A DNA stretch of 63,150 bases, counting the filler, from Choristocarpus tenellus KU-1152 (Eukaryota > Protista > Phaeophyceae), in assembly GCA_964200185.2 (NCBI GenBank). It is 12 parts of 12 records of this genome, joined end to end, with 100 filler letters (N's around TTAATTAATTAA, not from the genome) between each part and the next. Parts side by side here need not be neighbours in the genome. Positions count along the whole stretch, not along the records: positions 56,921 to 63,150 come from CAXNAD020008626.1; 11 more parts are not named here. The stretch is one strand, 5' to 3'. This document shows positions 1 through 63,150 of the stretch, in pieces; the stretch's first letter is position 1, and each line of letters starts with the position of its first letter. The notes under the pieces are model-generated. The model saw only the letters and a program-made list of their open reading frames with translations. It was not told the DNA's origin and ran no database searches. The position numbers were made by a program, and so were the translations under genes.

Positions 1-1235
1 GAGACAGGAGCAACATAGGCGACATTGCCGCCGGTGTGGGTGGGGGGGGGGGGGGGGGGGGGGGGTTCGGAAAAGATAACTGCACTAGGAGGACTCTTGC
101 AAAGTTTCCCTCCGAGACTCTTGTGACATTGAACAGTAAGGGTCATTTCACATTAGTGTGTAGCATCAGCAAGTTCATCTCATCTCCACAGGATCGATCG
201 CTTCCAACACCTACTATAGAGACCTAAGACCAGCACACCTGTGAAACTGAAAAGGGGACAGCACCTTCCACCTATCGCCTGACAAAGGAGTGTGCAACAA
301 TATCACTCCTACACTAGACATGCTTCAGGGAGTACGTGTACGTCTCGCATCTCCCCAGAACACACCACCTATCACACCACCAAAAGAATACACAGCAGCC
401 CTTGTTCCTAGCTAACCCTTGAACAAAGCACTTCTGAACACAAATTATTATTTCTATTATTATTATTATATTATTATTATTATCATTATCACTATTATTA
501 TTACACCCAAGCAATTCCCTCTTGTTGATTTAGAGGACCATGTCCTGTAACCTCAACAAACAAACAAACCAAACTGAAAAAAAAACAAATTTATACAAAG
601 CACCGTTCAAGATCCCGCCAACTCCTGACAAGGGGGGTCAGACCACAAGGAGATAAAGACAAAGATGGAGACAAACCGTGATCCGCTTCAAACTGCAAAC
701 AGTCGTTTATATATATATTAATTGATATATATATATTAATTGATATATATATATTGATTTAAAAATATATTAATTGAAATATATATTGATTTAAAAATAT
801 CTTAATACCTACTCTATAATACTCAGACGCTGCAAATCACTGCAAGGCGCTGAGGCCCCCTAAGGCAAGGCAGTGGTGCACCCCAACAGAGCGAACCTTT
901 GCTTAAATTGCTCCCATTTGCATCCGCCATTGGCCAATACAGGACACACCACTCAATACACAGTACCTCTCCTTGTCATGCCTGAGGGGCATTAATGTGC
1001 ATGACAGTCCATCACAACAAAGCAGCGGAGAGCAGAGACCATGGCCCACTCTGGTGCAGTAGCCTTTTGCCTTCAAAAAGAGAGAGTACATGCGCCACTG
1101 ACCAGAGACCCTTCTATCCTTCTTCATCTTCTCACAACCCTCCTACTCAAATTAACGCCAAGGAAACTCATAGAAACCCTCGCTGCGCCCAGGTGGTGGT
1201 TTATTGGACGAGTCCAACCGAATTTATATGTCACC

Positions 1236-1375
1236 AACCCTAACCCTAACCCTAACCCTAACCCTAACCCTAACACTGACACAAGCACCTTCACCTTTGA
1301 AGCGAAACTCCAGGTACATCACTTTCTAAAACATCCCGACCAATCTCTACAATCCTAACCCTAACCAACCCTAAT
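1236..1375. repeat. Interstitial telomere-type (CCCTAA)n tracts flanking a ~80-bp spacer
   Basis: About 6 CCCTAA units at 1236-1273 and 2-3 degenerate units at ~1353-1375. Confidence 0.85.
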
Positions 1376-2079
1376 TCTCAAAGCGTGAGCGTTGCCTCTT
1401 GAAAAAAAAAAAAAAAAACCTCCAAAGGCAATACACCCTTCAAGAATTGGATCTTAGAGATCAACCTAGGTGGTCGGTCACACCTTCACAACAACCTCGC
1501 AACTTTGAATACAAACTCAACCTACCCTTCGCTGAACACACACGCCTTTCCATAACTCTCATTCCCCCAATAAACTGCATCGCACCCAACACACAGGACA
1601 CTACAGGACACCACGGGACACCATGGGAATCAGACAAACTGCAGGGAAGAAAAGATGTCAAACCCCAAAAAGAGATCAATTTTCGGAACAAGCTCCCTAC
1701 TACATCATGTTGACAACCTAATGTTGTTCACCATCCAATTAGGTGACCCCGGCCTTAGAAGAGTCTCCAATCTCCATGCAGATGAACCATGCAGCCAGCT
1801 AGCTACCTACATTGGGCACTCTAGCTATCATACTCGCTCTAAGATCTGCCAAACATCAGCCGTCAACCCACCAGGCTTCATTATTGATGTCTACATCTTT
1901 ATACTCCTCACTCACTCTCTGCTGTTCAGTTGCAAGCTCAACCTAGGTCATGTCAGGCTCAGCCTCTTGTTTGTTTAACTTGACCCTTCGCCTTCCTTGC
2001 CATCATCCCCCACATGAGGGATGGCATACCAGCAGAAGGGTCAACTTCATGGTCGCAATACATGTTTCAATTTCAAGGT

Positions 2080-2130
2080 ACTTCGACAGTTACTTCGACA
2101 GTTACTTCGATAGTTACTTTGACAGTTACT
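2080..2130. repeat. 12-bp tandem repeat (TACTTCGACAGT) x4
   Basis: Directly visible; units differ by single C>T changes. Confidence 0.8.
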
Positions 2131-3046
2131 CCTTGTGAATAAAAGGTGATGCCATCACTTGATTACACAGTATAAGCAGCACAAACACCCATTTAAAATT
2201 TTAAAATGTACTTTGTTAACATTTAAAAAAAAATACATGCGGCGAATGAATCGAGGCTTAAAATCCACCCTCTCTGGTAAGCACACCACACAGCAGACGC
2301 TCACACAAAAAACAACAAAAAACTAAAATCCAAAGGAGGCACCAAAAAATGATCCCTCGGTGCTTGTTTTCAGCTGATTGCGATATGATCTAATCGCAAC
2401 AAACATACTAGACACTCCACACCTCGTTGACTCAAAAGTGTACATACTTCGCAACAATTTTTTTTTAAATGCACTAAAACAAAATAAAACTGTTTGAACA
2501 ATCCACCCCTTCCATTTTTTTGTTTAGATTCTGACCAATTAATTGAGACATAATCGAGAACTGCAACGATTAAATCGTTTTGATTCAAATGGCCATAGAT
2601 AAAACCTCTATTAATACCAACCGCACCTACAGTACTAAACATGGTACAATAGCTCCTGCACTAATAGAAATGCAGTCACCAACACCACTAGAACAGGAAC
2701 ACTTGATTTGTACCTTCAACTACTCATCAGCAACAACAATATACAACTGCTAAGAAGGCAGAGAGGTGACCAGAGGGGGGAATATCAGCAACGATCCAGT
2801 AGCTGTGGATGCCATAGCCACCTTCCTGTTCAAAAGGTAAGGTGATCACCAAATTATTGCCCTCAACCTCACCAGTATAAGGACTTAGATGAACAAGTCT
2901 TACTTTCTTCTACAACTTCACATCACTCTCTCATACCACATACTCTTTGAATACACATCCAAACACACACCAATCTGCAAAACAGAATGCAACACAAAGC
3001 AACCCACACAACAACTCACACACAATGAAGCATCAAATAAACACAC

Positions 3047-4778
3047 CTCATGGCCCTTCCAATAAGCCGCACCAGCCCACACCCATCATACTTGAGGTCC
3101 CGCCGGCCTGCCTCCTCTGCTGTCTCCTTGGCACTCTTCATCAACCCCATATCTGGACTTCCTAGCTCCAGATCTCTACTATCTGGCGAAGAACTACCCG
3201 TGCTCACACCCATTGTCGCCACAACTGCCTTGCCTTCCTGTCGCTCCAGAGCACCCAGGGGCCCCACACCAGACAGGTGCTTTTCCTCACCCAGACCTAT
3301 CCTTGATGCCCCATGTCCCTGTATCAATTCATCCTTTACATCCTCCCCATCCTGCAAACCATCTCCCTCCTCTGGGGCTGGAAGGGGTGCATGCAGGGGG
3401 CTGCACCCTAAGGGTGAATACTGCATGTCTGTCTCACTAACCCTAACCCTAAATGCCTCTATGTCCGCTAAAGCTGCAGCCGCCATGGTCGCTTCAGCAC
3501 TTTGTGTCGCAGTTGCCTCCATCACCTCCTCCCCCACTGAACCCCCCTCAGGCAGCCCCGAGCTCTCCCCTCTCTCCATTCCTGGAAGCAGCAATGGCCT
3601 GGACCTTGTGGCAGCACGGGGATCTATCTCAGATGATCTTGGCCGCTTTGATCCTACCCTGCCTGAGACCCCCAATGAACCAACACTCCCTCCTCCCTTT
3701 GTGCCATCTGCAGTACTCCTCCTGCCGCTCCCACCGCGAGATGAGTCTATAGGGGGGGGGTTCTTTGCAAGGTGACACAATTCCTCAAGCGTAGTCTTCA
3801 CAACCCATTTCTTCTCGCCCCACACCCGAAGAACCTGAGTCAGGACAGTGCAGCCAAGTTACACCATGCATGTGCAAGGGGGTGGGTCAAGGGCCAGTCA
3901 TGGGGGATGAAGATATCACTGCTGCTACTGCCTCACACAGAGCTCTCACAGAGCTTTCATGTGGCAGCAGAAGTACAAACTACTACCCCTCTGTATCTGT
4001 ATCTTCTCCCCTCTTCATCAAATTGGTTCATCAGTCCATCCCTCCATTTCGTCCCTCCCATGTTATCTTTTGGTCTGCACCTGCTTCTTTATCTTCCCAT
4101 AAGTTTCCATGTTCTGTTTCCTCATGACCCAGGGGACCAGGTCCCTGAGCAAGGGAAGCCAAGACTTGAAATCAATGAGACGTTCCTTGGACCCCCTCTT
4201 GAACAGCTCATGGATGGTGTAGAGCAGACTCAGTCTTTTTTCTGAAGGTGTTGAAGACTTCTTTGTTTTCTTCGGTTGAGGGGTACAGCAGGAGCCATTA
4301 CAGGGTCTAAGAGTTAGGACTGGTAACTTGGAGGCAGGTGCAGAAGTTCTCGGTCACCACTATGACTTCAGTCACTATTGCATTGAGAGGTGGCCAGGGC
4401 AGGACTGAATATTGTCTGAGCAGTGACTGGTCGGGTGAACCAAAACAGGAAATTTCATGCTATAACGTTAAACTGCATTAGGGTATTCTACTCCGTCATA
4501 GAGCTCCCAAGACTGTGCTTGTGTTTGCTGCTCTCGAGAGCCAACAATGGCCAACGAGCGTAGCACGCTCGAATGGAAGGACAAATTGCACAGACTCTGA
4601 AAAGACTAAGAATCTTGTGGACAAGGAAGCAAGTTATGAATCTCACCTCCTGAACAGAGAGTATGATTCTGTGCTGGTTCTCCTCTCCTGGATTGCCCAC
4701 TAACCAGCTCCCGAGGGCGAGAATAGTCTTGGGTTCCCTGATATTCACCACATCCAGGATTTCGTCCAGTTGCTCCGT
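3047..4778 (-). CDS. Putative CID/RPR (RNA pol II CTD-interacting-like) domain protein, partial; exons 4778-4647, 4269-4081, 3834-3047
   Basis: Three AG/GT-bounded exons join in phase 0 to give TEQLDEILDVVNIREPKTILALGSWLVG...RIILSVQE|KTKK...KRLSLLYTIHELFK...GKIKKQ|VLRVWGEKKWVVKTTLEEL. This resembles the CID helical pattern (SIQ.LS.W; KL.LLYL.ND; V..IW.E+..F) and is followed by a low-complexity tail. The first and last exons are not firmly located (possible terminal exon 2825-2750). Confidence 0.6.
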
Positions 4779-6608
4779 CTGAGCAAAAAAAGGGGCGTGG
4801 TGGTTTTAGCGAATACTTCAGAGGGACCCTTATGAAGTGTATTTCTATCTTATCCCAAACACAGAACACCTTCACATTTAGTCCGTGTCTTAGTATATGT
4901 CCAGAATCCCAAGGGCGGGGCATTTCACCAAACTGGGCGAACGATCATGTGTTATTTGTCAAAATGAGGCCACTTTCCATAATGGGAGGGGATTTAAGCG
5001 AGAGCGGGAAAGTACTGGACTGCGCCTCCGCAGTAGGCAAATATTCCCCTGAATGATCAGGACAACGAATCCCGAGAAAACCACACCCCAGATCGGGATG
5101 GGTGTATCAATGGTGTTGATTAAACTGCATTGTTGGACATTACGTGGGAAGCGGTTGTTGCAGTCTGCGAATACTATACCATTACAGTCTTCCGTGGTGG
5201 GGCTACAAGCAGTATACCATGTAACGTGCAGGGCCGACTCTTCTTGCAACTTCCTTCACAGGAGCTAGAAGAAGAGGATTGCTATCACCCAAGGCCACAA
5301 GTAGAGGGCTGAGATATGCCATGTGAACATATGGCATTGGAATGGTGATGTGGCCACTTGCGACGTACCTCTGATTTATCAAAAGTGGGCATGTCTGGAA
5401 ACCACTGGGTTGGCACATCCACGGGCTGACCCCCTTGAGCTGGATGACCTCCCTCTATCCCCAATCCCGGCGCCCGACCCGTTGACCCAAGGCTATCATA
5501 AGATGCCATGATCTGTGCCAAGCAAACTACCTCTCTGGGGTGTCCAATAGACAACAGGGCAAGTAGTGTGCCTGTGTGCCCTCTCCTGTGTTGCAAGGAG
5601 TGTTTGAAGTACTGGGAGTGAGAGTGGAATTGGATGTGTTAATAGAAATCCGTCCATCCATCCGCTCAAATGAAACCACCTCCTAACCAAAACTTTCATT
5701 CTACACTCCACACAGGTTCGCACCGCAGGGGCAGAGTCGGCAAGGTCCCCAGACTCCATCCATGGGAACAGTCGCAGAGGGGTAAGAGATTGCCATCTAT
5801 AACGATCGAAGGGAAATACCATAAGCACTGTTGAGTTACTAACACACTCTTCAAAATATTAGGGGATTGGCTGGAATGTAATGACGGCTTACGGCAGGAA
5901 TTTGGCTTGTCAATATCTTCCTTCGAACTCAAATGCTACGATTTAATCGTATTCTCCTCTCCCTTCCACTGCTCACTTACGCGACTGAGGTATTGAGCCT
6001 GGGCTATGACTCTTGACTCCCTTTTTTCTATCTGTCTAAGGTGGTGATGTTTTATGTGTTAATCTTGACTAGACCGCAAGCGTGTGGGGTTTGTGGTGTC
6101 GTTCTTCCGAACCCCACTCATCGTCAGCTCTATATTTGCCAATGTAACACCCGAGCAAGCTTTCGAATCGTTTTAAACCCGCCTCAATAACAGCACTGGA
6201 GAAGAAGACAGAGATGCAGGCAAAACCAGTCCATGCAGAACGGCCAAGCCCACCTCATGTTCTACTCCCGCCTTAACCCGGTCAACGCGAAAGGCGCTAG
6301 GAAGAAGTCCATCGAGAAGATCAGGTGAGTATTTCACCCTTGTTACAGAGAGAAGTTCGTACATTTCCTTGATCTCGCAAACTCTGGCATGTGATTGTTA
6401 TGCCGGTTGAATTTCTCGTCGCACCTTACGGATTTTTTAGTCATCGTGACCAGGACACCCTCCTAAGTATGTGCCGAACCACGTACAAGTATAAACAAGA
6501 TAAGATTAGATATTATGTAGACTACCAACACTGTATGCCATACGCTAACGCGAAGCAGATACTTCTCAGTAGAGTGAGTAAGACTTCTTTCAATAGTCTT
6601 CGACTACT

Positions 6609-6861
6609 GAGTGAAAGTATCTTAGAGGATACGGGGTTTGCGCTGTTTGTCCGTTTGGGGCTTGGCTTCCCATGAGTTTTTTATTAAATTTTCCTACTCC
6701 AAATGAATTGGAGTAGGTTAAATACATTATAAAATGGTGGATCCTGGACAAGGATATTGACACTTCCTAACAAACACGATTGTCGAAATTTCATCAAAAT
6801 CGCAACATTGGATTTTGGTCCCCAAACGCACGCAGCGCTACCCTCTAAGATACTTTGACTC
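6609..6861 (+). mobile_element. MITE family A (~255-280 bp, TIR GAGTSAAAGTATCTTAGAGGGTA)
   Basis: Terminal inverted repeats, central CCTACTCC...GGAGTAGG hairpin, flanks TACT/GACT, homologous to the other A copies in the window. Confidence 0.85.
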
Positions 6862-7887
6862 GACTACATCCATATTTTCCATGGGATGTACAAATCATTT
6901 TTCACTTAAGGTCCCGAAGCGTTCCTTACTGACTACCCAATGTTTCATATATTTGAGTAGCACCACCAGCACACTCACTACAGGTGAGGAACCTTGGAAC
7001 GTTCTGCCAAAGCTGAAATCCCCACAAAAGTACACAACTTGTGCGTTCTACAAAACCAGCTCTTCAAGAAAAGAGTGCAAAGTATGGTCTTGGCGTCTAC
7101 TCTTGAGAGGTTCAATTTAGTGTTATGGCTACACCCTCAATTGCCGATTCCCATCATTGGCACTCAGTCATATGCCCAGAGCAGTCGTAGATATCCTGTG
7201 TCTGCTCCTGCAACTGGGACATGATTGTATCATGGACCTAGCGTAGGCCAAGCCCACTACAAATTATGTCCGTACCACCTATTCAAGGCCAGCAAGAATT
7301 TCTTCAAGCAAGAATTTCTTCAAGCAAGAATTTTTTCCAGCAAATGGATCATGTCCTCATCTTCCGTTACCTTGACACCTTCGTGCAGCTCAGCAAAAGT
7401 ATCCTTCACAGACAGCTCATCATCTCACCATCATTTACATCCTCACTTGATCCATCATCCTCCACTCACATCTCTGGGGCCCAGTGATTTTACATTAAAT
7501 TTCGGTTTAGTATGCAGTATGCCATGACCAACAATGAAAATGGTAATAGCATATATGGAATTACTTTTGTCATTTGATTGTGGTAAAAACATGACATCAC
7601 ACAGCTCCGGTAATTGCCAATTTCGAAGCCAGGGGAAAGAGAGAAATTTCCACATTAGTCAGTGGTTCGCCCAGTAGAAGGAATCTATTTCAAACATTGA
7701 GGTTGCCACTCCTCCTCTGATCTTGCTGTTCTGCATAAGGGAAATCCCTGCCTGGGGGAAGAGGGCAAGAAGGTAAAACAGCATTGTTCAATATCCCATA
7801 CACCGTGAGCAGCGCTTGGTGATGGGACACAGGGACTTAGTGAACTGGCATAAGTCTAGGTTTCCATCATCAATCGGGGATGCATCA

Positions 7888-8146
7888 GAGTGGAATTATC
7901 TTAGAGGGTAGGGCCGTGTCCATTTGGGGTCATAAATCCAAATTTGCGATTTTGATGTAATTTCGGCTATCATGTTTGTTAGGAAGTGTCAATATCCTTG
8001 TTCCAGACACACCTTTTCATAATGTATACATTTTACCTACTCTGAAACACTTCAGAGTAGGAAAGTGCTATTAAGAACTCCGTGGGAAGCCAAGCCCCAA
8101 ACAGACAATCAGGGCAAAACTTGTACCCTCTAATATACTTTCACTC
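7888..8146 (-). mobile_element. MITE family A
   Basis: TIRs and a perfect 3-bp TSD TCA/TCA. Confidence 0.88.
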
Positions 8147-8683
8147 TCAAACTGCTTCAATCAGAGGATTTGTTGAGGTTCTCACCGTACTTATCCTTCA
8201 CTAATCAATCTAAAGCTCTCAGGCACCACAGGTATTGCAATCAATCTGTGGCAGCTGTGATAGTTGCGGGTTTCTAGCCTCCTAATAGGAAGCTCGTTCA
8301 GGCACCCTACTGATACAGTGGGAGGACGCCAAGTACATTGTAATTCATGGGGTTAAGCGCTTGATCTTCACCGGGGAAAATCTCATTGATCTTGGCAGTC
8401 TGAAATGACCCAGCACTCACCCCACAACCCTAGCCCTCGTGGGAGGAGCTCCAGGCAGTAGCAAGATGATTTCAAGAATATCAACTGCAATATAAACTCC
8501 TGACGAAAGAAAGTCTCTAAGAAGTGAAAGCTTTGTACACTTGTTTTGGTTGGCCCAGAACAAAGGATTTTCATGGTTATTTCCCAATATTTGTGTGTAC
8601 ATATAGCTATCTGCCTGCACACTCAATAAGCAACTCTTGTAAAGGTAGTACTGTACTCTCCAAAGCATTTTTGTTTAATCTAG

Positions 8684-8953
8684 GATTCAAAGTATTTAAG
8701 AGGGTTAGGGAGTTTTGTCCTGTTTGTCCGTTCAGGGCTTGACTTCGCACCGGTTTTTTATGCCCTTTTTCGGTTTTCTGGGCGAACACAGTTACTTAAA
8801 TTGTATGCTACTATGCGTTAAGAAAATGTGTGTCCAGAGCAAGGTATATTGACCCTTCCTAACAAACGCGATAGCCAAAATTACATCAAAATCGTAACAT
8901 TGGATTTATTACCCCAAACAAACACGGCCCTGCCCTCTTAAATGGTTTGGCTC
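8684..8953 (+). mobile_element. MITE subfamily A2 (TIR GAGYCAAAGYATTTAAGAGGG)
   Basis: TIRs, 3-bp TSD TAG/TAG, 3' half homologous to family A. Confidence 0.82.
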
Positions 8954-10102
8954 TAGAAACCATATTTTGAATGCACTTCAGATGGACAAATCATTGCAAT
9001 GTGATCCTCATTATGGAAAAACAACTTCAACACAGTGCAAATAATACTAAGTGAAAGAGGAAACACAGAATGTATAACGCTCTTCACTGAAAGCTTCTAA
9101 TATGTATATATATATATATAGGTATAACTCATGTGTCGAAATCCACCTTCCTGGGCCCCCCTGCAACAAGCCACTGAATTCAGAACTCTGTCGAAAATAT
9201 GTTGGTGCAAACACTCAGAAAACCCAAAGTACATTCCCCCCAGTTTCCCCTACTAACATAAATGAATCTTTCCTCCTACTTCTCCGACTACCTATCTATG
9301 GTGCCAGTCATACCTCACTCTATCCCACTTGTGTATTCCTGGAACCTCTGTCAATTTCCTCTCCAGGCTTCTCCTCACCATCAGAGCCCCGTCGAGCAGC
9401 TTTTGAGAGTGGTAACCCCCGAGATGCATACTCTAGTGTGCACCACCTCAAGGGCAATCTGGAATCATTGTCCTTCGCCATTGGTCTCAGGGGGGAGCCA
9501 GGAACAGAAGGTGCCCTGGAGCGGCTACTTCCCATGCTCAAAATACAGCCGCGGCTGGAGAAAGAGGTGAGAGGATAGAGGTACAAAAGATGACGAAAGA
9601 GAGTCGTTCAAAGATGTTTCAAGTACTTGGCACCAAGGTTATCGCGGTACTGTCACCCTGCAGAAAACTATAGTCGTTGGCAGCTGCAAACAGTCTAGGG
9701 GGTGAATAAGAGTGATTTAGTGGCCGGGTGACCATGTCGTCCAAGAACCTTGTCCATGACGAAAAGGCAGTACAATTTTGTGGCGTGCATTTTTTTTTCA
9801 CTTCCTCCTTGCCGTGTAGTGTGGGTGACACCAAAGTGTTAGGGGGGTAGGACGGTTACAAACCTCACTGGTGTATTGTCCCCAGGGGGTGTTACACCAA
9901 TGACAAAAAAGAAAAAAAAGTTGTTTCCATAGCTTCCTTGCAGAACGCCACCCCATGGATATCCTCAGGATTTGGTGATGGAAGGACAGAGGTCGTCGAT
10001 GAGGTGTGGGAAGGCTTCTCCCATGGTGTGAGAAGCAAGGCATGCACAGAGGTAGAGAAGAGTGATCGTGACGTCCAGTCCTCAAATATAACTCGGTCAC
10101 CA

Positions 10103-10153
10103 GGCTGAAAGTGTCTGGGGGGGGGGGGGGCTACACCAGGGGGGCCTGGGGCC
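10103..10153 (+). mobile_element. Terminus of poly-G-containing TIR element (family D) at contig end
   Basis: GGCTGAAAGTGTCT-G(n)-CTACACCAGG. Related ends are at 16868-16917, 24309-24350, 27428-27496, 36116-36208, 43987-44004, 47069-47180 and 51746-51824. Confidence 0.7.
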
Positions 10154-10253
10154 NNNNNNNNNNNNNNNNNNNNNNNNNNNNNNNNNNNNNNNNNNNNTTA
10201 ATTAATTAANNNNNNNNNNNNNNNNNNNNNNNNNNNNNNNNNNNNNNNNNNNN
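10154..10253. other. Artificial contig-joining linker (N44-TTAATTAATTAA-N44); also at 13941, 16768, 24351, 27328, 36016, 40644, 43887, 46969, 51646, 56821
   Basis: The same 100-bp spacer, with stop codons in all six frames, occurs 11 times. Confidence 0.97.
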
Positions 10254-11310
10254 TCGCGTGTAACAACCGTTTGCACTTCGTTGAAATACAAGAAGAAATA
10301 CTCGCTCTATTCGCCTGTAACAAATATAGAGGATTGGGCGAAAAGGAGGTGGTATATATACACAACACAACATACGGGGTGATGACAAAACAAAAGACTG
10401 ACATCATCATCACTAAATGAGGTAGGTGCACGCCTCAAAATACTAGCAGAGCGTGCACATGGGCACGATATGACATCAAATAGGGCCTCATTTCAACCAG
10501 CTCCACACCACCAGTAACAAACTATACTATGCATGAGAAAATTCCACTTTTGTTCCCTCTCACAGAGCTGAATTGCCGAAGAGTATAATTTTTAGGAAAT
10601 GTCACTAGGATTCAATTGTCGACCTGAAAAGACCTTGTGTTCACTACAAATACTTGTACTTTGAATAGTAAGCACTAGGTCTTTGTTCTTGAAGTGTATT
10701 GTGAGTAATGGCCGATAAAAACTCTGTTTATAGATGCCAAATTCGTTGTGGGCGTGGTCTCGTATTACCTTCTCTCCGACATCTCTAGAATGTTGGTGGG
10801 CATGAAAGAATACACTAAATAGAGGACTATCAAAATCCAGAACATAATATATATTAATAAATCAATCTTCACAAACCCTGAGCCTCAAAATTCCTAGACC
10901 TTTCTTTCTCGAGCAGACATGGGTTAGTATTAGTCGTCCGTTTCAGACACATGGCAGATGATGGTGCTCCTGGTGGTGGTGAAGAAAGACAAATGAGTGT
11001 CAGTCAAATCTGTCGCTTCAAGGAGGTTCTTCACCTGGTGGGGGGCTTTCAGCCTTGTGGAGCTACACACTCTTACGCTTCAATTGAATATACTTCATCA
11101 AATAGATTTGTTAAACGATGCAGTAATCGAGAGGTAGTAGGCAAGAGTGCACTTCAAGGATCCCAAGAAAGGACAGTGATACAATGTTGTACAATTGTAG
11201 AAGCTTTTATTTTATTCTGGCGCCACTTTGTGTGTGGAAAGGAGGGAAAAAAATGAACAGTATTGTGGACATGGAACAATGAAACAGGGTAAATTGTTCA
11301 GGGTGAGTAA

Positions 11311-11550
11311 GAGCAAAGTAAACCAGAGATATTCAGGTTTTGGTCGTTTTCCATTTTTGTGCAATTCACCCATAATTTTGTGGATGACGAACTATGTTTG
11401 GGTTGAGAGCATTAGTTTTCTATATTGTTTGAAATTCTTCCATATTAATTCGGAAAATATCATGTACGCGTAAGTAAAAAAAACGAAGTTTGCAGTATTT
11501 GTCAATATCCTTAAAATGTAACTCTGGGTACCTCTCATCTACATTGACTC
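11311..11550 (+). mobile_element. MITE family B (TIR GAGYCAAAGTAAACYAGAGRTACCCAG)
   Basis: Imperfect TIRs; homologous to 21798-22059. Confidence 0.7.
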
Positions 11551-12661
11551 TTCGGAGGCTTAGGATGCAAAATACCTAAGCCTGTCTACCTTTCAATTCC
11601 TTCTTGACTCTTGAGCTAATTATGAAAATACTTTCGACTTCTTCTCATTCATATAACAATTTATAGGTAAAACGAAATTAGATATTCTGCGACTGTTAGT
11701 CTAGATGGATGAAGAAAGCTGTGGCCCCGTATATTTTAGGGCACACTTAAGTATTGCACGTATGTCATGAAGATATATTTTGATATTTTGGTGAAGTGCT
11801 TACTTATTTGTTGACATGAACCGACATGTAGTGTGCCACTGTGGTGAGACTTGTTTTTTCGTAATTCCTGTTGTCAAAATAGAAAATAAAAAACTAACCA
11901 AGCTTTTCCCCACAAAATATAGTGGCTTCAGATTTTCTCGATTGATCAAACAAATCCAGTCGATTCATTTGTCATGATTTGTAACACCTTTTCAAAAACA
12001 GTAGTACTACAGACTTTAAGGTCCCCATTCCTACATATAAAATAGCTCATGGTTCTCGCACAATGTCAAACTTGTCCACCCTTAACTCACAGTCATGCAT
12101 TACCGTAATACCAGTCTATCTCAATATGTCAGACTCAGACACATGCCTGAGCCTGCGACTCACCCAAAACACGAACTATTGTGACTTCATAGTACCTTCC
12201 TAGTTTGACAGATACATATTGAACCTTATCCAGAAACCACAATGAATCAGCTCCACCTACAAAAGGACTATTTTGGAGTACTTAACCACTGTCGTAGACC
12301 TGTACTATCCTGTTCTATTGCTGGTTCCTACTCAGTCGAACAGATGGACAATGGAAAACAAAGGCCAAGAAGTTACTCATCAAAAGGGTCAAAGACGACA
12401 TTACTTGCTCGTAAATTGTGTCTATTTCCAGAGCAACAGGTCTTGGCACAGTTGTTAACCCCCCAACAATTAAAAAAACTCTGTTATCTCTCTTACAGGT
12501 GCTGCAGTTTTCCCTGTCTACAGAGTCTCCGTGACAGGAAAAAGAGAGTATGTACTATTTATTTTAGTAATGAACCACAGTTACCTCCAAAATGTTATGA
12601 ATCCAAAATGCTTTTCGACACCATGCAGTATGCGCATATGCAGAAAAAGAGGGAGATTTGT

Positions 12662-12921
12662 GAGTGAAAGTATCTTAGAGGGTACAGCTTTTGTACTGTT
12701 TATCCATTTGGGACTTGACTTCCCATGGAGTTTTTTTATTACATTTTCCTACTTCAAAATGTCTTGGAGTAGGTAAAATGTGTACATTATGAAAAGATGT
12801 GTCCGGAACAAGGATATTGACACTTCCTATAAAATGCGATAACCAAAATTACATCTAAATCACAACATTGCATTTCGCCCCCCAAATGGACTCGGCTCTT
12901 GCCTCTAAGATACTTTGACTT
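12662..12921 (+). mobile_element. MITE family A
   Basis: TIRs and 3-bp TSD TGT/TGT. Confidence 0.85.
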
Positions 12922-14399
12922 TGTAGACACCACCAATGCAAGTCCCTATTTCAGATACATGATGGAGAAATACAACAAAGATGACTTGCCACCTATCCAT
13001 GAGAGGTCCTTGAAATGTGAGGGTCTTCATTCCTTCGTTGCCAAGTAGCTCCTAGGCCTCAGTAAGGGAATGAACAACACCCATTGCTGTCCTAAGAGAC
13101 CAATGCTGGCACGAGGTGAAACATCAAAAAATGAAAAAATATCCACTTGCTCAAGAATGCTGTGAGCATTAGCACATAAATAAGTGATTTACTATCTTCA
13201 CCATCATACTTTGAAATGATGGTGTTAGATACATCCACAAGTAGCAATGCCACTTCCTCCAGACAGGCTTTCACCCATTTGGACACTATGTCTGTTTACA
13301 AGATTTCCCAACACCATGGTTGCTGTGGTAGCTAGAATTTTCTTCTCAAAAGTATGAAAAACAGAGCGTCAGAGAAAACATACAACACTGCTCTGCACGG
13401 TAATATTACGTTCTATCACGATACTAGTGAGAAGACTTGGATAAAAATGAGCCCAATCAATTAGCTACTTCAAGAAGAAGAATGACTCCCTGATGCTCCT
13501 CTTAAGTACATATCCTTGCGGTAAATGTGAACTGTAGTGCCAAGAGAACCAATTCAGATTTTGGAGATGATCTCACCCCTGATCCAAATCCTTTGCCTGC
13601 CCAGTTCATCTCTCTACATGTGTACCAATCTTTGGTCCCCAGCGACTATTCTTTCTGCGTTCATGGCGATAAACATATACCTGTGGAAGCGTTGTAGTGG
13701 CAGCAGAGCTCGCAACTGGGCACGGCACATTCATTTCGTGTGTGGAAGGAAGAGTGTAGTGTGATGAGTACAGCTGACTGCTTGCCATGGGTACCTGTCG
13801 CTGGGGGTGGTCGAACCGGCATTTTGAGCCATAGGCGCACTTTCCTTCAAGACAGGTCAGCAGAGCGAGGAAGGGGGAAGCAATTTGTGGGGAGGCTACA
13901 GCAAATGGCTATTAGTGAAATAAAGATAGGGTCAAAGTATNNNNNNNNNNNNNNNNNNNNNNNNNNNNNNNNNNNNNNNNNNNNTTAATTAATTAANNNN
14001 NNNNNNNNNNNNNNNNNNNNNNNNNNNNNNNNNNNNNNNNCATTTAATCATGTCTACACAAGGAGATGTGATTCTACCTGTTCCTGTCGGGGGGCTATCT
14101 GTCCAAGAATTCCGACAGCTTATGGTGACGGTAGCGGATCTGTCAAGAACATTGGCAATCTCATGTTGCAGTCTGATAGAGTCGGCGATGGAATCATCCC
14201 GTCGTCCAGGCAGCTGTGCCCAGTACACGGCCCCCGACTGGGCAAGTACCAGTTGAAGTGGGTCCTATGGAACCCATGATGAGAGAAAATTTCCCAGAGA
14301 GGGGAAACAGTTCAGATGCTGTGAGCGTCAGAAGAGGGGCGAGTCGGAGGTCCGGTTCTTCGGAGAGCTTGGGGTCAGGCGCACATATTGTTCACCCTA

Positions 14400-16767
14400 A
14401 GACACAGAGATCAAGGACCCAACCATCGAAACTATTGGACGACTTGGACTACCGGGACTGGTGGAGGCGTTTCATCGTGCATTGCCGATATACCCACTGC
14501 TTGGGTGCGTTGACAAGTGAAAGACCAGTCAATCAAGAACGCTCCTACAAGGAACTTCTCTCGAACTGCTTCAGTGCAAACGCTATCTGGATGGCCGAAG
14601 AGGCTTACCATGCACTTACCGTTGCCTCGTTGCACCCACCACCAGGGCGCTGTGCTATATGCACTGAAGCCTGAGCAAGCTTTTCCGAGCAATAGATGAT
14701 TGGTCCATGCCTAATACAGTGGGCAATAGTCAACATTTGTTCCATGAGTTTTCGCTTCAAAGGTGTAGAAGGGGGCGAATCCGATCCTGACCTTAAACCA
14801 CTTGGAAGAGCTATGGGAGGATGCTATGGACCTTGTCATCTTGGACAAGCTTCTGCTCCTACAGTTCCTGAGTGCTCTCAGATCAGATTACAATACCGAG
14901 ATACGCATGATGGCCCCACAGAGGACACTATGTCGGGCAGACGTAGAGAAAACTGCTAGAGAGCGATATGCTTCCCCTCATGAGGCGAAGGACTCAAGAC
15001 ACAAGAACAGGCACGCTTTGGTTGTTAGCAGCTCATCACAGGGGAAGAATCAGTCTCATCGTAACAGTCAAGGTTGTGGGGTCAAACGTAAATTTCATGG
15101 TGGAAAAAAGAAAAATCGTTCTAATTCCAACCCTAAAAGTTCCGAGAAGATTCCTTGTGAGAGGTGTGGTAAGAATGGACAAAAGAAAGGAGCTTGCCCA
15201 AACCGCATTTGCACCAAGTGTGGTGGACATGCCCATAATGCTACAATATGTACTTCAGTATTCATGACTACGGTGGAGTCTGGGAAAGAAAAGAACGAGA
15301 CCGAGGCGAAACCTTCTCACATTACTGTGGCAAGTGCGACCAGCTGTGGTGACAATGAGCAGTACACACTACTGGTCGCCACTGAGGACTCTCCGAGCAT
15401 CAATGCTCCAGGCAAGTGTGGGGAAAACAAATGTTTGGTGTCAAGTGTTGGGGATGGCCGCGAGAAAGAAGAAAATGGATTTTCGACAGTGCGGCTTCAT
15501 GTCACATGACAAACATGGTAAAACACATGACAAGCTACAAGCCTTGTTTAGGAGACCGAAGGGTAGTCACTGCTAGCCAAAATTCCTTTCGCATCGCTGG
15601 TCATGGTGATATTACAATCTTGTTTCCCTCATGTGACAACAAGGAGGTAAGGATACTCCTCCAGAATGTTGCCTATGTCCCAGATCTTAGCTTCAATCTT
15701 ATTTCTTGCCAAGCAGCAACTGATATGGATGCGAAATGAACTTGCACAGCCAGTACATTCTCGTGTTAGATTGTAAACTTATCTTCACAAGAGATCCTGG
15801 TTGTCATTGCACCCTCCATGGTCAACGCATATTGCCGTGTTGGAGAGATGGAAGCCAGTGTAGTTAGTAAATTAAAAAAGAAACAATGAGACTGCAGCAC
15901 AAAACATTAGGCTTCGATTCTCCTGCGACCCCCAAACATGAATGAACGTAGCCTGAAAGGTCAGTCACATACAGTATCATCCAGGGACACGTATTATCTA
16001 ATGTCGAAATGCTGAAGTTGCTGTAAAGGTCACAATAGCCCCCTCGCTTGCACCCCCCTCGCTCCCCACACTGATGTCGACATTAACTTCTTCTATTGCT
16101 CTTATGGCCAAACACACGAGCCATTGCTCAAGTCAACCGCCACTTCAATGGGCATTACATTGGTGGGTGAGATGGAGCCATGTGCGGGCTGCTCTATGAG
16201 CAAGGGCATATGGAAGGGCATCCGGTCCAGCAAGTCTACAAGGGCGGTACGAAAGCTGGATCAGGTTTTTGTCGATCTAAGTGGGAAGAGGGCTACCCTT
16301 TCAATCGGTGGTAAACAATACACCATGATAATCCGGGACGATTATTCTCGTTTTGTTTGGTTGTATTTCCTTCATGCTAAGTTGGATGCCGCCGAAGCCT
16401 TCAAGAAGCACCTGGTCGATATCCAGGCTGATGGTACTCCCTCTCGGGTCATGTGTGTGTGGTCCAATAATGGGGGGGAATTTTATGAGGGTGCTCTCGG
16501 CGCTCTTTGCCGTGATCGTGGGATAAAACAGGAGTTTACACCTGCAGACAGCCCTCGATTTAATGAGGTTGCTGAATTCATGCTGGGTATTATTGATGAA
16601 GCTTCATTAGCTGCCTGCATTCAAGCTCCACTACGTTTCCCCCATGTTCCTTATCCCTAAGACAGACTCTCTATGAGCTGAAGCTCAACACTATGTTTGT
16701 GACTCGCTCAATCGCATGTCGACCACGGCTAACCCTGGCTGTAAATCACCATATGAAATGTGGTATG
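14400..16767 (+). mobile_element. Degenerate Ty1/Copia LTR retrotransposon: gag (Zn knuckles), protease, integrase; truncated by contig end
   Basis: CERCGKNGQKKGAC and CTKCGGHAHNATIC knuckles; protease WIFDSAASCHMT; integrase CAGCSMSK, VFVDLSGK, IRDDYSRFVW, SNNGGEF, QEFTPADSP. Domain order is Copia-type, with multiple stops and frameshifts. Confidence 0.92.
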
Positions 16768-17274
16768 NNNNNNNNNNNNNNNNNNNNNNNNNNNNNNNNN
16801 NNNNNNNNNNNTTAATTAATTAANNNNNNNNNNNNNNNNNNNNNNNNNNNNNNNNNNNNNNNNNNNNGATGGCCCCCTTGGTGTAGCCCCCCCCCCCCCT
16901 CCCAGATACTTTGGGCCCCACCAACATTCGGAAGTACATAATTGGGTACAGAGTCTTTCAATTTTGTGATTGATTCAAAAAACAAAAATGGTTACAACGG
17001 AAAAAATGGGAAAAACAAAGAAACCCCAAGCTCGTGTCAGCAACGCAACCTGTTCCCTCTCTTGCAATATGATTACCTGAGTATTCCGAGAAGTGTTGCT
17101 GCAATATGAAGCACCTTCATCAACAGAGCTCAGTCAGCTCTAGGTGACAAACGAAATCGAGTTTTTTTTTTTTTTTGATACAGTATCGAATCACAACACA
17201 AGAAGCCAGCCTGATGGAAGCCTTCCTCCGTTCACACCGGCTTCATCTCAATCTCCCACCGCTACACCTCAGTC

Positions 17275-17795
17275 CCTAACCCTAACCCTAACCCTTGAGA
17301 GGATTGTCCGACTTGGCAGATGCTAACCCTAACCCTAACCCTAACCCCTGGTATACAATGTGTAGGGCTGGGAATCTAGATGTATGTATATATATATATA
17401 AATTTCAGGGTCAAAATATATTCCTCACTTGACCAAAGTGAGCAGCATCTCTTGAAGGTTAGACATGCGGACGGGGTCTTCGCTTGTAATGTCAAAACTG
17501 CCAGAGCTGGAGTGCAGCGCAAAACCCCAGCACAGGTGGTTGTCCACTGTCACCTGGAGCACAGACCATTATATATATATTGAGAATATATATTGCGTTT
17601 CAGTAGTGATTGCCAGGGTCTCGAGTCATGCAAAGATGATCAGCATCAATATTGTTATGACTAAGAGGGGGGTGGCATGACCCAAACAGGCAACATTTGC
17701 TGGAGAATAATATTTCCTGTTTCACATGGAGCCAATAGGATATATGCACAAGCCTTTTATCCCCTCTAACCCTAACCCTAACCCTAACCCTAACT
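17275..17795. repeat. Three interstitial (CCCTAA)n tracts (17275-17295, 17324-17348, 17766-17795)
   Basis: Directly visible. Confidence 0.85.
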
Positions 17796-18564
17796 CTTGA
17801 TGTCGGTATTCCCCCCGAGTACGTGATTGGGTGGGTGAAGTAATCTTTTTCAAGAAGGGGAACTGTACTTGGATCGTGAGGACAGCACAAATGTCAGTGG
17901 TGTGTAAGGTCAGATGACGAGATACGCACCAGCAAATACTCCAGAAAAAAAAGTAGAAGAAAAAGGAATAACTCTCTGCACATTTGTCTACCCGATGCCA
18001 TGTCAAAGGAATACTAGAGACATGGCTGTGAGTTGGTTACAGTTAGCAGAGATTGCGCAATTCTATGGAGCTTCGGGGTACCTCTCTAGGCTCAGCCCCC
18101 TGATACACAGCCTCAGTAAGACAGACCAATCTTTCCCACGAGTCAAGTGGATGCAATACCGGTAACTTACAGCATTGGCAGTTACTCACATGTGAGTCAG
18201 CAATAACCCTAAGCATGAAGAGGAAGGTTCGCCAGTTCACTTTATCTTTTTGTTTAACGTCAAATTTGTCGTAAACCTGGATAGTAGGAGCTGCATAGGT
18301 GTGTGGTGTGTGCATGTATTTTTTTGTGCAGAGGGATCATTGGTTGCACTACTTTCACATCAAACAACACACGCTGGCTGTGGAAAATTATACCTGCAAA
18401 CAGTTAGGATGCACACCTCAGTAAGGATGCGCTGTGCCTTTCTATGTCCCAACCCCTTGATTGGAGCGATGTTAAACCCATAGCCTCTTCGCATCACCGT
18501 TAGAAAGGCAGGTTTGGATATGAATTCTTGTGGTTCTGCCCGGAACATTTGCTCATACAGTGCA
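17429..18564 (-). CDS. Putative EF-hand (NCS/calcineurin-B-like) protein, partial; exons 18564-18417, 18276-18190, 17553-17429
   Basis: GT-AG exons splice in frame to give ...FISKPAFLTVMRR...RILTE|VYDKFDVKQKDKVNWRTFLFMLRVIADSH|VTVDNHLCWGFALHSSSG... This resembles the FD....+.I+F.EF...L / L.WAF.LYD pattern, but the loops are degenerate. Confidence 0.55.
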
Positions 18565-21500
18565 CTATCGACAAAACGTGATTCACAGGGCAGAGAGATC
18601 GACATATAATTAAATTCTCATCTATGTGATAATGTTAATGGGATCTACTTGCTGAGATGAAGCGCATGCTGTCTGCCTGATAGTTGGCTGCACCACGGAT
18701 CATTGGCGATTATAGACGGAGGATATTGCATGCGAAGCTACTGCTGCTGCTTCTTTTAATAGAGGTTGAAGGGTTATATGGAGCCCGGTTATTTAAACAC
18801 CTGACTCAAGCCTGGCTTGCACACTGCATGTATGCAGCAGTTGGTATGAAGTAGTCTGAGTCACACAGACACCATGGGTTTGGTGCTTAGATTGTATACG
18901 TCCGCTTGTTCATTTCCACCTGTCTCGACCGGCCAGGAGTTTTGGAGATATGCCCAACTTCTGGTTCTTCACTTCGTCTACAAGCCGTTTTAGCATGAAC
19001 AGCACACGCCAGCGTGATGCGTATGACACTTCAGTCACATTCTCTGTACACAGTGTGTATCGAGTGTGTGCACCCTAAGATATCGTCAAAGGTGTGATAC
19101 TAGTTAGGGATCTCGCAGATGCACTTCATAAACTATCAGGTGTAAGATCTTGGTGCGGGGGTAGGTGTGACACTGGATACATGGGCTTGCATAATGGTGA
19201 TTGGATCGAGACTAACAGGTCAATGCTCTTTCATGATGTGTCAAGAAATCTTATCACCGTCAACATCTCCGCATCTTGTATCTTCTTGGAGATGGCGAGC
19301 TTATGCTTATCTGCGATCGAGATGTTATGTGCTCCTTTCTCGGTGTGCCAGCGTGGGGGGGCCAATAGGCTGTTGCTGTGGGTATTATTCTTCCTTTTTG
19401 TCGACGACATAGTCCTGTTGCGTTTGTTAGAGAAAGGTTCCAGTGAAGATAAAGGCTGCCGCACATTACCTACCTTACATGCCTTTGTTCAAGGGACACT
19501 ATCTTAGGTATGATCGCTATTGTTCTTGTTAGATACCACTGTTTGCGTGTATGTGGCACCTTACGATCTCACGTCGGACGACTGCATCTGTCTGTCTATT
19601 CCCAATTGTGGCTTGCGTGTCTCCCAGGTCCCTTCTGTATCTCAGACTACTATGATCTGGTCCATATAGTAAAACTGGGCAGATGTCCTCGGAGCGATTG
19701 AGGCCACCCATTTCTTTTCGAACCAAGGACGACTGTTCACGTCTGCTATGGTGTAGTTAGAATGGAGTAACAATCAACTCTTTTTGCTTTGAAACGTTCC
19801 AATCCTATATTCCCTCCCGTCTTTCTCATTTCACCATCTTGAAATACATCAATATCATGTGTATGTATAAAATACGTGATACAATACTACACAACAATAA
19901 TACAGTATTTGGATCTTGTATCCTCTATTACATCATAGTTAGTAGTATTAGATTAAAAATAGTATGAGATGATACATAAAATGTGTCTTGTCGTCTCAAT
20001 GCAATTCCCCTAAATTAGGAGATTGCCGAGATGGAACTAGCCAACCGTCCTGCAGATCCAACGGAACCTAAGGGGAGAGAAAAATCATTTTTGCCTCTAG
20101 TCCTCCACAGCAGGTATTATTGGGGATAATGCATGCGTCAACATGCAGTCCCTGTATCCAGCATGCCAGTTTCCTGCTGTGGACCTTCGTTTCACCTCCA
20201 TCAGGTCTTGCCAACAGGTGCCTGTTTGTTGACTGGATGCAGTAAGCAGAAGTGGACACCCAACTTGCATGCACCTTCACTATTATTTGTGTGGGTGGAG
20301 GGCAAATATGCCAGAACACGTTACCAATGATTATAAAACAGTTGGGGCAAGTCTGCAGAGGAATGAGTTGGTGTTCGTGGTGGACAAGAACTTCTACATG
20401 GATATATTCCGTACCGGGTGTTGTTAGAGGCTGGCTCAGCACCCTATCGGGAAGAAGGCTACTTCTGGAGGTTGCTTTGGCTGATTTCCAAGCAGCTTGC
20501 CACCTTACGAACTCATCCACCAGTTGGTGCTGCTGCTGCAGTTGAGGCACGAAAGCACACCCACTACAAGGGATATTTTGATCCTCATTGTTTTGCTCTC
20601 AATACCTTCCCAGAGGAAAATTTGGGGTGCCTCGATATGTATGCAGAGGGTTTCCTCGATGAGCTGGTCCCACATCCAGAAACGGGGAGAAGGGCAGGGG
20701 GTTACAGTAGGAAATTGGCTGTCAAGACTCGGTGAGATAGATGATGTCAACAACTGCACACATACTTCTCTTGAGGTATGTTATGCGTCTCAAGCTGAAG
20801 ACACTGGGTAGGTGGGCAAGAAGGGGTTTCAAAAATTCTTGGGATTTCATATGGAACAATCCCAATAGTTTCATTGTCGCATAGTTCGAATAAAAATTTT
20901 CGAAGAAAATGTATTGAAATTTTATCTGCTGCTACAGAAGTTTTGTAGTTTCCTAGTTTGTTTTGGTCTTCTTTGTCTCACCCCTCCCCTGCTCACACAT
21001 GCAAAATGTCAGAGGGCATAGCATAAAAAATGTGCCAACACCACCAAGTTGGTATGATGTAATGAGGTCTTATCGCTACCACAAAACTACCAGTACGCCC
21101 ACTCATGGCTCAGTGGTTAAGGAGGCTGTTCCCCGCATTATTAAATTTGCGGGTTTGAACCACATGATATGCGAAACTTCTCCTTACAAGAATCTCGTTT
21201 CGATTATTCGCTTCCACCTAGCAAGTACAACGGATTACACTTATGTATGAGATATACACTACACTGTCCAAGTTATCTGGCACTCAACCACAATAACGCC
21301 AGATCAAGTTGGATGTGGTAACGTTGAGGCGGGTCCAGCACAAGATTCGAGGGAGGAGGCAGAGCGATGAAAGATGGGGTTGCCGAACCGAATGCCCAAG
21401 CAGCAAGGCGAGAATGGAGGCAATTAAAATAAAGTTAAGGTGCAACAGCTACAGCAATAGAAATAGCTGGTATGAGAAGTAGTGTCTCTGACCTTAATCC

Positions 21501-21797
21501 CGTCCCTACACTAACGTGATATCATAGGGATACTCCGAAAAATGGGGAAAAAATGAGTAACAGTAACAATAATATTAATAGGAAGAACAAGTAGTAATGT
21601 TAGTTTGTACGAAAAAAAATAGGATCAACAACTATGGTAGAAATAAACCTCAGATTGGTTTCTAGAATTACAGACTCCTTTTCAATATTACTTCCAGCAT
21701 AATGTACTTGTCATAGGTTGTCAGAAATTATTTGGTATTTTCTAATTCCAAGTATTATTGACCACCTGATGATGTAACAAGCGGAAGTTGGGTGAGT

Positions 21798-22059
21798 GAG
21801 CCAAAGTAAACGAGAGATACCCAGGTCTTGGCCGCTTTGCATTTTATGCCACGTCTTTCATCTTTTCCAAGTCACCTTTATTTCTTTGGATGAAGTAGTA
21901 CTGACATTGACTTGAGATTGTAGATGTCTCTATTGTTAGAATATTTTCGACACAATTTACAAAATTCCCTACACTCGTTTGTACAAGAAGCCGAAAAAGG
22001 CACACTTTTGTCAGCATCCTTAAAATGCAACTGTGGGTACCTCTAGTTTACTTCGACTC
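21798..22059 (+). mobile_element. MITE family B
   Basis: TIRs GAGCCAAAGTAAACGAGAGATACCCAG / CTGTGGGTACCTCTAGTTTACTTCGACTC. Confidence 0.75.
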
Positions 22060-23849
22060 AATTATCAAATATTTAAAACCACTAGTTAACTCCCCCCCCG
22101 GCCCTGCCCCCTCTATTTGCACCTGTCTATCTACTAGTAGTCAGAGCAAACATTGAGATGGTTGGCCCAGAATGTGAGATTTGCCCTCTAGGTGTTTGGA
22201 GGTTTTCGTCCTATGATCCATTCACTAGTAGGACTGGTTAGAGGGAGGGCTAGCACCCATCATTGTAGGGAGCAAATATTTGGTTTGTGTCTTCTTGTGA
22301 CAAGCATACGTGTGCACTGCTATTTCAGATTGAGGTTTGCACTCTTCACCACTTACCACAAGGAGGAGGACTTGGTTCTTCTCTTACGGCAAGTGCCTAC
22401 TCCATGCACTGTTTAACTGAGGGTTTGCACTATTCATCTCATGAGTGCCTTGGCTCGCCTCTAGGGGCACGCATGCTGTCCTCGCCGAGGCTTACACACT
22501 CTTTGCAACTAGTGAAATTCAACTGATCTCAAGCATGCGTGTTCCATGTACTGTTATGAGCAGGCTTGCACTCTTCGTCGCAGGGAGGAGCACATATTGG
22601 ACTGTTGGGGTGAAGATGCTGTCCTGGACGGTGGATGACTACAGATGACTTGGCAATGTACAAATCATAGGAAGAAGCTGCTTTTTTCCCGTGCATTTCC
22701 GCAGATGACTTGAATATAGACAAGTTTTGTACTCATGTGCGCGACTAGAACACCCATCATCCTCACTAATTTTCATAGGAGTCTCTCTGCAATCGTGCAC
22801 GGAGAAATCACATGCAAAAAATGGTACCTGAGCATCATTGTGCTACGTACACCTCCAAAAGACGATGTGGCTGGTCTTGAAGTTTATCAGATTTGACACA
22901 GCTCCAAGCTTGGCTTGTTATCACAGCAGGACGTTAGTTCAACACTAGTGGAACATTTTAAAATATTTAAGGTCTTCGAGTTGCGAATTGTGCCTGTTGC
23001 AAAGAGTTTTGTTGGCGGGTGTTCACAGAGAATACAAGACGAGAGAGGTATTGGTCACCAAAATGTACTGTTGGAAGTATGCGCTGCCAGTAATGCCCCC
23101 TGACTCTATTGCCAGGAACATCACGATGGTTGGTTTAATTGGTTGCAGTTGGCTGCGTTAACAATATGTCTGACTTGCTTAGATGACAGGTGTGAACTGA
23201 TATGTGTGGCAAAACTGTAATGCAGAGTTCATGTTGATGATGTCTGTGTCTTATTGCATTCTAAATATGGAGAACTTCCAAGTAAACCTCGAAGAGTATA
23301 TTCTAAGCTTTCGACAAGCCAACAGGCAGTAATGCGTTTGTCACCCCATGGTGGAATCCCCTGACCCCACGCCTTGGGCCCTCTACTCACTTTCATCCTT
23401 GCCCTTGACTTCTCCTCTTCACAACTGCACAGTATTTGTCGGCCATATCACGCCTGAATTCGTACAACCTTGCAGTGAAAACGATCACCCGTTGAGTGTG
23501 ACAAGGGTTGGACCTCAACCAAATTCTACATCCTCGAACACGCAGGTCCTTCATAGGACTCTGCCAAAACAAAAAATATTAATACACACCACACAACCCT
23601 ACTCCTAATCAGGTGTTGGAGGTTCCCAGGGTTGCTCTTCTTGTCGATCCCATTCCTCTGTCCTTTGCTGTGTCTCTGACCAATTTTCTTTCCCATCCTT
23701 TGCACTACTTGTCCATCCCCGTTCTAACATGAGTCCAGGTGTGAACGGTGCTAAAGTGTTTGACTGTTCCTGTTCTCTTCGCTCCCTGGATCCAGGATGC
23801 TCTCCACTGGGGGTATAGTCATCACAAAACTGTGCAGACAACATGCACC

Positions 23850-24205
23850 ACAAAACATTTAGAGGGGATAGTCAACTGTGCAGGGCTGAAAAGGTACGGA
23901 GATTGAACCCAGAATAAAGGAATGAGGAAATGATTAAAACCATGTTAGGGTTAGGGTAGGGCCGTGTCCGTTCGTGGTCATAAATCCAAACTTGCGATCT
24001 TGATGAATATTGGCTGCCGTTTTTGTTAGCAAGTGTCAGTATCCTTGCTCCGGACAAACCTTTCATAGTCTTATACAATTTAGGTAACTGTGTTCACACA
24101 GAAAGCCGAAAAAAGGTATAGACAACCGGTGGGAAGCCAAGGGTCAAACGGAAAAAAGGTATAGACAAACAGGGCAATACTCCTACCCTCTTAAATGCTT
24201 TGGGT
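23850..24205 (-). mobile_element. MITE subfamily A2, interrupted by a ~90-bp insertion ending in TTAGGG repeats
   Basis: Reverse complement of the 8684-8953 element, with extra sequence ~23867-23956 inside one TIR. Confidence 0.7.
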
Positions 24206-24561
24206 AACTTTCCACTTGAACAGTCCACCCTGTTGGGGATAAGTGCTCTTGAATGTTGTTGACACTAGGCGCCATACAGCTTGGCAGTTGCACCGAATAC
24301 CGAACAATGGCCCAAAGTATCTGGGAGGGGGGGGGGGGGCTACACCAAGGNNNNNNNNNNNNNNNNNNNNNNNNNNNNNNNNNNNNNNNNNNNNTTAATT
24401 AATTAANNNNNNNNNNNNNNNNNNNNNNNNNNNNNNNNNNNNNNNNNNNNCAACCGCATCTATCCAGTCTGCTCCCCCCCCCCCCCTCACATTCTTCTCT
24501 CTCCACACTCAGCACTATACTAATACTATACCATTTACTGCCTTCCTCCTACAAAACCCAC

Positions 24562-25470
24562 CTGCAACCTGGCCTTTGCAGGCCACATTGCCTGGTAGGC
24601 CCTCTTTGAAGCAACATCAGGGCTACTTGCACTCCCAGCCTTGAGCTCCTTGGCAATAGCTGAGGCCACCCCGCCTGCAGCAGCTAGCATGCGTACCTAT
24701 GATCAGTTTCAGCAGATAGTGCATGAGTTCAAGGTATAGGAATAAGATCTACATTAGAGGAATTGTAAAACAGTCCAGTGCCAGAAAAAATCATCACTTG
24801 TTCCTGCCATGCTGTATAGGCTTTGGTAGTACCACTCCCCGATGTGATATGCCCTGATGGATACAATCACCCTGTGCTATAATGAATGCAGACCTCTCTG
24901 GTGGAGGGATCATCTACCTGCAGCTACAGTACTCATTCTACACTAAAAATAACAGTACTGTACTACTCATTCTACATATGTAACATACCTTCCCCGACTC
25001 AGGAAGCACAAAAGCATGAGAGGTTTCCGATACCTAGGAAGGCGCCGACCTTCACCCAACAGCCGTTTCATAGAGTCTTAACACAGCGCCAAGAAGGAAG
25101 AATTTGAAGAACAAAAAAAATCACCCTCGACCTTAGGCATAGAATACATACATACATACATACATACATACATACATACAGCCCTTGTCAACAGGATCAA
25201 TAGAGAGGAAACGCTTCTCATTCTAGAACTTGGGAGTACATGCTGAGGGTGACAATGGGAGCGCAAAGCCAAACAGTCCTCCCTCCAACCTTGCAGCCTT
25301 GTCGGAATCACCCTCTCTACCCTCTCTACCCTCTCTACCCTCTCTCACTTCACCTGCATGTAGCCCGTAGCAGCATGAACAAGTCCCCCTGCCCCGCCAA
25401 AAGCGATGACACGCTTAAGATGAAAAAAATAAAATAAAACAAGAGTGGCAGTGGAGAGGGAGAGGGAGAG

Positions 25471-25507
<37 letters not shown>

Positions 25508-27014
25508 GGGTGGCCGTAGGCCGGGGGGAGGGGAAAGGTTAAAAAAAAAAAAATAGGTTAGACAAATGGAACACAGTGTTGAAGGGAGCATAACCCTGCC
25601 AATGTAACGACCCACGAATATGAGTGAATTTTCACAAATTTATGTGTTGGTCCGGAGTGCTTAGCAGGAGATCTCTTAAGAGGAAGCTAACAGAAAATAA
25701 CTTCAAGGCACTAGAGTAGTGCCATCTTTGAAACACACACACAAATACACACTTGACACACACACACACTTTCGTATGCCATCCAAATATTAAGAACTCC
25801 AAGAGCAACAACTAGAGCGCACAACCCAAGTCCAATTGCATTTGCAGACCCCTCAACAAACCAATCAATTCTATTCACTAATCCTAGGTGTACCCTTTGT
25901 TGCCGCAGATCCCCCCTCTCCCATGCATTCTATTGTTGTATTGGCCAATCTGAAACACCTGAAAACACAGCAGGGTACTTGCTAACAGCAAAGCTCGCAA
26001 ACTATGGTTGCACCTGATCCATCTTCGGGAAAGCCCCTCCCATGGGAATATAGCACAACTCCTCATCGAAGACCTCCGCCACCTCAATACCGTGGTGTGC
26101 CAGGCGCTTGTAGAGGCGTTCCTTGCAAAGATCAAACGATATCGCAGGTCTTGCCACAAGGGACGTCTGCAACAGGAAGGCGTGTACCATTTTTTTTTTT
26201 AAGTAAGAGCATGTGGTTTTTTGTGTCTTGTGTGTGTGCCCATGCAGGCACAAGCATGCTTGTAGCAAGCACGTGCATCTGGTGCTCTGATCTGGTGCAT
26301 CTGGTGCTCTATTGGCAAGCGAGGAGAAAAAAATATATCAGTGAGCTGGGCAACAAGTAGGCTAGGAATATGAGACTAGGGACTTCAGGCAAATTATGAG
26401 GGTATAATCAATTGCAACTGTATACAGCACCACACTGCTCCAGAGCAGTGCCCTATAGTATCATGGTGATAGATGCATTACACCATACTCCAATATTTTT
26501 CTTCTCTGCCTCCCCTCTCCTCTATGTCGCCAGATGGATCAAGTAAGGGATACATCCACATGATTCATTCTCCACACTTACAAGACTTCTCTTCAGACAA
26601 AATACCTTCTTGACACAAAAAAAAGGATCTTTGATTTTTCTTTGCATGAAATAGCGATAAGAAAGAAGTCTGCCGTAACATATTACCAACACATTACCAA
26701 CACATTACCAACATTTTTTAAAAAAATTAAAAACTCCTGTTTTGAATTATCTTCAGATATCACTCGTTCTCTCCCGTCAACATCAACATTAAAAAAAAAA
26801 AGGAAATGAAAACATTTCAACAAAAGCACACGCATACATGTTCCACAAAAAATATATGTACACACCTCTTAGGAAAATCAACCACCAAAAGACGTCACAC
26901 TGATCCAAAAAACAAACTGAGTCATTGCATGTCACACCCTGTACCACCTTGTGCTAACAACAAATTGTGGGAGTGAATAAGACTCCATTCCATACCAACA
27001 CCCCAGAACACCCA

Positions 27015-27085
<71 letters not shown>

Positions 27086-27327
27086 ACCCGCTTCACAACG
27101 CCCATGCTCATTCCCTCCACCTCCACCATGGTACCATGCCATGCCATGCCATACCTCCTCAAAAAAGATCTTGCTCCTTCCATTCGAAGCCTTCCCCAGA
27201 GGCATAGCATACAAGAATGTAGGGACATCGGTGAGACTCTTGATCTTAGCTGGGTCCAAAGCATCCTCTCCCTCAAGATAGTTGGTTCGGTAGTCCATAA
27301 ATAGCATTGCATTCTCATCGTAAGGAG
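24562..27327 (-). CDS. LCYB: Lycopene beta-cyclase, partial (exons 27327-27155, 26166-26014, 25413-25354, 24696-24562)
   Basis: Phase-0 GT-AG joins give PYDENAMLFMDYR...PTFLYAMPL...KIFFEE|TSLVARPAISFDLCKERL...EELCYIPMGG.FP..DQ|RVIAFGGAGGLVHAATGYMQ|VRMLAAA...AYQAMWP. These are diagnostic CrtL-type cyclase motifs (MLFMDYR, FLYAMP, FFEETSLVARP, IPMGG, VHxxTGY). Both gene ends lie off the contig. Confidence 0.92.
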
Positions 27328-27571
27328 NNNNNNNNNNNNNNNNNNNNNNNNNNNNNNNNNNNNNNNNNNNNTTAATTAATTAANNNNNNNNNNNNNNNNN
27401 NNNNNNNNNNNNNNNNNNNNNNNNNNNCAAAAATCGTAAGATGAAAAAATTGACCCCAAATGGACATCCGCCACCCCCTCCCAGATACTCTGAGCCGTAT
27501 TTTGCATGTTCTAATATAACAAGGTGCAGGTCATGGTTTCCCAACTCCTCGATTAAAATGGACTTACAGTT

Positions 27572-27720
27572 TGCCAATGACTGCCTTATCATGGCTGGAA
27601 ACAATGGTTGTATGTGTGGGGTCCTGGAACCATGTTATCTTCTTCAACTTTGTCTGTAGACTATCCCAACCTGTGGTTAGAGACACTGCTACACACTGCA
27701 CTATTTCTCATACCAACTAC
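27572..27720 (+). repeat. Dispersed repeat of unknown class, second copy at ~33607-33757
   Basis: The two copies share long runs, e.g. GTCCTGGAACCATGTTATCTTCTTCAA...TCTGTAGACTATCCCAACCTGTGGT. Confidence 0.75.
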
Positions 27721-28352
27721 TACAATATTTTCTGTTACGCTATGGCTAATTTACCACTGTATTACCTCCACTTATTGTTCAATTATTTTCTTCTCTTACT
27801 GTTACGACATTTCTTGGATGGTAATTTCATTGTAGTGTTAAGAAGTATACAGTACTCTATGATTCGAAGTTGCAAACTAGTATAATGAAGAAATTTGTGC
27901 ATTTTGAAAGCCAACTGATAAGTGTTGTGCCAATTTCTCCACCAGGCATGAGTTAGTTATCATACATCATATAGATGTAAAGTGACAACCACTTTGATTC
28001 TTGACAGTCCTCGATCTTGATGCTGTCAGAAACCCGTAGATTGCCCAAGGACTCCATAACACTACATATGAACGGTCTTTCACCTTACTGTATGTGTTTA
28101 TTTGTTCTTGCTCTCTCCATGACAACATCTGCAAAATATCAGGGGCAATTTATAGTACTATTAATGCTATGTTCTACTTCAAAGTAGAACATTTGTTATG
28201 GTTGTAATGAAACTGCACACTGACAAAATCAAATTAACTGCAAGCATACAAACCCTTCTTACCAACAGAAGGCGCTTGATAATACGAAAACAAAGCATGA
28301 GTGTTAATACCTTCTTGAGTCTTCCAGTGTGTTAAGAGCTAATCCCTGTTGT

Positions 28353-28605
28353 GCCTGCAGCAGACAGAGTGCAAGAGGCAGACACACGCTAAGGATTTGG
28401 AATCTTATGTGTGCAACTTGAGGGAAAACTCACTGCAGAGGTTAAAGTGAGTTTTCAGACTGAAGTTGGGCTTGTCGGTCCTTAACAATCTGTTGCAGGT
28501 CTTCAACCAACTTGACCTCTGCGGTGAGTTTTCCCTCAAGTTGCACACGATAAGATTCCAAATCCTTAACATGTGTCTGCCTCTTGCACTCTGTCTGCTG
28601 CAGGC
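28353..28605. repeat. Local inverted duplication (arms 28353-28445 and 28512-28605, ~66-nt loop) of a coiled-coil-like coding remnant
   Basis: Manual alignment over ~93 bp shows 4 substitutions and 1 indel. Confidence 0.9.
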
Positions 28606-31600
28606 TTTCTACCTCAGCCCTCACCTGTTTGCGCTGACGTCTCTTGGAATTGAGTTGAGCTCTTAGGCCCAAAATGATATAATATCAATCCACTTCTGTG
28701 TTGACCTTTTTTTGCCCCTTCTTTTCAAGCTTTAGGCCAGCTGTCACCATCTTAGCACTGAGCTCCTGCAACTTCAGCGCTCTCGTCCCCTTCATTGTGC
28801 CACTCTGCTACAAATGCCTTGCGCCTGTGCTCAACGTTCTCCTATTCTTGGACCATGAACTCAAGCTCAGTCTGCATTCCGTTTACCTGTGCGAAGATGT
28901 TCTGTCCAATATTCTTTCCAATGTTTTGTCCATTGGGCCGCAGATTCGAGATTGGTCCAAGGTCTGACACGCCTCCTTGAAGATTCTAGCTGTCGTGAAA
29001 AAACGTACGGTTCATGATGCACAGTTTTGAGGTTGTACATTACTCTACGCGTATCACTTTGATGCTTCTCAAGAGTATCCTCGTAGAGCATGATGACTTC
29101 CTCCTAGTAACTCTTTAGGCTGCATATCTTGATCTTTCTCTCCGACCTTTGGAACTTCCTATTTGGACTGTCCTGAACACTATCTTGCTGTCTCTGCTGG
29201 GAAGCAGAGTTGATACTGACATAATCCTGGTTATGTAGCATTTAGAGACCTCACTTCGTTGGACACTAAACTGTATCAATTCAGTATTTTCTACACGAAG
29301 CACAACTCTTAGTGTAGTGGATGTCTACCACAATGTTGGGGGGATTGAAATTACTAGGTGGTCAGAAGGCTTGATTGATTGAAAAATTTTACATTTAACC
29401 GATGAAGCACAACATGCAAAATTTACCTGGATAACTGATTGATTTGTTTCAATTTAAGAAATCACCAACTAATATCGTACGGAGTATCATGAAAACGGGA
29501 AGCCTAAAGCTCCGTCTCAGCTTCTGAGTATTGCCATGTTCAATTGTATGGCCTTATCAAGAACTTATGCTCGGGGAAAGTTTGAAAGCACAGCCACTCG
29601 TTTGCATTCATACTGGACAGTACCTTCTTTGATACATAACAGTCCAGTAGAGGTACATAGTGTGTAAAATTCTAATGTTGTACTTGTTGCACGGAGAAGA
29701 ACTGATACTTTTTTGAGTGCGTCCTGTTTGTTGGTGGGCTTACGCCAGACAAACTTGCATATACAAGATGCATTATGAAGTGCTGCAATATCCTAATATT
29801 GGCAAGGGTCTTCTATTTTACACTATCAAACTGGAGAACTCTGCGCAGGAATATAAAAGGGTGTGTAAGCGCCAGGATCTGGACTATAGGCTACAATGGT
29901 AGTGCTTGCAGTCACACTCACATGTAACCCCCGGCTCAAATGAAATTTCGGAAGGATAAGATTGTTGTGCACAGTTATCCCTCAGTCCTAAAGACAACGA
30001 CTAATCTCATTATCCTCTTCCATTATCATTTTTGAGTCACAGGTGTTTCCTCAGCTGCCTTGGGCAAAACCTGTACAACCAGTGGCAATGAGGCAGGTCG
30101 AGGTCATGTGTCAGCAAGTAGATAATGCATACAGTATAGTCGAGCATATCCTCTCAAAGAAGTGTCAACGGTAGTTCTTTGGCGATAGGTTGAGTGAAGC
30201 GGGGAGATTGTGCAATACCTGGCCATCCATCTACTGCATTAGGCCCACCTCAATAGCCATATCGCCAAAGAGGTTTATGAGGTTGCCCTGCATCATGTCA
30301 TCCCCAGATGCTCCAGCTGTACGAGTGCAATTATTGATGGGTCTGCGATTATGGGGTTGATTACTTCGAATTGTTGGAGACAGGTGGATGGGTTGTGCTT
30401 GATTCGTTTTTGATTTGGACAACAGCACATCACTGTTGAGGACCCTATCATAACGGAAAAATCAACAAAACAGCCTCTGCCAGAGATTGGAGAAACAGAG
30501 AAACAATGTACCTTGTAGCGGATGTGCTAAAGTTTCAAGTTGACAGGGATACTGTTTGTTGAGTATTTACGTTCAAGGTAATTTTCTAACGTGACATAAA
30601 AAATTGACTATAGGAATTCAAGAATCTGGTGGAATGGGTTGACTTCTCTGAATGAAGTACTCAGGAGTACATAGTACCGCAGCATTGGTCCTTCAGCTAC
30701 GCACCCATAGAAATACACACGTATCTGTCACCAGGTGCTAAAAGTTTTGGGTTTGAACGCAAGATATTGAATGAGTTGGGCTTAGAAATCAGCAATTCCA
30801 TCAATATTTCAAACGAAGGTCACTTAATCCTGTAGAGGTGGAAGGGCACCCCCGTTTAATATTATCGTGAGACACAGAGGACACGTTCCCTTCAAATGAG
30901 AACGAAAGTATATACTTCGCAAGGAAGATCTTCAGAACGAGAGAAGAATTTGAATAGGTAATCGTCTCGCTTGTTCTCTACTCTAGGTAGCCGTCACACA
31001 GGCACACCTTCTCAACTTATTATTTTAGTTCCCTCTTTTTGTGATTGGTTTGTGTGGCATGGTGGGTGGCTCATGTGGTGCCGTGTCTTGTATGGGTGAT
31101 ATCTTACACTTGCATTTCACCACAACTATGGATCTAAGTTGTGAATGATGTTCTGTTTGTTGATTTTGTCAGAGTTTGAACACGCCTCCGAATATGTTTG
31201 CAGGTGATAGACAGTTAAATTTGAATAACAAAGCCACTACTACACATAGATGTGAAATGAGGTAACTGCTGGGTGCTATCGACAATGGCAAGTCGGGTTT
31301 CAAAACCGACAACTCTATGGGGAACTCTCACACTTGTGGAGCACCCTCCTGCTCCTGGAGGTGGGGTTTTTGAGGGAGAATTGGACAAGGCTGTGCCTCG
31401 AACTATCCACCTCAGCGGCAAGGTGAGGGATGTTGTTTTGGCGACAGATTCCTGAATTCTCCTCATAAGGCAGACTGAGAAGACTAGGACAGGCTTTAGT
31501 TCTTTTAATTTCCACAGCGATATTCAAGTCCTCCAGTTGGGTATTTTACTACTTGAGGAACAAGGGCCTAGGTTGTTTCAGGTTGGTGTTCATACTTGTG

Positions 31601-32811
31601 GCAATTTGGCGACACAATATCCTCCCAAGAATTTCCCTCTCTTGTTGATAGTTTCAAAATATTGTGAACGTTGCTAGTCGAGGTTCTCCATTCCTAAGAA
31701 ATTCGCCCTGGAGGACTTCCATTGCTCACATTCACCCCTGGTCGGCCTGAAATCAACGCACTCAACACTAGGAGTTCTTCATAGGGAGAGTTAAGAGGAC
31801 ACTGCAAGGAATGTCGCAGAAGTCGATCCCCCTCAAGTACATCAGCAGCAGTCATTGCAAAATATTCCTGAGAGATGCTGGGGAGAAAGGGGTCGAGGCC
31901 GCCGTCCTGGATACTTCCAGGCAAGCCAACATGATGTGGCAGAAGAGGCGAGGGTTAGATGATGTAGGTTATCTCATCTTTTCTAGGTCCTGTAAAGGTT
32001 GGCTTCCTGTTGAAGGGATAGCATGCAAGGGCTTGTGGTGCTGATTGAGCCTTGCTTTGAGATAGATGTTATGGCAATCGAGGTAAGCTGTTCAGATACT
32101 TTTTGTGGATGAATCTGACTTGGCGAATGGATGGTGAAGCATCACATGACACTCCCACCCTTCTCAACATGTCGCTATTGTAGACTCTTCTGAATCCTGC
32201 TGGATCATTACCATTTCATTTTGTGGTTAATCCCAGTATGCATAATAGAGCTAGCCATGAAATGAGGAGTGAGGTTTTGGAACGGGATTGTTGGAAGGCA
32301 GTGGAGTTAGCATCAGTGGGTCTTCAAGGACTCTTATTGATGCCAGGTCCTCCACCTTTAATGGGCAATCCCTGTGATACCAGTTGGAGTATGTTATGTC
32401 ATTGCTATTGGTTTTCTTTAGATGGCTGACTGAGATTAGTGGGTCAGTATTCTGCACAAGAGTCTACAGTAGTAGTGTGTATATGAGGACCAGTTCTGCA
32501 CACAACCAATATGACTTTCCACACAAACTGCAGCCATAGTGCACTGTTCTTAGAGGTTTACAACATCATCCACTTCCACTTCCACTTCTACCTATCTATC
32601 CAAACCACCACACATTGACCCTCTTGCAGATAAACACGCACACACACACACATACAACCCACACTTGAGACCATGGTGCTGCGTGTTCCTCTATATATTT
32701 TTTGGTATGGCATGGCCCCCTCCTCTTTCAACAAGTATGCCCTCAGTCCACTCCCCCTTCACTGAAGTATTGTTTATTGTTTTCCGCCCTCCAATAGCAC
32801 CCTCTATTCGT

Positions 32812-32876
<65 letters not shown>

Positions 32877-34054
32877 CACAAATATATCATCAGACATAAA
32901 CTGACTCCTCCCACTCTCCTGTTGGACTGGGACTCTCTGGCCCACCCCTGTACTGCCCATTTCAAATGTTGCTAAGAAGCGCCTTATATTTTTGAAATCC
33001 GTATCTGTTTGGTTCTGCGTTTCACAGTAATGGAACCAGCCTGAATGGCATCAAGATCGGCAAGGGCAAGACCCTTACCATTGAGGATGGTAACGAGCTT
33101 GCGCTCTACCTTGCTAAGGAGCCTCAGTCCCTTGGTCCTACTGTGGCCTACATATTTCAATCCTGTGCTGGTACCTATGACAAGGTACTCTCACTTCTAC
33201 TGCGTACACATGCTCGTACATATTATATGTAGTATGGGCATAATTTACTCACGAGCTACAGACCCATGTGCCCATTTCCTTTTTTATAGTTACAAAGGGG
33301 TGACCCCTACCACAGTTCGAAGGAGGTTTTTCGGCTAAATCACTCTACAAAAAAGGTACAAAATTTCTGCAACACACAGTACCTTTTTTCGTCACAAACT
33401 GCAATTATTATGCACCCTTCTTTTTTTTCTGCATTTCACAAAGACTGTTCTCAATGAGTGCGTGGGTACAATCGGTTGATAATCCCTAACCCTAATCAAC
33501 TGTGAGCCAGAACTTGCTCAAGCAGGAGAAATTTCTGTCTTCACAAGAGGAGCCGGTATGTGAGGTGATGGGTTACCGTTTCCTCTTGCGAAGTGGGCTT
33601 GTAGTCTGCCAATCACTGCCTTATCACGGCTTGGTGCAGAATGGTTGTATCTGTGAGGGAGTCCTGGAACCATGTTATCTTCTTCAAGTTCGTCTGTAGA
33701 CTATCCCAACCTGTGGTCAGAGGCACTGCTACACACTTAATTTTTTTTCATACTAATGAATCTATCGTAATATCTAACGGTTGCACTACGGTTGATTGTA
33801 CTGTATTACCTCCATTTGTGCCTTGCTTCTCACGAGTTGTGTTTAGTCATCCCACTGCTCGTTTCTCCTCTATCTGCGTCGAATCTTGTGCTAGACCCCC
33901 TTGGAATCCCGCAGCAATAGAGCGTTGCCACTTGGTTCTTGGTCCAGCGTTCTTGTTGTGGAAGGGAAACAGATAGGATAGTACTGGTGTACAATCCGTA
34001 GTGCTTGTCACATGGACTTTTTATCACTGAAGCCAGACTTCTGTGAAAAAAAGG

Positions 34055-34178
34055 TTGATGTAGGTGGGGTTTGAACCCACGAAATATTTGGAGGTATCAG
34101 TCACTTCCAAGCGCTCACCCATGAGAACTACCTTGGTGGAAAGGAATCAGATAGGCATGAGGTTTGAACTCATGAACT
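34055..34178 (-). repeat. Possible tRNA-derived (SINE-like) remnant with two T-arm/B-box hairpins
   Basis: GTGGGTTCAAACCCC and ATGAGTTCAAACCTCAT on the minus strand; no full cloverleaf. Confidence 0.3.
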
Positions 34179-34363
34179 TTATACAGGGAATGTCCTGTAT
34201 AACCAGCGAGGTAGGAAGACGCCAAGTCTCTGTTTGCAAGTGGACTGGTCAGGGTACAGATGGTCACATGTTGGGACCGTACCTGAGAATGCGGAGTTCT
34301 TTTGTTGGTGTAGGTTGTGTTGCTTTTGATACCATTGGAAGTAGGATTCCAGAAAAAATAAAT

Positions 34364-34411
<48 letters not shown>

Positions 34412-35370
34412 ATGTATTTGTCTTTTTACTCAACCCTTTGATCATCTCACTTCCTTTGTGTCCTTTTCTATGTCTAAAATAATCACAAATGTGACCGAGA
34501 TTAGGAGCATAATTCAAGTGAGTTTCTGACAGGGTTGAGCTTTGAGCGATACCATCTATGGGGGATTGTTAATTCTGATCCTTTTTGTGTAATATCGAAA
34601 GGCTTTTTTTTGGAACCAAATGTAATCAAATCCACGCCCACACCCAAAATGCAGGTTGACCCACCCTATTGGAAAAAGAGGTCGTTGCTGTAGAAGATTA
34701 GCTTTGATAACATCATTCTTGTCGAAAGTGCCCTCTACAGTGCTCAACACACATGTGCCACAACAAGGCAGTCATCAGGGACCCTAGAGGTCAAGGACAC
34801 CCCTCTCTCAGATGGCATTACTCTTTAGTTTTCCAAGAACCCCTAAGCTTTACTGCTTATTTTTTTTCCATACTTGAAGTAATATTAATATAAACCCCAG
34901 TCAGGTTTGCATGGTGTCGAGATGAGACGATTTATAAGATCCGATCTTGTAGGGGGGGGGGGGGGGGGGGGGGGAAAGCTTGTTTTGAGGGGTATTGGTG
35001 GGTGGGGTTTTTTTTTGGGTGGGTGGTGCGCATAGCGACAGCGNNNNNNNNNNGGGGGTGTTGATTTCTCGGGTCGTGTTGTGGTTGGGGGGGGGGTGGG
35101 GGGGGGGGGGGGGGGGGGGGGGAGAGGCATGTGTATATTGGTGATATAATGGAGCTGTGTTTTTTTCTGGATGGTGTCAATTGAGAGGAAGGCACATTGG
35201 AGAGCCCATTCAAGTGCTCTGATGAAACCTCCAGGGAAGTTACCTACCCCCCTTCTATGCAACTGTCTGTCTCCATGGGATCATCTACCACTGGAGACTG
35301 TTCACTGCAATACACAAAATAATATAATAAACACAAGATCGTATAGAATTAAAAATAAATATTTTAGGAT

Positions 35371-35403
<33 letters not shown>

Positions 35404-35749
35404 TGCAAATGCTCATACTCCCCCCTTCCCCCCTCCCTTCAAGATCAATGAGCAAGGGAACATAGTAGTAGTAGTTTAGAGTGGAAACACAACGCCAGTA
35501 GTGTAGAGTGGAAACAAACCATATTGTGTTATCTCACTACTGGGACATTGTGCAAGCTGCTATACACACTTCACATATACAAATGACTTCATTTCATTCA
35601 CCAACAGAAATTCCGTTAATAAAAATAACATTTACATACATTGTTTGTAATACTGTATTAAAGAATAATAAAAATAAATAATGATTGTACACCCCTCTCA
35701 TTCCGCCTCTCTACAAACACCCCCCCCCCCCTTTTTGTGTGTGTGTGTG

Positions 35750-35781
<32 letters not shown>

Positions 35782-36229
35782 AACACAACGCAACTCATGT
35801 CTATACATTGTATTTTTGGACCAAAACGCCTTCCTAATGCTACAACCCTAACTCTCCCACGGCCCCCGTTTTCTGAACTATTTTTTTTTCGGAATGACCA
35901 AAGGCCATCTCTGAGGTACCGATGCCCTTGCCACCCAAGGGGTCAACCAAAGGAGGAGGAGGAGGAGGAGGGGGCAAGGGAAAGCCTTCCAAGTTGGCAC
36001 TCCAACCACAACAGANNNNNNNNNNNNNNNNNNNNNNNNNNNNNNNNNNNNNNNNNNNNTTAATTAATTAANNNNNNNNNNNNNNNNNNNNNNNNNNNNN
36101 NNNNNNNNNNNNNNNCCCCCACCAAACACCACATCCACAAAAACCCGAGATATTACAAAACGAACCCAAAATACCCCCCCCCCCCCCCCCCCCCAGATAC
36201 TCTGACCCTTTCTAGGGTGCACAGAGTTG

Positions 36230-36760
36230 ACTCCACTATACCTCAACTTAAGCTGGGTCCCCCATTCTCTAGTACTTCTGGCTGTCCTTGAAGCTGAAAA
36301 CCACTTCTCATTCAAATGCACATAAACTCTTCGAAATGGCAAATGCTCTTCAAGCACCCAGGTCCCTTGGTGAAGTAGTGCATTGCTTGACTCAGCCTTT
36401 GAAACAGTATGCAACGGCTTTAAATTGATTGAGTATGCCCTAAAATCAAGCTTCTTCATGTTGTCATGTAGAGTGAACCATGATATATAATTGAGCCACC
36501 GGGGTGCGCTGCATCATGGGTTTTTAATGAGAATCCTTTCAAGGTTATCTCGTAGGCCATCAAGATTGATACCTTTGTGGGCAGAGTTCCCCTTCCACCA
36601 CATATCAATGTCGGAATCCGTAACACCAGCATCCTTTGGGTCTTGAGTCCTTCCAAAGCCACGAGATTGTTTGAGTATTGCTCTCAAACACGAAGGAGTC
36701 ATTCTTGCTACATTGAAGGGGTTCCTCAATTACTGCCCTTCTTTCAATCTGGTAAGATTA
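36230..36760 (-). mobile_element. Tc1/mariner (DD39D-type) transposase fragment, decayed
   Basis: YSINLKPLHT...VYVHLNEKWF matches the LKP.LT...VHLDEKWF motif (D changed to N). Confidence 0.65.
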
Positions 36761-37329
36761 TTTCTTTCAATGATCTCGGATATCTTTTGAGCAATGCTGC
36801 GTGCCCACTGTGTGACTGGGGGGCTCTGACTGAGGTATTGAAATTGAGGTATTGGTTTCACCCTTCTTTAGTGTCCTTAGCCTTCCCCAGGCCTCAAATA
36901 TCACTTGAATCTGAGTGTGATATATTTTTTACTGATCAATTGAAGTGTGGCCTTCACGATGATGAAAGCGATTTGAAAGACTTTGTTGAAGGGAGTGAGT
37001 TACATGATACAATGTTCAAATCATGATGATGTACCACAGGTAGTATTCAGTACCTTTTCCATAATATATCGAAGATAGATGTTGTCAACGAGAACGAGGA
37101 AAGAGAAAACAAACAATTTACTCGGACCCATGGTCAAAGGAAAGAAAAATGCAAGAACAGAAATATAGAATATTTTACGTCTGATTTCAAAAAGAGGGGG
37201 ATTAGACTTGAACTAATATTTGTGGAGTGATGAAAATTCTCTCCATAATCATAGTAAAGGACGAGTAAAGCGAATAAAACCATGATCATTGATATATCTT
37301 AACTATAAGAGTAGAAAAACAAAATTATT

Positions 37330-37560
37330 GAGTAAACCAATTGATAGGCAGATTTGGTCCCTTTTGCATTCTAATCCATCTTATTTCATTGTTTTATGTA
37401 CACAAAAGTGTACATAAAATTGATATTCCCCTTTTCTACACATTAAGTGACACCACAATTGAGTAAACTCTCTTTCTTCAATGGTACAAATTGACGTCAT
37501 ATCGCCCTTTCTCAAGATCCTTAAAATGCAGCCCTGCCTACCTCTCAATTGATTTGACTC
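37330..37560 (+). mobile_element. MITE family C (TIR GAGTCAAAYCAATTGAGAGGTAGGCAG)
   Basis: TIRs and 3-bp TSD ATT/ATT; relatives at ~44553-44816, ~44980-46119 and ~52610-52660. Confidence 0.78.
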
Positions 37561-38257
37561 ATTTGATAACAAAAGGGGGAAGAATATACTTAGCCTAAGT
37601 TTTTCCAAGTGATTTAAAGTCTCCTCATAGTCAAAGTTAAGCGTGAGTAGAATCAAGATGAACATCATTATATTAAGCCAGTGACAAGGAGGATACTGTG
37701 TAAACAAATGAATGAGAAGTCTCAGACCCATGATCAGAAGGTAGTGAGAGGAAAAGCAACATCGTAACACTTGAGAAAATAAAAACTACAGAAAAAAAAT
37801 GGACCCAAGCGGAAGAATAAAGGGAAAGTTTATGAAGTAATGTGAGTTTTGCGGGCGGAAGAATTTTGGTGGTAATGTGGTGCAGGGGAGGGAGACGTGA
37901 GGAAAGAAAAAAAAAGTAGGCAAGGGGTGAACGAAGAGTTTAGTACTTAGTGATTAGGAGGCAGAAGAGGCAGGAGAGAAGTTAAAGAAGTGGTTGGTAG
38001 GTGGGGGCACTAGTTAGGAAGGAAACAGAGGGCTGGTGGTAGAAGACGAGGAGGGTCTAGAACAAGACAACCTGCGAGCAAGCTTTCCCACCCACCCACC
38101 CTGTCGCCTGCTCACGACTGATTGGGATGCTGGTGAAAGGGAGAGGAGGTCAAGTTCAGGCGGGGTAGATGTCTTCTAGTTCAAAGGCACAGCATGAAGT
38201 GGATGATGAAGGGGTGCTCTTGGATGATTGTGCAGTGGTGTTGAGTGGAGTGGGGTT

Positions 38258-38515
38258 TACCCAAAGTATCTTAGAGGGTAGAGCTGCGTCCATTTGTGGG
38301 CCAAAATCCAATGTTGCAATTTTGATGTAATTTTGGCTATGGTGTTTGTTAGGAAGTGCCAATATCCATGTTCCGGTTACACCTTTTCATAACATATACA
38401 TTTTACTACTCTGAAACATTTCGGAGTAGGAAAATATCATAAAAAATCCCGCAGGATGCCAAGCCCCAAATGGACAAACAGGTCAAAACTCATACCCTCA
38501 AAGATACTTTCACTC
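38258..38515 (-). mobile_element. MITE family A
   Basis: TIRs and 3-bp TSD GTT/GTT. Confidence 0.83.
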
Positions 38516-38541
38516 GTTGAGTGGGGATGAAGGGTGGGGTG

Positions 38542-38815
38542 GTGACTGGAAATCAATGGCAAAGGGTTCGGACTGGTTGGTCATCAGATGTGGGGGGTGA
38601 CTGGAAATCGGCGGTGAAAGGGGTTTCACACTGGTTGGTCATCAGAGGTGGGTGGTGGCTGGAAATCAATGGTGAAAGGAGTTTACATTGGTTGGTCATC
38701 GCAAGGGGAGGGGTGACTGGAAATCAGTGGCGAAGGGGTCGCACTGGTTGGTCATCAAATGTGGGGGGTGACTGGAAATCAGTGGTGAAGGGAGTTCGCA
38801 CTAGTTGGTCACAAG
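38542..38815 (+). repeat. Minisatellite, five ~55-58-bp G-rich units (GTGACTGGAAATC...CTGGTTGGTCATC)
   Basis: Directly visible head-to-tail units. Confidence 0.85.
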
Positions 38816-39349
38816 TGGTGGTGCAATGGGGAGGAGGGGAATGGGTGGAATGCAAACATAAAATAAAATAATAATCCAGAATTCGTGAGCAAAACAAATT
38901 TCTACATTTCTAGGGAGGGCAGGCAAGACAACCTGGGAATAACATCACACGCTACCAAAGAGTGTGCTGCTTCAACAACAACAAGATGATGATGTAGAAT
39001 GTGCTCTATTAAGTTACAGCGAAGTGTGAGTCCTCTCCATAAGAGGGGGTGTTGTCCTACCCTCCATAATCATCCTAGCAACAATCTTAGAAGTTACCAA
39101 ACAATATATTTCCTAGACTATTAGTCGAACATCACAATATGCTATTTTTCCTTTCCATCACTAATCAATCATTCTAGCTACACTATATTGTTTCTACAAC
39201 ATTTGTTAGTTCATGTATAGTAATAACAGCATTGAGTGTGTACAGTACTACCACGCATGTCCCTATTTGAGAATCCTCTCCTACTGTGCCCTCACAATGT
39301 TCCATCACAGGCAACACTGATCCTAGGTTTACCCTAGCTTCACTTCAAA

Positions 39350-40590
39350 TCCTCATGCTGATCGTCCTGAAAAATCAAATCATCAGAAATTCATTTCAGC
39401 CCTTACATGATACATAAAACTATCGCAATTGAGAGGTTTCGTGAGGAAATCCGCATGTTGCTCCTCAAATCCCACATTCACAACTTTTATCATCTTGTCC
39501 CTAACCAACTGCCTAAAGAAATGGTGGTGTACATCTATATGCTTTGTCCTAACCCATTGATTGAGTTTCCCGACAGCTCCACCGCACCCTCATTGTTCTT
39601 GTACATCAAGGCGCAACTAGTAGTCCTCTCCAGGTTTATTAACTCCAATACCTGTCTCAAGAAGAGCACTTCCTTAGCCGTGGCACTTAAAGTCACATCT
39701 CAGCTTCTGTCGCGAGCAGAGCCACCACCTTCTGCATCCTAGAAACCACGAAAATGCTACACTTCCAATGGCACATAATCCCCCAGATACAAACCTCCGC
39801 TGGTCCAGATCAGATACATAGTCTGCATCAGCAAACGCCTCCAGTTGTTGATCCAGCTCCCGCTGTACATGACGCCCCTTGTGTGACTCACATACCTCAA
39901 AATCTGTTTAACAGCTTCTCAATGTCTCTGCCCTGGATTACTGCTAAATCTGGCCACAGTCATTACCAACTTGGCAATATCAGGCCTGGTGATGGTCACT
40001 AGCTAGATTAATGACCGCACTGCTTCACTGCATGGAGTAGATGGTTCCAGCTTCACACACGAATCCTTCTCAGACAGATTTTTGGTTGCAGATCCAGGCA
40101 TATCGTATTCTTTGGTGATCTTGAAGTGTTCCACCAGCCCTTCCACATATATTTGTTGACCATCTTCAGGGTCTTCATCTTCCGATCCCGTGAAATGCAG
40201 CATCCCATATATAGCTTTACATTCCCCAAATTCCTTGTTCAGTGCTTCCACCACCACCCTGCGCTTCTCCTGCAAGCGACTAGCCATCAACAGGTCATCC
40301 ACACATGTGGCTATCAGCACTTCCACCACCCTGTTTTCCACTCGACGAAGCAAATAGGGGTCAGCCTTACATTGCTCGAAACCTAGTCCCTTGAGAGTCC
40401 CAACTAATTTAAGATGCCAGCTGCACGATGCCTGTATCAAGCCATACAAAGATCTCTTGATCTTTCTACCATTCCTGGAGCTGCTGCCACATCCTCTGGC
40501 AGTTTGATGCAAATGTCCTTGTTGACATCTGCTTACACAAAAGTCTGTCCTACATCAGCATGTCGTAGCTCCATGTCCTCAAATACAGCG
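39350..40590 (-). mobile_element. Degenerate Ty1/Copia RT and RNase H
   Basis: KRSLYGLIQAS.SW...LGFEQCKADPYL...CVDDLL RT motifs, followed by an RNase H-like region with frameshifts. Confidence 0.9.
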
Positions 40591-40595
40591 ATTGG

Positions 40596-40643
40596 AGCCA
40601 AAGTATCTGAGAGGGTAGAGCCGCGTCCATTTGGGGGTCAAAA
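40596..40643 (-). mobile_element. MITE family A terminus at contig end
   Basis: GAGCCAAAGTATCTGAGAGGGTAGAGCCGCGTCCATTTG. Confidence 0.75.
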
Positions 40644-41459
40644 NNNNNNNNNNNNNNNNNNNNNNNNNNNNNNNNNNNNNNNNNNNNTTAATTAATTAAN
40701 NNNNNNNNNNNNNNNNNNNNNNNNNNNNNNNNNNNNNNNNNNNGTCGCCTTCCTCCATCACCTCCACAACCCCATCCCCTCCTCCTTCAATCTCTAGTAT
40801 TCTAGGTAGTGTATCATCCCCCTTAACTCTCGCACACATATACATCCTCTGCCCAACTCTCTTCTTCTAATGCTAATATGCACACCCACCCGTCTTGCGT
40901 ATCTACAGCACATGAGGAAGAGAGAAGTCAGCATGTCTTCACCCAAGTTTGTTGCACTCTCGGAAAAAGAACAAGATGGACTATTATACTCTGTCTGCGT
41001 TGCTCATTGCTTGTACATGAACACGGACATGAGGAGGGGGGTGGGGATAGGTATACGTGCCACGATACTGCCGTATGGTTCTTACATTAGGGACAGAAAT
41101 TGCGCCCCTGGCAAAGGCCCTGCGGAGTGTACTCTGGTGGGGAAGTGTGTGCCTCAACACCAGACAGTCAGGTTAAGACCTTCCTTGAAGTCATGAAGAA
41201 GGATCTGAACACGGAGCACAATGGCCAAGTGCACTCAACGTATGGGAAACCAACATCAAGCCTATGCCCTACGGATCCAATCTGGGATCACAAATGAGTC
41301 CAAGTAGTGTGGCACACCAACAAGGAAGTCAGCTATCCAGATCCGCGTTGCCAACAACATACTCAACAGGTGCGACATATAGCTTAGGTACAACAGTAAA
41401 GTGCCACAAATTCTTGTTTGTGTGAACAACCGACAACCCTCTACCAGCTAGACAAGTAA

Positions 41460-41738
41460 GAGTCAAAGCATTTTAGAGAGTAGGAGTTTTGCCATGTTTG
41501 TCCATTTGGGGCTTGGCTCCCACGTTTTTTTTATATTTTACGTACTCCGAAACGGTTTCGGAGTAGGTAAAATGTATACTTTTTAGAGTAGGTATGTGTA
41601 AAACTATGAAAAGGTGTGTCCAGAACAAGGATATTGACACTTCCTAACAAACAGAATAGCTAAAATTGCATCAAAATCGTAACATTGGATTTTGGACCCC
41701 AGACGGATGCGGCTCTATCCTCTAAGATGCTTTCACTC
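41460..41738 (+). mobile_element. MITE family A
   Basis: TIRs, flanks TAA/CAA, central hairpin TACTCCGAAACGGTTTCGGAGTA, small internal duplication. Confidence 0.83.
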
Positions 41739-41810
41739 CAAGGTTCTCGCAGTTTGGACGAGGTAGAGGTAACATTTTCAACTCATTTTGTGCGAATCCG
41801 TGATGTTTTA

Positions 41811-42061
41811 AAGTCAAAACATTCAAGAGGGTAGGATTTTTGTCCTGTTTGACCGTTCATGGGTTGATTTCCCATGGGGTTTTTGCTCATTTTCGGTTTT
41901 CGAGACATTTTGGAGTAGGTAAAATGTTTATGACTATGAAAGCTGTGTCTAAGGATATGGACACCTGGTAACAAACACGATAGCCAAAATTCATCAAAAC
42001 TGCAACATTGGATTTATGACCCCAAACGGACACGGCCATACTATCTTAAATGCTTTGGGTC
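41811..42061 (+). mobile_element. MITE subfamily A/A2
   Basis: Homologous body with degenerate TIRs; abuts the mariner fragment. Confidence 0.75.
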
Positions 42062-42600
42062 CTGGGTCTCTACGATGATGTTGTATCGTGCCGCCTCCTT
42101 GATTGCCTCCCTGATCCCTCCCTTTGGTGTGGCTTTGCGCTGTCCTGCTGGAAGAAGATGGTATGTCCTGGCATGAGGGCCTTGATTGCTGGGATGACAT
42201 CCTCAATCGTGAGCGCTTCTTAAACCTCTCCCCGTCCGCCATGGCTGGCACAAGCACCTTGATGCCCTTGGGTTGGTGTTTGCTGGAGTGCTGAGCAACC
42301 TTAGGGTCCACGATTGCCCAGATCCCGATTTTCCCATCAAACCACACCCCGCTGGAGAGCTTACCTAGGGTTGGCCACAGCCGCAAGGAACATCATGACC
42401 CTGATAATGTACCCCGCTTATTCTGTGCTCATGGGGGTTTTGTGGGGGTCCTCAGTGAGGTGAAGGCACATACCTTGCCCGTCCTTGAGGAAGTAAAACC
42501 ACTTCTCGTCCCACATCCATCTGGTCATACATATCGTCCACTAATTCCCCTCTCCTCCCCCTCATGTGCATGCAGCTGATGACAAAACCCACCCTGTTGA
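42062..42600 (-). mobile_element. Tc1/mariner DD39D-type transposase fragment (plant/oomycete-like), decayed
   Basis: Read across frameshifts: DEKWFY...VMMFLAAVANPR...WFDGKIGIWAIV...AQHSSKHQPKG...VIPAIKA...QQDSAKPH. Confidence 0.85.
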
Positions 42601-43125
42601 CTTTCTGCTGTTCTGAGAGAAGTTTGCTTAATCCACCGCTTCACCTTCTTCACCTTGCGCTTGCACAGATCCCACAACGGAGCGAGGGATGTCCCAGCTT
42701 TGGTCGCCCATTTATGGAAGGATGTGCAATGTGTGCAATTTATATGGTTGAAATTAGAAGAGTGACCTTTGTGGGGTGTCTTCTAAATGCTTGTTTTATT
42801 ATTATATTGTGCTTCTCCTACATAAGTCAACGGTTATATGTCAAAATAGTTGAATGCAGAATAAAAACTCATACATAATCCCATTCATAATCTGGATGTA
42901 CTATCTTATTAGTTACATCTCTCATATACACAAAATAACATACACCTTACTATTATCCTATTTTGCACAAAATGTACCGACGGGATATCCCAAACGCTGA
43001 GGATCTTGTACGGCAGCCACATCACCCCTTGCGACGCGGTACAAGGTCCATGCATTCACCCCGTGCAATATGGTTATCATAATCCTTCCGGTGGCGGAAT
43101 ATGGCGATTCGGGGGTTTCCGTAGT

Positions 43126-43391
43126 GAGACGAAACATTTGAGAGGGTAGGAGTTTTGCCCTGTTTGTCCGTTTGGTTGGGGCTTGGCTTCCCCACGAGTT
43201 CTTTATGTTATTTTCCTACTCTGAAACGTTTTGGAGTAGGTAAAATGTGTAAAACTATGAAAAGTTGTATCTGGAACAAGGATATTGACACTTCCTAACA
43301 AACACGTTACCCCAAATTGCATCAAAATCGAAATATTGGATTTTGGACCCCAAACGGACGTGGACCTACCCTCTATAAGATGCTTTGGCTC
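43126..43391 (+). mobile_element. MITE family A
   Basis: TIRs and 3-bp TSD AGT/AGT. Confidence 0.83.
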
Positions 43392-45111
43392 AGTCCTCTC
43401 TGATTACTGCCACTGTCCCCCAAAGTATCTGAGTCTTGCACCCTCTCACCTCCAGGCATTGCGCCACCACGCTTTTCTTCATATCGAGGTGTTTGAGTCT
43501 GAACCCCGGACAGATTTCGGGGCCGAGGAATTAGGACTGACGGGCGACAACGGAATGGGCAAGCAGCTCGAACGACGGGGCCTTTCGTCGTAGGCATCGC
43601 AGTAAACACCCACTTTGACAGTTTCTCACGAGGTTTTGAACCCCATCAACTGCGTCTTTGCATTGTGACAGTCATGACAGTCCAGCAACTCAAAATTTGT
43701 GCACCTCCCAATCTATATGAGAACTAAGCCTCGTCCAGAGGATTTGTCACTTGGGTTGTTCACGAGCGAGAATGGAGGTTGCAATAGTCATGTTACTTTT
43801 CATTCCGAAAGGAGGAAGTATCATATGTTCGATTAGACTCTTCCAACTCTATCGGACAGTTACGGTAAATTATTTATGGAGTAATGNNNNNNNNNNNNNN
43901 NNNNNNNNNNNNNNNNNNNNNNNNNNNNNNTTAATTAATTAANNNNNNNNNNNNNNNNNNNNNNNNNNNNNNNNNNNNNNNNNNNNCCCCAGATACGTTG
44001 ACCCTGACATATTGCACAACGTTCCGTACACCCCATATACCATCCACATATTCTTCTACTTACACCAGATTGAGTCATACTAGGTGATAGTTGTTGTACA
44101 TTTTCTGGTTGTTTTGGATTATGGGAAGTATGCCTTTTTAAAACTGGTGCGCTACTTACTAAACACTATTTCAGTATTTTGATGTGTATGTGTAGAATGG
44201 AAACCCCCCGAAACGATGGTATCATCTCACTGGAGAAACGACTATGGAAAAAATCCACCAAACTTGAGGTAAGATCATTTTTGTAACCCTTTTCGTGCCG
44301 CACAAAAACACGTGAATTATTTTGACCATTTCTGGTGATCCTTATAATGTCATTACGTACACCTCTCTCGGTTGGTGTGACTCTTTGCACAGTGCCACTT
44401 CACCGCTAACAGTATACGTTCATTTAATAACTATTCGTAGTAAGTATGTCACGTTCAAAATAATATTTCAGTACTACTAATTGTACTTTATGGACTACAT
44501 CCCTTTCCCATTCTAACCCTTCCAATCTGATGTCCTCACATCCCCTGCCTTTGAGCCAAAGTAATTGAGAGGTAGGCAACTTCGCATTTAAGAGATACAA
44601 AGAAATGCCAAAAATGACCCCATTTTGTACAGTTGCAGAAAGGACCTTAACTGAATTGTGGTTCACATTGTGTGCGGAAAGGTGGAATATCACTTCAGCA
44701 TATATATACAACTGTGCACAGAGAGCAATAAATTAGGCTGTATTGCATAGGATAACAATGATGGATTAGAATTAAAATGGACCTAAACCTGCCTACCTAG
44801 CGATTACTTGTGAACTGAGCATATTAATGCCACACATTTATTCTCTTCTTTTATTACTGTCGGAATACTTCTTAGTTCATGCATTGTGTTAAATTGTCCA
44901 CTGGTTAACAAATCGGGAGGGGACCATGCGATCAACGTCGTGGAGTTGACGAATCTGGAAGGGGAACACACGTGCATGCTCTAAACAAAGCAAATGAGTA
45001 GATTTGGACCCTTTTGCATTCCATCAATCTTTCTTACCCTATGTGCACTCCATTTCATTTCTTTTTTTGTACGCAAAATTGATGTTTTCCCTTTTCCACT
45101 CACAGAAGTGA

Positions 45112-46006
45112 TGAGACAGGCAATAATCAGATGATACTTGGCACTCTAGGGAAGCTGTTTTTAGAGAGAATGAATATATCCTGAGATTAAGTTAGATGTA
45201 GACAGATATTCCCAAGTAAGTCAAGGATAGATGTGGATGGACCTAGTAGGAGTACGGTATCCTTTTTCTCTCCCTACTTTTTTTTTGCAACAGGATGATC
45301 TGAGGTGATTGATGATATATGTTGTCTTCATCGGTGAAAATCGCCTGTGGTAAGCGTGAAACATGTATCGCTAGTTCACGCTGGGGGGTATGATGCAGGC
45401 GAATAGCGCGAGCGTTTCTTCTTGTATTTCGACGAAGAAGTGCAAGCATTTGTTACACGCGAATAGCACGAGCATTTTATCATCATGTTTCAGGATATAC
45501 GAACATTTGTGACAGACGTATAGTGTGAAGATTGTTTCTCGCGTTCTAACAAGTACGAACTATATACGACATTAGTAACACATAGTAGCCTTACTGGATA
45601 ATTGATTATTTTGAGAAGATGCAGAGTAAGATTCGGAATACCTACGTAACATTACAGAGGAAAATATCAAAGTCACTAAGAAGTTGAAGAATAAAGGCTT
45701 ATGATTAGAGTACCTATTATAGAGTAGTTGATAGAAGAACAACGAAATTGGGTGGATGATGAAAACAATAAGAGAGCTTCTTAGTGGTAACACACTTTTT
45801 ACCTCGCTTATGCCCCAGTCCTTTTTATCTTGAACGAAACATTGAGTCAAGCTTTGAGCTAAGCACTGAGTGGAGTATCAAGAGAAATGGCTATCTGACA
45901 CCCTACAAACCGTTGTAAAAGGCAATGTCTCCATAGGGTCGTTTTAAGGTCGTTGGATTTGAGTTGTACATCCTGGAAAGGTGAGCATTGAGGGGCGCCT
46001 GTAACA
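45112..46006. mobile_element. TG...CA-bounded insertion (solo-LTR or deleted LTR element) nested in a family C MITE
   Basis: Ends TGAGACAGGC / GCCTGTAACA with GTGA duplicated on both sides. The flanks rejoin into a sequence collinear with MITE 37330-37560. 45391-45462 matches the reverse complement of 10254-10322. Confidence 0.7.
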
Positions 46007-47499
46007 GTGACACCACAGTTAGCAAAAGCTCCTTCTGCAATAGTAAAAATTAGCTTGTTTTTGTTCTTTCGCGGGATCCTTACAATGCAACCTTGCCTAC
46101 CTCTCAGTTGGTTTGACTCATTACGTGACAACTAACTAGTGTGCATGGCATTGATCGGAATGCTGGCGTACAAAATCACTTGCAGTTTGGAGTTGTTACG
46201 AGTGATTTGGCACAAGTAGTTGGCACCCTTCTTGTGTTTATGGATGGGTACAGCAGGAACAAACAGGTACATAGACTTCCCGCCAATCAATGAACTGGTA
46301 TGTACACCATAAATTTTACTCTCTTTCGTAGGAATACTAAACGATCCAGGCTACAAGCATCATATACTGTCGTTCACAGCTGTACCTCGACAGTGCAACG
46401 TGACAAAAAGTACATCATACAATATTTCCGACTTGCTTCTCTATGAAGTGCATACGGAATGCAGCTATCCTGTGTGATGCTGTACATTCCGCGTTGGGTG
46501 TACTTGGATTATTAGGTACCAAGCAAGCGATTGTACTCCTCCATGCCCATATATAACTAATTCATCCTGTACGCGAGCCTGGAGGATTCTCCCTTCCCAA
46601 TACTGTTGTATCTTGTTGTGCCTACCGAAGCCTGCAACCCACATAAGATACAAAGTGAGTAGTAATTTGAGAAGTGAGAGGCTGAGCAGAGAGTATTGTA
46701 GTGCAATACTTTTATTTCCGTGTTCGACGCATTTCTATACAGTACCTACACCGATTTTATACCAGATACTATGTACCAAACCCATTTTGTACCGCTTTTT
46801 TTTTACATACTAAAATAGGAGTTTGTACCGGAATTCTCGTATTCGGGCGACTTGGTACAAAATCCCAGAGATATTCACGCGAGTTTATCACGCGCGTAAA
46901 AATTTATCGCGAAAAGTGCCTTTCTCTGAGTCATGCTACCATACAGCAGTACAGTACGTTGCTGGTAGNNNNNNNNNNNNNNNNNNNNNNNNNNNNNNNN
47001 NNNNNNNNNNNNTTAATTAATTAANNNNNNNNNNNNNNNNNNNNNNNNNNNNNNNNNNNNNNNNNNNNGGGGATTTGGTTTAAATCGTTGGAGGGAAAAA
47101 AAAAACCCCCTTTTCCTGATTTTGGCAAAAATGGCCCCCCTGGTGTGGCCCCCCCCCCCCCCCCCCAGATACTTTGGGTCGGTTTGTTGGATTCTTGGGA
47201 TGCCTCCCTAGTTCCCGGGGCAGGAGTAGGTAGATGGGGGAAGCACAGGAAGACAGTAGTACAATATTGATAATGGTGAAGTAACTGATAGATCAGTGGT
47301 GGTTTTCACACTTACAGTGTTTTATAGTGTTTTCACATTTACGATATTTTATTTCTTTAGGGCTTATAACTGACATATGTATAGTTTTCATTGGTTTCCC
47401 CCCTGACATATCTGCAAAATGTCTGAGGGCATAATAATATATAATGTATTTCATTTTGCGCACACATGCTTATAAAAGAGGTTTCTTGACAATTCCTGA

Positions 47500-49997
47500 G
47501 CTGCACTCGAGACAACTACCTGAAGTAGCAGACATGACAGGGAGGATCGTGTCGGGACTAGTTCTAGCCGAGGGGGAGGCGGGAACTGACGCACTCGCCC
47601 TGACAAATGCTGGAGGAGATACCGTCGTAGGTGGAAAATTTGAGGAGACTGGAATGTCAGAGGAGGATGTTGCAGCGACAGGAGAGAATAACCTTAAATG
47701 AAGGGGTGTCAGGAGATGCCATCGACCCAAGGAGGACTGTTGAGGAGGATATACCTACCTCAAAGGTGGCTGGAATGGATGTTGCTCTGGAGCAATCGAC
47801 TGGAGAAAACACAGCATTAGAGGAGAATGTTGTGGCATCTGATAACCTCGCCCAGGAAAGGGTGAGAATGTCAACGAGGTATCGACCTAACCCCAAAGAT
47901 GGCATGGGCAGTTATTGATCCAAGGGGGTCAACGAGTAAGAGTGCAACGTCAGAGAGTCCCATTATATGGATTTAGGGGTAGTGAGTTTGATGCCTGAGG
48001 AAGTTGAACCAGGTTCGTGTGGGACAGTGGATGAGTCTAGTCAAGATGATGCTGAGAAAGTTCTGCAGAGTCATGCGGTAGCAGGAAATGCAAGGGTGTT
48101 AGTTATGGAGAGCGAGGGGTTGGATGAACCGCTGGGTACTGCCATTGATGAAGTGGACACGCTGTCACAGCAGGGTAGTGTGAGGATGATGATACTGCGA
48201 CAGGTGGGTCCCAACAGTGACCCTCCACCTGAACCAGGCGAACTATTGGAGGAAGCAGGTGGAGATGACAGTGTGGAATTTGTTTCAAGTCCACAGGTAC
48301 CTGTAAGGAAATGGGAAGGTGGATTAGATGTGGAGAACACTCTGAAGGATGAAAGTACTGATGAGCCAAAGTATCTTAGAGGGTAGAGCTGCGTCCATTT
48401 GGGGATCACAATCCAATGTTGCGATTTTGATGTAATTTTGGCTATCGTTTTTGTTAGGAAGTGTCAATATCCTTGTTCCGGACACACCTTTTCATAACGT
48501 ACACATTTTACCTACACTCCGAAATATTTTGGAGTAGGAAAATGTCACAAAAAAACCATTGGAAGCCAATCCCCAAATGGACAAACAGGGCAAAACTCGT
48601 ACCCTCTAAGATACTCTCACTCTGATGTGATGGTGAACACTGATGCTGGAGGTATGGATCTGTCTATGTAACAGCACGGGAGTGGTAGAAGGTTGATGCT
48701 GAGACTTGCAGGTCATAATCGTGACCCCCCACCTGAACCTGGTGAACTATCAGAGTGTACATTATGGTATGAGCGGAGACTGACTGGTCTGCTTGTGGGT
48801 GGGAAAGATAAACCCCTTCCACCAGAACCTAAGACCGTGCGAACAAAGCTGGTTTTCGACAGAGGCAGGTGGATGGCAAAGGGAGATAGCAGAGGTCAAA
48901 GGAGGCACTACGACTACTGGAAAGGGAAAAATTGCTGGAAAAGGGAGAGTGGAACACTTGTGGTGGACCAGAGTTTGCAGTTAGAGAATTGGCATTTTGT
49001 GTGGAGAATTGATGTTGGTCTGATTGGTTGAATACTAAGAGGGTTATTGGGTACCTGTTGGTACTAAAAAGAATGGAATTAATTACCTTTGGTGACTTTG
49101 AATTTATGGGAATGGACCGAGGTATCGGTTAATTGGCTATACAGATGCTGATTATGCAAAGCGTAAGGACAGTAGATTGTCCATTTCTGGTGTTGTAATG
49201 TTTGGGGGAGGATGGGCTACACTGTTCACTGCTGAGGCTGAGTATGTTGCATTGTGTGAGTTGGGGAAAGAGGTTATGTTCCTCACGCAAGTCCACATGT
49301 TCATGCAACCACTTTCTAAGGATTACCCTGTGTCTGTGTTGGAGGATAATGATGATGCAATCAAGATTGCTAAGAAGGCAGTATCTGGTGGTAGAACCAA
49401 GCACATTGATATTGGGTATCACTACGTACGTCAGTTGGAGAGGGAAGGAAAGATAGCTATTGGATATTTGTCAACAGATTTCCAACATGCTGATCTTTTT
49501 ACTAAGTGTTTGCCTAAGGAATATTTTACTAGGCATTCCAGTGTTATCATGCATAGAATGAATTGGGACTGATTTCTGTGTTGAGGATATGTTCAAGAAT
49601 GTTTGTGGTGCTATTTTCACTTGAAGTTCAAAGAAGGGGAGTGTGTTAAGAATATGCCTTTTATTCATGTGTAAATGAAGATTCTGTAGAAGAAACAATC
49701 TAAGGATGAGAGACAATGCTTGTGTTCTGAAGAATCGAAGAAAAGGTTGGGTTTCAAGAACTAGAATATGGAAGATTTCAGGAGGAATAGGAAGCATTTT
49801 GAGAAGTAAGCTGTGATTAGTCTGAATAGTCATTCACAGCATAGAATTGATTTGGTGGCAAGGGCCCCCACCCTTGGGCTTGGATGTTCGCTCCTTCCTT
49901 TCACCTTCCTTACTTCATGTACAACCTGATCTACACAGTAAGGAATTAATCGAGTCATTTACATACACAAGTCTTGGGAACATCAATTTCTTTAACA
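47500..49997 (+). mobile_element. Copia-derived element lacking the RT core; RNase H, PPT and 3' LTR (49644-49997)
   Basis: DADYA..KDSRLSISG...AEAEYVAL...EDND.AI...RTKHIDI.YHYVR...ADLFTK, then AAGAAGGGGAGTG|TGTTAAGAAT...TTTAACA. Homologous to 61144-62279. Confidence 0.85.
48363..48622 (-). mobile_element. MITE family A nested in Copia
   Basis: TIRs and a perfect 4-bp TSD TGAT/TGAT. Confidence 0.88.
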
Positions 49998-50538
49998 GTG
50001 GTAGTAACCAATAAAATTGAAGAGTTGTATAAATAAACATGGCATGGAAGAGTATGGGGAATAATGATATAGGTGGTTGAGTTTGTGGAGTTTGTGTATG
50101 CGAAAGTGCGTTCTAGAAAAAGAAGATATAGAATAGTGCATTCGTGTTATGTTCTTTGGACGGGATTGGTTGTGTTGATGTTTTTAAGCCGAAGGAATGT
50201 GTGTCAAATTGTGGTGCCAATGGTGGAAGGAGTGTGGTGCAGAATAAGCACTAGAAATATAACTAGATGGGGAGATGTTGCGCCCATGCCTTGTAGTGTA
50301 CATGGTGTGGGTGTATTATTGTGTTAAGGCAGCCTCTGGTGTATTTGTGGCTAATGTCGAGTAATCAATAGTAACACACAGTTAAAGGCTTTTTGGGATG
50401 CACTTGTTGTCAGTATAACGATAGGGGAACGAACATCGAGACCTATAACGAGCGGGGGGTTTAGGTTTTGTGTGGTGTGGGTTCATGTTCAGGTGTTGGG
50501 GGAAGAGTGGGTCGTTATTCCAATTACAACACGAGCCC

Positions 50539-50796
50539 TCGTGAAATTATCTTAGAGGGTACGAGTTTGCCCTGTTTGTCCATTTGGGACTTGGCTTCCC
50601 ACAGTTTTTTTTAATGATATTTTCCTACTCCGAAATGCTTCGGAGTAGGTAATATGTATACGTTATGAAAGGTGTGTACGGAACAAGGACATTGACACTT
50701 ACTAACAAACACGATAATCAAAATCACATCAAAATCGCAACATTGGATTTTGGCCCCCAAATGGACGCGACGCTACCCTCTAAGATACTTTGGCTC
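50539..50796 (+). mobile_element. MITE family A (plus an orphan right end at ~51013-51046)
   Basis: Homologous body and TIRs; no clear TSD. Confidence 0.82.
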
Positions 50797-51046
50797 AGAG
50801 TGAAAGGTGTGATGTGGACTGACTAAGGTTGTTGAAGGAATTAGTTGTTGGATGTGATGTTGTCTAGGTCTGGTGTGGATGTTCAGTGCATCCAAATGCA
50901 ACAGAAGGGAGAGTGCACGAAGGATAGGGGTGTGGGGTGTGGGGTGTGGGCACCTGGTGTGTAGTGAGTGTTTATAATGGCCACGCTGGACACAAAAACT
51001 CTACGCTCTAGTTGACGCGGCTCTACCCTCTAAGATACTTTGACTC

Positions 51047-51624
51047 TAACGTATACTGAATTCAGGGTCAAGAATCTCATGATCGACGACTCTATCCTCG
51101 CCACTTGCATGGCAGGAGAGTCTAACTCCAACTTGAGGAGGAGAAGAACACTAATGAAAATGGCGACAAAGATTATACAGGGTCTACGGACAATAATAAC
51201 AGAGGCGAAAAGTGAGTCTGTTGTCGGGACCAAAGGAATAGTCACCACCACAAGTGGTAGCTGTGGAAGTCAATTCAAGAACAGGTGGCAGATGTGGTGG
51301 GTTTCTCAGTCAATTGCAAGGATGGGTATGGCCGTTGTACACAACGTCTCCTCCTGCCATGGAAAGTCTACATCTGATGGAGTCGGGGCTGTGGTAAAGT
51401 CTGCCACAAGGAAGCTCGAGATAAGCGGGGTACAGATGCCTGGAACCTCGTCCTTGGTGGAGACAATCAAGGCGAGCAAGATACAGTTCACATTGAGGGA
51501 TCGAACACCAGGGGAAGTGGTGAGACTCCGTAAGGTTCCTCTTCGACAGACCGTCGTCACCAAGGTCGGTACCCTCTATCCATGCACTTGTTATAACATA
51601 GGCTACTCATTTGTTTCCTGTTGA
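51047..51624 (+). mobile_element. Sola2-like DDD transposase fragment (probably inactive)
   Basis: TSGSCGSQFKNR...SCHGKSTSDGVGAVVKSA matches the SDGcxxQFKN...HGKxxxDGxGxxxK signature; the first Asp shown is changed to Gly. Confidence 0.72.
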
Positions 51625-54600
51625 TATGGTACACATTACTACCAGNNNNNNNNNNNNNNNNNNNNNNNNNNNNNNNNNNNNNNNNNNNNTTAATTAATTA
51701 ANNNNNNNNNNNNNNNNNNNNNNNNNNNNNNNNNNNNNNNNNNNNGGTCATTTTTCGTTTTTTTGGTCCAAACAGCCCCCCCTGTGTGCCCCCCCCCCCC
51801 CCCCCCCCCTAGATACTTTGGGTCGTTTGTTCAACAAACACAATATTGCACAATATTTCTTACCATCCTTAAATATTCCGAGTACAACCCTGGGTACCTC
51901 AACCTTATGAACACATGGTCTGTCTCGAAATAGTCACTATATTATTGTTATTATTGTTATTATTGTTATTATTATGCCCTCTGACATTTTGTAGATGTTC
52001 CAGGAGAAAAACTAATGAAAACTATTCACATGTCCAAAAAATCCCTACAGAAGTAAGAGTTGTCACAAGAGTGAAATACGTTCATCCATTTCCTATTTTA
52101 CTACTACACATCTATGTTGTACTACTGCCTTCCTGTGTCTCAAACCTACTCCTGCACTCCAGGGTGATGAACTAGGGAAGCATCCCACAAATCTAATAAA
52201 CCCCTCCTTGCCCATCTCGCTGGTGTCTCCAGCTTAAAACGCATGACCCGTCTAGATAGGACTCAGCCAATATATCGGTGATTATTGTTCCGCAATCGAG
52301 CATCGGTACTGCCACTCCTCTTGTGTGAAGAGCATGCACAAATAGCTGTCGGTTCGACCCATCCTCTGCATAACTTGTACGAATCTTTGTCTTACCACTC
52401 CCCCATCTACTAAATGTGTATGAATACTTTACAGATGTCCTTGTGATATTGGTTTGACTTTTCGCCTGACAAATCTCCAAAATATGAGAGGGCATTAATA
52501 TGAAAATATTTGACATAGCACTCCGCTGTCTATGAAATTTTAAACAAACGGGTTCCTGGTACGAATACTATGATTTGGATCCCTCCACAATATTCTTTGA
52601 GAGATATTTGAATCAAACCAATTGAGAGGTAGGCAGGGTTGCATTTTAAGGATCCCGAGAACAATTGGTGGCAGATTGGTTGTGGTGAAGGGGAGTCATA
52701 GTGCAATGAAGCACTGGTGAATTCCGGCTGATGAACCGAATGACATGCTTCGCACAGTCAGAGGGTATTTGGTGTAGTGATGTTGGGTATTCCTTGGTGT
52801 ATTCGAAGGAAGAGATTCATGCTCTGTGCAGAGGCTTGTAGCCCTGTGAAGAAGGGTTTCGTGCATGTTTTAACTCTGAATATATTGATTTCCGTTGTGT
52901 GTCAGGTACACTGAGTGCAGAGTGAACTCGAGGTCTAAGTGGGGGTAAGGAAACAGAGAAAAGAGAATAATCAACATGTGAGATGCAGCTGATTTTTCTG
53001 ATGTGAAGATAGAGAAGCAAAGAAACAAACTTGAATCAATATCTGGGAACTCATGGCACATACTACGCTTGTATTCCTGATAGATGTCGACTGTTCCATA
53101 CTTGGGATGCACCATGGGGTTGTATCGGTGATTGATGATGATATGATGAGGTACCAATATGAAAATGCGAATAACGACCATTGACCATGTGCGAATCAAT
53201 ATTCAGTATGAACTGGTAATGCCGTATGGTATCAATGACACAAAAGATGAGTAGCTACGTTTTAACAATCCCATGCCCTCAGACCTTGACCATGAGCTCG
53301 ATGCGATACTGGCCATATCCCATCAACCTCGCTTGTATATAGACTGACACTGATATGCTGACCTCATGCACTTATACCCTGAAAGCTTGATTGGTATGCT
53401 GACCACTTATCATCAACCTTTGGCAAATGATATCCTGATCAGATAATCATTAATTCCACGTGTATATATCTCACTCCATTTTGCATCAATGAGATAGTGT
53501 AACACGGTGCAATAGTATATGGACAGTCACGCTTGGTTCCCATTTTTCTCCCAGAGGTTACCTTTTGGTTGACCTCGCATCATGTTTACATGGCTTTGAG
53601 GCCGATCAGATCAGGGGGTAATGTGGAAAGTAAGATTGCCTGTTATTATACCGTTATGAACGTATCCCATATACCGTCATACTGATTGAGGTTCATTATC
53701 AGGAATCCCAGATTCTGGTGGAGGATCGTTTTCGTGAGATTGAGGCATGGAGTCTTTCAAGTTACAGTCCTACAAGAAGTGGATATCTCTTCAATCAGAG
53801 ATGTCCAACATCGAAGATTCTCTTTGTTGTCAAGTCTTGACATCCTGATGATCCACCTTTATGAGGTTCTCATTACTAAGGAATTCTCTGCTGTCTTTGC
53901 ACCTGTCCAACGTTAACATCGTACTCTCAGTTACGGTTCATCTTGGTCCGCCTGGTCCGTCTTTCCCGGTGGTCCCCATCATTACCCTTGCCTGAGTGAA
54001 CCATGCCGCCACAGATTATTACGATTCACATACGTTGTACATAAGAAGTAGTGCCGTATCTTCTTCATAATTTAGTGTGTAGTGGCCCTGACCACAGTTC
54101 GGGATAGTCCCTGGACTCATTGAAGAAATGGAAATCAGATGGTACAAGGACGCCCCTGTCCCATCCCAATAAATTGCATTCCATATGATGAAGGGGAAGA
54201 AGCATCCAAAAAAGCAATTACTCCTACAAGTGTTTGGCATACTTGGGACATTTTGACCGCTCCTGCCTAACCCACATTAATGGGAGCGGTCCGATTATTT
54301 TCAATTTGTTTTCTTAAGCCTACGAACGTAACCTATTTCAACATGGACAGGATACAGGCCAGCACGGTACCAACATGCTCTCACAGAACTGGTCCATGGA
54401 AAACAATTGTTTCAACATGGCCATGCTGTGGGTGGATGAGGTACCAATATATTCTAACAAGGTTGGTCTATGCTATCTGGTCAGACAACTGAAAAGCCCT
54501 GCACTAAACTCCTGACGTTTCAAGTAAAGTACCAGACTCTGGAACACAGCAAACAATACAAGGCAATTCCAAAGTAGCCTAGCTGAAGCTAACAAACACC

Positions 54601-54793
54601 ACACACACAAAGTTATTACTAATGATTCCCTTCACTAGAATGTGGGTACGTACCTACCCCTACCATATATCATCAAAAAAGATAACTCAATATCATCTTG
54701 TCATCGAAGGGACTCAACATATTAGCACAAACCATATTTGAATAGAATTTAGAAAATAGAATTAAACAAAGTTCTAAATGTAAACAAATTAAT

Positions 54794-56437
54794 TTACAGG
54801 TAGATCTGAGAGACGCTAACCAAATGCCTCTTAATGTCTTCGAATTCATCTTGCCACAATTTCAGCACCTTGTGAGTTCTACCTTCTCCATATCGCCCTT
54901 GACCCTCATTCACATCCCCACCGAATCGTTCCCCCTTACTGAAGGCAACAAGAATCGCTGACCTTGGGGAGTGGTTAGCATCCATTGAGACTCGGACCTT
55001 TGAGTTCACAACCTGGAGTCTTATATACGATGTCCACGATGCCCCCCCCCGTTCCCTTGCCAAGCAGTTCACCAGTGTGAATTTATAGCATCGGTTGACA
55101 TCCACAGAAACCTCAACTTCACTCATTAGCCAATGCACCGCTGTAAACAAATCAAAATCGGCATTACTCTTACCCTGGGAAAGCAACTTCTCAGAGGATT
55201 TGTGTGAGCCAGTCCAGGAGTCAAGGACCTCAGCAACGATTCGGTGCTTCAGGAGCTGGAGCCCTCTTCCTCCTTTTTGCCTCCCTCTCAGAGTCGCTGG
55301 CCCTCCAGCGGTCTCGGCCTGTGGCAAGGACAGATACCGACCCAAAGGGGAGAGACAACGCGCACATTCAAGACCACCTTCTGGAGGATTGACAGTTCTG
55401 CTTGGGTCTCCACGGGCACGACTGCACTCGGAAGGGGGAATATTATCACCCTTGGAGCGACTTCCTCCTACTGCCCCAGCATAACCTACCGCGGCAGCGG
55501 GAAGTATTGTGCCTGGGACACAGTCCACTTCATGCAACAGCACAAACGAGTCCCCCAGAAGACATTGTCCGACCTTATCAGCCGCAGCATCCTTGCCCAA
55601 CATTGGAATAGCCGAGGGTCCATCAAAGCAGAACATGTCGTCTATGCATTCGTCCCACCTCCCCAAGGGGAGCTGTACTACACGGAGCCCCCTTCCCACT
55701 GCCTCCAATCCCAACCCCACGGCTTTTCCACCGTCCAAAACCGCCCCTCCCACCCCCAACCGGGGGTGGGTTAGCCCGTGCCCGCAGAAGCGGCAACAAA
55801 CATTTGCCACAGACTGACCGCCTTCCCAAATATCACTGTTGCCCCTCCTGCTGCTACCCCCATTTCGCACCGTAGGAGGCAAGGGGTGCTGCATGGCATC
55901 ACAATACGGAATCTGAACAGAAAAAACGCTGCTTGCGTCAGGTGATGTGACTGCAGCCCCGGCCAGGACAAAGTCATCCCTTCCCATCTCAATTACACTC
56001 TCAAATCCTACAACCGAGGGAGGCTTACTACCAACTCCAACCTTGCCCGCAAGTCCAATCCCGAGTCCGACCGGTGGGCTGCTGCCCCCATTGGAATCCC
56101 TGCATACGTTGTTGCTGTCTTGGCTTTCCACACCCAGTAGTGGCTCTGGTGGAAGGAGTGGGTCTTCCAACACCGGTGAGCAGCAGGTAAAACGAACCCT
56201 GCAGCACCCAGGAGCCTCCCGAACCACTTCCCACTCCGGGGTAGCCCAGCCGATTGGCTTTGAGAAATTGAGTTGGAAAATCTGGATCCGTGTTCTTTCC
56301 TCGAGGATGAACCACTGTGTGTGTGAACCGGGACAGCACACGAGCATTGTGTCCAGAGGATTGGGGATCAGGTGGGACAGGGTGAAGTCACAAGTCAGTT
56401 CTGAGTCGCACATAAAGAGTGGGGTGGAGGGTGGCAT
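54794..56437 (-). CDS. Long ORF (547 aa), probably a large exon of an unknown gene; low-complexity middle, C-terminus resembling a 2OG-Fe(II) oxygenase beta-barrel
   Basis: Longest open frame in the window and relatively CpG-rich compared with the decayed TEs. True start and splicing are uncertain. Confidence 0.45.
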   Translation of the reverse strand: MPPSTPLFMCDSELTCDFTLSHLIPNPLDTMLVCCPGSHTQWFILEERTRIQIFQLNFSKPIGWATPEWEVVREAPGCCRVRFTCCSPVLEDPLLPPEPLLGVESQDSNNVCRDSNGGSSPPVGLGIGLAGKVGVGSKPPSVVGFESVIEMGRDDFVLAGAAVTSPDASSVFSVQIPYCDAMQHPLPPTVRNGGSSRRGNSDIWEGGQSVANVCCRFCGHGLTHPRLGVGGAVLDGGKAVGLGLEAVGRGLRVVQLPLGRWDECIDDMFCFDGPSAIPMLGKDAAADKVGQCLLGDSFVLLHEVDCVPGTILPAAAVGYAGAVGGSRSKGDNIPPSECSRARGDPSRTVNPPEGGLECARCLSPLGRYLSLPQAETAGGPATLRGRQKGGRGLQLLKHRIVAEVLDSWTGSHKSSEKLLSQGKSNADFDLFTAVHWLMSEVEVSVDVNRCYKFTLVNCLARERGGASWTSYIRLQVVNSKVRVSMDANHSPRSAILVAFSKGERFGGDVNEGQGRYGEGRTHKVLKLWQDEFEDIKRHLVSVSQIYL

Positions 56438-56920
56438 AGTGTGTTGCAGGTGTCCCTATGTTTTTACAATCGCGATACGTAAGCCTACTACTGTTTTCGA
56501 GGCTATTTCTTGCATAATGTACGGGTTTGAAATTTACCAGTACCATATAGCTTTTGTCGGATCAAAATACCTATGCTATATATATATATATATATTTATA
56601 TAGATAGATAGATACTCACAGGACACACGCATACCATAAAAAGTCTCAGAAATATTAGAAAAAAAATCCGTAAGGGAGGGGAACATCCGTGATATGTATC
56701 ACTCCTAGTGCAATACACAAAACCATTTCGCACACAGCATAGACAGCTACAAACTCGTTCACCTCACCTCAGGGGCTACCACCTCTGAGGTCATTGCAAA
56801 AACGGCCTGCCAGTGATCCGNNNNNNNNNNNNNNNNNNNNNNNNNNNNNNNNNNNNNNNNNNNNTTAATTAATTAANNNNNNNNNNNNNNNNNNNNNNNN
56901 NNNNNNNNNNNNNNNNNNNN

Positions 56921-56985
<65 letters not shown>

Positions 56986-57768
56986 ACCTCTGTGGTGCGT
57001 TGTTGAAGTTTGGTCAAGTTAGTTAGTGATTGCTTTAATTGTGTGTGTGACGCTTCCTCTTGAAGCTACTGCAGTATTGAGTATTGAGTAGTAGGTCTTC
57101 CATAGGATGGTTTGAGAGGTGGATTTGAATAGCCTATTATCGGCAGTTGGTATTGTCGGGGGACAATTGGACAATTGCTATTTGCTGTTGTGTCGGGCGA
57201 TTTTTTTTTGCCTGGTTCTGAAGTGATGACTAAGTAGTGGTTGCTACTATTGTTGGTTTTTGATGCGGTCATGAAATGCTATCGTTGGAGAGTGTTGTCG
57301 AGTGAGGGGGACAGCTTGCCGGTTTTTACCCTCGGGGGTGCTTCCATGGGTTGTGGGAATAAAGGTGCAGGTTGAGTTTTTCGTGAGCTAAGAATCATGG
57401 TTGGATCGCGATTTTGATTGAATAGGGGGAGACTCTTCTTGAGGGAAATTTTTTGAAGGGTGTCTTCTGGTGCAAGAGATAGATAAGCCCCTGGAGCCAG
57501 CTTTGTTACACTACAGGGTTCCTTTGCGCTGCTTTCCCATACAAGAATGCATTTGAAGACACGAGACTGCTCTCAAACACACACACACACACACGCGCGC
57601 GCGCGCACGGCAGGGCTGTCAGTCATCTACACCTGTATGAATTGCCAAACAGGGTCTCTCGGGGTGAGACGGTCGTTGCTTCCTTTTTTTATTTAATGTA
57701 CATACATACATACATACATACATACATTTTTTTTTCTTTCTTTCATTGCTGTGTGTTTTGCGATCCAG

Positions 57769-59076
57769 CAGGAAGGTGTTTGCGTTTGACAAGGACCTAA
57801 GGCGCCACGCTCTCCTGCACAGGAGGGTGGAAGAGGGCGGGGGGAAGGGGGTTGTCAAGGTGTGCCTGCAAGACTTTCTCGAGACCAACGTCAGTGACCC
57901 TCGGTACGCAGAGGTACGATCGATTCTGTTGGATCCATCTTGCTCTGGATCTGGCATAGTTACGTCCCCCGAGAGGATTCATGATCAAGACACTACCGTG
58001 GCTGTGGAAGGTGGGGAGGGGGGGGGCGTGTGCAAGAAAGGGGAAAGCAATGAAGCACAAGACCGCTTGAAGCGGCTGGCGATATTCCAGCTCTCAGCTC
58101 TGAAGAAAGCAATGTCTTTCCCTCAGGTGATCAGTTGGTTCTTTTTGGTGCCATGGGGCCCTCGGGGTAGAGAAATAGATGGAAGTTTGGGGGGGGGGGG
58201 GGGGGGGGGGATTGACTCCTCCTCCTCCTCCTTCTCCTCCTCATGTTCTTTTTTTACGTGACTCTTAACTGAGATGTTGTGGAAGGGATGGGTTTGAGGG
58301 GCCAAAAGTCTAGGTGGTCTGGTTTTGTGTGTCCTCAGGTCAGGGCATGCGTTCTTTCGAGCGCGCTAAAGCCCTTCCTTGTCTCTTCGCGGAGGGTGGT
58401 CCTCTCTCTCTCTCTCTCTCTTGTGTGTGTTTACTGGGGGTTGAATCAGTGTCATCAACGCGAATGTTGTGTGTGTGTGGATGTTATGTTCTTTCTGTGA
58501 TACCATACCCTTGAGTACACAATACCAAGGCCTGTTTGTCTGAGTTACACCATATACTTGACTACACGATATCAAGCCTTGTTTTGTCTAAGTAGTACCA
58601 CATGCTTGAGTACAAATCATCACGCCTTGTTCGTCTGAGTTCAGAGTGCACACACCCTGACCGGAACAGAGTCCCCTTTTATTTTGTGTCCCTTCGCCTC
58701 CCTGCGCACCCTAACATTCACCTCTTTTTTTTTTCTTTTTTTTCAAGGTGCAACGTGTGTGCTATTCCACCTGCTCTCTTCACCGAACAGAGAATGAGGC
58801 AGTAGTCATGGATGCACTCAGTCAGCAGCCTGAGTTCACAGGTGAAGGAGGTGATCCGTCGGTGAGGCCATTCCGGTTAGTTCCATGCTTGCCTAAGTGG
58901 CACAGGCGCGGTGTTTCTGGGAATGGGGTGAGTGATGACCAGGCACAGTGTATGGTTAGAGCAGACCCTTTCGAGGACCAGACGAATGGGTTCTTTGTTG
59001 CACTCTTGTCAAGGAGTGGGAGTGGTGACCCGTTACCCCCTGCGTTGGCTGGTAAGAAATGTATGCAAGAGAAGAG

Positions 59077-59108
<32 letters not shown>

Positions 59109-59209
59109 AGAAAGAGAAGGGAGATGCTGGTACTAAGAGGAGAAAGACGGAGGTGGGGGGTGAGGTGGGTGTATGCGTGGAAGCAGAAGGCGAGTCCCAT
59201 ATGAGATGA
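57769..59209 (+). CDS. NSUN5: 25S/28S rRNA cytosine-C5 methyltransferase NSUN5/Rcm1, last two exons (~57769-58126, 58748-59209)
   Basis: KVFAFDKD..R, QDFL...DPRYAEVRSILLDPSCSGSG (motif IV), LAIFQLSALKKAMSFPQ|VQRVCYSTCSLHRTENEAVV (motif VI), LPKWHRRG, TNGFFVAL, Lys-rich tail; canonical phase-0 GT-AG intron. Confidence 0.93.
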
Positions 59210-60188
59210 TTTATTTTCGTTTGTGTGTATAGGGCGGCATGTCTGAAATAGAGATTTAGTTAGTCGGGATTTGTTTAGAGGATTTGTTGATGGAGGGCGT
59301 GCCGTCCATCCTGTTCTGTTTTCTTAGTTCAAGTTGGAATTGCAGTGGTGTTGACAAGCACTTGTAGGTAATAGTTTTGTTGTAGTTTTTGTTCTTCACA
59401 TCTTGAATGGTTTTCTGGGAGGGGGGGGGGGGGGGGGGGGGGGTGTCCTTTCTTTTTTTTTTTTTTGTATCCCACGAATGGGTGGGGTTTTTTTTTTTNN
59501 NNNNNNNGGGGGGAGTTGCCTCTGCTATCTCTGTGTTGTGAATCCCAACGATTCGATGGAGTTTTTTTTTTGGTTGGATAATAATAATAATATCGAGATC
59601 GTGTTACAAACCTCTTGATTCATTGATCATTTTACCGTGCATACGCATGCTTTGTAACAACCTCTTGAATCGATGAATTCCCAATTCTTAGCTGATGAAT
59701 AAAGTACTCATGAATGCTCTAAAACCACGACACTATTTATTGCTTCCACGATTGGAGTTCTGTTCTTTATCTTTGATGTGATTGGATGTACTGAAGTGCT
59801 GTTGTTTCATTTGAAGTGGAACACAATACAATTTCTCGGTGCTTCTTGTTTCTTTTGGCCATCCATCACTACTTGGCAAAACGCCCCAGAGTTTTTTTTT
59901 TTTATCATCTGCTGCATGCAGTCCCAGACACTCAGTGTAAAGATGCTGCCCTGTTCACACAGAGGCATATGTTACATTGTTTAGATGTTGCATAGATGGG
60001 CTATTGGGGGATGGACTGGGAGCAGGTCTTCACTTGAAGCCTCAAGTTAGGTGTCTCCTAGATGAGGACTCTAACAGCTTGCGTTGATTTGTAATAAGAT
60101 TAATGTAAATCTGTGTTTCGTGTAACTGTCAAAATCAGGGTCTTGTTCGAGTAAAGTATGAACAGCAATTGAATTAATTGTCGGTTGG

Positions 60189-62279
60189 TGTTAAGAATGT
60201 GCCTTTTTTATTTGTGCGTAAAAGAAGATTCTGTTAAAAAAAAAAATCAGTTGTTGTACTATGGTTCGACAACTGGATAATTTATAGGAATAATTCTGTT
60301 GAGTAATCTTGAGAATAATTATTTGGGTTATTATGGTACAACAAGAAGAATCCTAGGAAGGGAAGGTTGTATCAAGTGACACAGAATGAGTGATGTTTTA
60401 TTAGAATACAAATGCTATGGTGACAAGGATCCCCCCCTTTGAGCTTTGAGGTTCACTCCTTCCTTTTGTCTTCCTTGCTTCATGTACAACCTGTTCTGCA
60501 CAATAGGGAATTAATTGAGTCATTTACATACACAAGCCTTGGGAACATAAATTGCTTTAACATGCTAGCTAGCATTACTTATTGAATTGTGCTAAGTTCT
60601 CAAGGCTAGCGTTAAATCGAATTTGAGGGGGAGTCCCGATGGAGGAGGCCGTCGGTTACAGAAGACGTACTTCGAGAAGAGCAGGAAGGAGTATGGAGAC
60701 ACGACACCTGCAACACCAGTTGAAGAAGGTGGAGATGAAGACAGAGAGGCGGTTAGCAGAACCGCGCAACAGGAGACACCAACTGGACGGAGATTTCGAC
60801 GACTTTAATACCGCCGCCGTCAAAATCCAAGGTTAAAGTGGCAATGATGATGGTGAAGGATTCGCAATGTTTAGCAAAATTTCCTTGGTGTGTTGTCATG
60901 GATACTTTAAACCTTGGATTTTGACGGCGGCGGTATTAAAGTCGTCGCAATTTCCGTCCAGTTGGTGTCTCCTGTTGCGCGGTTCTGCTAACCGCCTCTC
61001 TGTCTTCATCTCCACCTTCTTCAACTGGTGTTGCAGGTGTCGTGTCTCCATATTCCGCTCATACTGTCATTTACGCTCTGGTGATTCACCAGGTTCAGCT
61101 GGGGGGTTACTGTTGGGATCCACCTGTCGCTGTATGGTCATCATCTGGTCTACTTGTAGGTGGGAAAGATAGACTCCTCTCACCAGAACCTAAGACCATG
61201 CTAGCAAAGACGGTTTTCGACAGAGGCAGGTGGATGGCAAAGGGAGAGGGCAGAGGTCCAAGGAGGAACTTGGACTACTGGAAGTGAAACTTTGCTGGAA
61301 CAAGGAAACTGGAACAGTTGTGGAGGACCAGAGTTTGCAGTTAGAGATGTGGCATTTTGTGTGGAGAATCCAAGTTGGTCTGATTGGTCTGATGCAAGGA
61401 GAGTGGTTGGGTACCTGTTGGGGGTACTAAAGAGCATGGAATTACCTTTGGTGATTTCGGATTTTATGGGAATGGACCAAGGGGTCAGTTTTTTTGGCTA
61501 TACAGATGCTGAGTATGCTAACAATAAAGACAGTAGATTGTCTATTTCAGGTGGTGTTGCGATGTTTGGGGGAGGATGTGTTGGCTGGTGGTTTGGGAAG
61601 CAGAAAATGGTTACACTGTCTATTGCTGAGACTGAGTATGTTGCATTGTGTGAGTTTAAGAAGGAGGTTATGTTCCTCGGGCAAGTGCACATGTTCATGC
61701 AACCACGTTGGGAAGGAAAGATAGCAATTGCATATTTGTCAACGGAGTTCCAACATGCTGGTCTTGTTACTAAGGGTTTGTCTAAGGAATCTTTCAATAG
61801 GCATTCCAGTGTTATCATGCGTCGAATGAAGTGGAATTGATTTCTGGATCAAGTCATGTCCAAGAATGTTTAAGGTGTTATTTTTCACTTGAAGTTCAAA
61901 GCAGGGGAGGGAGTTAAGAAGATTACTTTTATTCATGTGTAAAGAAGATTCTGTTCAATAAATAATCTGTTGGACTATGGTTCAACAACTGGATAATTGA
62001 TAGGAATGTTTCTGTTGAGTAACCATGAGAATAATTATCCGGGTTATTATGGTATAAACAAGAAGAATCCTAGAAAGGGAAGGTTGTATCAAGTGACACA
62101 GAATGAGTGACGTGTTGTAAGAATATGAATGGTAAGGTGATGAGGACCGCCCCCTTTGAGCTCTGATGTTCACTCCTTCCTTTCTCCTTCCTTACTCCAT
62201 GTACAACCTATTATGTACAATAAGGAATTCATCAAGTCATTTACATACACAAGTCTTGGGAACATGAATTTCTGTAACA
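60189..62279 (+). mobile_element. Complete non-autonomous Copia derivative: 5' LTR 60189-60562, 3' LTR 61912-62279, TSD GTTGG, RNase H remnant, no protease/integrase/RT core
   Basis: TG...CA ends with the 5-bp TSD GTTGG on both sides, two homologous ~370-bp LTRs, a purine tract before the 3' LTR, and YTDAEYA..KDSRLSISG...ETEYVAL. Confidence 0.9.
60688..61056 (+). ncRNA. Candidate hairpin RNA (siRNA/miRNA precursor): arms 60688-60839 and 60904-61056
   Basis: The inverted repeat itself is certain (3 substitutions and 1 indel over ~152 bp); expression as a small-RNA precursor is inferred. Confidence 0.45.
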
Positions 62280-62467
62280 GTTGGGGAAGGGTATTGGTAC
62301 ATTCAATTAGCACAAGATAAAATAATACTATTTCTATGTCCAGCTGGTACAAATTTAATAGTGGTTTGGGTTGTGCCTTGATAGTCTTTTGTTGTTCGCT
62401 TCTCCAGTATCCACTCACATTGCCCAACGGGTTTAAATAAGCGCCAACCAATTCCCAGTTAGGGTTT

Positions 62468-62725
62468 GAGTGAAAGTATCTTAGAGGGTACGAGTTTTGC
62501 CCTGTTTGTCCATTTGGGGCTTGGCTTTCCATGGAGTTTTTTTATGGCATTTTCCTACCCCAACATGTTTCGGAGTAGGTAAATATGTACGTTATGAAAA
62601 GGTGTGTCCAGAACATGGATGTTGATACTTCCTAACCAACACGATGCCAAAATTGCATCAAAATCTCAACGTTGGATTTGGGCTCCCAAATGGATGCGGC
62701 TCTACCCTCTAAGATACTTTGACTT
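62468..62725 (+). mobile_element. MITE family A
   Basis: TIRs; flanks GTTT/GCTT. Confidence 0.85.
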
Positions 62726-63150
62726 GCTTGTTGCATAACTCGACTGTCTGTATTAGCACTACCTTCTTAGTGCCAGTGCTCTTTCTTTATCATTTCTTGT
62801 TGTAAATCTTTTATCTCCAAGTACAACTGAGGGTCATGGAGTTAGTTGCACTTTGGGTTTGGATGGAGTAGTTTTGATCATGCCCTCTTCGAGCTTTTCA
62901 ATGCTCCTCCCTCTTTCAATAAAGCAAACCTTCTCTGTAACCTCAACATAACATGGGTTTTTTTACTCAATTTATAGTTTCAAGTCAAACGGGCATATAT
63001 TTGGAACACACACACAACACATACATATAGGAGACATCTTCAGTGCAGCTTTTCCCATTTCTTTCTGTTTTGTCTTTCAAGGGAGGTAACACCCCTCCCC
63101 CCCCCCCCACTCACTACTATCACAAATTAGTGAAGTAGATGCAAAAAATG

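Follow-up and report, generated by a model that had tools for sequence, protein, structure and literature searches.

Transposon sequences duplicated in inverted orientation are known to give rise to silencing triggers and new small-RNA genes, in plants as well as in animals. Mu killer, a rearranged transposon derivative of maize, acts in this way on its own family (PMC3440606), and palindromes of the maize Sirevirus LTRs are targeted by siRNAs (PMC4728375). Concerning the origin of such structures, template switching creates perfect hairpins in a single step, inverts spacers and homogenises arms (PMC8794818, PMC10710096, PMC8604942, PMC13100816). Transposons are densely covered by small RNAs in brown algae, those of Ectocarpus being densest on transposable elements (PMC4513859), and no source hairpin of such kind has been described. 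Comparable structures in brown algae are the long foldbacks of the miRNA loci of Ectocarpus and Saccharina (PMC4513859, PMC5381526).

The locus described here lies on a 6230-nt contig of the early-diverging brown alga Choristocarpus tenellus (CAXNAD020008626.1, assembly GCA_964200185.2), which carries a hairpin-bearing Copia remnant. All positions refer to the window, the whole stretch of 63,150 nucleotides that was analysed. It is fairly probable that this remnant represents an old and dead member of a non-autonomous Copia lineage, and that its hairpin is a by-product of template switching, most likely formed after insertion. Its features are collected in Table 1.

Table 1. Features of contig CAXNAD020008626.1, in window coordinates
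Feature	Position	Strand	Remarks
63-G start of the contig	56921-56983		
NSUN5/Rcm1-like rRNA cytosine-C5 methyltransferase, C-terminal exons	57746-59209	+	PF01189
Internal G runs	58188-58210 and 59425-59443		~20 each
N gap	59499-59507		9 N
Left target-site duplication	60184-60188		GTTGG; identical 5-mer at 62280-62284
5' LTR	60189-60562	+	374 nt, TG...CA ends
Leader	60563-60687	+	125 nt, 7 CpGs, o/e 1.1
Left arm, native orientation	60688-60837	+	
Spacer	60838-60906		57-69 nt by choice of arm ends, partly self-pairing
Right arm, inverted copy of the left arm	60907-61056	-	
Integrase-RT linker coding piece, flipped in place	61058-61132	-	~75 nt
RT N-terminal remnant	61133-61333	+	~126 nt missing after 61200; aligned to L004 2011-2300
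RNase H remnant	61334-61840	+	begins at the RT-core deletion joint 61333/61334
Polypurine tract	61898-61912	+	AAAGCAGGGGAGGGA, abuts the 3' LTR
3' LTR	61913-62279	+	367 nt, TG...CA ends
Right target-site duplication	62280-62284		GTTGG

The preliminary description of this DNA had recognised a Copia derivative of 2.1 kb flanked by a target-site duplication, and GTTGG is indeed found on both sides. Direct LTRs, their TG...CA ends and a 5-bp target-site duplication are the features of Ty1/Copia elements. The sequence directly after the 5' LTR, at the candidate primer-binding-site position, begins TGCTAGCTAGCA. The region is covered by three public runs of C. tenellus (X1, X2 and X3), which belong to one study, are available as contigs and are none of them recorded as RNA. 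The junction between the unique upstream flank and the 5' LTR is present, with 1 mismatch, in contigs of X1 and X2. The two LTRs align with 311/367 identical bases (84.7%, K2P 0.172), and this divergence looks real rather than the product of an assembly mosaic, because both LTRs hold private changes with respect to the family majority in the contigs of the three runs.

Upstream of the remnant, on the same strand, the NSUN5/Rcm1-like gene ends at a distance of about 1 kb. Its ORF 58748-59209 shares 99% identity with a partial C. tenellus protein, and the identity of its product to a Discosporangium protein is 45%. Downstream, a MITE-like unit occupies 62467-62724, with 22-nt terminal inverted repeats (62469-62490 and 62703-62724) and further copies at L004 349-582 (85%) and L006 7603-7831 (71%), two other contigs of the comparison. 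Its summed contig depth, which cannot be used as a copy number, lies between 3e5 and 2e6 in X1-X3, the single-copy flank reaching 6-21, and the unit is probably among the most abundant repeats of the C. tenellus genome.

Pfam gave no match in the three ORFs of the element, nor did the RNase H ORF find one in a word-index protein search. An exhaustive HMMER search with the ORF 61292-61840 returned 7734 proteins; the long matches align just after their own RVT_2 domain and also carry Retrotran_gag_2, rve and Pol_BBD, and the alignment of Copia polyproteins to the element starts exactly at 61334. The pol remnant belongs with Copia-type polyproteins by domain order as well, the integrase of the related contig L004 lying upstream of its reverse transcriptase (RT). 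The best match of the exhaustive search (E = 1.5e-103), located outside the window, is P0001, a predicted protein of 2851 aa with ten RNase-H-like stretches, which may be a gene prediction running across arrayed Copia remnants.

Within 60563-61333, neither Pfam nor polyprotein alignment detected any similarity to gag, protease, integrase or the RT core, and the only part related to a polyprotein is the RT N-terminal remnant, recognised through L004. The arm had been placed at the gag position; this placement was not borne out, the arm showing no gag similarity in these two comparisons. Judged from its sequence, the element is a deletion derivative devoid of autonomy, in which gag, protease, integrase and RT are not intact. 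Other copies of the family run past 61334 and 61710, as loose contig ends, with sequence absent from this element, and on this comparison the breaks at both positions are internal deletions. The sequence missing at 61334 encodes ...ATIMTRPDV, which we take to be a typical stretch of Copia RT. Compared with its relatives, the element also lacks about 126 nt of the RT N-terminus (61200/61205), and the deletion at ~61710 took away about 125-146 nt of the C-terminal part of RNase H, so that the RNase H ORF is not intact.

The family itself is very abundant. Its summed depth in the contigs of X1-X3 is in the thousands, compared with 6-21 for the single-copy flank, contig depth in these runs being unusable as copy number. 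Family contigs covering leader and arm are 80-90% identical to the element. The homologous targets of the arm that had been postulated elsewhere in the genome were thus found, in many contigs of this family, the matches to leader and left arm being about 85-88% identical. In contigs of other copies, the LTR end is followed by the leader and then by the left arm (60517-60735, ~85% identity), which places the left arm in its native position. Leader, arm and spacer sequence was not found in L001, L002 and L004-L007, from the same genome, nor in L008-L010, from other sources, and a copy in which the arm continues natively was not recovered from these contigs.

The inverted duplication of the leader had been announced some 125 bp after the 5' LTR, with few differences between arms and a partly self-complementary loop, and each of these points was recovered. 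The hairpin starts 125 nt after the LTR. The repeat finder returned two arms of 150 nt, 97% complementary without gaps and 69 nt apart; the gapped core spans 148 nt (60692-60839 against 60904-61052) with 2 substitutions (60792 G/A and 60796 T/G) and a single 1-nt bulge, the arms being 98.6% identical. The spacer pairs partly with itself, as proposed. Beyond the arm ends, a comparison of the leader with the right flank in both orientations gave no similarity above shuffled controls, so that the arm boundaries are sharp. The foldback measures about 360 nt overall and is nearly perfectly paired. The strong fold that had been predicted was obtained: the + strand RNA folds at -328.8 kcal/mol (z = -33.6; shuffles -120 ± 6) and the - strand RNA at -316.3 kcal/mol. 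The + transcript folds slightly better because 60792 and the arm-edge position 60691 become G:U pairs, in agreement with the two G:U-compatible differences noted before.

A structure of this kind on a short contig of a repeat-rich draft calls for a comparison with assembly error, in which the fold-back would have been made by the assembler or by chimeric reads. The contig is only 6.2 kb long and the family highly repeated; the G runs and the 9-N gap look like sequencing or scaffolding artefacts. With its 63-G start, internal G runs and gap, the assembly quality of this contig is modest and fine detail has to be read with caution. No contig among those listed spans the whole hairpin, and X1 is without a contig over the spacer. 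The two arms can nevertheless be told apart (2 substitutions and 2 indels), and the hairpin lies within the contig, flanked by unique sequence on either side. The depth of contigs over the spacer, zero in X1, is close to single-copy in X2 and X3; all three runs may be the assembly's own data and hence provide no independent proof against misassembly. Moreover, the joint between the right arm and the next segment recurs in an independently built contig. An artefact is on these grounds improbable.

The age of the arms can be compared with that of the element. The LTRs had been judged by eye to be far more diverged than the arms, and counting bears this out, at 17% versus 1.4%. Substitutions amount to 2/148 between arms and 56/367 between LTRs (Fisher p = 3.7e-7), and the corresponding Jukes-Cantor distances are 0.014 and 0.171, a ratio of 0.08 or about 12-fold less. 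The data support arms that are far younger than the element, or that have been homogenised. Both options had been put forward, together with a third, maintenance by selection, to which nothing points; the likeness of the arms can be explained without it. Further information comes from the changes private to the left copy, namely the T at 60796 and a 5-nt insertion at 60683-60687, which are absent from the right arm and from most family contigs. A right arm in the family state facing a left copy with private changes fits a true duplication followed by few mutations.

The hairpin is not the only rearranged piece of this region. Four further C. tenellus contigs were located through weak protein relatives, and in one of these, L004, the RT N-terminus is preserved together with the integrase and the linker between integrase and RT. 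This contig and the element have their RT-core deletion joint in common, with 85% identity across 61205-61706. The loss of RT consequently predates this copy, which belongs to a non-autonomous lineage. The linker piece 61058-~61132 matches L004 1952-1999 on the opposite strand, and the linker of L004 is in frame (...PEPGEPSERTLRYARRLAGLLVDGKDKPLPPEPK...), directly followed by the sequence that matches 61133 onwards. From this opposite orientation, a piece of about 75 nt was flipped in place and abuts the right arm. The earlier description of an inverted copy of the element's own leader holds, although the duplication is not as clean as it seemed, since this second flipped piece adjoins the right arm. 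Contig joints on opposite strands at 61057/61058 and 61145/61146 are in keeping with this; the joints 61057/61146 and 61058/61145 may be both ends of the inversion, or one joint shifted by one base, and it is L004 that settles the orientation of the linker piece, not the contig joints. An imperfect microhomology, GTATG.GCGGA, with an overlap of 8-10 nt, lies where the right arm meets the flipped linker. Between the left arm and the RT remnant there are thus a spacer, an inverted copy of the arm and a flipped linker, and gag, protease and integrase are gone.

Inverted copies templated nearby, with the ancestral order still visible in L004 and in family contigs, are the pattern produced by template switching. 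The order of events was reconstructed from this single relative and from contig fragments. In the mechanism proposed, serial template switching by a polymerase would have left a deletion filled with short inverted local pieces, and this multi-step rearrangement would have replaced gag, protease and integrase. The flipped linker beside the right arm indicates that the hairpin formed as part of a disorderly rearrangement, and it may well be a mutational by-product of accidental origin. A DNA-level event, most likely long after insertion, is favoured because divergence between the arms is about 12 times lower than between the LTRs; homogenisation from arm to arm may add to their likeness.

The same architecture could have been laid down before or at integration. 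Reverse transcriptases often switch templates, and strand switches of this enzyme would have given arms as old as the LTRs, kept alike afterwards by gene conversion within the palindrome or by template-switch homogenisation. A contig of 538 nt from X1 is relevant in this respect. It covers 61035-61574 with 95% identity, includes the joint of right arm and flipped linker, and hints at more than one copy, with a depth about 8 times single-copy, on a scale that does not count copies. If this contig represents a genuine second copy rather than a mosaic pieced together across repeats, then the rearrangement is older and the likeness of the arms is due to homogenisation. Homogenisation of inverted-repeat arms is documented (PMC8604942, PMC13100816). 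Conversion would however have to wipe out a divergence of about 15% and yet spare a 5-nt indel and two substitutions. Contigs cover the spacer at no more than about single-copy depth, and a 150-bp hairpin in the RNA template would be expected to impede further retrotransposition. An origin before integration is thus rather unlikely, and the post-insertion template switch is kept as the preferred reading.

The base composition of the duplicated region is peculiar. Each arm contains 10 CpGs, all at matching positions (o/e ~1.0), and the rest of the element has an o/e of 0.18-0.41. Leader and hairpin taken together reach 1.12, which ranks them in the top four of 820 windows, the genome median being 0.46 (400-nt windows, seven C. 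tenellus contigs). It had been reported that the left arm keeps about 10 CpGs beside an RNase H region nearly free of them. The first count is exact, and the RNase H part, with 7 CpGs in 440 nt, is poor in CpG without being free of it. In the LTRs, none of the four dinucleotide positions that are CpG in either copy is CpG in both. The unduplicated leader is as CpG-rich as the arms, so that CpG richness is no property of the hairpin as such and conversion between arms does not by itself explain the island. A second CpG-rich island (o/e 1.0-1.2) was observed at L001 1650-2350, downstream of the 3' LTR of another copy. DNMT1 is reported in the related Discosporangium and not in other brown algae (10.1101/2024.02.19.579948), and Schizocladia, a sister lineage, has about 80% 5mCG with unmethylated promoter islands (PMC13076208). 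A CpG-rich island over leader and arm, in a genome with a median of 0.46, bears on whether Discosporangiales still methylate their DNA.

The possible activity of the hairpin can be considered separately from its origin. According to the fold, a transcript through the region would form a near-perfect dsRNA of about 150 bp. Transcription could start in the 5' LTR, or read through from the methyltransferase gene on the same strand. If the region is transcribed, Dicer would cut this dsRNA into siRNAs matching the leader of an abundant family. The small-RNA machinery is plausibly present, given the density of small RNAs on the transposable elements of Ectocarpus. The locus also displays the structural traits of a Mu killer-type trigger, a long near-perfect inverted repeat of a transposon and homologous copies elsewhere.

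On this basis, the preliminary description proposed a candidate 'Copia-killer': the hairpin would be transcribed and diced, its siRNAs would silence the Copia family in trans, and selection would keep the arms alike. The precedent of Mu killer (PMC3440606) speaks for it, as do the near-perfect 150-bp stem, slightly better on the + transcript, the abundance of the homologous family, and the position of the hairpin, 125 nt past the LTR and downstream of a same-strand gene. The island-like composition of leader and arms also goes in this direction, such islands marking unmethylated active promoters in Schizocladia (PMC13076208). The family copies that could be aligned, on the other hand, are only about 85-88% identical to the arm, and only about 3% of 21-mers would then be perfect matches (0.85^21, arithmetic). 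With a divergence of about 15% from its partner, the 5' LTR may have a dead promoter, the adjoining inverted scrap points to an accidental origin, and the likeness of the arms is explicable without selection. A selected silencer of this kind appears doubtful, with a low probability. In a related reading, a template-switch accident in a dead Copia would have made a transcribed, unmethylated hairpin, CpG-island-like in composition, whose siRNAs police the abundant family; this combination is rather improbable and should be regarded as speculative.

The locus could also be read as a young, transposon-born miRNA precursor. Both the model of miRNA birth by inverted duplication and the long foldbacks of brown algae lend some plausibility to this idea (PMC4513859, PMC5381526). 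The foldback is nevertheless atypical: its ~360 nt with 98.6% pairing are about twice the brown-algal means of 170-183 nt, which are those of imperfect stems, and an almost fully paired structure predicts heterogeneous siRNAs, not one duplex. The miRNAs described in brown algae show no sign of a transposon origin (PMC4513859, PMC5381526), and a search of Rfam with 59510-63150 (E <= 1) gave no match. A miRNA precursor is for these reasons very improbable; if active at all, the hairpin modelled here would be a hairpin-siRNA locus and not a miRNA gene.

The significance of the locus depends on its expression. A silent locus would be an ordinary remnant of a rearranged transposon. If expressed, it would have no described precedent in brown algae as a hairpin small-RNA locus of transposon origin, and would provide a concrete, datable example of the birth of a trigger by template switching, in a lineage with independent multicellularity. 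What is new beyond the preliminary description is the highly repeated nature of the family, the RT-core deletion shared with L004, and the second flipped piece beside the right arm.

Comparison with the known systems places this hairpin between several of them. Like Mu killer (PMC3440606), it belongs to a rearranged non-autonomous transposon derivative in which sequence from the 5' part of the family is duplicated in inverted orientation, and a flanking gene on the same strand could supply read-through transcription. Mu killer, however, derives from a DNA transposon, MuDR, by partial inverted duplication, has a hairpin of about 4 kb and comes with genetic proof of silencing, whereas the C. tenellus hairpin sits in an LTR retrotransposon, has 150-bp arms and targets of about 85-88% identity, and is known from sequence alone. 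The palindromes of maize Sireviruses (PMC4728375) are likewise of Copia type, lie near an LTR and form a possible focus of small RNAs; these are short, conserved family features inside the LTR, in contrast to a long hairpin of the internal region, found so far in this copy only, with one contig hinting at a second. The miRNA loci of Ectocarpus and Saccharina (PMC4513859, PMC5381526) share with it a long brown-algal foldback, but their stems are imperfect and 170-183 nt long on average, mostly inside genes and without transposon similarity, while the present one is near-perfect, ~360 nt long, intergenic and transposon-derived. The hairpins and new miRNA genes that arise by template switching (PMC8794818, PMC10710096, PMC8604942) resemble it in the one-step inverted copy of nearby sequence, in the adjoining segment flipped in place and in arms that are near-perfect from birth. 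The events described there mostly involve tens of bases, and the pieces in C. tenellus measure 150 nt and about 75 nt and accompany a multi-kilobase deletion inside a transposon, which brings this case closer to a replicative complex rearrangement.
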